From positions 70,000,001 to 70,060,000 of the forward strand of contig NC_087436.1 in the NCBI RefSeq assembly GCF_036321535.1: a stretch of DNA of 60,000 nt, written 5' to 3'. The first letter of the stretch is position 1; every line of letters starts with the position of its first letter. The notes under the pieces were generated by a model. The model made no database searches. It saw only the letters and a program-made list of their open reading frames with translations, and had not been told where the DNA came from. The stretch is from Camelus dromedarius. Its lineage: Eukaryota. Below are positions 1 through 60,000 of the stretch, one piece after another. A program made the translations under genes and the position numbers.

Positions 1-225
1 TAGAGGCCAACTACCTAACTACCCTACAAGTCTAACTGCCTAATGCAAACTGACAAATACAGATGGCCTAATCACTTTAACCAACCTCCCCATGCCCAGT
101 GTGCTCTAATACTTTCCACTAGCTCAACCCAGGGCTTAAAAACCTTCCCGCCTTTTGTTTAGTTGAATCTTGAATAAAGTCTTCCCTGCCTATTTAACTT
201 TGTTCTGCACAATCTTTCTTTGACA
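1..225 (+). mobile_element. 3' part of an ERV-type LTR (truncated by window edge)
   Basis: TATA-like CTTAAAAA ~135, AATAAA 173-178, LTR-type terminus ...aatctttctttgaCA at 225. Confidence 0.55.
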
Positions 226-980
226 GTGGTTGGGAAGTTTATAACTTTCTTAGAGAAAGTTACTGCTCTCTCTGCTGACTGTTCTGATTGTGCTGACTTC
301 CTCCTGTAAGAAAAATAATGCTCAGTCTATACAATGCCTGTGTTCAGTCTTTCTGTCAACCCATACCCCATGACATTTGTTGGTATTATTTTTAGGAAAA
401 CGTAATGCAGTAAAGTCAACATACAGGGAATGTCCAGTACATTTAAATCAATCTGTATATCCTATATCACACATGTAAAAGAGGTATGAATATTACCTTA
501 AAAAACTTAAAATGTGGTTCATTAAAAAATATGAAACTTTCAAGCTTTCAAAGCAAAGAGCAATTTTTGAAATCTTTGAATCTTAGTTGAAAATCCCCAA
601 ACCAAGAATCATAAAATACATTTGACCTATCTTTGTATTTTTTCAGTAAGGTGTCTGGCTTGGGCTTTTAGGTCAAATCTTTCCACTACTAGGATTGAAA
701 ACAATACAGTAAATGTCTAATCAAAGAATTACAGAAATTTTAATTTGGAGTCAGAAACTATTATAGAATATTGGTAATAAAAAAAAAAGGACCAAACTAT
801 ATATTTAAAATCTATTGATCTTCAGTATCCTCTGTATTTATAATAAATAGGCTGAACAATATTATTTTCATTTCACTTTTTTAAGAGAATTTTACTTCTG
901 ACCCTTGTCAAGAAGGGAACAGGTGTTCATGGCTTTAGAAAAACTGTTCACCCTAAATCTTACAGCATGGCCTTAACAAC

Positions 981-997
981 TGCACCCTCTGGTGGCA
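981..997 (-). promoter_or_regulatory. Candidate CTCF site
   Basis: Reverse complement TGCCACCAGAGGGTGCA closely matches the CTCF core CCACCAG(A/G)GGGCGC. Confidence 0.5.
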
Positions 998-2399
998 GCC
1001 TTCCCAAAGTGCAGGATCTGGTGTTGGTGTTTGGTTTATTTAGTTCTCTTGGTTTGCTTATTTGCTCACTCACTTTGTCAATTAATTTATTTTTTTTGTC
1101 TGAGGGGTGACTAGGTCTCTTTAAAAGGTACAATCTAAAAAAAATCTAAAACTCTGGAGTTTAGAAACAGCACACTGTATCACATTTTAAGTAGCTGTGA
1201 TGTAGGATGTAATTTGATCTCATTCTTTAACTTGCTAACTATATTACTAATACACAGTAGGACATACAAAGACTATAGAAGAGTGTGGGTATGTTAAAAG
1301 AGTGTAGATATCATCAGCAAGAGATTCAGCAAAATAAACAAGCATTATACAGACTTGGTTTCTGAAGAGCAACTACCTTAGAAGCAAGGTTCTCTTCTCC
1401 AAAGTGAAAGCAGTAGGTAGCAAATCCCTGTCTTCCAAGACAAACAGATCAACCCAGGAACTACCTGGGGGTAAACAGTGCTGTACTTTAACCAGGGATT
1501 ATGCTGAACAAGGAACAGTAAGAAGCATCCTCACGTAGTTTCCCTGAACAAACGTTGCAATTTTGTCAGATAATTTCCAAAATGGTCCTCAAAGAACACT
1601 TGGATATTTCACCATTTTTCTTCATGTTTTCTCCACTTTATGCCCACTTTATATTGGGCATATATTAGGAACAGCACTCATTAATGAGCTATTAACTATT
1701 TCTCCACTGAATAACAAATGTAGAAGGGGAAAGACGTTACTTTTAAAGCAGGCTGCAGTTTGAGTCTTGGAGCAGTATTCCTTTTAAAGATTAGAGATGC
1801 TCCTTCTTTAACTACTTTTTGAATATACAAAGATAGAATTGAGGGCTACAATAGTGGGATGTAAGCAAAGAGAGGACAAAATAGCTCTGATTTGTCAGAA
1901 ACATCAGAAAATTCTACCAGTGGCCTGAAAGAGATAGAGGGGTAGAAACCCAGAGTTGGGTCATCTAAACTGCTCCCAATAACCCTTCTAATCTGTACAT
2001 GTTCTCTAGTGAATATCTGAGTCCCAAGCAATACGGGAATCCCCAGGAATACTGACACCCAGGATATCACACATGTTCAGAGCACACACATTTGCAATCA
2101 AGAAGAGAACCAGCGCTGATGGTGGTTGGAGAAAAAGAAGACCTTCACCTTTTATGAAGAAATGACCTATTATTGCTTAAAGCCAGAAGCAAAAGGACTC
2201 AATGAACACATCCTTCCCACGGATGCCAATTTGCTAGTTTTAGCCAGTTTTAGCCTTGGCTCTCAGACTCCAAAGCAAAAATAAATATTAAGTATCTACT
2301 ACCCAGCATAATGCTAGATATTCATAGCCATACAAATGTTCAACTACAGAAGGCAAAGACGAAAATGCCTATTTAAAATGAAGATTTAAAGATTAGCAA

Positions 2400-2505
2400 T
2401 ATCCTTCAGTTTCCATAAGGATATCCAGCCAGTAAATAACAAAGACAGGATTCTAATGCAAATCTGTCTGATTCTAACATGCCAGTGCTCTTTCCACTGT
2501 ACCAA
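2400..2505 (-). mobile_element. MIR SINE fragment
   Basis: caggattctaatgcaaatctgtctgattctaac...tctttccactgtacca is the MIR 5' end in reverse. Confidence 0.55.
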
Positions 2506-2511
2506 ACTACC

Positions 2512-4560
2512 TCATTCATTCATTTAATAAATATTTATCAAGTGCTTATTATGTGCCAGGCATCAGAAGAGCAGTGGGAAAGACAAGGTGACTGGAAGTG
2601 GTGGTCAGTACTGTGAAGGAAGTAAGCAGGGTGATGTGATGAAAAGTGCTGGAGATCACTCCCTTGGGCACCAGAGTGTTCCAGAAAAGGCCTTTCTGAA
2701 AAGAAGACATTTAAGCCAAGTCCTAAAGCTTGAAAAGGACCCAGCCAGGCAAACATCCAGGGGCCAAGGATTTCAGGGAGATGGAAAGACAAAGGCTCCC
2801 ACGTTTGAGAACAGAAGTGCTTCCAAAGTGGCAAGGACACATGAACTACAGGAAGGCTGGTACAGATGAGGTTAACAGAAACCAGATTATTTTTAAGTTT
2901 TTTTTTTTAATAAAACAAAAAATTTAAGAAGACTTTGTAGACAATAATAATGAGTTTGTATTTCACTCAAAATTCAATGAAACGCCTGTAAGGATGTTCA
3001 ACATGGCAAAATATTATCTGAACAGCATTTTATACAATGACTGGGTGGAAAATGAACTGTAGGGTAATCAGAGCAGAAGCAGGGGATAAGTGAAAAAGCA
3101 CAGGTAATGATACCTGGGACCAGGAGGCAGGAGTAGGAATCAAGAGATGAGTTTGGAGGTTACCGCAGCAATTTATGTTAGTGATCATGGTGCCTTACAC
3201 TAGATCTTATGGCTCTCAGCTGGGTACACTGTTGCTCCCACCAAGAGACATTCAGCTGGAGACCTTTTTTTGTCACAACTGGAGGGATGATACTGACACC
3301 TAGTGGGTAGAAGCCAGGGATGCTGCTAGACATCCTACAATGCACAGGACTGTCTCTCTGAAAAAAAGAAATATCTAGTCCATAATGTCAATGGTACCAA
3401 GGTTGGAAAACCCAGAACTAGATGAAACTGGGTGGCAGGGACAGAACTGGAGAAAATTTGAAAGGGTTGGCTTACATTTTAGAAGTAGTACTGACAGGAC
3501 ATGCCAAAGAGGGTTAAATAAAGTATAAACCCTAGGTGTCTGACCTGGATAGGCGATGGTGCCATTCACCAAAATAGTGAAGACTTGAGGAAAAATGAGA
3601 CTGGGAGGAAAATGGAATTCAATTGAGTATTCAGTTTAAATCACATTCTGTTCAAGATAACTATTATCCAGATAGAGATGTACTTCAGTGTATATAGAGA
3701 TTTGAACTCAAAGGAAAAATTGGGACAAAAATATAAATTTGAGAGTTACCAGCATTCGAATTATATTTAATGACATGGAATTGTATGAGATCACATAGGA
3801 GAGAGGTGGGAGAAGAGATGAAAGGAAAGGGAAGGGAGTGAAAGAGAAAGCAAGGGAAGGAAGATTAGGACCACACCCTGAGGCACTCTAACTTTTCTGA
3901 AGACCATATAAAAACTAGAAGGAACAATCAGGGAGATGATAACAGAAAACCCAGGAGAGTGGTATCATGGATGCTCAGGGAGGAGAGGAAAGTATTCAAG
4001 AAAGAGGCAGTGGTTAATGATACAAATGCCACCAAAAGACTGAATAAAATGAAGGCCAAATAGTGTCCCTTAGCTCTGGCAACTTGGAGGTTATTAGTGA
4101 CCTTAAGCAAGAGCAGTTTCAATGCAGTGGTGGGAATGGAAGCCGTTGTGAAATGAACAAATGGAAAATGAAGAAACAGAGAGAGAAATGCAAATAATTC
4201 TTATTTTTGGAATTGGAGTCAAAAAATTAGGCAGCTACTGTATGGATATGTAGTCAAGAGAGTCTTGTTTAGTTTTTTGTTTCTTAATGTGGAGCAATGT
4301 TGGTATGCTGACAGAAAGGAAAAGAGATGGGAAGATAAGTGAAAAAGTGAAGTCCTTAAGAAAGTAAAGGGATGGGATCCAGAAAGAAAGTAGAGGAGTT
4401 GTCCATTAGTAGTAGTAAGGATACTTCTTCCATTGTAACAAGAAAGAGATGAGTCCAGGTTCAGGTATGTTGAGACAATAGGAGCGTTCCCATATAATGG
4501 CTTTCATTCTATCCATGTTGTTTCATTAAAGAAGAAGTAATCAGTTGGAAGGAGGGGGAG
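2512..4560 (-). mobile_element. L2 LINE fragments (interrupted by MER20)
   Basis: Reverse L2 3' end tcattcattcatttaataaatatttatcaagtgcttattatgtgccagg, then purine-rich L2 body (ttggaggttattagtgacctt..., gatggtgccattcacc). Confidence 0.7.
3210..3415. mobile_element. MER20-like hAT-Charlie DNA transposon
   Basis: ttgtcacaactgg...ctagtgggtagaagccagggatgctgctagacatcctacaatgcacaggac...aatgtcaatggtaccaaggttggaaaaccc. Confidence 0.75.
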
Positions 4561-4827
4561 GAGAAAGAAATCTGAAGGGCAATCCTAAGTGAGGATTTCT
4601 AGCTAGTTCTATACCTGCCCTGAAGTTATGACTGCCCTCGGCACCATGGCTAAGTGTCCCCAATAATAACGGCATCTCACTGGGAGCAAAACAATCTGAA
4701 CCACACCACTGTAACCAAGACGCTGGGAGTTACTGGAAATGATCACACAGCAAAACAACTGGAATTACTAGAAATGCTTGCCCTAGACCATTAGTCTCTA
4801 ATCAGCACGCTCACTCACACTCCAAGG

Positions 4828-5547
4828 TGTTGTTGAACCCAACTTCATGTACTCAATGCACAGTGAGTCTGAACAAACCGAAACATCTGAATTTGGAGCA
4901 GAGAAAGATTTACTAGTCCAGGAAGCGCCAACTCGGAAGATGGGAGATGTAGGCTTGTCTCAAACCCATCTTGCTGGCTGGCTGGGACACAAGATTTTAA
5001 AGACAAAGTGGTAAAGGGAAGGGGGGTCTTTGTGACTTCAGCTTCCTGATAAGACCTCTGTTGCAGACTTCCTGGCACCTTCTTGTGACTTGATGTGTCA
5101 TTGGTGATTGTGACTGATCTATATTCCTGCAAAGAAAACTAGTAACTCGTGGTCTTTTGATCTCTTTTCTTTCTAGGAGAGACTAAAAGCAGTGGTTGAG
5201 GCATCTTACTACTTACTTAGAGTTTCATGATGGTTCAGGAGTTTCAGTTCTTAATTCACCCTCCTGGTGTCATCAATTTTAAATCCGCTTGGGGTCAGCT
5301 GGTTGAAGCCACAGGACATTACCTCAACAGTTTGGGGTCATAAGGCATTAATTCAAGCCAACAATCATGGAAAAGATTATGTTGGGCTTGCTTTTCCTTT
5401 GTTTTTGTGTTCCCCTACTTCCCTAGTTAGTAACTGTTTGAATCAGGCCTTTGGAATTCAGGGAAGGTCTAGGAGGCTTTTTTCTATAAACAAGAACGTA
5501 AAGGCTTTTCATATACAGAAGGGCCCACAGGGTCCTATTCAGTTTCA
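4828..5547 (-). mobile_element. Solo ERV LTR (~720 bp)
   Basis: TG...CA termini; reverse strand starts TGAAACTGAATAGGACCCTGTGGG; flanks caagg / aaagg resemble a target-site duplication. Confidence 0.7.
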
Positions 5548-5589
5548 AAAGGATTATGTTATATATTCCCCAGCCTAAAATCTCAGTTT

Positions 5590-6320
5590 CTGTCCCTTCT
5601 CCCTCAACTCTTGGTAAGTGAGCTTGCCTAATATTTCACAGAGCAAACAGAAGTTGTCAAGTTGATTTCCTTCAATTTATTGCCACCATATGTACAAATC
5701 TTCCTGCATCTGTTCCCATCTTCTTTGCCTTTATTTCTGTTACGATGACCCAATTAAAGACCAATTCCTCCATTTGTGCTCTAGACACAAAAACATTCTG
5801 CCTTTCCAGGGCCTTTATTCCTTTATTTCTTCACCAATTCACAGCTGCAGTCTTCAAAAGGCTGAGGTGTCTACAGACATCGTATCATTCACTCACCTCT
5901 CAACATGCTCTAATTCAACTTTCACCCCATGACTCCAGTTTCTCAGTTCACCAATGATTTACTTGGTGCTAATTTAAATGGACTTATTTCAGTCATTATT
6001 GTACTCTAAGCAAGTCTCCACACTTTGATCACTTTGTCATTCTTGAAAACCTCTCTTAATTTGCCTTCTGTAAAACCACGCTCTCCAAGTTTTCCTCCTA
6101 CGGTGCCGCTTCTTCTCAGTCTCTTGTACTGGCTTCTCCACTTCCATCCATATACTTCAAGGTGTTGGCTATTGGCATGACTGAATCTTAGGCTTTGTCT
6201 ATTCTCAGTTCACATCAGAGATAGCAAACTGACAATCTTCCAGCTCAATCCCCACTGTCTAGTGCAGTGTCGGCAAAATAGTAAATACCTAATAGGTGTT
6301 TGTTTGAATAGTTAATTAAT
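5590..6320 (+). mobile_element. L2 LINE fragment
   Basis: Pyrimidine-rich L2 body ending in tctagtgcagtgtcggcaaaatagtaaatacctaataggtgtttgtttgaat. Confidence 0.6.
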
Positions 6321-6765
6321 TATAAGACTAGAATTCAATTGGGCTTAGGGTAAGGGGATGAGGACACAGTGTGGGACTAGCCACTAAAGCAAGCCCCAAG
6401 ATGAGAAATTCCTCCCCACCTCACATCAACAGTTTCTCACACCAGTTAACATAAGCTACCTACACTGGATAACTGATCAAGAAGCCAACAATTAAAAAAC
6501 AAAAGCCAACAATTGACACTTAAGCACCTCCTTGACATCTGATGATTTTAAAACACAATTAGGAAGTTGTTCCGAGTACTTAGCCTGGGGTCTACAATCA
6601 AGAAAGTCATACAACTAAAGTACATAGCCAAATGAAAGCTAGCTTAGAACTGTGAGTAAAATGAGAGTCAAATAAAAACACTATCATCAGTTTACCCACT
6701 TGTTTTTCTTCTAAGATTCAGTGACAGTTTTGTATGTTTATCCTTCTCTCCTGTCAATATCAAAG

Positions 6766-8240
6766 GAAAAGTAGAACCAAGCAGAGAGCTCGGTCTGATT
6801 CACCAGCTTTCAGACCAACTTCATCTCAATAAAACTCTGATCAAATTCAACTTCTTCCAAAACCAGCTGATGAGCAAAAAATAGTCCCAAACCTAAACTC
6901 ATCTGTAAATAGTCAGTCAGTCAAGACTTGGCTCTATACAAATTCACTGGAGACCAACTAATTAACAAAGAAGTACACCATCCAAAATCCATCCCATATA
7001 GCTTTTCATTCAAGATCTAGTTCTACACAAATTCATCTGAAATCAACTTGTCAGAAAATATCTTCCTTGTCCAAAGCTCATCCAAATGTAGCTGTTTAGC
7101 CAGGACCTGGCTCTACACAAACTCATCGAAGACAAGGTGATTTGCAAAGAATTTTCTTATCCCAAGAAGCTATTCAGCAGGGAGTTACCTCAAACAAATT
7201 CATCTAAAACAAGCCAATATTCATCCAGAAACATCTGCCACAGAACAAACTCTGCAAAAACTAACATCAGAAAAACATTTCCCAGTCTAAAGCTGGTCCA
7301 AAAACAGCTGTTCAGCTAAGACCTGGATATATACAAAGCCATTCAAGAATAACTAATAAGAAAGAGCCAACCCATCTAAAATGTATCCAAAAGTAGTTGT
7401 TTCATCAGGTGTTGCTTTTCCATATAATCATCCAAGACCAGCTATTTGGCAAAGAATTGTCCTACCAAAGCTCTTCTTAAAATAGCTATTCAGTCGGTAG
7501 CTTGCTTTCCAAAAACTCATATGAAACCTTGCAGTTAATCAAAATCCAGCTATTAAAATATTTTCCAAAATCTGCTATTCATTAAAAAAAACTTTAAAGT
7601 CTCAATTTTGCCCAAAATCACCTCAAAAAATATCTGATCACACCAAACTTCATCCAAATCCACAAATCAACAAAAGACCAGGACAACTCAATCTAATCAA
7701 AATGACATCTTTTCCCCCTGTGCTCCTCTGTCCAAACCCCCATCCAGATCTAACAGTTTAATTTTCAAGCTCTCAACCTCAAACACAAAGCACTGCTATA
7801 ACTTTCACTTTCCCTACTACCACGACTTCTAAAGCACTTCTACCACCACCACCACATCTACAACTCAGGTCTAACTATAATCACCACACTAACATCTGCT
7901 GTACCATAAAACAACCACTCCATCCTACAATAGCCTAGAAGCTGGCACCTAGAACTACTCTGAAACAAAAGTAACTCCCTATGATGGTAACTAATCTCAA
8001 ACTGACTTTGCATCTAACTTCTGAAACACAGAATCTTCTGCGGCAACACAGAATCATATACTGACCTTCCATTTGACTTTGAAAATACATATTTTACCGA
8101 TTACTCCTACAAAACTCAAAGTAACTACCCACCTGGCAGTATTGTATCAACTCTGAAACTACATAAACTCCCAACACTATTCCAGAACCTTATCTAAACC
8201 ATCACACCACCAATCCAAGCACTGAAATCATGAATTAATC
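6766..8240 (+). pseudogene. Putative decayed large exon of a mucin/SCPP-like secreted protein (15-aa repeat followed by PTS-rich tract)
   Basis: Pyrimidine tract at ~6735-6755; 45/90-bp degenerate repeat reads K-x-H-P-K-x-A-V-Q-x-x-P-G; Thr/Ser/Pro codon tract ~7790-8230; many stops and frameshifts; strong A/C skew. Confidence 0.45.
6845..7530 (+). repeat. Degenerate tandem repeat, ~45-bp monomer / ~89-90-bp dimer
   Basis: caagacttggctctatacaaattca 6922, caagatctagttctacacaaattca 7011, caggacctggctctacacaaactca 7101, taagacctggatatatacaaagcca 7317; further unit starts at 7289, 7378, 7467. Confidence 0.75.
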
Positions 8241-10549
8241 CCTTTTACTCTAGTACCACATCTCTTATCCTTCCCCTCAGCATCCTCATTTATGACTATT
8301 TGCAGGACATTCTTTCTCTTTTGAAAAGTCATCCGCAACAAAGCCTATTTTTTTAATCCATATGCATGTACTTTTAATGCTGAGTTGAAATTATGTAGAA
8401 ATTTTTCTATTTAAACTGAGTACACGTTGAATTGAGCTCAACTCTGTTGAATGAGGGAATTTGAAAATACATCCAATATTTCTAATGACATTACACACTG
8501 AACTTTATCACCTATGACCAACGGCCAAGCTACTCTACCAAAAAGTCTGAACATATTTTCCCAATCTGAAAAAAAAACTTCGAGATTAATAATAAACATA
8601 TATGGTTTCTTTCTATTTAGTAGAATTTCAGTTCTTAGTTCAGTGCCTCTGCTTCTGGCATTCATCAAACCACTCCATAGAAAAGTGGTTCTATTGCAGG
8701 TTTTGAAGCATATGCCCTAATTTCCTTGGGCCAGTACACACACACTGGTCAATAATTTTAAAGAATTCTGTAAATTTACAAAGTCAAGGAAGTGATAACT
8801 CAATTCAACTTGTATCTATTGCTCTACCACATGCAAGATACTTTGCTGGGTTCTACAGAGAATATAAAATGAGCAAGACACAAGATTTACCTTGAAGCCT
8901 AATATCTCAAAATAGAAACACAAATAATAGCATCGGCCAAAGTAGAATAAAGTAAATAAGAAATTCATGAATTCAAATATGGTTTCTGAGAAGGAAAAGG
9001 AAGGCTGACTTCAAATTAGGGGAAGAAAGACTTAATGAAGGTTGTAGCATAAAAAAAAATCTTTAAGGATGGGTAGAGCTTCTGGGCTACTGTAGGATGA
9101 CCAAAAATGAAAGGGGGGAATCTAGGCAGAGGGAATACCATGAATAAATGCAACAAATGCAAAGAAACAAGCTGAAAATACATGAAGGCTCTTTTCTGAC
9201 CTCTAGCACATACTTCCATTTCACCTACACATTATACAGTGATTGGACACTGGCTGTATTTCTCACAAGAACACAAGCAGGGATTCTGTCTTATTCACTT
9301 TTGTAACCTAGCAGCTAGTACAATACCTGGCCAAGCATAATTTAGGTTTAAATTTAATAGATGTCGTTGGAATTACTATGCATCGTGGAATGCTGATTGC
9401 AGTTTCAAATTATTAACGTACTTAACTTAATCAAGCTATCACAACAATTGATAGCAATTGTGTGTCTCGAATCCTTTTAAGGCTGTGATTAAATTATCAA
9501 GTGGTAGGACAGAAAGGTCTCCACTCTACCTTATCCTTTGATTACCAAAAAGGTCCTCTTAGACTGGAATTCACAAAGAGTGCCTTGGGTCTGAGTAATT
9601 CCAATCTCCCCACATCCATTGGGTATGATGGAATTGGGAAGAGGGTATATTACTTGGCTTGAGAAGTCCTAGAAAGTTCAGGGATAACACAAATAACTAG
9701 AGGTTTCTACCAAGACTACTCCAAACCAGAGACTTTTAACCTGGGTATTCACAGTTGGGCTCTCAGGAGATCCATGATACATATTTTGTTCATGGTCATA
9801 TGTGCATTTTTTCTCAGGAGATAGTTATAGATTCAATCAAATTCTCAAAAGGGTTCATAAACAAAATTAATTTAAAAATAAAGCCAATAATAAATATAAA
9901 GAAATGCCTAGATCTACAGAGCCAAGAGATGTAAACTGCAGTTCATAAAGTACTTTAAAGAATCCTGATATCCTGAGTCATTTCAGAAAAAATGAATTAC
10001 CTCACTATTTTTGCTGATGTCTCTCAGTTTTAAGAATATTTAGGAATTTTCCCCTTTTATAGTACATATTTCTTGACATCCAACTCTATAATTATATTAT
10101 TGTAAGTTATCTGCTTTCAAACTTAAAATTTCTTGTCTAAGAAATTACTCAGCCTTCTTAATTTCCCTTGTTTATTTTGGCCAAATTCTACTGACTGCTC
10201 AGTTTCCAAGCTAGGGCGTGTTCCATTCCAGCTTGGGGTTGGAGACATGTCTGCAACAGGCATTCGATGCTCTCAGTTCCCTGAATCACCTGATGTCCAG
10301 ACAGTCACACTGTGATTCAATTAGAATAAGCTATTCATTAGCACCATACTCTAGACTGGCAATAGAAACCAAGTCTCCTCACCTAAGCCCAGGATTATCA
10401 GTGGCATAAAATTCAACTCTGCCTCCTCCAAAAAGAAAAAACAATTTTAAGGAAGCCCCTTCCCCTACACATTCATTGAAAAGAATGTCCAGGGGAAAGT
10501 GGACTCCGTGGTGTCATGGGCTCTCTCCCACATAATGAGTCTTGACTAT

Positions 10550-10720
10550 TTAATGTTCCCCCACAAAATGTAAGCTCCTTAAGGGCAGAGATTTGTGCCC
10601 CTTCCATTCACTGTTTTATTCCCAAGGACTGAAATAATGTTAGCAGAAGACAGAGTGAACATACGCTGAATGATGGGTTGGAAAAATGAACTGACTGAAT
10701 AAAAGAATGAATGAATGCAA
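10550..10720 (+). mobile_element. L2 3' end
   Basis: aatgtaagctccttaagggcagagattt...gaatgaatgaatg. Confidence 0.6.
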
Positions 10721-11809
10721 CTATGAACGTCTGTGAGAAAATAAAGTCACTTCCCTTCCACATTCTTCAGCCCTTATGTTTCATTGTGCCTCTTAGTATC
10801 ACTCCCTTTACCATGCCATTGTCTGTCCCATCAATCACATAATTCTCCAAATCCACTTTAAAGCCCCATCTCTTCTCTGAAGTCTTCCCTCAACTTGACC
10901 TTGCTCCAACTCCCTGTAGTATATAATACCTCTACCATTTATTCATCAACATGCAGTGACCATCTGGTGCTCTGCAAAGTTATTAACATAGACGACCCTA
11001 AAGAAATATAAGACAAGGCCCCAGGAACTCGCCATCTAGTTCAAGAGAAACATATAATCAGGAAATAATGAAGAAGCTGTGTGAGATAATATCTGATTGC
11101 AAGCCAAAATAAGTAACAGAAACAAACCAACAAACAAAAATACTACTGGTGACTAAAATCAGGTATCTCTCCAGCCTTCTCATTCACTGCTGTCCTCACC
11201 TCATTTTGTTCCAGTGTGAGGGAACAATAACATCACTCCTTCACGTATAAACACTGTCTGCGTGGAGGCTCTCCTTGCATTCTTAATGAATGCTTTTTAT
11301 TCTTCAAAACCCATCTCCAAGATCACCTCCTCTATTAAACCCTCTCTGCCCTTCTGCCCCCAACAAAATTAATCATGTTCTCCTTCATACCTGTGTATAC
11401 TCCTAGCACTTACTAAGTGTATCCTGGTTAACCTTTGTGTTTCCCCCGTTCTTATCAGACAGTAACAAAAGTTGATTGTGTAATGAATTGAATAATTACA
11501 GAAAAGCTTTTGGGAACAATTCATTGTCTCAGACAGACATTCTGTACTCCAAAACTAGCCAAATCTAAGAGGGCCTTCTATGTGAAATCCTGGCCTGACA
11601 CAGATTTATCTTCGATTTGGACTGAGAATTTGTTGAACAGACCCCACCTCCCTCCGTATACATGTCATTAAAGAAATGACATCTCTCAAAAACTCCAGGG
11701 GAAGCCTGGGGCCCTGAAAACCTATGGTAAGTATTTCATTGTTCTTTTCGTGAAAGAAACCTCAACGGACCCTTGCATTTTGCTTAGATTACAGTAGTGT
11801 TTTCCTCAT

Positions 11810-12300
11810 TTAAAATAAAATGCACCATTCAACATTTCTGGAAGGCAATTTGGCCATACTTAGTGAAATTTAAAACAGACATATCCTTTAGTATAGTACT
11901 TCTAGGAATAATACCTAAAGAAATGCTCTCACATGTGTAACAAAATTGTATAAGGCTATTCATTGCACTACTTATAATTACAAAATAAAATGGAAATGGA
12001 TTAAATATCCATCAAAAGCAAATGCAATGTAATACAATGTAGCCATTAAATAAATGAGATAAATCTATATTTACTGATACATAAGGATGCCCATTATTTG
12101 TTAAGTAAGCAAAGTAAACTGCAGAGCAATATACACAATAGGCCTTATTTTTAACATACTTCTGTTGTTTGATTTATATGTTCATACATACATGATAAAA
12201 CAGGTACATCTGGGAAATCATTGGGAAAGTAGATGGAGGTGAAGAAGGGTTATAATTTTTTATTGTCTGCACTTTTTTAAAATTACACAAGACATGTCTT
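11810..12300 (+). mobile_element. Old L1M 3' fragment just upstream of the AMTN promoter
   Basis: tttctggaaggcaatttggc...acttctaggaatataacctaaagaaat...aaatatccatcaa. Confidence 0.55.
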
Positions 12301-12418
12301 CTTGAAATACCCTCTATTCAAATGATAGACATTGGGTAATACAATGTCTGTAGCTAATAACTCACCTAATGAAGTGTTGGGAAATGAAAGAAACCAAATG
12401 ATTTCAGACACCGAAGTC

Positions 12419-12463
12419 CTGATTGGTCTCTCAGTTGCCAGCCTCCTGGAGTCAAGTTTAAAT
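12419..12463 (+). promoter_or_regulatory. AMTN: AMTN core promoter (inverted CCAAT plus TATA-like box)
   Basis: ctGATTGG 12419-12426 and TTTAAAT 12457-12463, ~30 bp upstream of the exon 1 sequence. Confidence 0.6.
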
Positions 12464-12489
12464 TCCTCTTACAAACTCACAGTTCATCA

Positions 12490-12579
12490 AAGAGTAAAGT
12501 TTTTCACCACAGAAACTACAGAAATCAACTGGACTTTGAATATTGTTTAACCGGTATATTTTGCCTAGTGAAGAGAAAG
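12490..12579 (+). other. AMTN: AMTN exon 1 (non-coding 5' UTR; start approximate)
   Basis: Resembles the mammalian AMTN 5' UTR (tttttcacca...aactggactttgaatattgt...ttttgcctagtg...aaag); donor AG|GTAATT at 12580; 104-nt intron 1. Confidence 0.75.
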
Positions 12580-12697
12580 GTAATTAACTGACCATGTTTC
12601 AAACAATATTCTGTTTTTTCAAGTTCTACTTTGTCTTCAAAAGGAAAAAACAGAGCAAAAGAATAACAGTCTTTTTGTTTCAGGTAGCAATTTGAAC

Positions 12698-12751
12698 ATG
12701 AAGACTACGATTCTACTGTTTTGTCTCCTAGGATCAACTCTGTCATTACCA
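12698..12751 (+). CDS. AMTN: Amelotin exon 2 CDS, signal peptide MKTTILLFCLLGSTLSLP (exon starts 12684)
   Basis: Acceptor tttcag|GTAGCAATTTGAACATG; donor CCA|gtaagt, phase 0; matches the amelotin N-terminus. Confidence 0.97.
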
Positions 12752-14289
12752 GTAAGTGCAATATGTTTATATTATGGACCAACCAGCCTTAGCTGCATCT
12801 CTAATTGTAAACTTCTCTCTCTTCTTGCCTGCTGCCAAAACTGCCCTGTCTGTGACCCATTCCCTAAGTTTCCTGTTTTTTTCCAAGTTGAAAGATGATA
12901 AACTAACAAAGTATTAGTGCACATTTCAATGTACTTATACTTTTAAAATGCATCCCCTCTATCGTGGTAGAGTTTCATTTTGGCAGAGCAGTAGGGTAGA
13001 AATTAGGAGAAAGGGGATGCTTTAGATTATGTGTACTCAAAGTGGATAATTATTCCACTTTCCAAAAAGAATTTGAGATTTTCTTGCCAACTAATTATTT
13101 TCTCATGACTAAAGAGGTAAACTATATTTTCTGATTTGTCTAATTGGAAGCACAAAACATCTAGGTTGTATAAACTCTAAAAAAGCCTACTGAATCATGC
13201 AATAGCAAAAGAATGTTAAAGTGGTCAATATTTTTGACTTCGAACATTTCATCACAAAATATGATCACATACAACATATGTTATATCAAAGAAAGGACAC
13301 TAGAATTAGAACAAATACTCCAAATGTTCTCCAATATTTTATAGACATAGAAATACGTGATTTGGACCTTTAAGTGCATTCTGTTTGCTTGAGATGCTTG
13401 AGTGTGGACAATGAGAAAAAAGTTAGAAGATATTTACCAAAAAGTAGCAGACCAAAAAGAAACCATTCTTCAGCCTCAAGCTCACCTGACACTTCCATAC
13501 TCATTCATATAATCAGCAAATATTCATTGAAAACTCTATATACAAGATACTGTGCCAGTTGCTGATACAGTGGTGAGAAAAAACAAAGACATGATCCTTC
13601 ATGGTGTTTACAAGGACTGTAGATACTAATAAATATTTTTAATGTTAAATTATACATTATAACTGTGATTAGTTCTATGAAGGAAGTGAACAGGGTGATC
13701 TTGTAGGGAGGGAATGGAACAAGACACGACTATCCAACCTCCTTCTTACTTCATTCCAAATATACAATTATCCTTCTTTAAAGAAATTGCCTGCAAAAAC
13801 TTAGTTTCTAAACAAGGTATATTAGGAAGTTAATTTTTTTGTAAAACATGGGTTTTGCACTTCACCAAAAAATTTACCAAAAGGGTCTTCTAAATAAGGT
13901 GCCTCTGGTCAATTTAAATTACCACACAATTTGTAAAAACTCAGGAAAAATGAAGCTTTCCAGGAGCACAGCTATCATTCAAGGTGGACTGAGGAGTAAT
14001 GTGCAGGTTAACGCAGACTGTTAATAGCCAGGAACGTGAGAGCAGCTAGAGACAGTGGTACCGGGAATGTGAGAAGCAATTTTAAATGTCTATTAGATAT
14101 ACTAGTAATATTCATCAAATGAAAACTCAAGACACATGGACAAGGGTTTTTCTTAATTATTTGTAAATGAATGTATTGAATTATCACAAAGGCATTAAAA
14201 AATGTACTGACTTGCAAATGTGAACACTTAAAGTAGCCTAATGATTGTTTCCAGTAGATCAAAAGTTTGGAAATAGGGTGCACACTGGA

Positions 14290-14700
14290 GATGGTACAGT
14301 TTGCATATTTGGAGGGGTAGTCAGAATAGACCTCAAAAAGAAGATGAACTCAACCAATGACTTGAAGCAGGTGAAGGACTGAGCCAATGTCTAGGGAAAG
14401 ATGTATTCCAGACAAAGGTAACAGGTGGAGGTGAGGATCTGAGGCAGGAGTAGGCCTTACCTGTTCCAGAGACTGCAAGTTGCCTGAATGGCAGTAGTAG
14501 AGTGAATGAGAGGAAATGAGGTGGGATGGGAGGTCAGAGAGGCTCTGGGGGCCCAGGACCTGAGAGCCTTTTTAGGCCATCATAGGGTCTCTGGTTTTCA
14601 CTCTGAGTGAAAATGGAAGTCAAGGCAGGGATTGAGTAGAGAAATGAAATGACTGAACTGTTGTTTTCAAAGGATCCTTCTGACTGCCATGCTGACAATG
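14290..14700 (-). mobile_element. L2 fragment in AMTN intron 2
   Basis: tggttttcactctgagtgaaaatggaag...aaaggatccttctgactgc, typical reverse L2. Confidence 0.6.
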
Positions 14701-15694
14701 CATTGCAGGGGATGAAAAGACATTTGCAGAATTTATATTTACATAACCTTAAAGCTTAAAGGGACCTCTAAGGACAGATAGAGTCAATCCTACCTCTTAC
14801 AACTGAGGGAAAAGACCAAAGTGAAACGATGAGTTAGTGGCAGCTCCAAGATATATCCAAGTGATCCAAGGATCGATGCAGCACTGGGGGAGCGGGGGGT
14901 AGGGGTGCACACAACACTGCCCTTGTTGCTACAGCTAGAAGCAATGGCCACTGGGTCAACCCAGCCAGGGAGCGTCCACCTGAATGCAGATGGAGTGCTA
15001 AGAGAAGCAAAGAGAAGAATTCATTTCTTCAAAGACTAAGAGCACTTGTAGGGATCCTAGTACAAACTCTGCCACTCAACATACCACCTTGGACAGATCA
15101 CGTTGCTTGTCTGGGTCTCAGGTTCCTCACTTACAAAACAAAACCATACAACTAGAGCATATGAATTCAAGGAGATTTTTACCCCTAAAATTCAGTTATT
15201 CTTAATACACTATGAATCTACCCTGACTAGGAAGAGGACTGAATTTCCATTACAGGAACTAACTTGTCGGGCATGAGGCAAATGCAGGAAGCTTAATGAA
15301 AATACAGTAGAAATCATGGCAGCTTATCTTCAAGCATTGGGAAAAAGCAAATGTGTACAGAGCCAAGGTGTGAATTATGTATTTCATGTCCCGGAAAAGG
15401 AAGAAGGGAATTTCAGAAAAGAAGTGGGAGCCTAGGAACTACCACCAGAAATCCATGTGCCCTACCTCACCCTCTGTCCCTTCTCATAGCACCCTCTCGT
15501 GGTCTGGCACTTTTCCACTAAGCAATTCCATCTCCTGTCATGCCCAAAATGTTCTAGGGAGTTAAGACTGCTCCAAAACACACAGAGGCTAAAGACAGAC
15601 ATTTCTGCATTTGGGTCAACTTGTTAACTCCCAGAAATAAATGGATACAAAATCTCAAACACATTCCTGCCTCTTCAAATATCTGTTATCACAG

Positions 15695-15781
15695 ATGCAG
15701 CTCAACCCCACTCTGGGACTTCCTCCAGCAAAGCTGGTTCCAGATCAGGCAACACCACTAAACCAACAGCAGCCAAATCCG
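15695..15781 (+). CDS. AMTN: Amelotin exon 3 MQLNPTLGLPPAKLVPDQATPLNQQQPNP
   Basis: acag|ATG...CCG|gtaaga, 87 nt, phase 0/0. Confidence 0.95.
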
Positions 15782-16729
15782 GTAAGAGTTCTACAATAGG
15801 GAACATCTGCAGATGTTAAGGCTAGTGGATTTAAAATTAAGATTCACCCAAAATCTCATGACTGAGCAACAGAAAGAAAAGTTTTACTTGTGGGGGGAAA
15901 AACAAGAAATACACTGTTATGAAAACTTTGAGCAGGAAAAGAAATCCTCATTCTTTTTCCTTTTGTATAAATAGTAATTTGGTTTAGCAATGAAATCTAG
16001 TAAACTCTGAAAAGCAATAGCTACACCTATTGAGAAACTTTGCTCATCTGTTCCCTTGTGACATAATCATATATGGTATTTGCCAGAACTAGCAGGGATT
16101 AAGAGGCAGTCTATAAAAATGATTGCCCATTTCCTCATGGTTTTCTTAAATTCCATTGTTGCTGATGAGCTTATGAGTTACTGTAAAATCTGTCTCTGAA
16201 GCGTATCTAAATACTTTTGAAAAGTGCATTATCTCTTGGCTACCCCTCATCTTCCCACTCCAACCCTTCCTTTGCTCAAAAGGACCCCTCCTTACCTACA
16301 ACTAGACTTCGTGAACTAGTGCAGTAACACCAAAGTTTAAAGTTCTCTTTTTGGTCTCTGGACATTATGCAACACTCAAGTCAGGAGCTGACCCCCCTCC
16401 TTAAGAAACTCAGGCTTATACAATCTGGGGACCTTCTCTGAAAAAGAATACAAAATTAGATATGTAAAATTTATTGCTAAAGTGAATAATTAATAACGAG
16501 GCAAAAAATAAGAGTAAATTACACATTTTTAAGCTGATAAATACCTTCAACTAGGGCATTGTGAGGTTTTCTCTGAGGGCCACGGAAGGGAGCAATGCTA
16601 GTGAAAGTCCCTGAAGCTTCATCTTCACTTACCCTCATATTAAGGGTACAGGTTACTTGAGGATCTCCACCACTAACAGCACAGTAAAATCAACCTTCTG
16701 TCTCATACAACAATTTCAATGCCCTGCAG

Positions 16730-16795
16730 GTCTTCCCTTCTTTAAGTCTAATACCATTGACACAGATGCTCACACTGGGGTCAGATCTGCAACTG
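16730..16795 (+). CDS. AMTN: Amelotin exon 4 VFPSLSLIPLTQMLTLGSDLQL
   Basis: tgcag|GTC...CTG|gtaagt, 66 nt; conserved IPLT motif. Confidence 0.97.
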
Positions 16796-17721
16796 GTAAG
16801 TACTCTTTTACATCATTTTAATATCCATAGTTAAATAAATATAATATCCAATGTTGAATGTATGTGTCTGTGTATCCACAGATGTACACATATACACATA
16901 TTCATTGCAGATAAGCTGAAAGATGACAGAGAAAAGTCAAAAGAGACTTGGATGCTATTTGATACATCATAAAAAAGTTTTCTTAGCACGAGAAGCTCTA
17001 AAGGAATTAATCTAATTCTCAGGTCTTTACTTCTTTAGTTCTTCTCACCTCTTCTCCGAGCTCCCTTCCCCATTCCTGTGACATCTTCCTCTCTGCCCCT
17101 ACAACATCCACACACCCACACAAGGACTATGACCTCTATCATCACCCCAGCGACAGGAGCAAACAAGAAAGGGTAGAAATATGCACATACTTTTCATAGA
17201 ATATCCTATAGTTTAATCTGTTTGGGTGATAAAATAATTAGTAAGTTTCTTTTCTGCTTAAAGTGGGTTTTTTTCCAGGGGTCAGATTTAAATACAGTAT
17301 TAGATGATATCCAGACTAGATATCTTACTCTGATCATCACAATTTTCATAGAGATACCTATGAAGGAACCCATTTCTTCATAAGAAAGCTATCAGAAAAA
17401 TTCCAGGAACAGAAATTTCATTTCTGTTATAGCCAAAAAGGAGAAAGCAAGGATAAAATCACCTAAGTAATACATAGGAGAATGGGTTAAATGCCAAAAA
17501 AAAAAAACTTAATATGAGAAAACTTAGTCCTGGGCTTCATAATTGTACTAATACACTCAACAAGTCTTTGACTTTCATTTCTAAATCTAATTCCAAATAC
17601 AATAGTATAGATTTGCATAGCAAATCCTCCCTTTAAATATATTTTACATTTAAATACAGCTTAGTTTCCTGAATGTGCAAACTGAAACAACACAATGAAA
17701 ATCTTCTTCACTGCCCTACAG

Positions 17722-17805
17722 CTAAATCCTGGGGTGGCACCTGGTTCCCAGACCCTCCCACTGACCCTGGGGGGACTGAACATGAAACAGCAACTACAAC
17801 CACAG
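17722..17805 (+). CDS. AMTN: Amelotin exon 5 LNPGVAPGSQTLPLTLGGLNMKQQLQPQ
   Basis: tacag|CTA...CAG|gtaagt, 84 nt. Confidence 0.95.
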
Positions 17806-18479
17806 GTAAGTTCAGCGGCCAGGCTTCAGCTTAACACTGGGGAGCATTTTCAATCGGGCGGAAACCAAAAGAGAAGAAAAGAATTTTTTCAAGGTTCTTG
17901 AAAGTTTTACCGAGGTAATTTGCAGAGAGAAGCCCCACTAAACACACAGCAGTTTGGGGTAGTGTGGTTCTTGCTGAAACCTTATGAAAACACACCCAGA
18001 AGGCTGAGCATGCTGCCCCATGACGCCTCTAGAACACATCTGTAATAGGTAACAGGAAATGTGCAGAGCTGGGGGAGACTGAGAAGTAAAGGTTGCAGGG
18101 GGATTGAGAGGGATCAGGATTCTTCTCTGGCTTGCTCTGTTTGCTTCTGAAGACTTTTCTGAGGGACCAAAATCATTCCAAAGGGAAAATAAGAGACAGA
18201 TAAAGTTCGTTTTCAGCAAACCTAATCTCCTTCTTTTGGGTCCCTTTTTTCATGCCTCCTCTCAAGTCCTCAAGAATTCTCTAGTTTCTTCTCTCCTCCC
18301 ACCACGATTTGCTTTCAGGAGAAACCCTGAAACCCCTCTCACACAGATATAAATGACATGCTAAGCACATCACCGCTTTCAGAAGTATTTCAAGCGAAAA
18401 TACAACGGTCCCTTTATGGCCAAATGGGTTATAGCTAACTTGTTCTTCCTAACACATTACCTCAGCCCTTATCATTCCC

Positions 18480-19300
18480 ACATAATGGTCTAATTTTTCG
18501 TAGAGGCTTTCTTGATTATTACATACATAGTATATGTTAATCAGAGAGAAAATACAGATAAGAAAAAAGACAATTCACCCATAAACCTATCAGCCAGAAT
18601 AAAACAGTCAGCATTCTAAGGCATGTACTTCCAGTCTTTGTTCTATGAATGTGAGTACAGTTTGTTAAAAAAAATGTTTTTACTATATCTAATGTTCTAT
18701 AATCTCATTTTTCACATAACACATTTTGAATATCCTTTCCTATATTTTGAATATTCACTTATAATATTGTGAATACTTACAACATTGTTTTTAATGACTG
18801 CTTATATTCTATCATAATGTAAAAAATTGGGGGTTTTTTTCAAAATTTTTGTTTCTATAAACAATACTACAGTGAACATCCTTTGACTAAGTCTTTGACC
18901 ATATTGGTGATTATTTCCTTAAGACCAATTCTTAGGAATAGAATTTATGGATCCAAAGACATACAAAAATGTATGACTTTCAATACACATTTCCCAAATT
19001 ATCAAGCATGAATATACCCTAACCATCTTCCTATCACTATGGACACCTCCAGGTTTTAATAATAGCAAGTTTGATTAGTAACTATAATCAAAACTGAGTT
19101 TAATTGCCAAAATATTTTAAGCTTCTCAGTTTAAATTTTACATCACATGCAACTACTTTTTCTGTACCTTTGTCCAAAATAACAACACAAGAAATACTAT
19201 ACTGCTTCATTTTCTCGTATTTGTAAAACTCTATAACTTATTTTTACATATTTTTAATATTGAGGTGTATACTTGTCTATCAGTCAGTACTTTTTTTTTT
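18480..19300 (-). mobile_element. Old L1M fragment in AMTN intron 5
   Basis: ataaacaatactacagtgaacatcc...attatttccttaagaccaattcttaggaatagaattt, reverse L1ME-type 3' region. Confidence 0.55.
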
Positions 19301-19814
19301 ACAGACATATTAAAGCTTTCACTCAAAGTATTTCTGTTTATTTACATCTTAATAATAAAAGTGATTCTCTGAAAAGAATAGAGAGAGAAGCAAATAAAAT
19401 GAGAATCTCTTTAATATGTGACCCTGGTATAATCCATCTGCCAACTACCCACCTTCAGTTTCAGTTGTTGCCCTGCTCTAACCTCAAAGTCAGACTTAGT
19501 ACATCTTCATTTTCACCAAAGAATATATCGCTGGAGTCAAAGGCATTAGTGGGCACTATAGATGTTACTGAAGATTCAGTAGAGATGGGTTGACATGGCA
19601 TGCTCCCCAACATGCAGTAATATAAATCAATCCCCTTTCTTGGTGGGATTCTTCAATGTCTCTAGGCTTTGCCACAACCAAGGGTCCCCATGCCTGCCTT
19701 ATGCTGTGCGGCCTCAGACCCTCCGACTCTGCCTCTCCCTATGCAGAGTAGTTTACGTCCTCTGCCAGAAACTTGGGCACCTGTCCACATCTCTCATTTA
19801 CCTAAGCAAGGCCA

Positions 19815-20046
19815 ATATGATTAAGAGTGAACTCTAGAACCACAAAACTTCTAGTCAAATCCCAGCTCTCCAGGGTGGCCAAGTTACTTAAACTTCTGTG
19901 GCTCACTCTCCTCATAATGTAAAGTAGGAATTAATTAAAATCTACCGCTATAGCTATTAGAAGGATTAAATGAGCAAATTTATATAAAATCTTAGAACAG
20001 TGCCTGTCACGTGGAAATCACTCAGTAAGTGTTAGCTATTATTATT
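19815..20046 (+). mobile_element. MIR SINE
   Basis: caaatcccagctct...caagttacttaaacttctgtg...cttagaacagtgcctgtcac...agtaagtgttagctattattatt. Confidence 0.75.
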
Positions 20047-20441
20047 TCAAGCAATTTCTCTACCAAAAACTAATAATTTTTCTTCTTAGCGCTGCATTGG
20101 TGTTACATTATTAAATTATTTTCATTACAGTTTTTATTTAGACATCTGTGGTTTTCTCTTTGTATCTTTTTGTTCCTTCCAATTTGCTTTAAAAGAAGAA
20201 ATTTCAATTTTGTTTTCTCCCAAATCCTGTGTCCCTTCTCTTCAATCTACTTTTCCATTGCCATCTTGAAGATACGTTGCTTTTTGTCATTAGCGAAGCA
20301 TCTGGCTGAGAAGAAAGCTTTTTCTTCAATGTGTGTACTTTTTACCTTTTGGCATTATGAGTATTATTGTACAAATTGCCTTGAGAAATAATAAAGTTGA
20401 GTCTTCTTGTAAGACTTTAGTATTAAAAGTCCCATTTTGGT

Positions 20442-20720
20442 TTAGTTTTGGGGTTTTTTTTTTTACTTTTTCTTTAATTGAAGTATAGTCAGTTTACAAT
20501 GTTGTGTCAATATCTAGTGTACAGTCATACATGAATATACATATATACATATATATTCTTTTTTACTGTAAGCTACTACAAGGTATCAAATATAGTTCCC
20601 TGTGCTATACAGTATAAACTTGTTTGTCTATTTTATTTATACCAGTCAGTATCTGCAAATCTCGAACTCCCAATTTATCCCTTCCCACATCCTTCCCCCT
20701 AGTAACCATAAATTTATTTT
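20442..20720 (-). mobile_element. 5'-truncated lineage-specific L1 3' end
   Basis: Poly(T) head, aattgaagtatagtcagtttacaatgttgtg; 10-bp TSD ccattttggt at 20432-20441 and 20721-20730. Confidence 0.8.
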
Positions 20721-21433
20721 CCATTTTGGTAACTTCTGTGACATTATGTGAATTTCTATAGAAATAAAAATAAACCTTGGAACCCTAGTTTTTATTTGAC
20801 AAACCGTAACTTTAGTTCTTAGATTGCTAGAGCACACCAGCATCTCACCCAAGTCTTTTCAACTATAAATTCATAGCATTTACAAAGTTGTCAGTGACCA
20901 GTATTTCTCACTTAGCTCTAAGAGCTCTACTAGGATTGGGGTCCACACTTTCTGAGCAGTGCTCGATTTTAATAGCAAAATATCCAGGTAATCATTATGA
21001 GACTAAATACATATGCTTCAAGAAATCTTTGTATTTTAAAATATCCATTCCATGTTTTCATGTGTCTTCTGAGATGCCATAGAAAAGAAATATGCATTTT
21101 ATCATCATGACTACTTGGAATAATTTTAAGTTTGGAGATAGCCTGAGATCAAAATTATTTTTTGTTCATCCAATTTACTAACTTCTACCTTTTAAATGTG
21201 CTGCCTTGGACTGGTTTCTAAATCTCTCTGAGTCTAATTTTCTTTTTCAAACGAATGAGTGCCAATTCCAATCTGGCTCTATGAGTCTACATCTATCATT
21301 ATAGATGACACATTCATACAAATAGTTGTTCAACACATATTGTATACTTTTAAGAAAGTCTCAATATTTATATCATCTGTCAGAACTTACCTTTTAATAT
21401 CTCTTTTACTAAATTTTTCACTTTTTTTTTCAG

Positions 21434-21469
21434 ATATTACCAGTTATAGTAGCACACCTTGGAGTCCAG
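21434..21469 (+). CDS. AMTN: Amelotin exon 6 ILPVIVAHLGVQ
   Basis: (t)n cag|ATA...CAG|gtaaga, 36 nt. Confidence 0.93.
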
Positions 21470-21589
21470 GTAAGATTATTTTGTAATAAGATTTTTATTT
21501 TAAATCATCTTAGCATGAAATATTTAATCCTGTCTCAATTCACCAGATAGTCACCAAGTTTCCTATCTACTTTGCACCTTATAGACACT

Positions 21590-21790
21590 GATAATAACAA
21601 GAACTAACACTTACTGAGCACTTACTATGTGCCAGGTACTGAGCTAAGCACCTTTTTATTTATTATGTACTACCTCACCTAATCTTCAAAGCAAACTTTT
21701 ATAGACAATATATTTATTTCCAATTTGAAGATGAGTACCGGCAATCTTATAGTTACTCAGTTACAATCACACAGTTAGTAGTAAATGTCA
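21590..21790 (-). mobile_element. MIR SINE
   Basis: ctaacacttactgagcacttactatgtgccaggtactgagctaagcac. Confidence 0.65.
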
Positions 21791-22716
21791 CAGATGAAGC
21801 AAACAATCATTTAAACCACAGTGTTAAAACAAATTAATGGACTTACCTAATAATTAATAATTTGGGGAATTTTTAATCTCAAGTTTACTTATTAACTATA
21901 TACCTTTTCCCTGAAAATAATAAAACATTTTCATCTCTCCCTATTTTCCTTTATGAAAGGTAACTCTTGAGATCAATGATAAAATCACCAAGAGCCAAGA
22001 TCAAATATGAGCATCAGATGGCAGCTTTTACTTCTAAAAGCGGAATCAAATATAAAATTCACATTAAATTTTATTTAACTTTATTAAAGTTTATGTGCAA
22101 ATATATTGATCAAAATAATTTTTATAGTAGAGAAGATTAGGCGCAAATTAAATTTAAACAAAAGGAAAATTATTAAGTAAACTGTACAACATAAAAGCAA
22201 ATAAATATACTTCTGACCATTCAGAAGTATATTCATTAAAATTTGTTGGTAATATGGCTAAACGATTATCATGTTGTATTAAAAGAAAAAGTAAGACAAA
22301 TTGTATAAACGACATGACTTCTAGTATGTTAAAAAGAAATGTTTGAAAAGCATCTGGAGAAAATATATCAAATTCTGCATAATGGGATTATATTTTTTTC
22401 TTTATTGCTTTCTGCAAAGTCCAAGTTTCCTCTAATATGCATCTATTACTTAATAATAGAAATAAATATAATTTTTTAAATGCAGAAGACTTCCCATCAC
22501 TCAGATAATAAATGTTAGCAGTGCAATATCATGTGCTGACTTGAGTTTTGTGATACAAGTCACAAAGGCAGTTTAAACTATTATTGAAAATTAAAAATGT
22601 ATACATCTTTTTTATAATCTTTAAAATTATTTTAAGTTTTAAAGTTATGTTTTATATATGTTGCCTCAAATATATTAAAAGTTGCCTAATAATCTGTGTT
22701 ATTATTTTCCTTTTAG

Positions 22717-22743
22717 GGTACTATCCTAAGCTCAGAAGAATTG
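22717..22743 (+). CDS. AMTN: Amelotin exon 7 GTILSSEEL
   Basis: ttttag|GGT...TTG|gtaaaa, 27 nt; conserved SSEEL S-x-E phosphorylation motif. Confidence 0.96.
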
Positions 22744-24891
22744 GTAAAAAAAAAAATTTTTTAATTACTAGCATTTCAAATTCTTTTCACTGCTACCACA
22801 ATGCTGTTTTCTTTTTTTTTTTTTTTAATATAATGCTTTCATATAGTCTCTTTTGACCACAAAACCTAAACCTGGTGCATACTACAATGAACTGAACATT
22901 TTTATAGGTTTTTGCATTAGATAAATCCTCTGTCCAGCTGGGGATTTCATCATCCTTCTCCATCTACTTTCCCATTAACTTGACTTAGCTTTTGTTCTCT
23001 ATATTTGATGTTAGATTCAGTTCTATCCCGAAAGCCAATGCATATTTTTACACTTTAGATTGATTAAAATATAGGACTGTTAGTTATTGAAATGCATGCA
23101 GATGTAGAACAATACATATATTGGTATTTATTGCAGGAAAGATTTATTTTCTTGACAAATTTTTAATTCTTGTAGGAAATTATCCTCTTATGGTGATGAA
23201 TGAACTCTTCACTATACATATGAATAATTAGAGGGCTGAACCTAGGTAAAATTCATATTACCATTACTAAACACTTCTATACATTTCCCCGTAAGTCATT
23301 TTTAGAAAAAAATGACTTGAATTAATGTGGTATCTAAACATGATACTGAACTAAAGAGTTGAGGCAATATCTGGGAAGACAGTTCTTTAAATATTTCTAT
23401 TATGGAAAAGGTAGAGACTTGCTAGACTGTCCATAAATAAAATAAAGTAACAATTTTGCCAACATTTATACATGAGCACCCATATCTACCAGTTAATGAC
23501 CCAATTCTGTAAAACAGGGATTTTAGTAGACCTTTTTACACATATTGCCTCTAATCCTCAACAAATTACAAAACAGAGATTTTTAGTCCAACTTTACAGA
23601 AATAGAAACTGTGGCTCTGAAAGCTTACTCAACTTAGGTCCCAAGGTCAAAAAAGAATAGATCCAGATTGAAAATCATTCTTCTATCCACTGTACCAGTG
23701 GTTTTCTTTTTTTTTTTTTTAGTGAAATCCATAGTAACAGCTATATTTTTCATGCAGCCAACACATATGCATTTTATGAAACAATATTTACCCTTAACAT
23801 ATAGAATGCACTTGGTAATTTATAATCTATTATTGTTGTCTTATTTTTAAATGATGGTACCACCCACTTTCTTTATTTCAAATGCATGGATGTCACAACC
23901 CCTAACCTGAAAACTTCTGTACTCTACTCCTGTCTCTTATCCGGCATAAGTCTAATTCTGGTTTCAGTACAACATAAATCTAAGACAGTGTTTTCCAAAC
24001 TTCAGTCCTGGACCATCAAACCAGGACAACTTGGAGTGCTGGTTGAAAGTGCATATTTCTACCTCTTAAGTGGCTCTTATGCAAATTAACAATTGAGAAC
24101 CGCACTCAAGGAAATGGACCTGTATCTTAATTATGAGACTTCAACCCTTTTTGTTCTTTGAGAATGCCATCGAACTCTCTCTAAAACCAGCTGACTTCAA
24201 ATTATTTCTTCTTTGGAAGAAATTTCACAGTAATTTTTTCCCAGGGGGAAAAAAGAACAATTGTAGGCAGCAACAGCATTCATTACCAGTGTGCAAATCA
24301 TTGACAGTCCAATAGAGAGGAGATCCACTGAATAACCTCAAGGAATACACCAGTGGCCGAATTACCAAAAGAAAGATTTCTGACTAAATATTCCAATGCC
24401 TTTGAAAAATACCTTAAAAGAAATCTGAAGGGATACAATCCATGAGAGAAGGATTGGTTGAATTAATTTTTCCATTAATTTTATCTCTTAAATTACTTTA
24501 AAATATATATGGGTGAAAGACTATGATTTGGGTCAATAACACAGATGCAACCCACTGTAATTGTATGGATTCTCTGCCTTAGCTCTACCTCCAGCTGTAC
24601 CTGATATGAACAAATTATGCATTATTCCTTTTCCTGGGCCTGACTTGATTCTGGCTCTCCCTTCCTGAGGGAAATGGAGCACATCAAGGAATCCTAGTAA
24701 TGAAACCAGCATCAGGCTTGGCTCAGGTCGGGGCGGCATTTCCTCCGAGGAAGGCTCAATCTTTACTGGCTCTACCCTCTCCATCTGCAAATCCTACCCA
24801 AACTTGCTACCCACCAAGAAGAAAAAGGTGGTTGACCAACCTTAAAATGTGTTCTTTTGACTTTGTTTTCTTTTTCCTTCCCTCATTCCAG

Positions 24892-25156
24892 CCAGCAGCC
24901 CCACAAATCTTCACAGGCCTTATCTTCCATCCCTTGTTCCCTGGAGCCATCCAGCCCACCAGTCAGGCTAATCCAGATGTCCAGAACGGAATCCTTCCTG
25001 CAGCACAAGCAGGAGTAAATTCTGCCAACCAGGGAACGCCACGGGGCCCCCTCCCAACTCCCAGTGGCACAGATGATGACTTTGTAGTGACCACCCCTGC
25101 AGGCATCCAAAGGGGCACACACACTATGGAGGAAACCACCACACCATCGCCAAATG
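24892..25156 (+). CDS. AMTN: Amelotin exon 8 PAAPQIFTGLIFHPLFPGAIQ...GTDDDFVVTTPAGIQRGTHTMEETTTPSPN
   Basis: ttccag|CCA...AAT G|gtaaat, 265 nt, ends in phase 1; lies inside ORF 24700..25233. Confidence 0.96.
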
Positions 25157-25834
25157 GTAAATTCTCCAAGCCGCTCATGTGCCCCTGGGCCATGAAAGTC
25201 ATCTGCAAAGTGGAAGGAGAGTTCTTGCCTTGACAAATGCAGATCCCAGTAATACCAGGGAGCCCTTTTACTCATCACATTTGATTGCAGCAATGTGAGG
25301 GAGTGTTTTCACTAGGCTACCAACCCTATCAAATCTACCAGAAAGAAGACATTTAATTGCTGGCATAACTTATCTTCTATGTTAAATCAGAGCTAGAAAT
25401 ATTTGGAAACAAATGGTGCTCTCCCTTTCCCATCCTCCCCGCCCCCACAACCCTCAAACACACACAGGACACAGTTAATCAATCAAGATATTCTTTTCTC
25501 CTCCCTAATCATGGATGAGTCTCAGAATCTTCCTAACATAAGGTTGCAAGCAGCCACTAGTAATAGATGCAGTTAGCACAGTAGATGAACCCATGTGCCA
25601 TTCCCCTCAGATGGAACTTTTAAAATGTGGCAAAAATAAGCTCTTCTAGCACCAACAGAGATAATCGTTTAATCTGTGAGGATGTCCAGACCCAAGTGTT
25701 CCAAATGTCCAAATGGACAAAAGGATGATTCGCTATTGATACTCTTGACCCTAGAAAAGAAATTTTGATCTCAAATTAAAATGTTTAAATTCAATGCTTT
25801 TACCAAAATTTAAAAGTGTTTTATTTTCTTCCAG

Positions 25835-25845
25835 GAATTCAGTAA
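25835..25845 (+). CDS. AMTN: Amelotin exon 9 CDS (G)IQ-stop; spliced protein is 209 aa
   Basis: ttccag|GA ATT CAG TAA, giving the NGIQ* C-terminus. Confidence 0.93.
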
Positions 25846-26106
25846 GCTGTCTCAAATTTTTTCAACTAAGCCGCCTCAAATGTGGTGACACATGAGAATC
25901 TTTTTCATTGATCATATTACAGAATAGGCTGAGACACACTGGAGAGTATCAGAAGAAATTCATTCTTAGTTTACCTATAGAAATGTTCTTGAAATTTCTG
26001 AAAATATATACTTCCTGGAGAATACTGACTTCTGAAATAGAATTAAACGGATAAATTTGTCTTTGAAATATAACATTATGCCACTTTGGACCTGGATGAT
26101 ATATGT

Positions 26107-26112
26107 ATTAAA
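26107..26112 (+). terminator. AMTN: Probable AMTN polyadenylation signal (ATTAAA)
   Basis: ATTAAA followed ~20 nt later by a U-rich element (tctttttcttcttt); a second ATTAAA at 26042-26047. Confidence 0.6.
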
Positions 26113-27752
26113 ATGTATTTTGAAATTGACTCTTTTTCTTCTTTGCGGAGTTGGGGGTTGGTGAAAGAAAGTCAGACCATTTCAGAAACTCCATCACCTC
26201 AGGACACCTAGGTGATTACTCACGGCCTGGACTTTCTCTGGAAGCAGGCAGTGCAGCAGTCATGGCAGTGGACATCCAGCTGTCTAAGGACAAGTTCTAA
26301 TTTCTTCACAACCACCTTAAGACCCACTGTCTCACATAGGAGCCACAAATTTAATTTTCAACAAGCAAATTAATTGCAAATTAAAAGCAAATTATATGTG
26401 CATCTAAAATATGCAGAAGCCAAAAATTATGTCATATTGCCTATCCTCAAGCTGCTTATATACTAGTGATTCTGGCATTTAATGTTTAGTTTGGTATGTC
26501 TGAGAGTTAGCAATGACATTGATAAAAGTACTCACTAAAGAAGAAACTCTTGCTCTGCACATCTAAAAGGTAGAATTTAATCTTATTTAAGTGTATAGCC
26601 CAGACCATTGCACTCCATTCAGAGTGGGAGGGACTGAGAGGCATTAACACAAACTACAGAGAGGCCCCACGTAGGAAAGACATGGGCATTGAATTTAAAC
26701 ATTTTCACTTGAGATCAACAGATATTTATAACATTTCCCACTATATTTTCATCAGCCTCATCAGTATGGAACAAACCTAAATATATACTCACAAAATATA
26801 TTCCATGTTAAGTTTTTCAGATGGTTAAAAATTTAGTAGTGGCTAAAGATTTATTACCCACGGTGTTTTAGATGTGCAGAGCTGAATAACATATTATGAA
26901 TTTTCAAGATTTTTTTAGTCAAATGAGAGTAAATTATTTTGCCATTAGTGTCATGTGATACTTACTACAAGTGTTAATCGAAAGATTTCCTAGGTAACCC
27001 TCTATAGAAAAAAAAGAGTCTCTCTGAGCTTCATTTTACTTATCTGTAAAACAGGGGCAAAAACTCCTGTTATAGACATCCCACAAGGTTAACATGATGA
27101 GTTCAATAAGACGGTAAGGGGTAGGAGTATTCCTGAAAGCCATTTCTGAAGTGGAACAAGAGCAACTGAATCATTCACAAACCACACACATTTATCCCAC
27201 TAAACCCAAAATCAATTTCTCCTCAATTCAACCTTTCTTAGGCAAATCTCAAAAATACCTATGATCATCACAATGCCTTTTGATGCAAAGTATGATGAAA
27301 GGAAAGCCACCATGGAGAGAGACAGATGTTGTTACTGGTTGTAGTTAAAATATCTTACATTTTCAAGAGCTACAAACGTAAGACTCTGTGAACACATTGC
27401 TAGCATCCCCTTAGGGTTTTGGAAGGAGCCAGGGCAAGAAAAAGGCCCTGAAGCTTAAGCTTTATTAGCTTCATAATCAATCCATCTCTGCCTCACCACT
27501 TTTACCCAGTTCTATTTGCCCTTCCTTCCCTTGTGTTTGTGTTATTTTTGTAACATCCTATTTACATCCTTATTAGATGCCAAAAAGTCATAATAACACC
27601 TCCCTTGTTCTAGGTGACAAATTCTGCTTGGCGTACAAAGCAAAGGGAAATAATGTATAGTGAGAGCATTCTATGTGGGAAGTACAAAATATTTTTGAAA
27701 AACTAAGCTCTAATTTAGTCTTGGTAAGGCAAATGGATACCAAGGTCTGGAG

Positions 27753-27867
27753 AAGTGCTGTCCAATCGAAATATAACATGAACCACATATGTCATTTAAA
27801 ATTTCCTAGTAGCCACATGAAAAAGGTAAAAAGTAGGTGAAATTAATTTTAATATATTTTATTTAAC

Positions 27868-27906
<39 letters not shown>

Positions 27907-28112
27907 ATATGTGTATATATACAATATTATAGCCTGACATATATGCAATACAAAAAATCAATGATCTATTTTATCTTTTTTGGGGGGGAGGGGTGTTACT
28001 AAATCTTTGGAAGTAGATGTGTATTTCTATTTGCATCTTAATTTAGACTAGCCACATTTCAAGTGCTTAACAGCCACATTTGGTTAGTGGCTACGATATT
28101 GGACAATGCAGG
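27753..28112. mobile_element. MER3/MER33-like hAT-Charlie MITE with internal (TG)n
   Basis: Inverted ends gtgctgtccaat / attggacaatgca; tagccacat motifs. Confidence 0.7.
27870..27902. repeat. (TG)n microsatellite
   Basis: About 16 TG units. Confidence 0.95.
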
Positions 28113-28399
28113 TCTAAATATAATAGAAGAAGAGCCACAGCATTAAAAGTAACACGCCTATTTAACCAATGGGGAATCTAAAGCTTTGTGTTAGTAACAT
28201 TTCCAAGGTCACTCAGGAGCTAGTATTTGGGGGAAATGGGTTTTGAACTTAAATTTCCACAACAAGATATAAAGTTGAAAGAAACTTCTCTAAATTACCA
28301 AAAAAAAAAAAAAATCAATCAAATTTAATCAATAGTGTTAGAGAAAAGAGTGGACCATAAAATGATAATACAAAATCATTGTCATATGAAGAGACAGAA

Positions 28400-29820
28400 A
28401 AGAATAGATATTGACCTTACACATTTCACAAAAATTAACTCAAATTAATTTCACAGACCTAGAAAAAAATGCAAAAAATAAATAAATAAATAAAAATAGA
28501 GGAGTCTTAAAAAAAAAATTTATATACCTAAACATAAAATGCAAAGCTAGAGATTCCTAGTATATAATGTAGGAGTATATCTAGATGATCTTAGGTTTGG
28601 TGATGACTTTTTAGATAGCATATCAAAAGTACACTCTATGAAGGAAAAATTGGTAAGTTAGACTTTCATTAAAGTTAAATTTTTCTGCACTGCAAAAGAT
28701 AGTGTTAAGAAAATAAAAAGACAAGCCACAGACTAGGAGAAAAATCTTAGCAAAACATATACCTGATAAAGGACTGGCATGCAAAATATAGAAAGAATTC
28801 ATAAAATTCAACAATAACAAAACAAGCAATCCAGTTTTTTTGAATAGGCAAAAATCCTGAACAGACACCTCACCAAAGAAGACATACAGATGGCAATTAT
28901 TCAGAATACGGGAAACAATGCTCAACATCATATGTCAGCACGAAATTGCAAATTTAAAACCAATGAGATACCATTAAACACCTATTAGAAAGGTTAAAAT
29001 CCACAACACTGGTAACGTCAAATACTGCTAAGGATGTGAAGCGACAGGAACTCCCATTCATTGCCGGTAGAAATGCAAAATGGTACAGCTACTTTGGGAG
29101 ACAGTTTGGCAGTTTCTTACAAAACTTAAGATACTCTTAGCCATATGATCAAGCAACTGTGCTCCTTAGTATTTACCCATACGAACTGAAAACTTTAGTT
29201 CACAAAAGAATCTGCATACAAATGTGTATAGCAACTTTACTCATAATTGCCAAACCTGGAAGTAAACAAGATGTCCTTCAATAGTTGAATGGATAAGAAA
29301 ACTGTGGTAAACCATACAATGGAGTATTAGTCAGTTATCAAGTCACAGAAAGTCATGAAGTAATCTTAAATGCATACTGCTAAGCAAAAGAAGCCAATAT
29401 GCAAAGATATATACTATATGATTCCAGCTAGATGACATTTTGGAAAAGGCAAAACTGTGGTGACAGTAAAACGGTCGATGACTGCCAGAGTTCTGGGGAG
29501 AGGAAGGATGAACAGGTGAAGTACAGGGGATTTTTAGGGCAATGAAACTATTCTGTGTAATACAGATACAGAGATGGTAGGTATATACAAATTTGTCAAA
29601 ACCCACATAATATACAACATAAAGAGTAAATCAGAATGTAAACTGTTGGATTTAGTTAATAAAATGTGTCAATATTGGATCATCAATTGTAACAAATGTA
29701 TGACACTAATGCAAGATATTAGCAATAAGATTAACTGTAATTAGCAATTAAAGAGGAGCTCTCTGTACTTTCTGCTCAATATTTCTGTAAACTTAAAATT
29801 GTGTTGTTTAATGATATTAA
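28400..29820 (+). mobile_element. L1M (L1MC-like) ORF2 end and 3' UTR
   Basis: aaaagacaagccacagactaggagaaaa...caggaactcccattcattgcc...atgacattttggaaaaggcaaaac. Confidence 0.8.
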
Positions 29821-29925
29821 TTTTTAAATATATCAAGAAATTACTGGTTAGTATTTTAAAATATTAGCCCACAGTGTTTGCAAATTGATACTGTTTGCTA
29901 GAAATGATGACTAAGAGATAGAAAA

Positions 29926-29944
29926 CGTCGCCCCCTCGTGGTCC
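29926..29944 (-). promoter_or_regulatory. Candidate CTCF site between AMTN and AMBN
   Basis: cgtcgccccctcgtggtcc; reverse complement GGACCACGAGGGGGCGACG; CpGs retained. Confidence 0.6.
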
Positions 29945-30964
29945 TGAGAAAGTAAATCTTAAAGCATAATGAACCAGCCGGAGCCAAGGAAAAGACAGCA
30001 ATGGCCCCTTTAGGAGGAATGGGTACTTCTAGGAACAAATAAAGTCTCAACTATGATAGCTATCCATAAATGCAAGCAAGAACTCAAGCAGTCAGGAGGA
30101 AGGGTGATTAAGGACAACATTTAAGGAAAACCACAGAGAGTATGAGCAAAGTATGTAAGTGATTAATGCCTTGTAATACCATGAGAGTAAGTAGGAAAGA
30201 AGGAAACAAGATTTTATAACTCCTCCAACTGTCTACATTATCCCTTGGGTAGGAAGACCTCCACAGGCCAGGAAAAGAAGTCACACTAAAGGGTCATAAA
30301 ATTGCAGGCTCATCCTCCCAGTAAAATACTGGCAGACCTGACCTGTAGACATCTAACCTAAGATGCAAAAAGCCATATTCAGGAAATTTAATGGGACTAA
30401 GCAAATACAAGTTGAACTTTTAATTATTAATATTCTTAAAACTTTAAATTTGTTAAACTAAAACAGGTAACTATATACCTAATATGAAATGGGTATGTGA
30501 CAGATTTTAGATCAACACACAGGACAAAAATTGTAACAATTATTCACTTCAGAGGAAAATTCAAAAGAACAACTAATTTAAACTTCCTTTAACTTTAACC
30601 TGCGAGAAGACGTTATTTATGAGACAATCTCAGCAAGTAGTGTATTTTTGTCCCTTATAGAATCTATGAAAATATTTTTAGGAACTAAAGATCCTACTAC
30701 TTTATTTCAATGTCCCTGTGCAACTGAGAATAGAACAATTGAGAAGCCATAGAAGTAAGGTAGCACATCCAAGATCACTTTCTGTGCAGATCATCACCCC
30801 GCCTCCCCATTATCATCCCAGGTGGATAGCCACCACTGGTGTTGTGGACATATTCATGTCGCACATTGCATCCTCAGTATTTTGAGTACAACCTCCTGGA
30901 TGTCAATATATATTGCTAAGGATGTTTACTGTCACCCTACATTCTAACCTTGGGATCTACGTGT

Positions 30965-31810
30965 CATTCATGAGTTCTTTCTCCAGCTGCATCTAGCCTA
31001 CTGTTAAACTATCCATTGTTCTCTTAATTTTGTTTATTGGTGTTTTCAGTTTCAGAATTTCTATTTGGCTCTTTCTGAAATCTGCTACATTGTATTTTAT
31101 AGTTTCCTATTCCCTGTCAAAGTTTTCAAGCTTTGCTTTTATTTCTTTAAATATAGTCTTAGTTTTTTCAAAGCAGAGTATAATTCTAATTATCTTGATT
31201 CCCCGTCTGTTTCTTCCTATTGTCTGTTTTTCTTCTCATTCCTCCCCACGGTTTCTTGCCTCCTCCTAAATCAGATTATCTTTGATAACATGTCAAATTT
31301 TGTTTCTAAAAATTTTTTGTAGAAACAATTAGGACCAGAGAGCATATTTTTGCCAGGAGGCCAGGGAAACAACAACCTGGATCATCCTAATCCAATTTTA
31401 GAGTTAAAGATTTTTCTGGGCCCCTCAGATCACAGAAAGGCAGGCTGCAGTCGCTCGAGGGCTGACTTACTTCTAGTTCACCCCTGCTGGGCCCTAATCC
31501 ACCTGGGGAGTAGCTTTCCAGGGCTCCCACATTTGGTGGGCCCTGGACTCTGACTGTTGTCCCTCCAGGCCACCCAGCCTATTGAACATACACTTTAGCC
31601 ACTTCCAGATCAGCAACCAGCACCAGCGCAAAAACAGCCCTAAATGCTGGACTCTCCTTTCCAGACATCAATCTCCACCTGGGTTTGGCCCAGTGATTCT
31701 TTACTAGCTGATTAACTCTTTGATGGTTTTAACATTTTTTAATGTATCATTCAGTTTTTAGTTGTCTTGAGCAGGGAAAATCAGTCTAAATTAGTAATCT
31801 ATCATTATTG
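30965..31810 (-). mobile_element. Old L1M fragment (reverse)
   Basis: tttcagtttcagaatttctatttggctctttc..., typical antisense old L1. Confidence 0.45.
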
Positions 31811-34800
31811 AAGCCAGAAAAATCTCCCTGTCTTTACTCCTAACCCATGCCACAGTATCTTTGGCAGGGGGAAGATCAGCTAACAATCAAAAGGTGTATG
31901 ATGCTCCAGGAGGTGTGTGATCTCAATAAACACCTGACGGTCCCCTGAAACTGAGAATGTGGATACTCACCCCCATTGTTCTCAACTGGGGCTTGGTTGC
32001 TGATTCAGATAAAATAGGAACAACCCCATATGGTGCCCCACACCACTGTATATCAAATAAGAAGTGGGTATTCACTAAAAATACAATACATTTGGAATTC
32101 TCAAAAATTAAGTGTTTATGGTCCCTCTTTGTCCCGAATTAAAAAAAGAAATGAACAAGACTTTGATATGAAGGGTATGTGAATATGTTTGTGTGTATGC
32201 TGAACTCCAAAACATTACACAAGTTATTCTGCTTACTTTGAATATGTATATATGTTTTCATTTAAAAAGTAAAACATATTATTATATCAGGACTGTAAAA
32301 ATATCCACTATTCTTTGGAGCTGGTGGAGTTTATCAAATAATGAGAACTTTCAGCCAGTCACCAGCTGTTTTTTAAAACAGAAAAGTTTTTAAACGAAGA
32401 AAATTACAAGAAAGAAAATTAGTAACCCAAATCCCACCATTCATATGTTACTAACATTAACACTTTGATGTGTACCTTCTAGTCACTTTTTTCTATGCAT
32501 ATTTTACATAGCTTTTTCACAAAGTTGAGTTTATTCTGCAGTAATATATACTGTTACATAACATGCTTTTTCCACTTAACTATATACCATAAATATTTTC
32601 TCCTGTCATTATTTTGCTAATACATAATTTTAATGTCTAAATTGTGTTCTACTTTATCGATTAACCATAATTTATACAACCAGTTCCCTTACATTTTTAA
32701 AGGGATTTTGTACAGTAAGAAATCTTCAATGATCTCTGTTGATCTATCGCCATGAAAAGTGAAGTCGGAATTTCCTACCACTGTGAGCCTCTTTTCCCCC
32801 TTCTCCCTACCTGAAAATTAGTGAGATAATTTGGTATACTTTCCTTCATCTCTCCCCATTGCTGCGACATACATACCGAGGGTAACAGGGGTAGGGGAGG
32901 GGCAATTTGGTAAAGAAGAAAGATAAGGAAAGGAGGGATAAGAGAGTTTTTTAGGAATAATATCAAATGCAAGACCAGCTACAAGGTGGTCCATCTTGGC
33001 AGTGTGGAAGGTCTGATTGGCTCATAGACACTCCACGCATGGGACAAGATGCCCCTTCAATGAGCCCCACCCAGTGGGGAATCAGATGTGACTGACAACA
33101 TGCTCGCTCTGGAAACATGGGACAAGAAAGTGTGGGCCTGGATTAAAGGAATCTAGAGATCATAGAAAAGATGTAAGTCCCAAGAGAAGGCTCATTTTCT
33201 CTTCTACCAAATGTAAAGTACTCTAGAAGCATAAACAGTTATTTCCATGAGATATGAAGGGTCACTTGTCTGTGAATAACTGTTGAGGATGTTTGAACCC
33301 TGGGCCCCTGTGGAGTCGTGTGGGTTGAAGGACTTGTCTCTAACCTGAAAGACTGTTTTGTACATTCTTGTGGGCCCTATATGTGCTTGATCAGCTCATG
33401 TATGATTGCTTAATAATGTAGTGTCTCTCCCCACCATCTCCACTATGAGGAATGTAGTTGCGGGGTTATAGAGGGGGAAAACCTGTCTACTATAATAACT
33501 GTAGACACTTTTTCTTTAATCACTGTTCAAATCAGACTGTGTGTCAGCAAGCGTCTCATAGTTAATTATCAATCCTTTAACCCCTCCACGCCCCCCTCTG
33601 CCCCACACACTGTAATTGTAGTATGATTTACTTTTCAAAGGGATATCTCATTGGTTTAAGTGAAGCTAGCTGCACCAATGCAGTCTTCAGGAACATGCTT
33701 AGGGAAGCTTTCACATCATGCCAAGCAAGTGGATACTGGATGATCTGCTGAAAGTTATGAGCTTACATTCTCATATCTGATCAAGTCTTAGTCTCTGAAC
33801 AATTATAATAGCATGTGTATTTACATTTTGTTTAATCTTTTTTTCATTTTTTACATTTTGTGTAGTCTTAACAAATAATTCTAAGTGCTTTAAAGAAGGC
33901 AAATAGGGGGTCGAGTCAACAGTGCACACAGCATACTCAAAAATGAAATTACCTTCCCACATGTTCCTCTTTCTGCACCCTCTATTTTTGTTAGTGGTCC
34001 CACCATATTCCACATCACCAAAGCTTATAATCATCATAACCCTTTATGCTTCCCTCTTCTCCTGTCTACCACATCCAATCAGATGCCAATCCTCTCCGGG
34101 TCTACTTTGACCCCCTTATAAAATTATTTTTAAAAAAGGTTAAATGAGATTATATATTTAGAAAATATTTGGCAAACTCTTTACCATATTGTCAGACTGC
34201 AATAAAGGCTGGGTGTTGCTATTATTATTATTACATTATAAGTGTTACCCTGTTTTCTGACCTGTAAAGGCAAAAGAATTTGACCTTTCACTTTCACTTT
34301 CAGAGAATGTAGGAAACTTTCAGGGAGGTAGAAAAGAGTACTAGCCAAATAGGAAGTTCTGTGTCCTTAGCATTTAACAAATATCCCAGAGCCTATATTT
34401 TGAAATCTGCAAAACAGGAATGCTAATAATATTGACCGTATCTCATAGGGCTGGTGAGGATAAAAAGAAATATAAATTTAAAACTACTTTGCAAAGTATA
34501 AAGTAATATTTAAACATATACTATTATTTCCGTCTCCTTTTCTAATTACAAAGTGAAAATAAGCAGGCTGGGATACATGATGATGGAGATGAAATTCTAT
34601 TGATTGCGAAGAGAAGTTTCAGAAACATCTCTGATTCTGTACAACATGTAATTTTCTTCTCACAGGAAAGTGCTTTGCAGACCTTGACAGTAAAGGAGTG
34701 GCTGTATACAGCCAATACTTCAGTATTCTGTAATGAAATCCTCTTTACAAAAGGAAAACCTAACTGCACTTATATATTTTTTTAATTTCCTCTTTATCAT

Positions 34801-34894
34801 GAGATGGTTAGGGCTGCAATCCTACGCTGAGGACTGAATCAAGATGAAGAGACATAGCTGAACTTTTTCTTTTGCAGTAAAAGTTGCTTTTTAT

Positions 34895-35650
34895 GTTTTA
34901 ACTTTTTATTTGGAAATAAACTTATGGAAGGGTTGTAAAGATGGTACAGTGAGTTTCCACATACCCTTCAACCAACTTCTCATAATGTTAACATCTCACA
35001 TAACTATGGTACAATTATCAAAACTAAGAAATTTATATTAGCACAATATTATTAACTAAACTACAGATTTTATGTGGGACTCACAAGTTTTTCTTCTACT
35101 GTTCTTTTTCTGTTCCAGAGTACAATTCATGATCCTACACTTCATTTAGTTGCCATGTTCCTCTAGCCATTTCCAATTGGTAACAACTCCTCAGTCACTC
35201 CTTGTCTTTAATGACCTCGATGTTTTTGAAGAATATTGGTCAGTAGTTTTGTTGACTAATTCAATTTGGATTTTTCTGATGTTTTCTCACAATTAGACTG
35301 AGGTTATAAATTTTAAGGAAGAATATTACAGAGGTGATGTGCCCTTCTTCAGGGGATACATGGTATCAAATATGTCTTATGGGTTGCTGAAATGGTATCT
35401 ACTAGGCTTCTCCACCATAAATTTACTATTTTTCCCTTTTGACTCAATAAATATTTGGGGAACATAGTTTTTAGCTAAGAAAACACTCTTTCCCCTTAAA
35501 GTTTTGACCACTAATTTTAACATTCATCTATAGATCTTGCCTGCAGCAGTGATTACTGTGGAATTCTAATGATAACTTTCTATTTCTCTCATTCCTTTTC
35601 CATTTATTAATTAGAATTCTTCTGTAAGGAAAAGTTGCTCCTTTTCTCTC
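34895..35650 (-). mobile_element. L1MC-type 3' end
   Basis: aatgttaacatctcacataactatggtacaattatcaaaactaagaaatt...attaactaaactacaga. Confidence 0.7.
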
Positions 35651-36352
35651 CCAAATAAACTTTGATTTGTCACCAAAGTAATCACTGTCCAACTCTTCAC
35701 ATGGTTTATGATCCAAATATCCTGATGACCTTGGAGCTAACATGGAAACTGAATAAGATGGGACACATACATGGTAATTCAATGGATGTGAGTTTCATTC
35801 CTTCCACTACTCATCACCTAATGCCTAGATGAACTCAACACCTGAGCCATACAGTTAGCACTCATGGAACCATAACCAACAAAACTTTTTATCATCAGTT
35901 AACTTTGTGTACATGTAACCATACCGAATAGATTGTAAGGCCTCAAGATGAGCAAGCAGCCTTCTTTAGAGCCAGGTACAGTACACTATATAGAGACAAT
36001 CAGAAAATGTATTGAATGAATGGATGACTGAGTATTTGATAAATGCTAAGAATAGAGATATAAATGCTAAGAGCCCTAAGTAAAGATCAATTTAAATATC
36101 CCTTCTTTGTTCAGAACCTTCTCCCCACCTCTCTTTTGTATCATTTGCTTCCAGTGTCAATAGATCACTATTTCATAGCTCATTCATGTTCCTTTTTAAG
36201 CCCATTTGTTTTTTCATATCTTCAGACATCTAAGAAAATCACCCTAATTTTAAACTAGGCAAAGGCCGGAAATGAACAATTCAAACAGAAGAGCCAAAAT
36301 GCACAATAAGCATATGAAAGGGAAAGTTTAACTTCAAAAGTTGAATTTCTGC

Positions 36353-36477
36353 TAAACTATTGGGTGTAAGGTAGGTTCAAGGATGTATTACACAACATGA
36401 GAAATATACCAATAGTTTTGTAATAACTAAATGGAAAGTAACCTTTAAAAACTGTATAAAAATTTTTTAAAAATTTA
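36353..36477 (+). mobile_element. Very short L1 3' tail
   Basis: TSD aaaagttgaatttctgc (36336-36352) / aaaagttaaacttctgc (36478-36494). Confidence 0.65.
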
Positions 36478-36552
36478 AAAAGTTAAACTTCTGCAAGTTC
36501 AAATAAAAACAAGATATCACTTTTGCTTTATCAAAATTAAGGCATCTTACAT

Positions 36553-36710
36553 CAGTGCTTCTCAAACTTTAATGTGTGTTCAAATCACCAGAGGACCTTG
36601 TTAAAACTAGATCCTGATTAAATGAAGCAAAGAAAGGACCAGAGATTCTGCATTTCTCCAAGCGAAGCCAATGTTGCTAAACCTAAGGATCACACTTTAA
36701 ACACTCAGAC
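36553..36710. mobile_element. MER5-like hAT MITE
   Basis: cagtgcttctcaaactttaatgtg...accttgttaaaac...gagattctgcatttct...cacacttt. Confidence 0.7.
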
Positions 36711-36757
36711 AAACTGTAACCATAATGATGAGTGATGGTGAAAAAAGCTGTGAGCTG

Positions 36758-37040
36758 CAAATGATAAATGCTGGAGAGGCTGTGGAGAAAAGGGAATCCT
36801 CCTGCACTGCTGGTGGGAATGCAGTTTGGTGCAGCAATTATGCAAAATGGTATGGAGATTCCTTTAAAAACTGAAAATAGACTTACTCTATGATCCAGCA
36901 ATCCCACTCTTGGACATATATCCAGAGGGAACTCTAATTCAAAAAGATACCCCTATGTTCATAGCAACACTATTTACAATAGCCAAGACATGGAAGTAAC
37001 CTAAATGTCCAATGACAGATGACTGGATAAAGAAGTTGTG

Positions 37041-37075
<35 letters not shown>

Positions 37076-37565
37076 TTCTGTTTTATATATATATATACTA
37101 AAATACTACTGAATACTACTCAGCTATAAAAAAGAGTAAAATAATGCCATTTGCAGCAACATGGATGGAGCTAGAGATCACCATACCAAGCCAGAAAAAA
37201 AGAAAGAAAAATACAATATGATATCACTTACATGTGGACTCTAAAAAAAAAAAAGTACACAAATGAACTTATTTACAAAACAGAGACAGACTCACAGACA
37301 CAGACAAACTTATGGTTACCAGGGGGAAAGGCGGTGTGGAGAGGGATAAACTGGGAGCTCAGGATTCATAGATACTAACTACTATATATAAAATAGATAA
37401 ACAAAGCAAGGTGTTACTGTACAGCACAGAGAACTATATTCAATACCTTGTAATAACCCATAATAAAAAAGAATATGAAAAGGAATATATATGTATAAAT
37501 GAATCATTATGCTGTACACCAGAAATTAATACAACATTATAAATCAACTACAATTAAAAAAAAGA
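36758..37565 (+). mobile_element. 5'-truncated L1
   Basis: aaatgctggagaggctgtggagaaaagggaa...gcagcaacatggatgg...A-tail; TSD aaaagctgtgagctg / aaaggctgtgtgctg. Confidence 0.85.
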
Positions 37566-40500
37566 AAAGGCTGTGTGCTGTATGTAACTGATTCTGCTAT
37601 AAGTCAATACAACCTTAGGGAAAGTAGTTTGGCTGTGTAACTTAGAGCAGTGCTTCCCAGTCCTGGCTGTACATTAAAATTTCCTGGCAAACTTTACAAA
37701 ATATCTATGTCCAGGTTCCATTCCAGAGCAATTCAAAATCTCTGAGAGTGGGGCCCAGTGGTGAGTATTTTCAATTAAAGGAAAATGAAAAATTTTATTA
37801 AGTAGATAAAATTGTAATTATATGGATAGTTAATGAAATATTATGTGTTAAAAAATGTAACATTGGAAAATGCTTGCAGTATAATGCTAAACTAAGGCAG
37901 TCAGCATAAAGTAAGAGACCTAGACGCTAACAGAGAAAGTGACCCAAAACCACGTGAAGTCTTGAGTAAAAATTTGGTCAGCTGCCCCAAGAAAAATCAA
38001 GTATGTTCTTTCCTCACTTAGACATGATTTAAAGATTTGCATTGTTGCAAGGCTGTAAAATTTCCAAAACAAAAATTCTGGAGATACACTATTCTTATCC
38101 CCTTCATTACATAACCAGTAGTTACTTATTTGATGTAGTAAGCAGACACGACATTCCAGGAATGACATCCCTGAAATGAACGTTCCCCATGACCAATGTT
38201 TTAACCACAAAGGGCTATGGCAGACAGCTGGGATTTGAACTCTGCTTAAACATCCACTAGTGAATTGATACAACTTGCAAACTCACTTTTTTTTTTAACG
38301 CAAGGAGTTTGATTCTTTTGAGTCGTGATAGTATAAAAATTACAGAAACATGAAAAGCTACAGAGCTGAATTTTAGAGTAAGTTCAGGCATTAGAACGCT
38401 CCAATAACTTCTCAAGTCTTTGTGAATAAAATCTGCAGCCTTGATTTGAAAGTCCTTCTCATTGCTGTATAGTAACGGGACCTTGTAATGCAGATGGGAC
38501 AACACTTTAGGGGTATTTTGGCAATTTTTGCAGGCATTTTTGGCTGTCACAATGCTTGAAGCTGCTACTGATGTGCAGTGGCAAGTGCCAGTGCTGCTCA
38601 GTGTTCTACAATATATGGGGAAGTGCCAAACGAGAAAGATGTAGTTCACATCCTGCATGCCTTTCAAGTGTCCACCAGGTTTTCATGGAGATAAATAAAA
38701 CAATTTGTTTATCTGAGCCTAGGATCTAACTCTTTTTGAATGTTAGTATACACAGAATATTTTAGGCCCGTACCTTCCTTTTAATCATGGAGAGAGAATA
38801 CTTGGTTTCTGTTCAAACTTTTCCAAGAGTAGTTAACCATTGTGGAAAATCATGTCCCTAAAGACAAGCACTATTCATGGCATTTGAGCTAATGGCCACA
38901 TTTGTACCATCTGCCTTGGTAGCTGATACTTGCCAATATTATATAGAGAAGATTTGAGATACCATTAATATTAGTTGACATACATGAAATGCACAGATCT
39001 CACCACATTTTATTAAGAATTCTATTTTTTAATTTGGGAGCATAATGTTTTCTAATCATGTACGTTATGAAAATCACAGCCTGAAATTTCTTGAAATTGC
39101 CTACTGTTCTTTTCAACTTTATGGTTCCCAGAGATCTTCTACAAAACTTCTCTTTTATCCCTTGAATTGTTATTTCTTTTTTCAGTAGATCTCTAGTCTC
39201 CTGTTGACAATCAAACTGTATGGTCTCTGTGGTCCCTTTGGATATTCAAGACAGAATCTATACCTCAACATGTGGTTTCAAGATAGATTTTGTTTATTAA
39301 ACTATTCTCGTCTGTCCCATGCAACAGAGGGAATTATTTTGACACACACTTGTAAATAAGGCCAGCTCATTTGCAAGAATATCATACTTCCTCATTTTCT
39401 CACTTCAACAATCTGTAATTTGTCTTGACATGTTGTCCCTACTGCAGTTAAGGTTATTTCCCACTTTCTCTTACCAGATGTAGACAGGTTAGTCTGTCAT
39501 TACTTAACCTAACGGTAGTTTTTATTGTGGTGTCTACTGCACCTCTACTCTCTCATTTTCCTTCTTGTTCAGCATGGCTTTTAATTTTACTTCTTCCAAA
39601 TTTTTAGTCATTACAAGTAGGTACAGACATCTGACCACTTCATTTTGGCTTCTTGTGTAGTTGTGCTCAAGCGCTTTACACCGAAGTGCACACTTCTTAT
39701 TATACTTTTCTTTCTCCTTTAAATTATAGTAAGGATTTTATACTTATATTTAATGCAGTTTTTAAATTATGTGCACATGGAGGTTACAGAATGAATTTAA
39801 TTTCAGGAAAGGAAGTATTTATATAAAAAGAGGGTTTCAGGTCTGAGGAGTACAAAAAAGGTACACTATTTGCCACCTCCACACTCAGACACCATGTCCC
39901 TGCTCTCAGCCCTGTGGCTCTGCAGCTCTTCAAGGCTCATTCAGGGGGCTTTGCAATTAGATTTTTGAAACTGCTCCTGCCTTTAAAGGTCTCTTCTCTG
40001 AAATGCTATGGCCCTATTTACTTTACGTGGTTGGAATTTAATCTCATACTGCCTTGAGCTACCACTGCTGATCTTAAGTGTGTGAGCATCATTATCTCCT
40101 CAGCAGGACTCTAAGCGTCTAGAAAGCAAAATTATTTGCCAGGCCCCCTAAATCCTTTAACACTGTACTTTGCACAAAGTTAGACCTCAGTAAATTCTGT
40201 CTGAGTAAATAAATCAACTTCTAAACTTTACATGGTGGCACAGTTCTTGGCACATCCTACTTGTCAGACCAAACTTTAATTAGTTTCTTTATATGTGTGA
40301 CTATCTCACAGACTGTTAGAGAGGAAAGGGAACATGATTATTCACCCCTGTAATCTCAACACCAGAGCCCACTGACTAGTTCAGAGAAATCATCCAGTGA
40401 ATGTTCACTAATGACCAGATGGATGCATTAATTAAATTTATGAGGAAGATTCCGATGTAACTGTAGATTATGTGGAAGTATAATTTAATAAGAATGAACG

Positions 40501-41134
40501 TAATTAAAGTCACTGAAACAGAGAAAATCCTGGAATTTCTCTGTTCCAAGAATTTTACCTTCAAATTGACATTACCATTTTGTTGTAACTTCATGTCTCA
40601 TTTTCAATCCTCTCTCCTGCAGGAATTTTCTCGCAATGTAATTCTTTCAAAGAGATCTGAAAGAAAATAGAGGTTTAAAAAAAAAAAGATGAAGCCCATC
40701 TAGAGGTTAGAAAGACTTTATCCTCTTTGAAAAGTGTGAGGAATTGTATTTTGTAGAGCTTTTGTAGTACTAAATTTTGTAGACTTGGAAATAACCCTAA
40801 ATGTCTAAATGAGTTTATTCTGGTTCTCTTTACCACATATGCATTACCACAGAATCAGCACGCACTATATTTTAAATGATATCTAACGTATCATTTTATT
40901 TTACTAATAAAAAAATTCACATTCATTTTAGAAATTTTGAAAAGGATATTTTCAAAATTTAAATTAACCACTATCCTATCAAAGATGATCCTGTTTCTAT
41001 TTATTTCTTTCCAATCTTTTCCCTGTGTATTGATGTGTCTATAATTTTACAGAATTAGAATCACATATAGTAATCACATCCTCTTTTCAATTTTGGCATT
41101 ATAGTAATGGTAGAAAAAAATCTATAGTAGAGAT

Positions 41135-41590
41135 CTTTTCAGGGTCGGGATCCATTTATACTCTTAAAAATTAATGAAGACCCCCAAAAGGCTTTGTGGA
41201 CTAAAATAGAGAACACTTTTTACCTTTATCAACTATTTTGAAATAACAGCAATAAACCAATTACATGTTAGCATAAATAAAATTTTTATATGAAAAATAA
41301 CTATTTCTCAAAACAAAAATTTTAGTAAGAATAATGACACTTTGTGAATCTCTTTAATGTCTGGCTTCATAGATAATAACTGGATTCTCCTGTCTACTTC
41401 TGTATTCACTCTATATCATATGTCATGTAGCCTCTGGAATACTCCACGATGCACTTGTGAGATAAAAGAATGAGATTGAAAAGAGCAAATAACATCCTGG
41501 TACTGTTATAAAAGATAGTTTTGAATTCCAGGACCAAAAAGGGATCTCAGAACCTCTGGGTGTCCCCAGACCACACTTTGAGAATGTGTA
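41135..41590. mobile_element. hAT-Charlie1-like DNA transposon fragment
   Basis: tttatactcttaaaaattaatgaagaccccc...ccccagaccacactttgagaa. Confidence 0.6.
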
Positions 41591-41711
41591 GTCCTGTGGA
41601 CTGGATGTGGGTGAGGAAATGTTAATAGGTCTCTCTTCAAAGACAAATTCTGCTCCATATACTCCAGAAACTCCACATTGAGCACACTATTCCTGGCAGA
41701 CCTTAGAATGC

Positions 41712-41940
41712 TAGTATACTAGAAATTGATACCTTGTAAACTGACTATACTTCAATTAAAATAAATAAATAAATAAAAAAGAATGTACTGTCCTACACAG
41801 GGAATACAGCCAATATTTTATAATAACTATAAATGGAGTATAACCTTTAAAAACTGTGAGTCACTATGTTGTACACCTATACCTTATATATAGGATTGTA
41901 CATCAACTATATTGCAATTCTAAATTTTTTAAATAAAATT
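41712..41940 (+). mobile_element. Two adjacent short L1 3' tails
   Basis: ttgtaaactgactatacttcaattaaa(ataa)n followed by gggaatacagccaatattttataataactataaatggagtataacc. Confidence 0.6.
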
Positions 41941-44139
41941 AATATTAAGTATTCTCATTTTGAAAAAATTAACAATTCTTCAGCTAAAAGTTAAAATTAA
42001 ATATCATCCTTAGAAAAAGGCAAGTCAGAAACACTGGTCGTGTCTAGCCATACATCACCTACTGAAGGAGCTCTTTCCAGTGATCTTCGGAGTAACAAAT
42101 CATCTGTAAGGTCATCTCTAAAGTGGGGAAGATGCAGAAAGTTGTGGCTAAGCAGCTTCATGTATTCCAGGGCCAGTGGCAAATCCATCCCTCTTGTTAG
42201 CTCTATATGTCAAACTAACTTAGTCTTGCCACTTAACATCTATATTTATAAATAATTAGGTGATTATGATTTAGCTTTTGATGTAGGTCTTTCTATAGGG
42301 AGATAATCTGACAAGAGGCGACCTCTGCTGCTTAATATAAATTAATAAGAGTAGTCTGATTTTAACTTTTTAAAAAATATAACCGTTATGTCAGGAAGCT
42401 TATACTGAACAGGCCAAGAAAGGTATCTGACAGTCATAACCCCTTCTGGGAGCTTCAAAATGCCTACCAGACCCACATCCTCTTCTAAAAGTTTCCTTAA
42501 TCATGCTTTGTAACTTTCACCCTCCCTCCCTGGACACAACAGATTGGACTAGGGATGGGTACTTTTTCTGGCCAACAGTCTATCAGGTTCCCTGACCCCA
42601 AAAGTTCTGCCCAATCCAGATCTCCTATATGGAATGGTGCTTAGTTAAATCAGTCAGGTCCTCTCAGAAAATTTAAACTGGAGACTTAGGAAGAGGCAGT
42701 TAGTAACAGCCAGGTCATGCAAAGCAGCACAGACATTAGCTTTGTCTCTGCAAGAAGGCACAGCCACTAGAGGAAAAGCTGCAATGCCTGCTGACCTGTG
42801 AAGGTGCTGGCAGATACCAGAGCAATCTCAAGATACTGGATGACATCCTAACTCCATGAGGCCTGAAAATGCATCTGTTCCTATTCATTTTTCTTAATTA
42901 AGAAGCCTATTTTGTTCTTACAACTTATAACAGTGCACACCACATTACAATGTAAGCTCAGTGAGAGAGTAGAAAGTCAATTTAGCCAAAGTCATCCTGC
43001 ATGCTGTAGTGAAAAGCACTTAAGATTTAAAGCAGGAATCACAAGCCAAAATGCCCACCCAGGTAAGGCAGGTAACATATATAAGTGAAGTCAGGCAGGT
43101 GTAAGAAAAATAAGGAGGGATGCTTTCCCTGTTCAGGGGGACAGTTACACCCCAACATTGCTCATAGTTACCATTCAGAAACACAGTTTGCTGAAACTTG
43201 AGCTTTACATGGCATAATGCATGTCGAGTGCTTACTATATGCCTGGTACATTATAAGAGCTCATTAATACTCACTATTATTGTCTTATATCATTTACAAT
43301 CATCATTAGCAATTACAGATCTATAGGAATCATCTGGAGAAATGAAACTGCTTGGCAAATTTACATTTTCTAATTCTTTAATATATATTTATCTCACAAA
43401 AAAAATTTTAATCATACTTTTTTAAATGCTTCTCCAGTTTTAACTGGTTTCTTAAATAAATCATGAAAATTCTATAATTTAAGGTATGCTGTCTCTACTG
43501 GTTTACTTTTCTGTTGATTCATTTCTTTGGTTTTTGGGCCAAAGACAGCCTACCCATTTCTTATTTTTCTAGCCTATATTTTCCCTGGTAATTACCCCCA
43601 TAGATAACTTTCAGACATTGCCTATCATTCAAAAATGTGGATTGAAAATAATGTGATTTTTTTTCCAAGTTGGTTTAGGCCTTTTAATCAGAGACAGCCG
43701 GTTCTGACCGGCTCTTCCAAAACAAATCAGTAAGTTTCTTTGCCTTTTAAGGATTGGTACAAATGACAAAATTTAGCTAAGATATGAGCAAGGAGATACT
43801 ATCTAAAAAAGCAGAATAGTAGCAGAACATGCATACTCGCAGAGCACTTATACCATAACTTGTAACACCAGGCTTTAGGTAGAAAGTTGTCTTATTTATT
43901 TTATGTTGTTTTTAACATACAAGAGCCCGTGACCAAAACGAAATAATTGAGTCAAGTGTCTGGGCTTCCTTTCATTTTTAACAACCAGTATGAATTAATG
44001 CTGTGAAATAATGTTATGAATTAATATGCAGCATATTCAGAGCACTTCAAATCTTAAAGTAAATAATGCTGATTAATATAATCCATTCAGGTCCAGTTTC
44101 CTACTTAAGGACAGTGTGATGTAGAGTAAACAGCATGTA

Positions 44140-45136
44140 CGTACATAAACAGCTCATACAACTCAGTATCAAATCAATATCAAAAAAACAAACAACCCAA
44201 TCAAAAAATAGGTAGAAGAGCTGAATAGATATTTTTCCAAAGAAGGCATAGAGACAAATAGTAGGTACATGAAAAGATGCTCAACATCCTTAATTATCAA
44301 AAAAATGCAAATCAAAACTACAATTAGCTATCACCTCACACCTGTCAGAATGGCTATCATCAAAAAGTCTACAAATAACAAATGCTGAAGATGATGTAGA
44401 CAACGGGTAACCTTTTACACTGTTGGTGGGAATGTAAATTGGTGTATCCACTACAGAAAACAGTATAAAGTTTCCTTAAAAAACTAAAAATATAACTACC
44501 ATGTGATGTAGCAATTTCACTGCTGGGCATATACCTGGGAAAAAAATGCAAACACTGATTCAAAAAGATACATGCACCTGGTGTTCACAGCAGCATTATT
44601 TACAATAGCCAGGATATAGAAGCAACCCAAGTGCTCATCAACAGACCAATGGATAAAGATCATGTGATGTGTGTGTGTATACACACACACACACACACAC
44701 ACAGGAATATTATTCAGCCATAAAGAGAATAAAATTCTGCCATTTGCAGCAACATGGATGGACCTAGAGAATGTTATGCTTAGTGAAAAAAGTTAGACAA
44801 AGACAAATACTGTATGATATCACTTATATGTAGAATCTAAATAGTACAAATAAATGTATAGCAAAATAGAAATAAACTCACAGATAGAGAAAACAAACTA
44901 GTGGTTACCGAAGGGGAGAAGTGGGGAGCAAATTAGGGATAGGGGATTAAGAGATACAAACTACTATGTATAAAATAGATAAGCAACAAGAATAGATTAT
45001 AGCCATTATCTTGTAATAACTTTTAATAGAGTATAATCTGTAAAAACACTGAATCACGATGTTGTATACTTAATATAATAATATAAATCAATTATACTTA
45101 AATTAAAAACTAAAAATAAAAAAAACAAAAACAAAA
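44140..45136 (+). mobile_element. 5'-truncated L1 inserted into a MIR, with internal (TG)/(CA)n
   Basis: L1 ORF2 end and 3' UTR; TSD aaacagcatgta (44128-44139) / aaacaacatgta (45137-45148). Confidence 0.85.
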
Positions 45137-45230
45137 AAACAACATGTATGGATTTTGGAGTCATACTGATCTGAATTTAAATTCTGATATACTTATCAGA
45201 CATACATCTTTAGCAAGTATCTTGACCTCC

Positions 45231-45475
45231 CTTTCAAAAAACCAGCTCTTGGTTTGTTTGATTTTTTCTATTATTTTTTTATCTCTATTTTACTTATTTC
45301 CTCTATGATCTTTATTCTTTCTTTCCTTCTGCTGACTTTAGGCTTTGTTTGTTCATCTTTTTCTAATTCTTTTAGGTGGTAGGTTAGGTTGTCTATTTGG
45401 GATTGTTCTTGTTTTTTGAGGAAGGTCTGTATTACTATGAACTTCTCTCTTAGGATTGCTTTTGCTGTATCCCAA
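45231..45475 (-). mobile_element. Internal L1 ORF2 fragment
   Basis: ORF 45271..45483 WDTAKAILREKFIVIQTFLKKQE...PKVSRRKERIKI matches L1 ORF2 just after the endonuclease domain. Confidence 0.85.
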
Positions 45476-45862
45476 GCCACCATCGTCTCTCACCTAGATT
45501 ATTGCAATCTCTCCTAACCTGTACTATGCTTCCACTTTTGGCCCCCTTGAGGCTGTAGAACCCAGCCAGAATGTCTTCCCTCACTTCCTTCCCAGATGAC
45601 TTCTTTATACTGAGACCTTCCATGGCCACCCTATCCAAAATTTCAAAACACATTCATAACAATTCCTATGCTTTCTTCCTGCTCAATTTTTTCTCCTTGG
45701 CACTTATCATACCATGTATTTAACATACTAACCTTGTTAATTGACTGTTTCCCCCACTAGTAGGTGAGCTATTTGAGGGGGTTTTGTCTTGTTTTGTTCA
45801 CTTTCATATCTCATGTCTAGAGCAATGCCTGGTACACATTAGATGCTCAGTTGTTGAATGCA
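45476..45862 (+). mobile_element. L2 3' fragment
   Basis: gccaccatcgtctctcacctagattattgcaat...tctagagcaatgcctggtacacattagatgctca. Confidence 0.7.
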
Positions 45863-45989
45863 TAAGGGAGCAATTTCAACCACTCATTTAAGCTGCAATA
45901 AAATTCAAATCCAATTAATAATAATTCCTTTTTAACATTCAGCTCCTTTCCATTGAGAAATTTTTGATCTTTTGGTGCAATTTGATCCC

Positions 45990-46200
45990 AGTGTCAGACA
46001 GATCTGGGTTGAATCCAGAGCACCACTGTCTACCTATGTGACTTTGGGCAAATTACTTAACCCAACTCAACTCAGTTTCTTCATCTGTAAAACTGACAAT
46101 AACAATAGTACCTGCCTGAAAGAGTTGTTGTACAGATAAAATGCAATAAATGTCCAGGACCTAGAACACAGAAAAGACAATAAATATACACTATTATTTT
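45990..46200 (+). mobile_element. MIR SINE
   Basis: gtcagacagatctgggttgaatcc...tgtgactttgggcaaattacttaac...ctcagtttcttcatctgtaaaa. Confidence 0.75.
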
Positions 46201-46704
46201 TATGTATATTAAATGTTTTAATATATCCAAATAATCAGATTTTTACATCATGGAGAACCAAAAAATTTAAAAACTGGGACAAAATTTTGTTTTCCTGGTA
46301 CCATCCTTTGGCTATATGTAACTTACATGCAAAAACAGAAGAGAAACTAATTGCTTCACTGTTCTAGACAGTTATTACCACCATACCTACCCTCTAAAAG
46401 GAAAAACTGAGTTTCAGTTTGGCATCATGATCACATCACATTCTACCAACTGGATACATTTTCTTCACTAGGTTCCCTACTATTGTTTAACCTCAGCCAG
46501 TCTGCTTTTCTTTCACCATCATGCAACCAGTTCCTTTCTTTTCATAGGTTTTTCCTTCAACATAGAAGGGCCTTTCACCTTATATCCTATATTCTTTATC
46601 AGCAATTTTACTTTTAAAACTCACTTTCTGCAAGAATGCTTCTATGATTAAGCCTCCTATTCTACTAACCCCCTTATTTGACATCCCTTTAGCATTTACC
46701 CTAA

Positions 46705-46915
46705 ATAAATAATAATTTGCATTAATTGCATGCTTGCAATGTACAAACACTGTTCTAATCATCTTAGTACACTATTTCATTTACTTGATGTAGTACTTTA
46801 TTTATACTCTATTACAGATCAGAAAACTGAGGCACAGAATGGTGAAGTAACTTGCCCAGGACACACCTGATCACTTTGACCTCAAAGCCCACATTCTTAG
46901 CAACTTAGCACTTTG
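46705..46915 (-). mobile_element. MIR SINE
   Basis: ttacagatcagaaaactgaggcacagaatggtgaagtaacttgcccagg. Confidence 0.7.
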
Positions 46916-47094
46916 TATCCTATCTTTAACATAGTAAGATTTTTCATAATAAGGCTCATGTCAGCTCATGTATCAATGTCACATATGGTTTCTTCAACTA
47001 GACTATAACATTTTTGAGTAAAAGGAGTTTGAGTGTCTCTTTACCATCATTAAATTTAATATGATGGTCTTTGACCTTTAATATTAAAGTTCAA

Positions 47095-48434
47095 TGTCTC
47101 TTCAGCAAGTGGTATTGAGAAAACTGCACAGCTGCATGTAAATCAGTAAAGTGAGAACACTCCTTCACACTATATGCAAAAATAAACTCAAAATGACTAA
47201 GACTTAAACATAAGACAAGACAGTATAAACCTCTTAGAAGAAAACATAGGCAAAGTATTATCTGATATAAATCTTAGCAGTATTCTCCTAAGACAGTCTA
47301 CCCAGGCAATTGAAATAAAAGCAAAAATAAACAAATGGGACCTAATTAAACTTATAAGCTTTTGCACAGCAAAGGAAACCATAAGCAAAACAAAAAGACA
47401 ATGTACAAAATGGGAGAAAACATTCGCAAAAGATGAGACTGACAAGGGCTTAATTTCCAGAATATATAAATGGCTCATACAACTTAATAACAAAAAAACA
47501 AACAACCCAATCCAAAACTAGGCATATCTAAACAAGCAATACTCCAATGAATACATACAAGGCCAATAGGCACATGAAAAAATGCCAAATATCACTAATT
47601 ATCAGAGAAATGCAAATAAAAACTACCATGAGATATCACCTCACACCAGCCAGAACGGCCATGGTTAAAAAGTCCACAAACGATAAATGCTCGAGAGGGT
47701 GTGGAAAAAAGGGAATGTAGTTTGGTGCAGCCATTATGGAAAACAGTAGGAGATTCCTCAAAAAACTAAAAATAGACTTACCATATGATCCAGCAATCCT
47801 ACTCCTGGGCATGTATCCAGAGGAAACTCTAATTTGAAAAGATATATGTACCCCAATGTTCATAGCAGCACTATGTACAATAGCCAAGACATGGAAACAC
47901 AACCTAAATGTCCACTGACAGATGACTGGATAAAGAAGATGTGGTATATTTATACAATGGAATACTACTCATCCATAAAAAAAGAATAAAATAATGCCAT
48001 TTGCAGCAACATGGATGGATCTGGAGATCGTCATTCTAAGTGAAGTAAGCCAGAAAGAGAAAGAAAAATACCATATGATATCACTCATATGTGGAATCTA
48101 AGAAAAAGGAAAATAGAAGACACTAATAAACTTATCTAAAAAAAAGAGACAGACTCACAGACATAGTAAACAAATTTATGGTTACCAGGGGAAAGGGGGT
48201 GGAAAGGGATAAATTGGGAGTCTGAGATTTGCAAATATTAACTACTATATATAAAATAGATTTTAAAAAACAAATTTCTCCTATAGAGCACAGGGAACTA
48301 TATTCAATATCTTGTAGTAACCTATAATGAAAAAGAGTATGAAAACTAATATATGTATGTCTATGTATGACTGAAGCATTATGCTGTACACCAGAAATGG
48401 CCAAATTGTAACTGACTATACTTCTTCTTAAAAA
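47095..48434 (+). mobile_element. 5'-truncated lineage-specific L1 (~1.3 kb)
   Basis: ORF2 C-terminal region and 3' UTR; TSD aatattaaagttcaa (47080-47094) / aatatgaaaggtcaa (48435-48449). Confidence 0.88.
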
Positions 48435-49256
48435 AATATGAAAGGTCAAAGTGAGCCTTTAATAAATGCTCTTTAACAAACTCAGTAGTTAAGTGACTAA
48501 AACAAGATATGTATGTTTCCTGCTTTGCTTTCCTATTATCCACACCAGAGGCTTCTCCTGGGCAGAGTGAAAACAAACATTTCTACTGTAAAACTGACTC
48601 ATGTCATCATGTAGAGTCAATGTGTGAAGACCTGAAGTCATCCTGTATTGGCTTGCGGTCAACTCTCTCATTCTTCCAAAAGTCCTTCTGAATTGGGCTT
48701 ATTATAATGGGTATCAACTGGCAGATAATAATCCAGAAGAGAAAGAGATGAATCACCCTTTAAACATACAAAGCAAGTTGGTGTGTCACCTGGCAGTCCG
48801 CCAAGAACTACTGTATTCATTACACATATTTTTGTCACAACAAACTCCCTTGTTTGTAAAGAACCAATGACAAATTTGTTCATTGTCAGAGTTTCCAGGG
48901 ATGTGACTTTGGAATCCATCACGCAAAGAAAGGAAAGAGGGGCAGAAAATGAGTTCAACCTAACTGCAGTAAGTATATATGAAGCATACTATGTGAGAAA
49001 TTATTGTGAGATAGAAACTCTTTACATGGAAGGCATTTTAACATACATATTTTTAATGTATATCAAAAAGTTTACATTAAACATGGCAAAAGATTAATTT
49101 GTATGTTATGTAAAATGTTTCATCATATGCTCAGTGATAAATGGAAAACATATACAAATTGATAAGAATATCAATTTCTCTGTGGCTAATAAGTAAAAAC
49201 ATGAACAATTTTCAAAAAGCAGAAATACAGTTATTAAATAAACATGTGAAGAAAAT

Positions 49257-49375
49257 CTTTTATGGTTTATTTGTCTGTGAAGGGTTTCCCTCTGCTAAAG
49301 AAGCTGAGGCACTAATTGCAATTGTTTCATTTTTCTGTATTAAAATTTTTAAAAACTTGGAATCTAAAAACAAAT
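49257..49375 (+). other. 119-bp retroposed polyadenylated sequence (non-TE-like)
   Basis: Perfect 20-bp direct repeats 49237-49256 and 49376-49395; ATTAAA 49339-49344; A-rich tail from 49366. Confidence 0.65.
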
Positions 49376-49879
49376 AATAAACATGTGAAGAAAATATTTA
49401 ACCTTGATAATGATCAGAGAAATATAAATTAAAACACCAAGTTATTATCACAAGAAAAAATTTTATAACCGTGTATGGTGACGGATAGACTTCTTGAAGT
49501 GATTATTTCACAATATATACAAATATTGAATCATTATATCATACACCTGAAATTAATACATTATATGTCAGTTATACCTCAAAACAAAGTCAAAAACATG
49601 AAATACTACATTATAACTACTGAATTATGGAAAAAATTAATTAGATGAATAAATTCTGGCAAGTGAACTGGTATACATAAACTGTTGGTAGCATATAAAT
49701 TTGGATAATTTGGCAATACTTATCAAGAGTCATAAAAATATGCATACTTTTAACTAGGAATCTTATTCATGGGAAATTATACAAAGAAAATAATTCAAAA
49801 TATAAATTTTTATTATTTACTAATTAAAATATTTATAGTAAAAATTAGAAACAATCAAAGGTCAAAAAATAGGAGTCTT

Positions 49880-50915
49880 ACAACCTAGGGAATGGGAGAA
49901 AATTTTTGCAAATGAAACCGACAAAGGCTTGATCTCCAGAATATATAAGCAGCTCATATGACTTAATAAGAAAAAAAAAAAAAACCCAATCCAAAAATGG
50001 GAAGAAGACCTAAACAAGCAATTCTCCAAGAAAGAAATACAAATGATCAATAGGAACATAAAAAAATGCTCAATATAACTACCAGAGAAATGCAAATCAA
50101 AACTACAATGAGGTATCACCTCACACCAGTCAGAATGGCCATCATTCAAAAGTCCACAAATGACAAATGCTGGAGAGGCTGTGGAGAAAAGGGAATCCTT
50201 CTACATTGCTGATGGGAATGCAGTTTGGTGCAGCCACTGTGGAAAACAGTATGGAGATTCCTCAAAAGACTAGGAATAGACTTACCATATGACCCAGGAA
50301 TCCCACTCCTGGGCATATCCAGAAGGAACCCTACTTCAAAATGACATCTGCACCCCAATGTTCATAGCAGCACTATTTACAATAGCCAAGACATGGAAAC
50401 AGCCTAAATGTCCATCAACGGATGACTGGATAAAGAAGATGTGGTATATTTATATAATGGAATACTATTCAGCCATAAAAACCAACATAATGCTATTTGC
50501 AGCAACATGGATGCTCCTGGAGAATGTCATTCTAAGTGAAGTAAGCCAGAAAGAGAAAGAAAAATACCATATGAGATCACTCATATGTGGAATCTAAAAA
50601 AAAAAAAAAAAGCATAAATACAAAACAGAAATAGACTCATAGACATAGAATACAAACTTGTGGTTGCCAAGGGGGCGGGGGTTGGGAAGGGATAGACTGA
50701 GATTTCAAAATTGTAGAATAGATAAACAAGATTATACCGTATAGCACAGGGAAATATATACAAGATCTCATAGTAGCTCACAGAGAAAAAAATGTGACAA
50801 TGAATATATATATGTTCATGTATAACTGAAAAATTGTGCTCTACACTGGAATTTGACACAACATTGTAAAATGATTATAAATCAATAAAAAATGTTATAT
50901 TGTTCAAAAAAATAA
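49880..50915 (+). mobile_element. 5'-truncated lineage-specific L1 (~1 kb)
   Basis: gaatgggagaaaatttttgcaaatg...ORF 50289..50597 ([32 protein letters not shown]) is the L1 ORF2 C-terminus. Confidence 0.88.
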
Positions 50916-51524
50916 ATTCGAGTTCAAAGATAGGAAATTCTTATAAGTAATTGCATACATCATTCTTATAAGAAATATAATCCTCTGAAATAATGAAATA
51001 AAAGAAAAACTTGCACAAAAAAAAGCATGGTCTTTGGAGATTAACTCCCAGCTGTGCTATTTATTAACTCTGAAGGACATAGTACCCTTTCTAAAGCTCA
51101 GTTTTCATAGTACTTATCTCATGAGGTGGTTCATGAAGATGAATGAAGGACTATTTAGCACAGCATCTGGTGCATGGTAAGTGATCGCTAAAAATATGCT
51201 ATTAATATCATATACTTTAGTATAAGATCTATGAAACCTTTATTATTGCTTTTCTTATTCTAACACAAAATCAGCTTTAAAAATTGGCCTTCCCTGACAT
51301 GATCATACTCTCTGTCCTTTTCCCTTCCCCTAAAGCTTAATGCATGACACTCTATCAAATTCTTTTCCTAGAAAACTTAATAATTATCAGTCCACTCAGT
51401 CACCAGCATCTTGTAAAATCTCATCCTTCTTTAAGGGCTCAGCATAAACCTATTGTCCTCATACCTGACTCCAAAGCCCCAAAGTATTTCTTCAACCTCA
51501 GAAATTTTATAGCATTCTTCTACT

Positions 51525-51785
51525 GCAGTTTCCCAACCTTGCCACTATTGGCTTCTGGAGCTGGATAATTTTTTTGATGAAAGGGGAGAGGCCTATCCTG
51601 TGCATTGTAGAATATTTAGCAGCATCTCTGGCCTCTACTCACTAGATGGTAATAGCAAATCCTTCCTCCTCCATTCCCCACTCTGAAATTGTGACAATCA
51701 GAGATACCCCATATCACTTAGACGTTTTTTAATGTTCCCTGGGGTGCTGAGGGGCATAAAATCATCCCTGGTTGAGAATCCCTGT
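51525..51785. mobile_element. MER20-like DNA transposon
   Basis: tcctgtgcattgtagaatatttagcagcatctctggcctctactcactagatg...ctggttgagaa. Confidence 0.75.
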
Positions 51786-52009
51786 TCTATAGTTTACTTA
51801 TTTTAGCAGTTAATCCCTGTGGGATTATGCATTTTGATATTGTATGTGCTTTTCAGTTAAATCATTGTTGTTTTGTTGTATGTTTCACTAGCTATCTGGA
51901 GGTATGTCTCTCCTTTGAGTAAGTAGCTGATAAATTCCCTACAGACAGGTGTGTTATGCTGTACTTCTCTCTATCTGGTCAGTGTCGTCTGCCATTGGAT
52001 GACTGATTT

Positions 52010-52240
52010 ATTTTGGCATAGTGCATAAGAGCAACATGCCTGTATCTAAATTCTGGTTCCACCACTTACTTGATTGTCACTTCAGGCAATTTACTTCACC
52101 TCTCTATAGATCAGTTTCATCATGTGTAGAAAGGGGAGACTGGTGTCTTCTTCATAAAGTTCTTGTGAGGATTAAATAAATTAATACATTGTAAAACACT
52201 AAAATAATGCCTTCCCACAGGAAATACTATCCAAGTATTA
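52010..52240 (+). mobile_element. MIR SINE
   Basis: caggcaatttacttcacctctct...ttcttgtgaggattaaataaattaatacattgtaaaacact. Confidence 0.65.
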
Positions 52241-52824
52241 CCTATGATAATGTGCACAGAACCAAAGGATGCAGCATAGGAGAAGGGATGATTTCTGTTC
52301 TCACAGGAATGTTTTACATGGTTGAAAAGACATGAAAACCATATCCCTAAATTTAGAGGACTGCATGCAAGTGAAACATGAAAGATTATACCAAGAAATC
52401 TGTCACCATGTGACGTATGAATGATTGCCAAATTACTGACAAATATTTGGAATTCAGAGAAGGAAAAATCACAGAGGAATGGAGTAGTGGGGGAAGGAGT
52501 CACAGAAGAGGCAAAATTTGAATAGAACTTTAAAATGAGTTGTGAAGAGGTAAGAAAAGAGTCTAGGCAGAGAGAAAAGTTCACCTAAAACCCTGGAAGA
52601 GAAAAACCACGGCATGTTCTGGAGAGAGTGACTAAACAATTCTGTTGAAAGGACAATGTGTCAAAACAAAGTAAAAATTAGAGTTTGTGTTTTGTCACAT
52701 ACAAAACATCCCTACACATTTTAGTTAGTTGTTATAGTTCCCACTGGTGGCTGGAATAGCCACAGCCAAGGCTCATAGTCAAATATGAAGTAGACTTTCC
52801 ATATTAATGTCTCTTTATTTCAGG

Positions 52825-53070
52825 AATAATAATAACTCATGGTCATTGAACATTTTCATTATATCAGATAGTGTGCTGAGAACTTTATGTTCAGTATTCT
52901 ATTTAAATTAAATGAAATTAATACTGTCTTATGGTAGCCTCCATTTTACAGATGAAGTTACTGTGGGAAAATACTATATATATTCAAGTTGAGTAGCTCA
53001 CCCAGTGTCACATGATCAGTGTCACAGAGGAGATTTAAACAGCTGTGCCCTCACCAACTGTACTAACATC
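52825..53070 (-). mobile_element. MIR SINE
   Basis: ctccattttacagatgaagttactg...gctcacccagtgtcacatg. Confidence 0.55.
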
Positions 53071-55392
53071 TACAGGGGCTATTTTTTCTAGATTTTTCTT
53101 TATAACTTTTCTAACACCCCACAGGTGTTTCAGATCTTCTATTATTCTAAGGGGCTTTTTTACTTTTGCTGTACTTTGAACACAGAGCTTCTTAATTGGG
53201 GCTCTGGTTGTTCTTAACATAGGTATAGTCTTGATCAACATAACATAGTTTCCTTCAGCTGCAGTAACTTCTTTAACATCGATAATCACTATCAGAAACA
53301 CTCATGTACTCACACTTATTTCTAGAATTTTTTGTAATTAAAATATTTTCATAGGATTATATTTACTTTCTCAGTAACATAAACCAAAAATAAAAAACCA
53401 ACTTCAACTGATTACAACAATCATTATTATTGTATCAATACATAGTGTTTCACATAAAGTGGGAGGTATGATTAGAAAAGTGAATTAAAATGTTAATTTG
53501 ACTGGTTCCAGAGGGTGAATTTTACCTTAGCGCCTCAGGGATCCTTAAAAAGTTTTTGAGTGGGGCAGTGAAATGCTAAAACCAATATTTTAGGAAGATA
53601 AGTTTGGTGTTGGTATGCAGGAAATTGAAGGCAAAAGAAACTAATGGGTAAACATCTGGAAGACAGTAATGCCAAGACTGAGCGTGAAGGACATTTCAAA
53701 AAAGGTAGAAGCAACATGACTTATGACATACTGGGTATTTGGCTTAAGAGAAAGGCAGAACATATGAATCCTACAAAACATCATTATTAGCATGTCATGA
53801 TCATGCTCATAAGCCATAAAAGACATGTACACACACTTCCCATTTCTCTGTTCAGCTGTCAACTAAGAAGCTTAACCCCATAGATTCAGCAACAGCTTCC
53901 ATTTAGAGGAAATGCCTTCCATCAGATCCCTCCTCTACCCTCCTTGGAGTTCGTGGACCTAACTGCCAGTACTCTTCCTCCTGTAACACACACACAGTCA
54001 CACCTGCACACACAGTGTCTTTGTGGTCCCATGTTTCATGTGGTTTTTCCCACACAAAGAACTATCAACCCATTTATTGCACACCCACTGTACAGAGCTG
54101 CTGCATCTTCATCATCACACCAAATCTTCAAAACAAGTCTATGGTAGGTAGTAATTCTTACCCTTATATTACAGAGGAAGAAATGGGAGCTCAGAGAGAT
54201 TAAGGGACTTGGCCAAGCACCAGAGCCAGAATAAAGAGAGAGAGAGAGGCCAAAAATAATACTTTTAATTTCAATAACATTTTGCTATTTACAAAACACA
54301 TTCACATACTTTATTTCTTTGCCTCCTAAAAATAATTCTCTTATCAATGGGAAATGCAGTTTTTCTCGGACAGCTTCTTGGATATCATTATAAACTGTTA
54401 GGTATGAAGAAAACTTTCTCCCAAAATACCAGCTTCCTCGATGTTCCCTGTAATTGACAAGACCTCTACTTCCCTAAAGAGCATACTGACTCATCCCTTC
54501 TTAAGAAACTAATCTTAAACTCTTACCCCTACCACATCTGAAATCACACCTTTGGAAAGACAAGGAGGGGCAGAGAAATAACAAAAGCTACCAAAGGTCA
54601 ATCTGTATCCAAGACATTCTTAACTGTTCAGAGAGAAAATCTCACTCATGTTGATAGCAGCCTTTTAAGTGACACAAATGTCACTCTCTAACCTGGCTTC
54701 ATACTAAATGCCTGGAAATTGTTCTATCTAAAGAGTGAACTGAGAGTAGTGCACACTGACTTGACTGGTTCATGGACAATGTTCTGATGCATGTACCTCT
54801 CCCCACCAAAGAACATGCACTAAAGGTTTACCTGAGGTGATTCATTCAGAGGGTCCTATTGAAATTTCTTGCAGAAGTTTGGCTATCTCTAGTATATGTC
54901 TCCAGATACAAAAATATCTGGGAAATTCTAAGGAAAGATTATAACATATTTATTACTCATCTAGTATCTTCATCCTCTCTTCCAAGCCCAGGAAGTCATT
55001 TTAGTGTTTCCTTCTAGACTGTCTGTATGCTGGCGGAAGGGAGCAGAGTTACTTTTACCACAACAAGTATGAGGTGAAAATCTTGAGAATACTGGCACGG
55101 GTCATTAGCTTTACTGAAAGATAAAAACCTGCACAAAGCAGATGATGGTTTATTTTGCACCTATTCTACAGATATTTCTCCCAGCTCACCAAAATAATTG
55201 TCTTCAGAGTTTATGCCCACTATTCCTTCACTGTCTTGCCTGCAATCGAGTTCTCTGAATAAATACAGGGGTTGAGTTACAATTAAAAATAATGAGACTC
55301 TACTGGGCCAATGTCCTTGCATGAAATAAAAGGGTGTAGAGTAATTGCAGGAGCAGAGTGGTTGTGTTTTTTTCCCCCATTTAGCTTCACTT

Positions 55393-55420
55393 TGATTGGT
55401 GGATTGGCACTTTAAATAAA
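55393..55420 (+). promoter_or_regulatory. AMBN: AMBN core promoter (two inverted CCAAT boxes plus TATA-like TTTAAATAAA)
   Basis: GATTGG at 55394 and 55402; TTTAAATAAA 55411-55420; RUNX-type ACCACA upstream at 55057-55062. Confidence 0.7.
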
Positions 55421-55544
55421 GGTTTCAGGTCTTCCCTGGATGAGAGATACAGAGTGAGTCCCCGGCACAGTCCAGAAAAAAATTTTAAACTTCTTTTCTT
55501 AGAACTGTCTTGGTTGGCATCACCAGGCCCTGAGAGCACAGTGC

Positions 55545-55559
55545 ATGCCAGCATTGAAG
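55545..55559 (+). CDS. AMBN: Ameloblastin exon 1 CDS MPALK (exon starts ~55445)
   Basis: 5' UTR ttggttggcatcaccaggccctgagagcacagtgcATG matches AMBN; donor AAG|gtaaaa. Confidence 0.92.
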
Positions 55560-56519
55560 GTAAAATGTGATTTTATGATTTCCATGTGATTCCTGTAAGT
55601 TCTTTTTTCCTATCTCCAGGCAGCATTTATAAAGAGGATTTATCTTCACTTGTCACCAGAAGCAGAATAATAGCCTATTGTAAACCATTATTAGCATGTT
55701 CCAGAGAAGACATGACTAATATCCTTCCAGCTAAGGAAAAAAAAGACTTTTCTATAAATTTTTTTTACTATTTGTGATTAGTGACAGTACTAATAATTGA
55801 GAAAAGTAAGTAAATTTCTTGACTAGTCAGAATTCTGTTCATGTGAGAGTAGTCGTTTGAACTTTTAGAATAAACTTTAAGTATATATCTTTAAGAGATA
55901 ATTTATTTTAGAAAGAGGAAAACTCAATTTTGAGATATATTGTCCACTAATATCAAAGGAAATTAAAATATCTAGCTCATTTTTATTTTAAAAAGATAAT
56001 TTTTGGCATCGTTTTCTGAATAACCTAAACATGGAATGGTATAACCTTTATATCTGCACATAAAGGTTTGTTATGAAATGATTATTGGTTGTATTACATT
56101 TAAAATGCATTTCAAAATTTACTCTGGAGGGAAACAAAGTATAAAATCCTGTGAATCATACTTAATAGACCAAAATTTCACACAGTGAAAGGGATTTTCA
56201 AATTTATAATTTATTTTCTGAAATTAAACACAGCATTTAAAGAATATTCATGGAGGTGTTCCCTCATGTTCATCTGGGTGGTACCTCTGTAAAAAAATCA
56301 GAGTACTTAGAAAAATTTTAATTGCTTGTCAATTTATTCCAAAAACTAGTAAGTAAAAATCAGCTGTTTAGCAACATTTAGTTGGTTTTTTGTTTTTGAT
56401 TTTGTTTTGAACCTAGTCATTTTGGAAGAGTAGAGACTTGGCTCAGGAAAATATTGTCTTTTAACCATTCTGAAGTAAAAATTCCTCTGATTTAATTCTC
56501 CAATCCAACTCTGTTTCAG

Positions 56520-56588
56520 ATACCACTTTTCAAAATGAAGGACATGATACTGATCCTGTGCCTCCTGAAAATGAGTTCTGCAGTGCCG
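56520..56588 (+). CDS. AMBN: Ameloblastin exon 2 IPLFKMKDMILILCLLKMSSAVP (signal peptide)
   Basis: tttcag|ATA...CCG|gtaagt, 69 nt, phase 0. Confidence 0.97.
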
Positions 56589-57954
56589 GTAAGTCAGTGT
56601 TCTAGAGGGTGCCCTCGGAGAAATATTGCCCAGACATCAAACTGAAGGACACAGCTGAGTGTCCATACATGATTCATCTGGATTAATCCAGTGGTGTCTT
56701 CCTTCTGAGTTAAAAGTCACAGTTGCCAAGATGTCAGCCCTGACCATCCAAAAGCAATAAGTTAAATATATAATTTTCCTATTCAAAAAGATACTTTAAA
56801 TATTCCAAAGACAACTTCTAAGTCTTATTCCATTCAGAGGTAAAAGATGTATGTGTTTTCCAACAATGCCACAGCACAAATTTATTATCAACTACCTGCT
56901 ACCATTATGAAATCAAAACAGAAAGAGGAAATTTCTCCAAAAAAGTAAAGTACATTTTCTTCTTCATTTTCAAAAGAACAATATTAGCCAAATTACTATG
57001 ATTACAAAACTGAGCTAAGTGATTCTATTTGAAGCTAGTAATTAACCAACGAATTTGCCTGATGGGGAGAAATTATGTGACTGAGAGTGAAGTTTCTTAA
57101 ATCAGAATATGTCATGGCAGTGGCGCTAACTGTATGTTACAGTCCCATCTCTGGTCTACTCTATCACCTATTGAGGTGATTGCATACAAGCACAATCCTT
57201 TGAGCACTGAACTACTACAGCCAGTAGCATGTGATTCTGTTTACAGGAAGACTTTATTCAGCCACTATATGCTTTTGGCAAATATTGACTGAGTACCTGT
57301 CATGTATCCAGAAACATGCTGGCACTGGAGACAAGACAATCAATGTGACATGGTCTCTTATCTTCAGGAGCTCATAGGTGGCCTCAAATGAACTTCAAAA
57401 GATTTAAGTACCTTAAGACAAAGGATTAGCTATTTGGGTTTCTTAAAATGTTTTAAAAGGGGGGAAGAAAACTGACTATGAGGATGAAAACCCTGCATTC
57501 TACAGATAAAAAGAGTTTCTATTCCATTATTCAACATGACTTGTAAATGAAAAAAAAATTGAACCTGCCACCTGAGTTTACCTTTGTATGATATTGACAT
57601 TGGAGTCCCCTCAACCATCCACCATCAGTCTAACACCTTGACATTCTTGGAACCTATAATGACCCACACCTGTGTCAGTCAGTTCCACTCTGAGGAAGAG
57701 GATAGTTGCTTAGGACTGCCAAATGTCTGCCAAATCAGATTTCTCCTTTCACTTCCTCATGGGAAAGGTATCCTCTGTCTACATACATTCATGTAAATAT
57801 TGTTCATTAATTCATGACTTGGATCAAATAAAAAGCAAAGTGCACGTTTGTCTTGTAGTTGAATCTGTCCAGATTACCTTATTATGCACTGGCCAATAGA
57901 AGGAAAGAAGGGTCTACTCTCATATTCCCTTAAATTCTGAACAATTTGCTCATT

Positions 57955-57980
57955 ACACACACACACACACATACACACAC
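57955..57980. repeat. (CA)n microsatellite
   Basis: Interrupted CA run in AMBN intron 2. Confidence 0.85.
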
Positions 57981-59115
57981 CCCTCTCACTCTTTTTGTCT
58001 ACACAGCTAACCTTTTTCTCTGCTTGGAGTATTTGCTACACATTTATAACTTCCTTCCCTTTATCTATTTGCAAAACTGAATTACTTGGTGAAATTTGCA
58101 CTATGACTCAGAGGACAGGATTTTACCTATATAAAAAGTAGGAGGTGGAGGCAGATAATGTATTCTCAGGAAAATATTTCTAAACATCTTGCTCACAAGG
58201 GTAAAATAATCCAAATATATTTAGTGGAGACTCTATACATATTTGTGGTTTAAAAGAAGGAAGAAAGGCATTAAAATTCCTTGACCCTAGATAGTAAGAA
58301 TATCCAAAGAACCAAAAACTGTCAAAATCTAATTCACTCTGTTACTCTTCTCTTCCATTCTCCAGTTTTTTCCCCATTTTTATTCATGCATATTAATAAG
58401 GCTTGGCTTAGAAAAGAAAATATCTTACACTTTAAAAGCCTAGATGTAAATGTAGCTATCTTTTTCACAACTTTTAAGTGAATACATTAAGTATAATAGT
58501 ACTTGGTGCTAGAATGTCTTTTATTTAAGAAAAAATACTTTTTTGATATGATCCGAAAAATATAAACACAGATCAACAGCTTTACACATAAACTAATCTC
58601 TCACTAAAGATGATGGAGGATTTGTTAAAAGTCCTGTGAATGCGAGGCAAGTTAGGTTTTGTACGTGGTTTTGCCAAATGCCATGATCCCATCCCACATT
58701 CCACAAACCAGAGTTCGTAGGTTTGTCAAACACACAAGAAAATTGAGCTCAAGTTTGTTTCCTCTGCTTTTCTATGTGATAATATTTAAGTTTAGTTGTT
58801 AGTTTTCTATTTTGTTGCTTTATTCCACTTTTCATCTGTTTTTAATGTTACTTTCAAACCAACTCAAATTTTGCTTTTTAAGCAACATAGCATTAGGATG
58901 TAGACAAAGGGTAAAGGATTCACGTGGGAGCAAAATTATTCAATGTTATGTTAGTATCGCAAACAACTTAAGTTCTTCATTCTATCCAAAAGCTCAAGTC
59001 ATTTGGGTAATAAACCAACATTAGCTTGCCCTTATGTACTGGTGTTGCTTTCTGTTTTCACTGTGAAAGGGAGTTTCTGACCAAAGAACACAAAATTATT
59101 CTTATTTCCATTCAG

Positions 59116-59166
59116 GCGTTTCCTCAGCAACCTGGGACACCAGGCATGGCTAGTTTGAGCCTTGAG
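59116..59166 (+). CDS. AMBN: Ameloblastin exon 3 AFPQQPGTPGMASLSLE (gene continues beyond window)
   Basis: ttcag|GCG...GAG|gtatgt, 51 nt; S-x-E motif (SLE) at exon end. Confidence 0.97.
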
Positions 59167-60000
59167 GTATGTATTTTCAGAGTATCTACATACAATCTCT
59201 ACATTGGTATGTTCCTGATACGAGAAAAATACATGGATTGTTTTTCAGTTTTCCTAGCCAGAAATCAGTGGCTGTCCTCCTTCCTGTAAAGCTCTAGGGA
59301 AGTTTATGACATTTATTAGAGCCTCATCTTATAATTTTATTGCAATGTTAAACTTTCAGGTGTTTTAGTCTTTAGAACATCATCTGTATGTAAATCAAAA
59401 CAATACTAATATTTAATGCCTAGTAATAGTGTACATACATTAAAAACACATTGTTCTGAAGTCACAAATGGTTTACACTTAGTTTCTTTTCCTGCTGGTA
59501 TATGATAAAGTTGTCATGAGGAAAACTTATCTTAAGAAAATGTAATTGTTTATGAGGACTGTAAATAGCACTGACATTGTACTATGCTACCTCCTGTACA
59601 GCTGCTGTTTCTCTTATTGCAGTTCTTATAACTAACACACACTTTGTTTAGAAAATCCCAGCAAAATAGAAATGTTTGACTTTATCAGTAGAAAATATAA
59701 ACATTTATGAATAGAAAAGTAATTTTGAGATTAGAAATTTTTCACAAAGCCTTGCAGATTTACCTATATCATGACAATCTGAGGGCAATCGATACTTGTA
59801 TGTGCGAGCTGCTTATTTCACATGGAAGCTAATTTCACTGAGTTTTTTTTTTTCTTACTTTCTAGCTCAAACTCAACTCAAAGCACTCTAAACCTCTTCC
59901 TAGGAAGAGTGAAAGTGACTTTCTGTTGAATTGGCAGCATTCTTGGCCATCTATCCAGATACTTACCATTTTCCTCAGTGCTTTTTATATTTATTATTTT

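Follow-up and report, generated by a model that had tools for sequence, protein, structure and literature searches.

A probable dead terminal exon of a secreted cationic-repeat protein upstream of AMTN in the dromedary genome

A degenerate tandem repeat upstream of AMTN in Camelus dromedarius raises the question of whether it is the relic of a coding exon and, if so, of which gene. We analysed it within a stretch of 60,000 nucleotides of contig NC_087436.1 (70,000,001 to 70,060,000, forward strand), hereafter called the window, in whose coordinates all positions are given. AMTN serves as the synteny anchor: its signal-peptide exon, where AMTN coding begins, lies at 12698-12751 on the + strand, and an exon downstream of it matches Pfam PF15757 (Amelotin) with an E value of 5e-41. 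The repeat-bearing exon lies upstream of AMTN on the same strand, and this position and orientation in the CSN-AMTN-AMBN-ENAM (SCPP) cluster fit a P/Q-rich SCPP gene. In our judgement it is most likely what remains of the last exon of an SCPP-locus gene, now dead, whose secreted product would have combined a cationic repeat domain with an O-glycosylated stalk and an acidic tail. An AMBN-like signal-peptide exon was also observed at 56535-56588 on the same strand, which we take to be that of AMBN.

The first-pass annotation had reported a degenerate array with copies 89-90 bp apart and a periodicity of about 45/90, preceded by a pyrimidine tract. The spacing was borne out by a repeat search, by autocorrelation and by tile ranking, the tract is present in the sequence, and so are all five of the translations that had been quoted. 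The repeat search of the window recovered six 56-nt copies at 6892, 6981, 7071, 7287, 7376 and 7465 (spaced by 89, 90, 216, 89 and 89 nt), the first three being the copies previously placed at 6922, 7011 and 7101, positions shifted 30 nt inward. Autocorrelation against 500 shuffles gave z values of 5.5-7.4 at lags of 15, 45 and 89 nt, the 15-nt sub-period inside the 45/90-nt repeat being additional to the earlier description, and the tile at 6801 ranked first of 296 at each of the lags 15, 45, 89 and 90. A profile of the 90-nt unit had nine matches, all on the + strand and all within 6810-7684, a partly circular result in that eight of the nine matched units had been used to build it. Tandem Repeats Finder, which had been expected to return a period of about 45/90, did not report the array even at a score of 30.

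The array (6810-7684, + strand) therefore reads, from the unit profile, as about nine 90-nt units of two 45-nt halves each, with five stops and seven frameshifts, and its translation in register is a basic 30-aa repeat rich in S, Q, P, K, T and H. Four of five short spacings appear as 89 nt, which at first sight is contrary to a coding repeat. When the units are aligned, one of these spacings reflects an offset reference copy and the remaining three reflect 1-nt losses at three different unit positions, so that the original unit was 90 nt long; the 216-nt gap contains a partial unit and two compensating shifts.

The array is the 5' part of a decayed exon of approximately 1.5 kb, extending from about 6754 or 6766 to 8233. 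The earlier interval, 6766-7760, does contain the array, but the coding-like stretch continues for about 470 nt beyond it, to about 8233; likewise, the reading as a coding exon stands, while the S/T-rich and Tyr/acidic parts had been overlooked. At the 5' border, a pyrimidine tract with a candidate splice acceptor occupies 6730-6765 (+ strand), and the acceptor once used would be either the AG at 6764-6765 or a decayed CCTG ending at 6753. In phase 0 the reading from 6754 is S-I-S-K-E-K followed by a stop, and that from 6766 is E-K followed by a stop; the AG at 6764-6765 is one base off the K-x-H-P register, and a decayed acceptor at 6753 would also require a later frameshift. Judging from the translations, 6754-6809 (+ strand) may be the non-repeat start of the exon.

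Downstream of the array on the + strand, a Pro-rich linker (7685-7760, with a stop at 7759) is in frame with both the last repeat unit and the start of an S/T-rich, mucin-type region (7761-8050), which is interrupted by several frameshifts and stops. A Tyr/acidic tail follows and passes into a short extension to a TAA (8051-8233); this end point is a tentative placement, and the original stop codon may have been earlier. Further downstream, the AATAAA at 8591-8596 (+ strand) is a candidate polyadenylation signal by motif. Within the S/T tail, at 7957-8172, there are two- and three-copy short repeats, possibly remnants of a second array. A search of 1-6700 for a signal-peptide exon flanked by canonical acceptor and donor sites gave none, and the missing exon may lie to the left of the window or have decayed. 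The segment 2500-6400 consists of alternating purine- and pyrimidine-rich blocks, presumably old L2 and LTR fragments by their appearance, which may have displaced the missing upstream exons.

Concentrating on the K-x-H-P register, the segments between 6767 and 7833 contain six stops in 351 codons (against 6.1% expected from base composition) and seven frameshifts, and 79% of their third positions are A or T. Basic residues predominate (64 K, R and H versus 10 D and E), and Q (9.7%), P (9.1%), S (11.7%) and T (8.5%) are abundant, a Pro/Gln-rich composition that fits the disordered mature protein of a P/Q-rich SCPP gene. Manual placement of these segments makes the phase statistics of the repeat part look better than they are, and a phase model was therefore trained on 6767-7526 and then applied to 7528-8234. 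This tail, outside the training part, scored -9.0 versus -29.2 +/- 6.0 for shuffled sequence, with none of 200 shuffles as high; as a positive control, the tile of an AMTN exon ranked fifth of 170. Stops by themselves barely pick the frame, with 5 in 173 codons versus 10 in 175 and 9 in 173 for the other two registers, and each + frame of the unit consensus contains one stop.

The stop load translates into roughly 0.14 substitutions per site (0.05-0.3), which is probably an underestimate; at a typical mammalian rate, such an amount takes tens of millions of years to accumulate. Four runs, from three studies that are not flagged as the origin of the stretch, contain every one of its sampled words, and the lesions are therefore unlikely to be assembly errors.

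A profile of 31 positions was searched against 1,835,955,588 representative proteins and returned four matches (P0013-P0016), among which P0013 is the one true homologue. It is an unnamed 72-aa ORF from a Logan contig and aligns to 6818-6995 (+ strand) without gaps and in the same register, with 32 of 59 residues identical. Where the window has four of its stops P0013 has amino acids, and it reads across the window's frameshift at 6890; this openness was partly selected, as P0013 was recovered with a profile of the K-x-H-P frame. Beyond residue 63 it follows the window's shifted frame and is therefore broken too, apparently through a deletion at a different position from that of the window. 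P0014-P0016 (unnamed, moth and pomegranate) were rejected as chance repeat matches, none of them having a tBLASTn match to the window at E 1. The 90-nt repeat has codon phase, runs in frame into the S/T region and bears lesions absent from the copy in another genome. The proposal that a coding exon, long dead, precedes AMTN on its strand and reads in the K-x-H-P register is upheld by the codon phase, by P0013 and by the Pfam identification of AMTN.

The same annotation had suggested that the gene may be intact in other mammals. The profile search found no intact protein homologue among the 1.84 billion representatives, where any close orthologue that was intact and rich in units should, provided that the database covers mammals, have scored above P0013. 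Word searches, as far as they cover mammalian proteins, gave none of 14 and none of 42 candidates among longer proteins (about 25 of the 101 residues of the first query were out of register) and P0013 alone out of 12 candidates among short proteins. In the ESM Atlas there was no usable match for a 77-aa stretch of the window or for P0013. The suggestion thus lacks an intact copy in these searches: the sole homologue confirmed by sequence is itself broken, and a candidate in the ferret is suggestive only.

This ferret candidate, LOC101687748 ("mucin-5AC-like", 539 aa), is given in table S1 of PMC9417175 as the one member of ancestry group 5, and the 9-mers in the same table run from a signal peptide through about 325 basic residues and an S/T region to a Tyr/acidic end (PMC9417175). 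It resembles the exon in lying in the CSN3-AMTN interval, in its similar length, in the order of basic, S/T and Tyr/acidic parts and in composition (P 11.1, S 13.2 and T 12.4%, versus 9.1, 11.7 and 8.5% in the 351 codons of the window). In contrast to the exon, it is intact, has a 19-aa signal peptide and a longer S/T region, is listed with repeats of 6 and 27 bp rather than 45/90, and was not recovered by the window's repeat profile. The comparison rests on the tabulated 9-mers of the protein, with likeness judged by eye; several of its motifs resemble the window in the same order at different spacing. Scored over 119,948 window positions, one 9-mer fits best at 7503, where it is in register (score 35, the next being 28), and the other two of the three motifs tested ranked 12th and 35th/65th, figures that are suggestive only, the three having been picked by eye, after looking, from about 138 rows. 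None of five motif terms occurred among the 9-mers in that table. In a list that appears to follow genomic order, a ferret mucin-5AC-like protein stands between PARM1 and MUC7 (PMC9417175). We infer that this listed protein is LOC101687748. PARM1 we take to lie on the AMTN side of MUC7, which would place the listed protein on the AMTN side as well, if the list is in genomic order. LOC101687748 is then probably at the same position as the exon of the window.

On balance, we favour homology of the exon to ferret LOC101687748, as an orthologue or a tandem paralogue. That the exon and P0013 are both dead orthologues of this gene, which was published as a newly arisen, ferret-only mucin, is a more tentative proposal, about which we are somewhat hesitant. 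The dog has a gene in the same interval and with the same layout, LOC111098430 ("proteoglycan 4-like", 949 aa), with a signal peptide, a basic region, an S/T region and an acidic tail, and its product has been reported from dog saliva (PMC9417175). Its repeats of 180 bp are twice 90, but its basic region is much longer, the 9-mers in the table include no K-x-H-P match, and by eye there is no collinear likeness. As genes of the same layout are annotated in this interval in ferret and dog, the earlier description of the gene as unannotated was probably too strong.

MUC7 is the other obvious comparison, being a cluster neighbour which, in its 9-mers, has a His-rich/basic N-terminal part ahead of the PTS domain, and it has one large last exon. 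Its repeats lie in the PTS domain, however, whereas those of the window are in the basic part, which is several times longer than that of MUC7; the window also has an acidic tail rich in Tyr. In PMC9417175, the MUC7 proteins of camel and ferret are separate entries of 254-257 aa.

Alternatively, the exon could be the fossil of a separate SCPP-locus gene without a living orthologue, which may have died once and early, and with which the ferret and dog genes would share layout and composition only. We regard this as doubtful, bearing in mind that it is a variant of the explanation preferred here and that most of its probability is common to both. It would agree with the lack of an intact protein among the representatives searched, with a frameshift in the sole homologue, P0013, near the same place as in the window, and with motif spacings that differ, by eye, from those of the ferret protein. 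However, the frameshifts of the window and P0013 are apparently at different unit positions, and the ferret motif that ranks first in the window, together with several others in the same order by eye, also tells against this reading.

An old non-coding minisatellite or transposon relic, in which a 15-nt period imitates codon phase, is unlikely. In its favour, a period divisible by three produces phase on its own, and the upstream exon was not found in 1-6700. In addition, variation between units is lower at third positions (0.32) than at first (0.48) and second (0.46) positions, not the pattern that purifying selection usually leaves. Against such an origin, the phase signal persists in the non-repeat tail, the window's strongest C skew lies on one strand in the tiles over 6500-8900, which include the S/T region, and P0013 is open where the window is broken. 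The earlier claim that the block contains no recognisable transposon stood insofar as Pfam gave nothing above cut-off in any of the six frames of the stretch, Rfam gave no match, and no second copy of the array occurs elsewhere in the 60-kb window. A SINE motif was looked for and was absent.

That the locus still works in the dromedary, through a non-coding RNA or a short peptide, is very improbable: the AATAAA at 8591 and the AG at 6764-6765 remain, but the longest stop-free stretches in the exon are 74-78 codons, the lesion load fits neutral decay and there is no Rfam match. Six runs recorded or guessed as RNA, with contigs totalling 242-847 million letters, contain 0.07-0.73 of the words of the stretch, and this share rises with run size, so that DNA carry-over or a close relative is as likely a source as transcription.

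As for the gene to which the dead terminal exon would have belonged, its signal-peptide exon would have stood upstream, as is usual, and would since have decayed or lie beyond the edge of the window. The product would have been secreted and some 500 aa long, beginning with a cationic repeat domain of about 300 aa, continuing in an S/T stalk that carried O-glycans and ending in a Tyr-rich acidic tail. By analogy, the product was probably a small non-gel-forming glandular mucin whose cationic part may have bound microbes, mineral or other mucins; its secretion, glandular role and binding are predictions from nearby genes that share this layout. Duplications of 15, 45 and 90 nt would have enlarged the repeat in the still-coding gene, which would then have died, the estimated 0.14 substitutions per site (0.05-0.3) having accumulated since. 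Orphan mucins of the SCPP locus have been defined by a T+S content of about 20% or more and by tandem repeats in their exons that are rich in P, T and S (PMC9417175). In the dromedary exon, T+S is 20.2% in 6767-7833 and 16 of 50 residues at the start of the tail. The clear tandem repeat is basic and not PTS-rich, and the S/T tail has only short two-copy repeats. Membership among the orphan salivary mucins rests on position and composition, because the signal exon is missing.

In the literature, the SCPP interval is the prime example of mucins that arose anew in single lineages, with 28 lineage-specific mucins from 15 events, all between CSN3 and AMTN and counted from gene annotations (PMC9417175). 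If the exon and P0013 are dead orthologues of the ferret gene, an old SCPP-cluster gene with a long cationic repeat domain lay between MUC7 and AMTN, was kept in some carnivores and was lost repeatedly elsewhere, and some of the 15 events of "independent mucinisation" would be differential losses hidden from annotation-based searches. A fossil with the S/T region already in place would redate one such mucin, from a gain to repeated losses. The intact ferret gene, so far described as ferret-specific, is the nearest intact candidate to which the exon may be related. The exon also draws attention to secreted proteins with long cationic repeats, a class that has been little studied. It is nevertheless a pseudogene of an already known kind of gene, of interest mainly if the ferret link holds; should that link fail, it adds one pseudogene to a region whose turnover is already well known. 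A full-text literature search, with most subscription journals outside its scope, gave no description of this fossil exon, and the synteny figure S2 of PMC9417175 may mark a pseudogene here.

Several other features of the window were observed. Between AMTN and AMBN, an 88-codon stop-free frame on the - strand (53035-53301) coincides with the tile of highest period-3 power in the window; it has no Pfam match and is possibly a retrocopy fragment or another fossil exon. The segment 14500-16900, in an AMTN intron, is richer in G+C, with raised period-3 power and phase score. Self-BLAST detected related L1-like copies at 36755-37570, 44170-45500, 47200-48400 and 49860-50900, and the 3' end at 50490-50900 resembles what we take to be camelid L1. 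Finally, a 33-nt inverted pair (25765-25797 and 26686-26718, 94% identity, about 900 nt apart) perhaps represents the ends of a DNA transposon.
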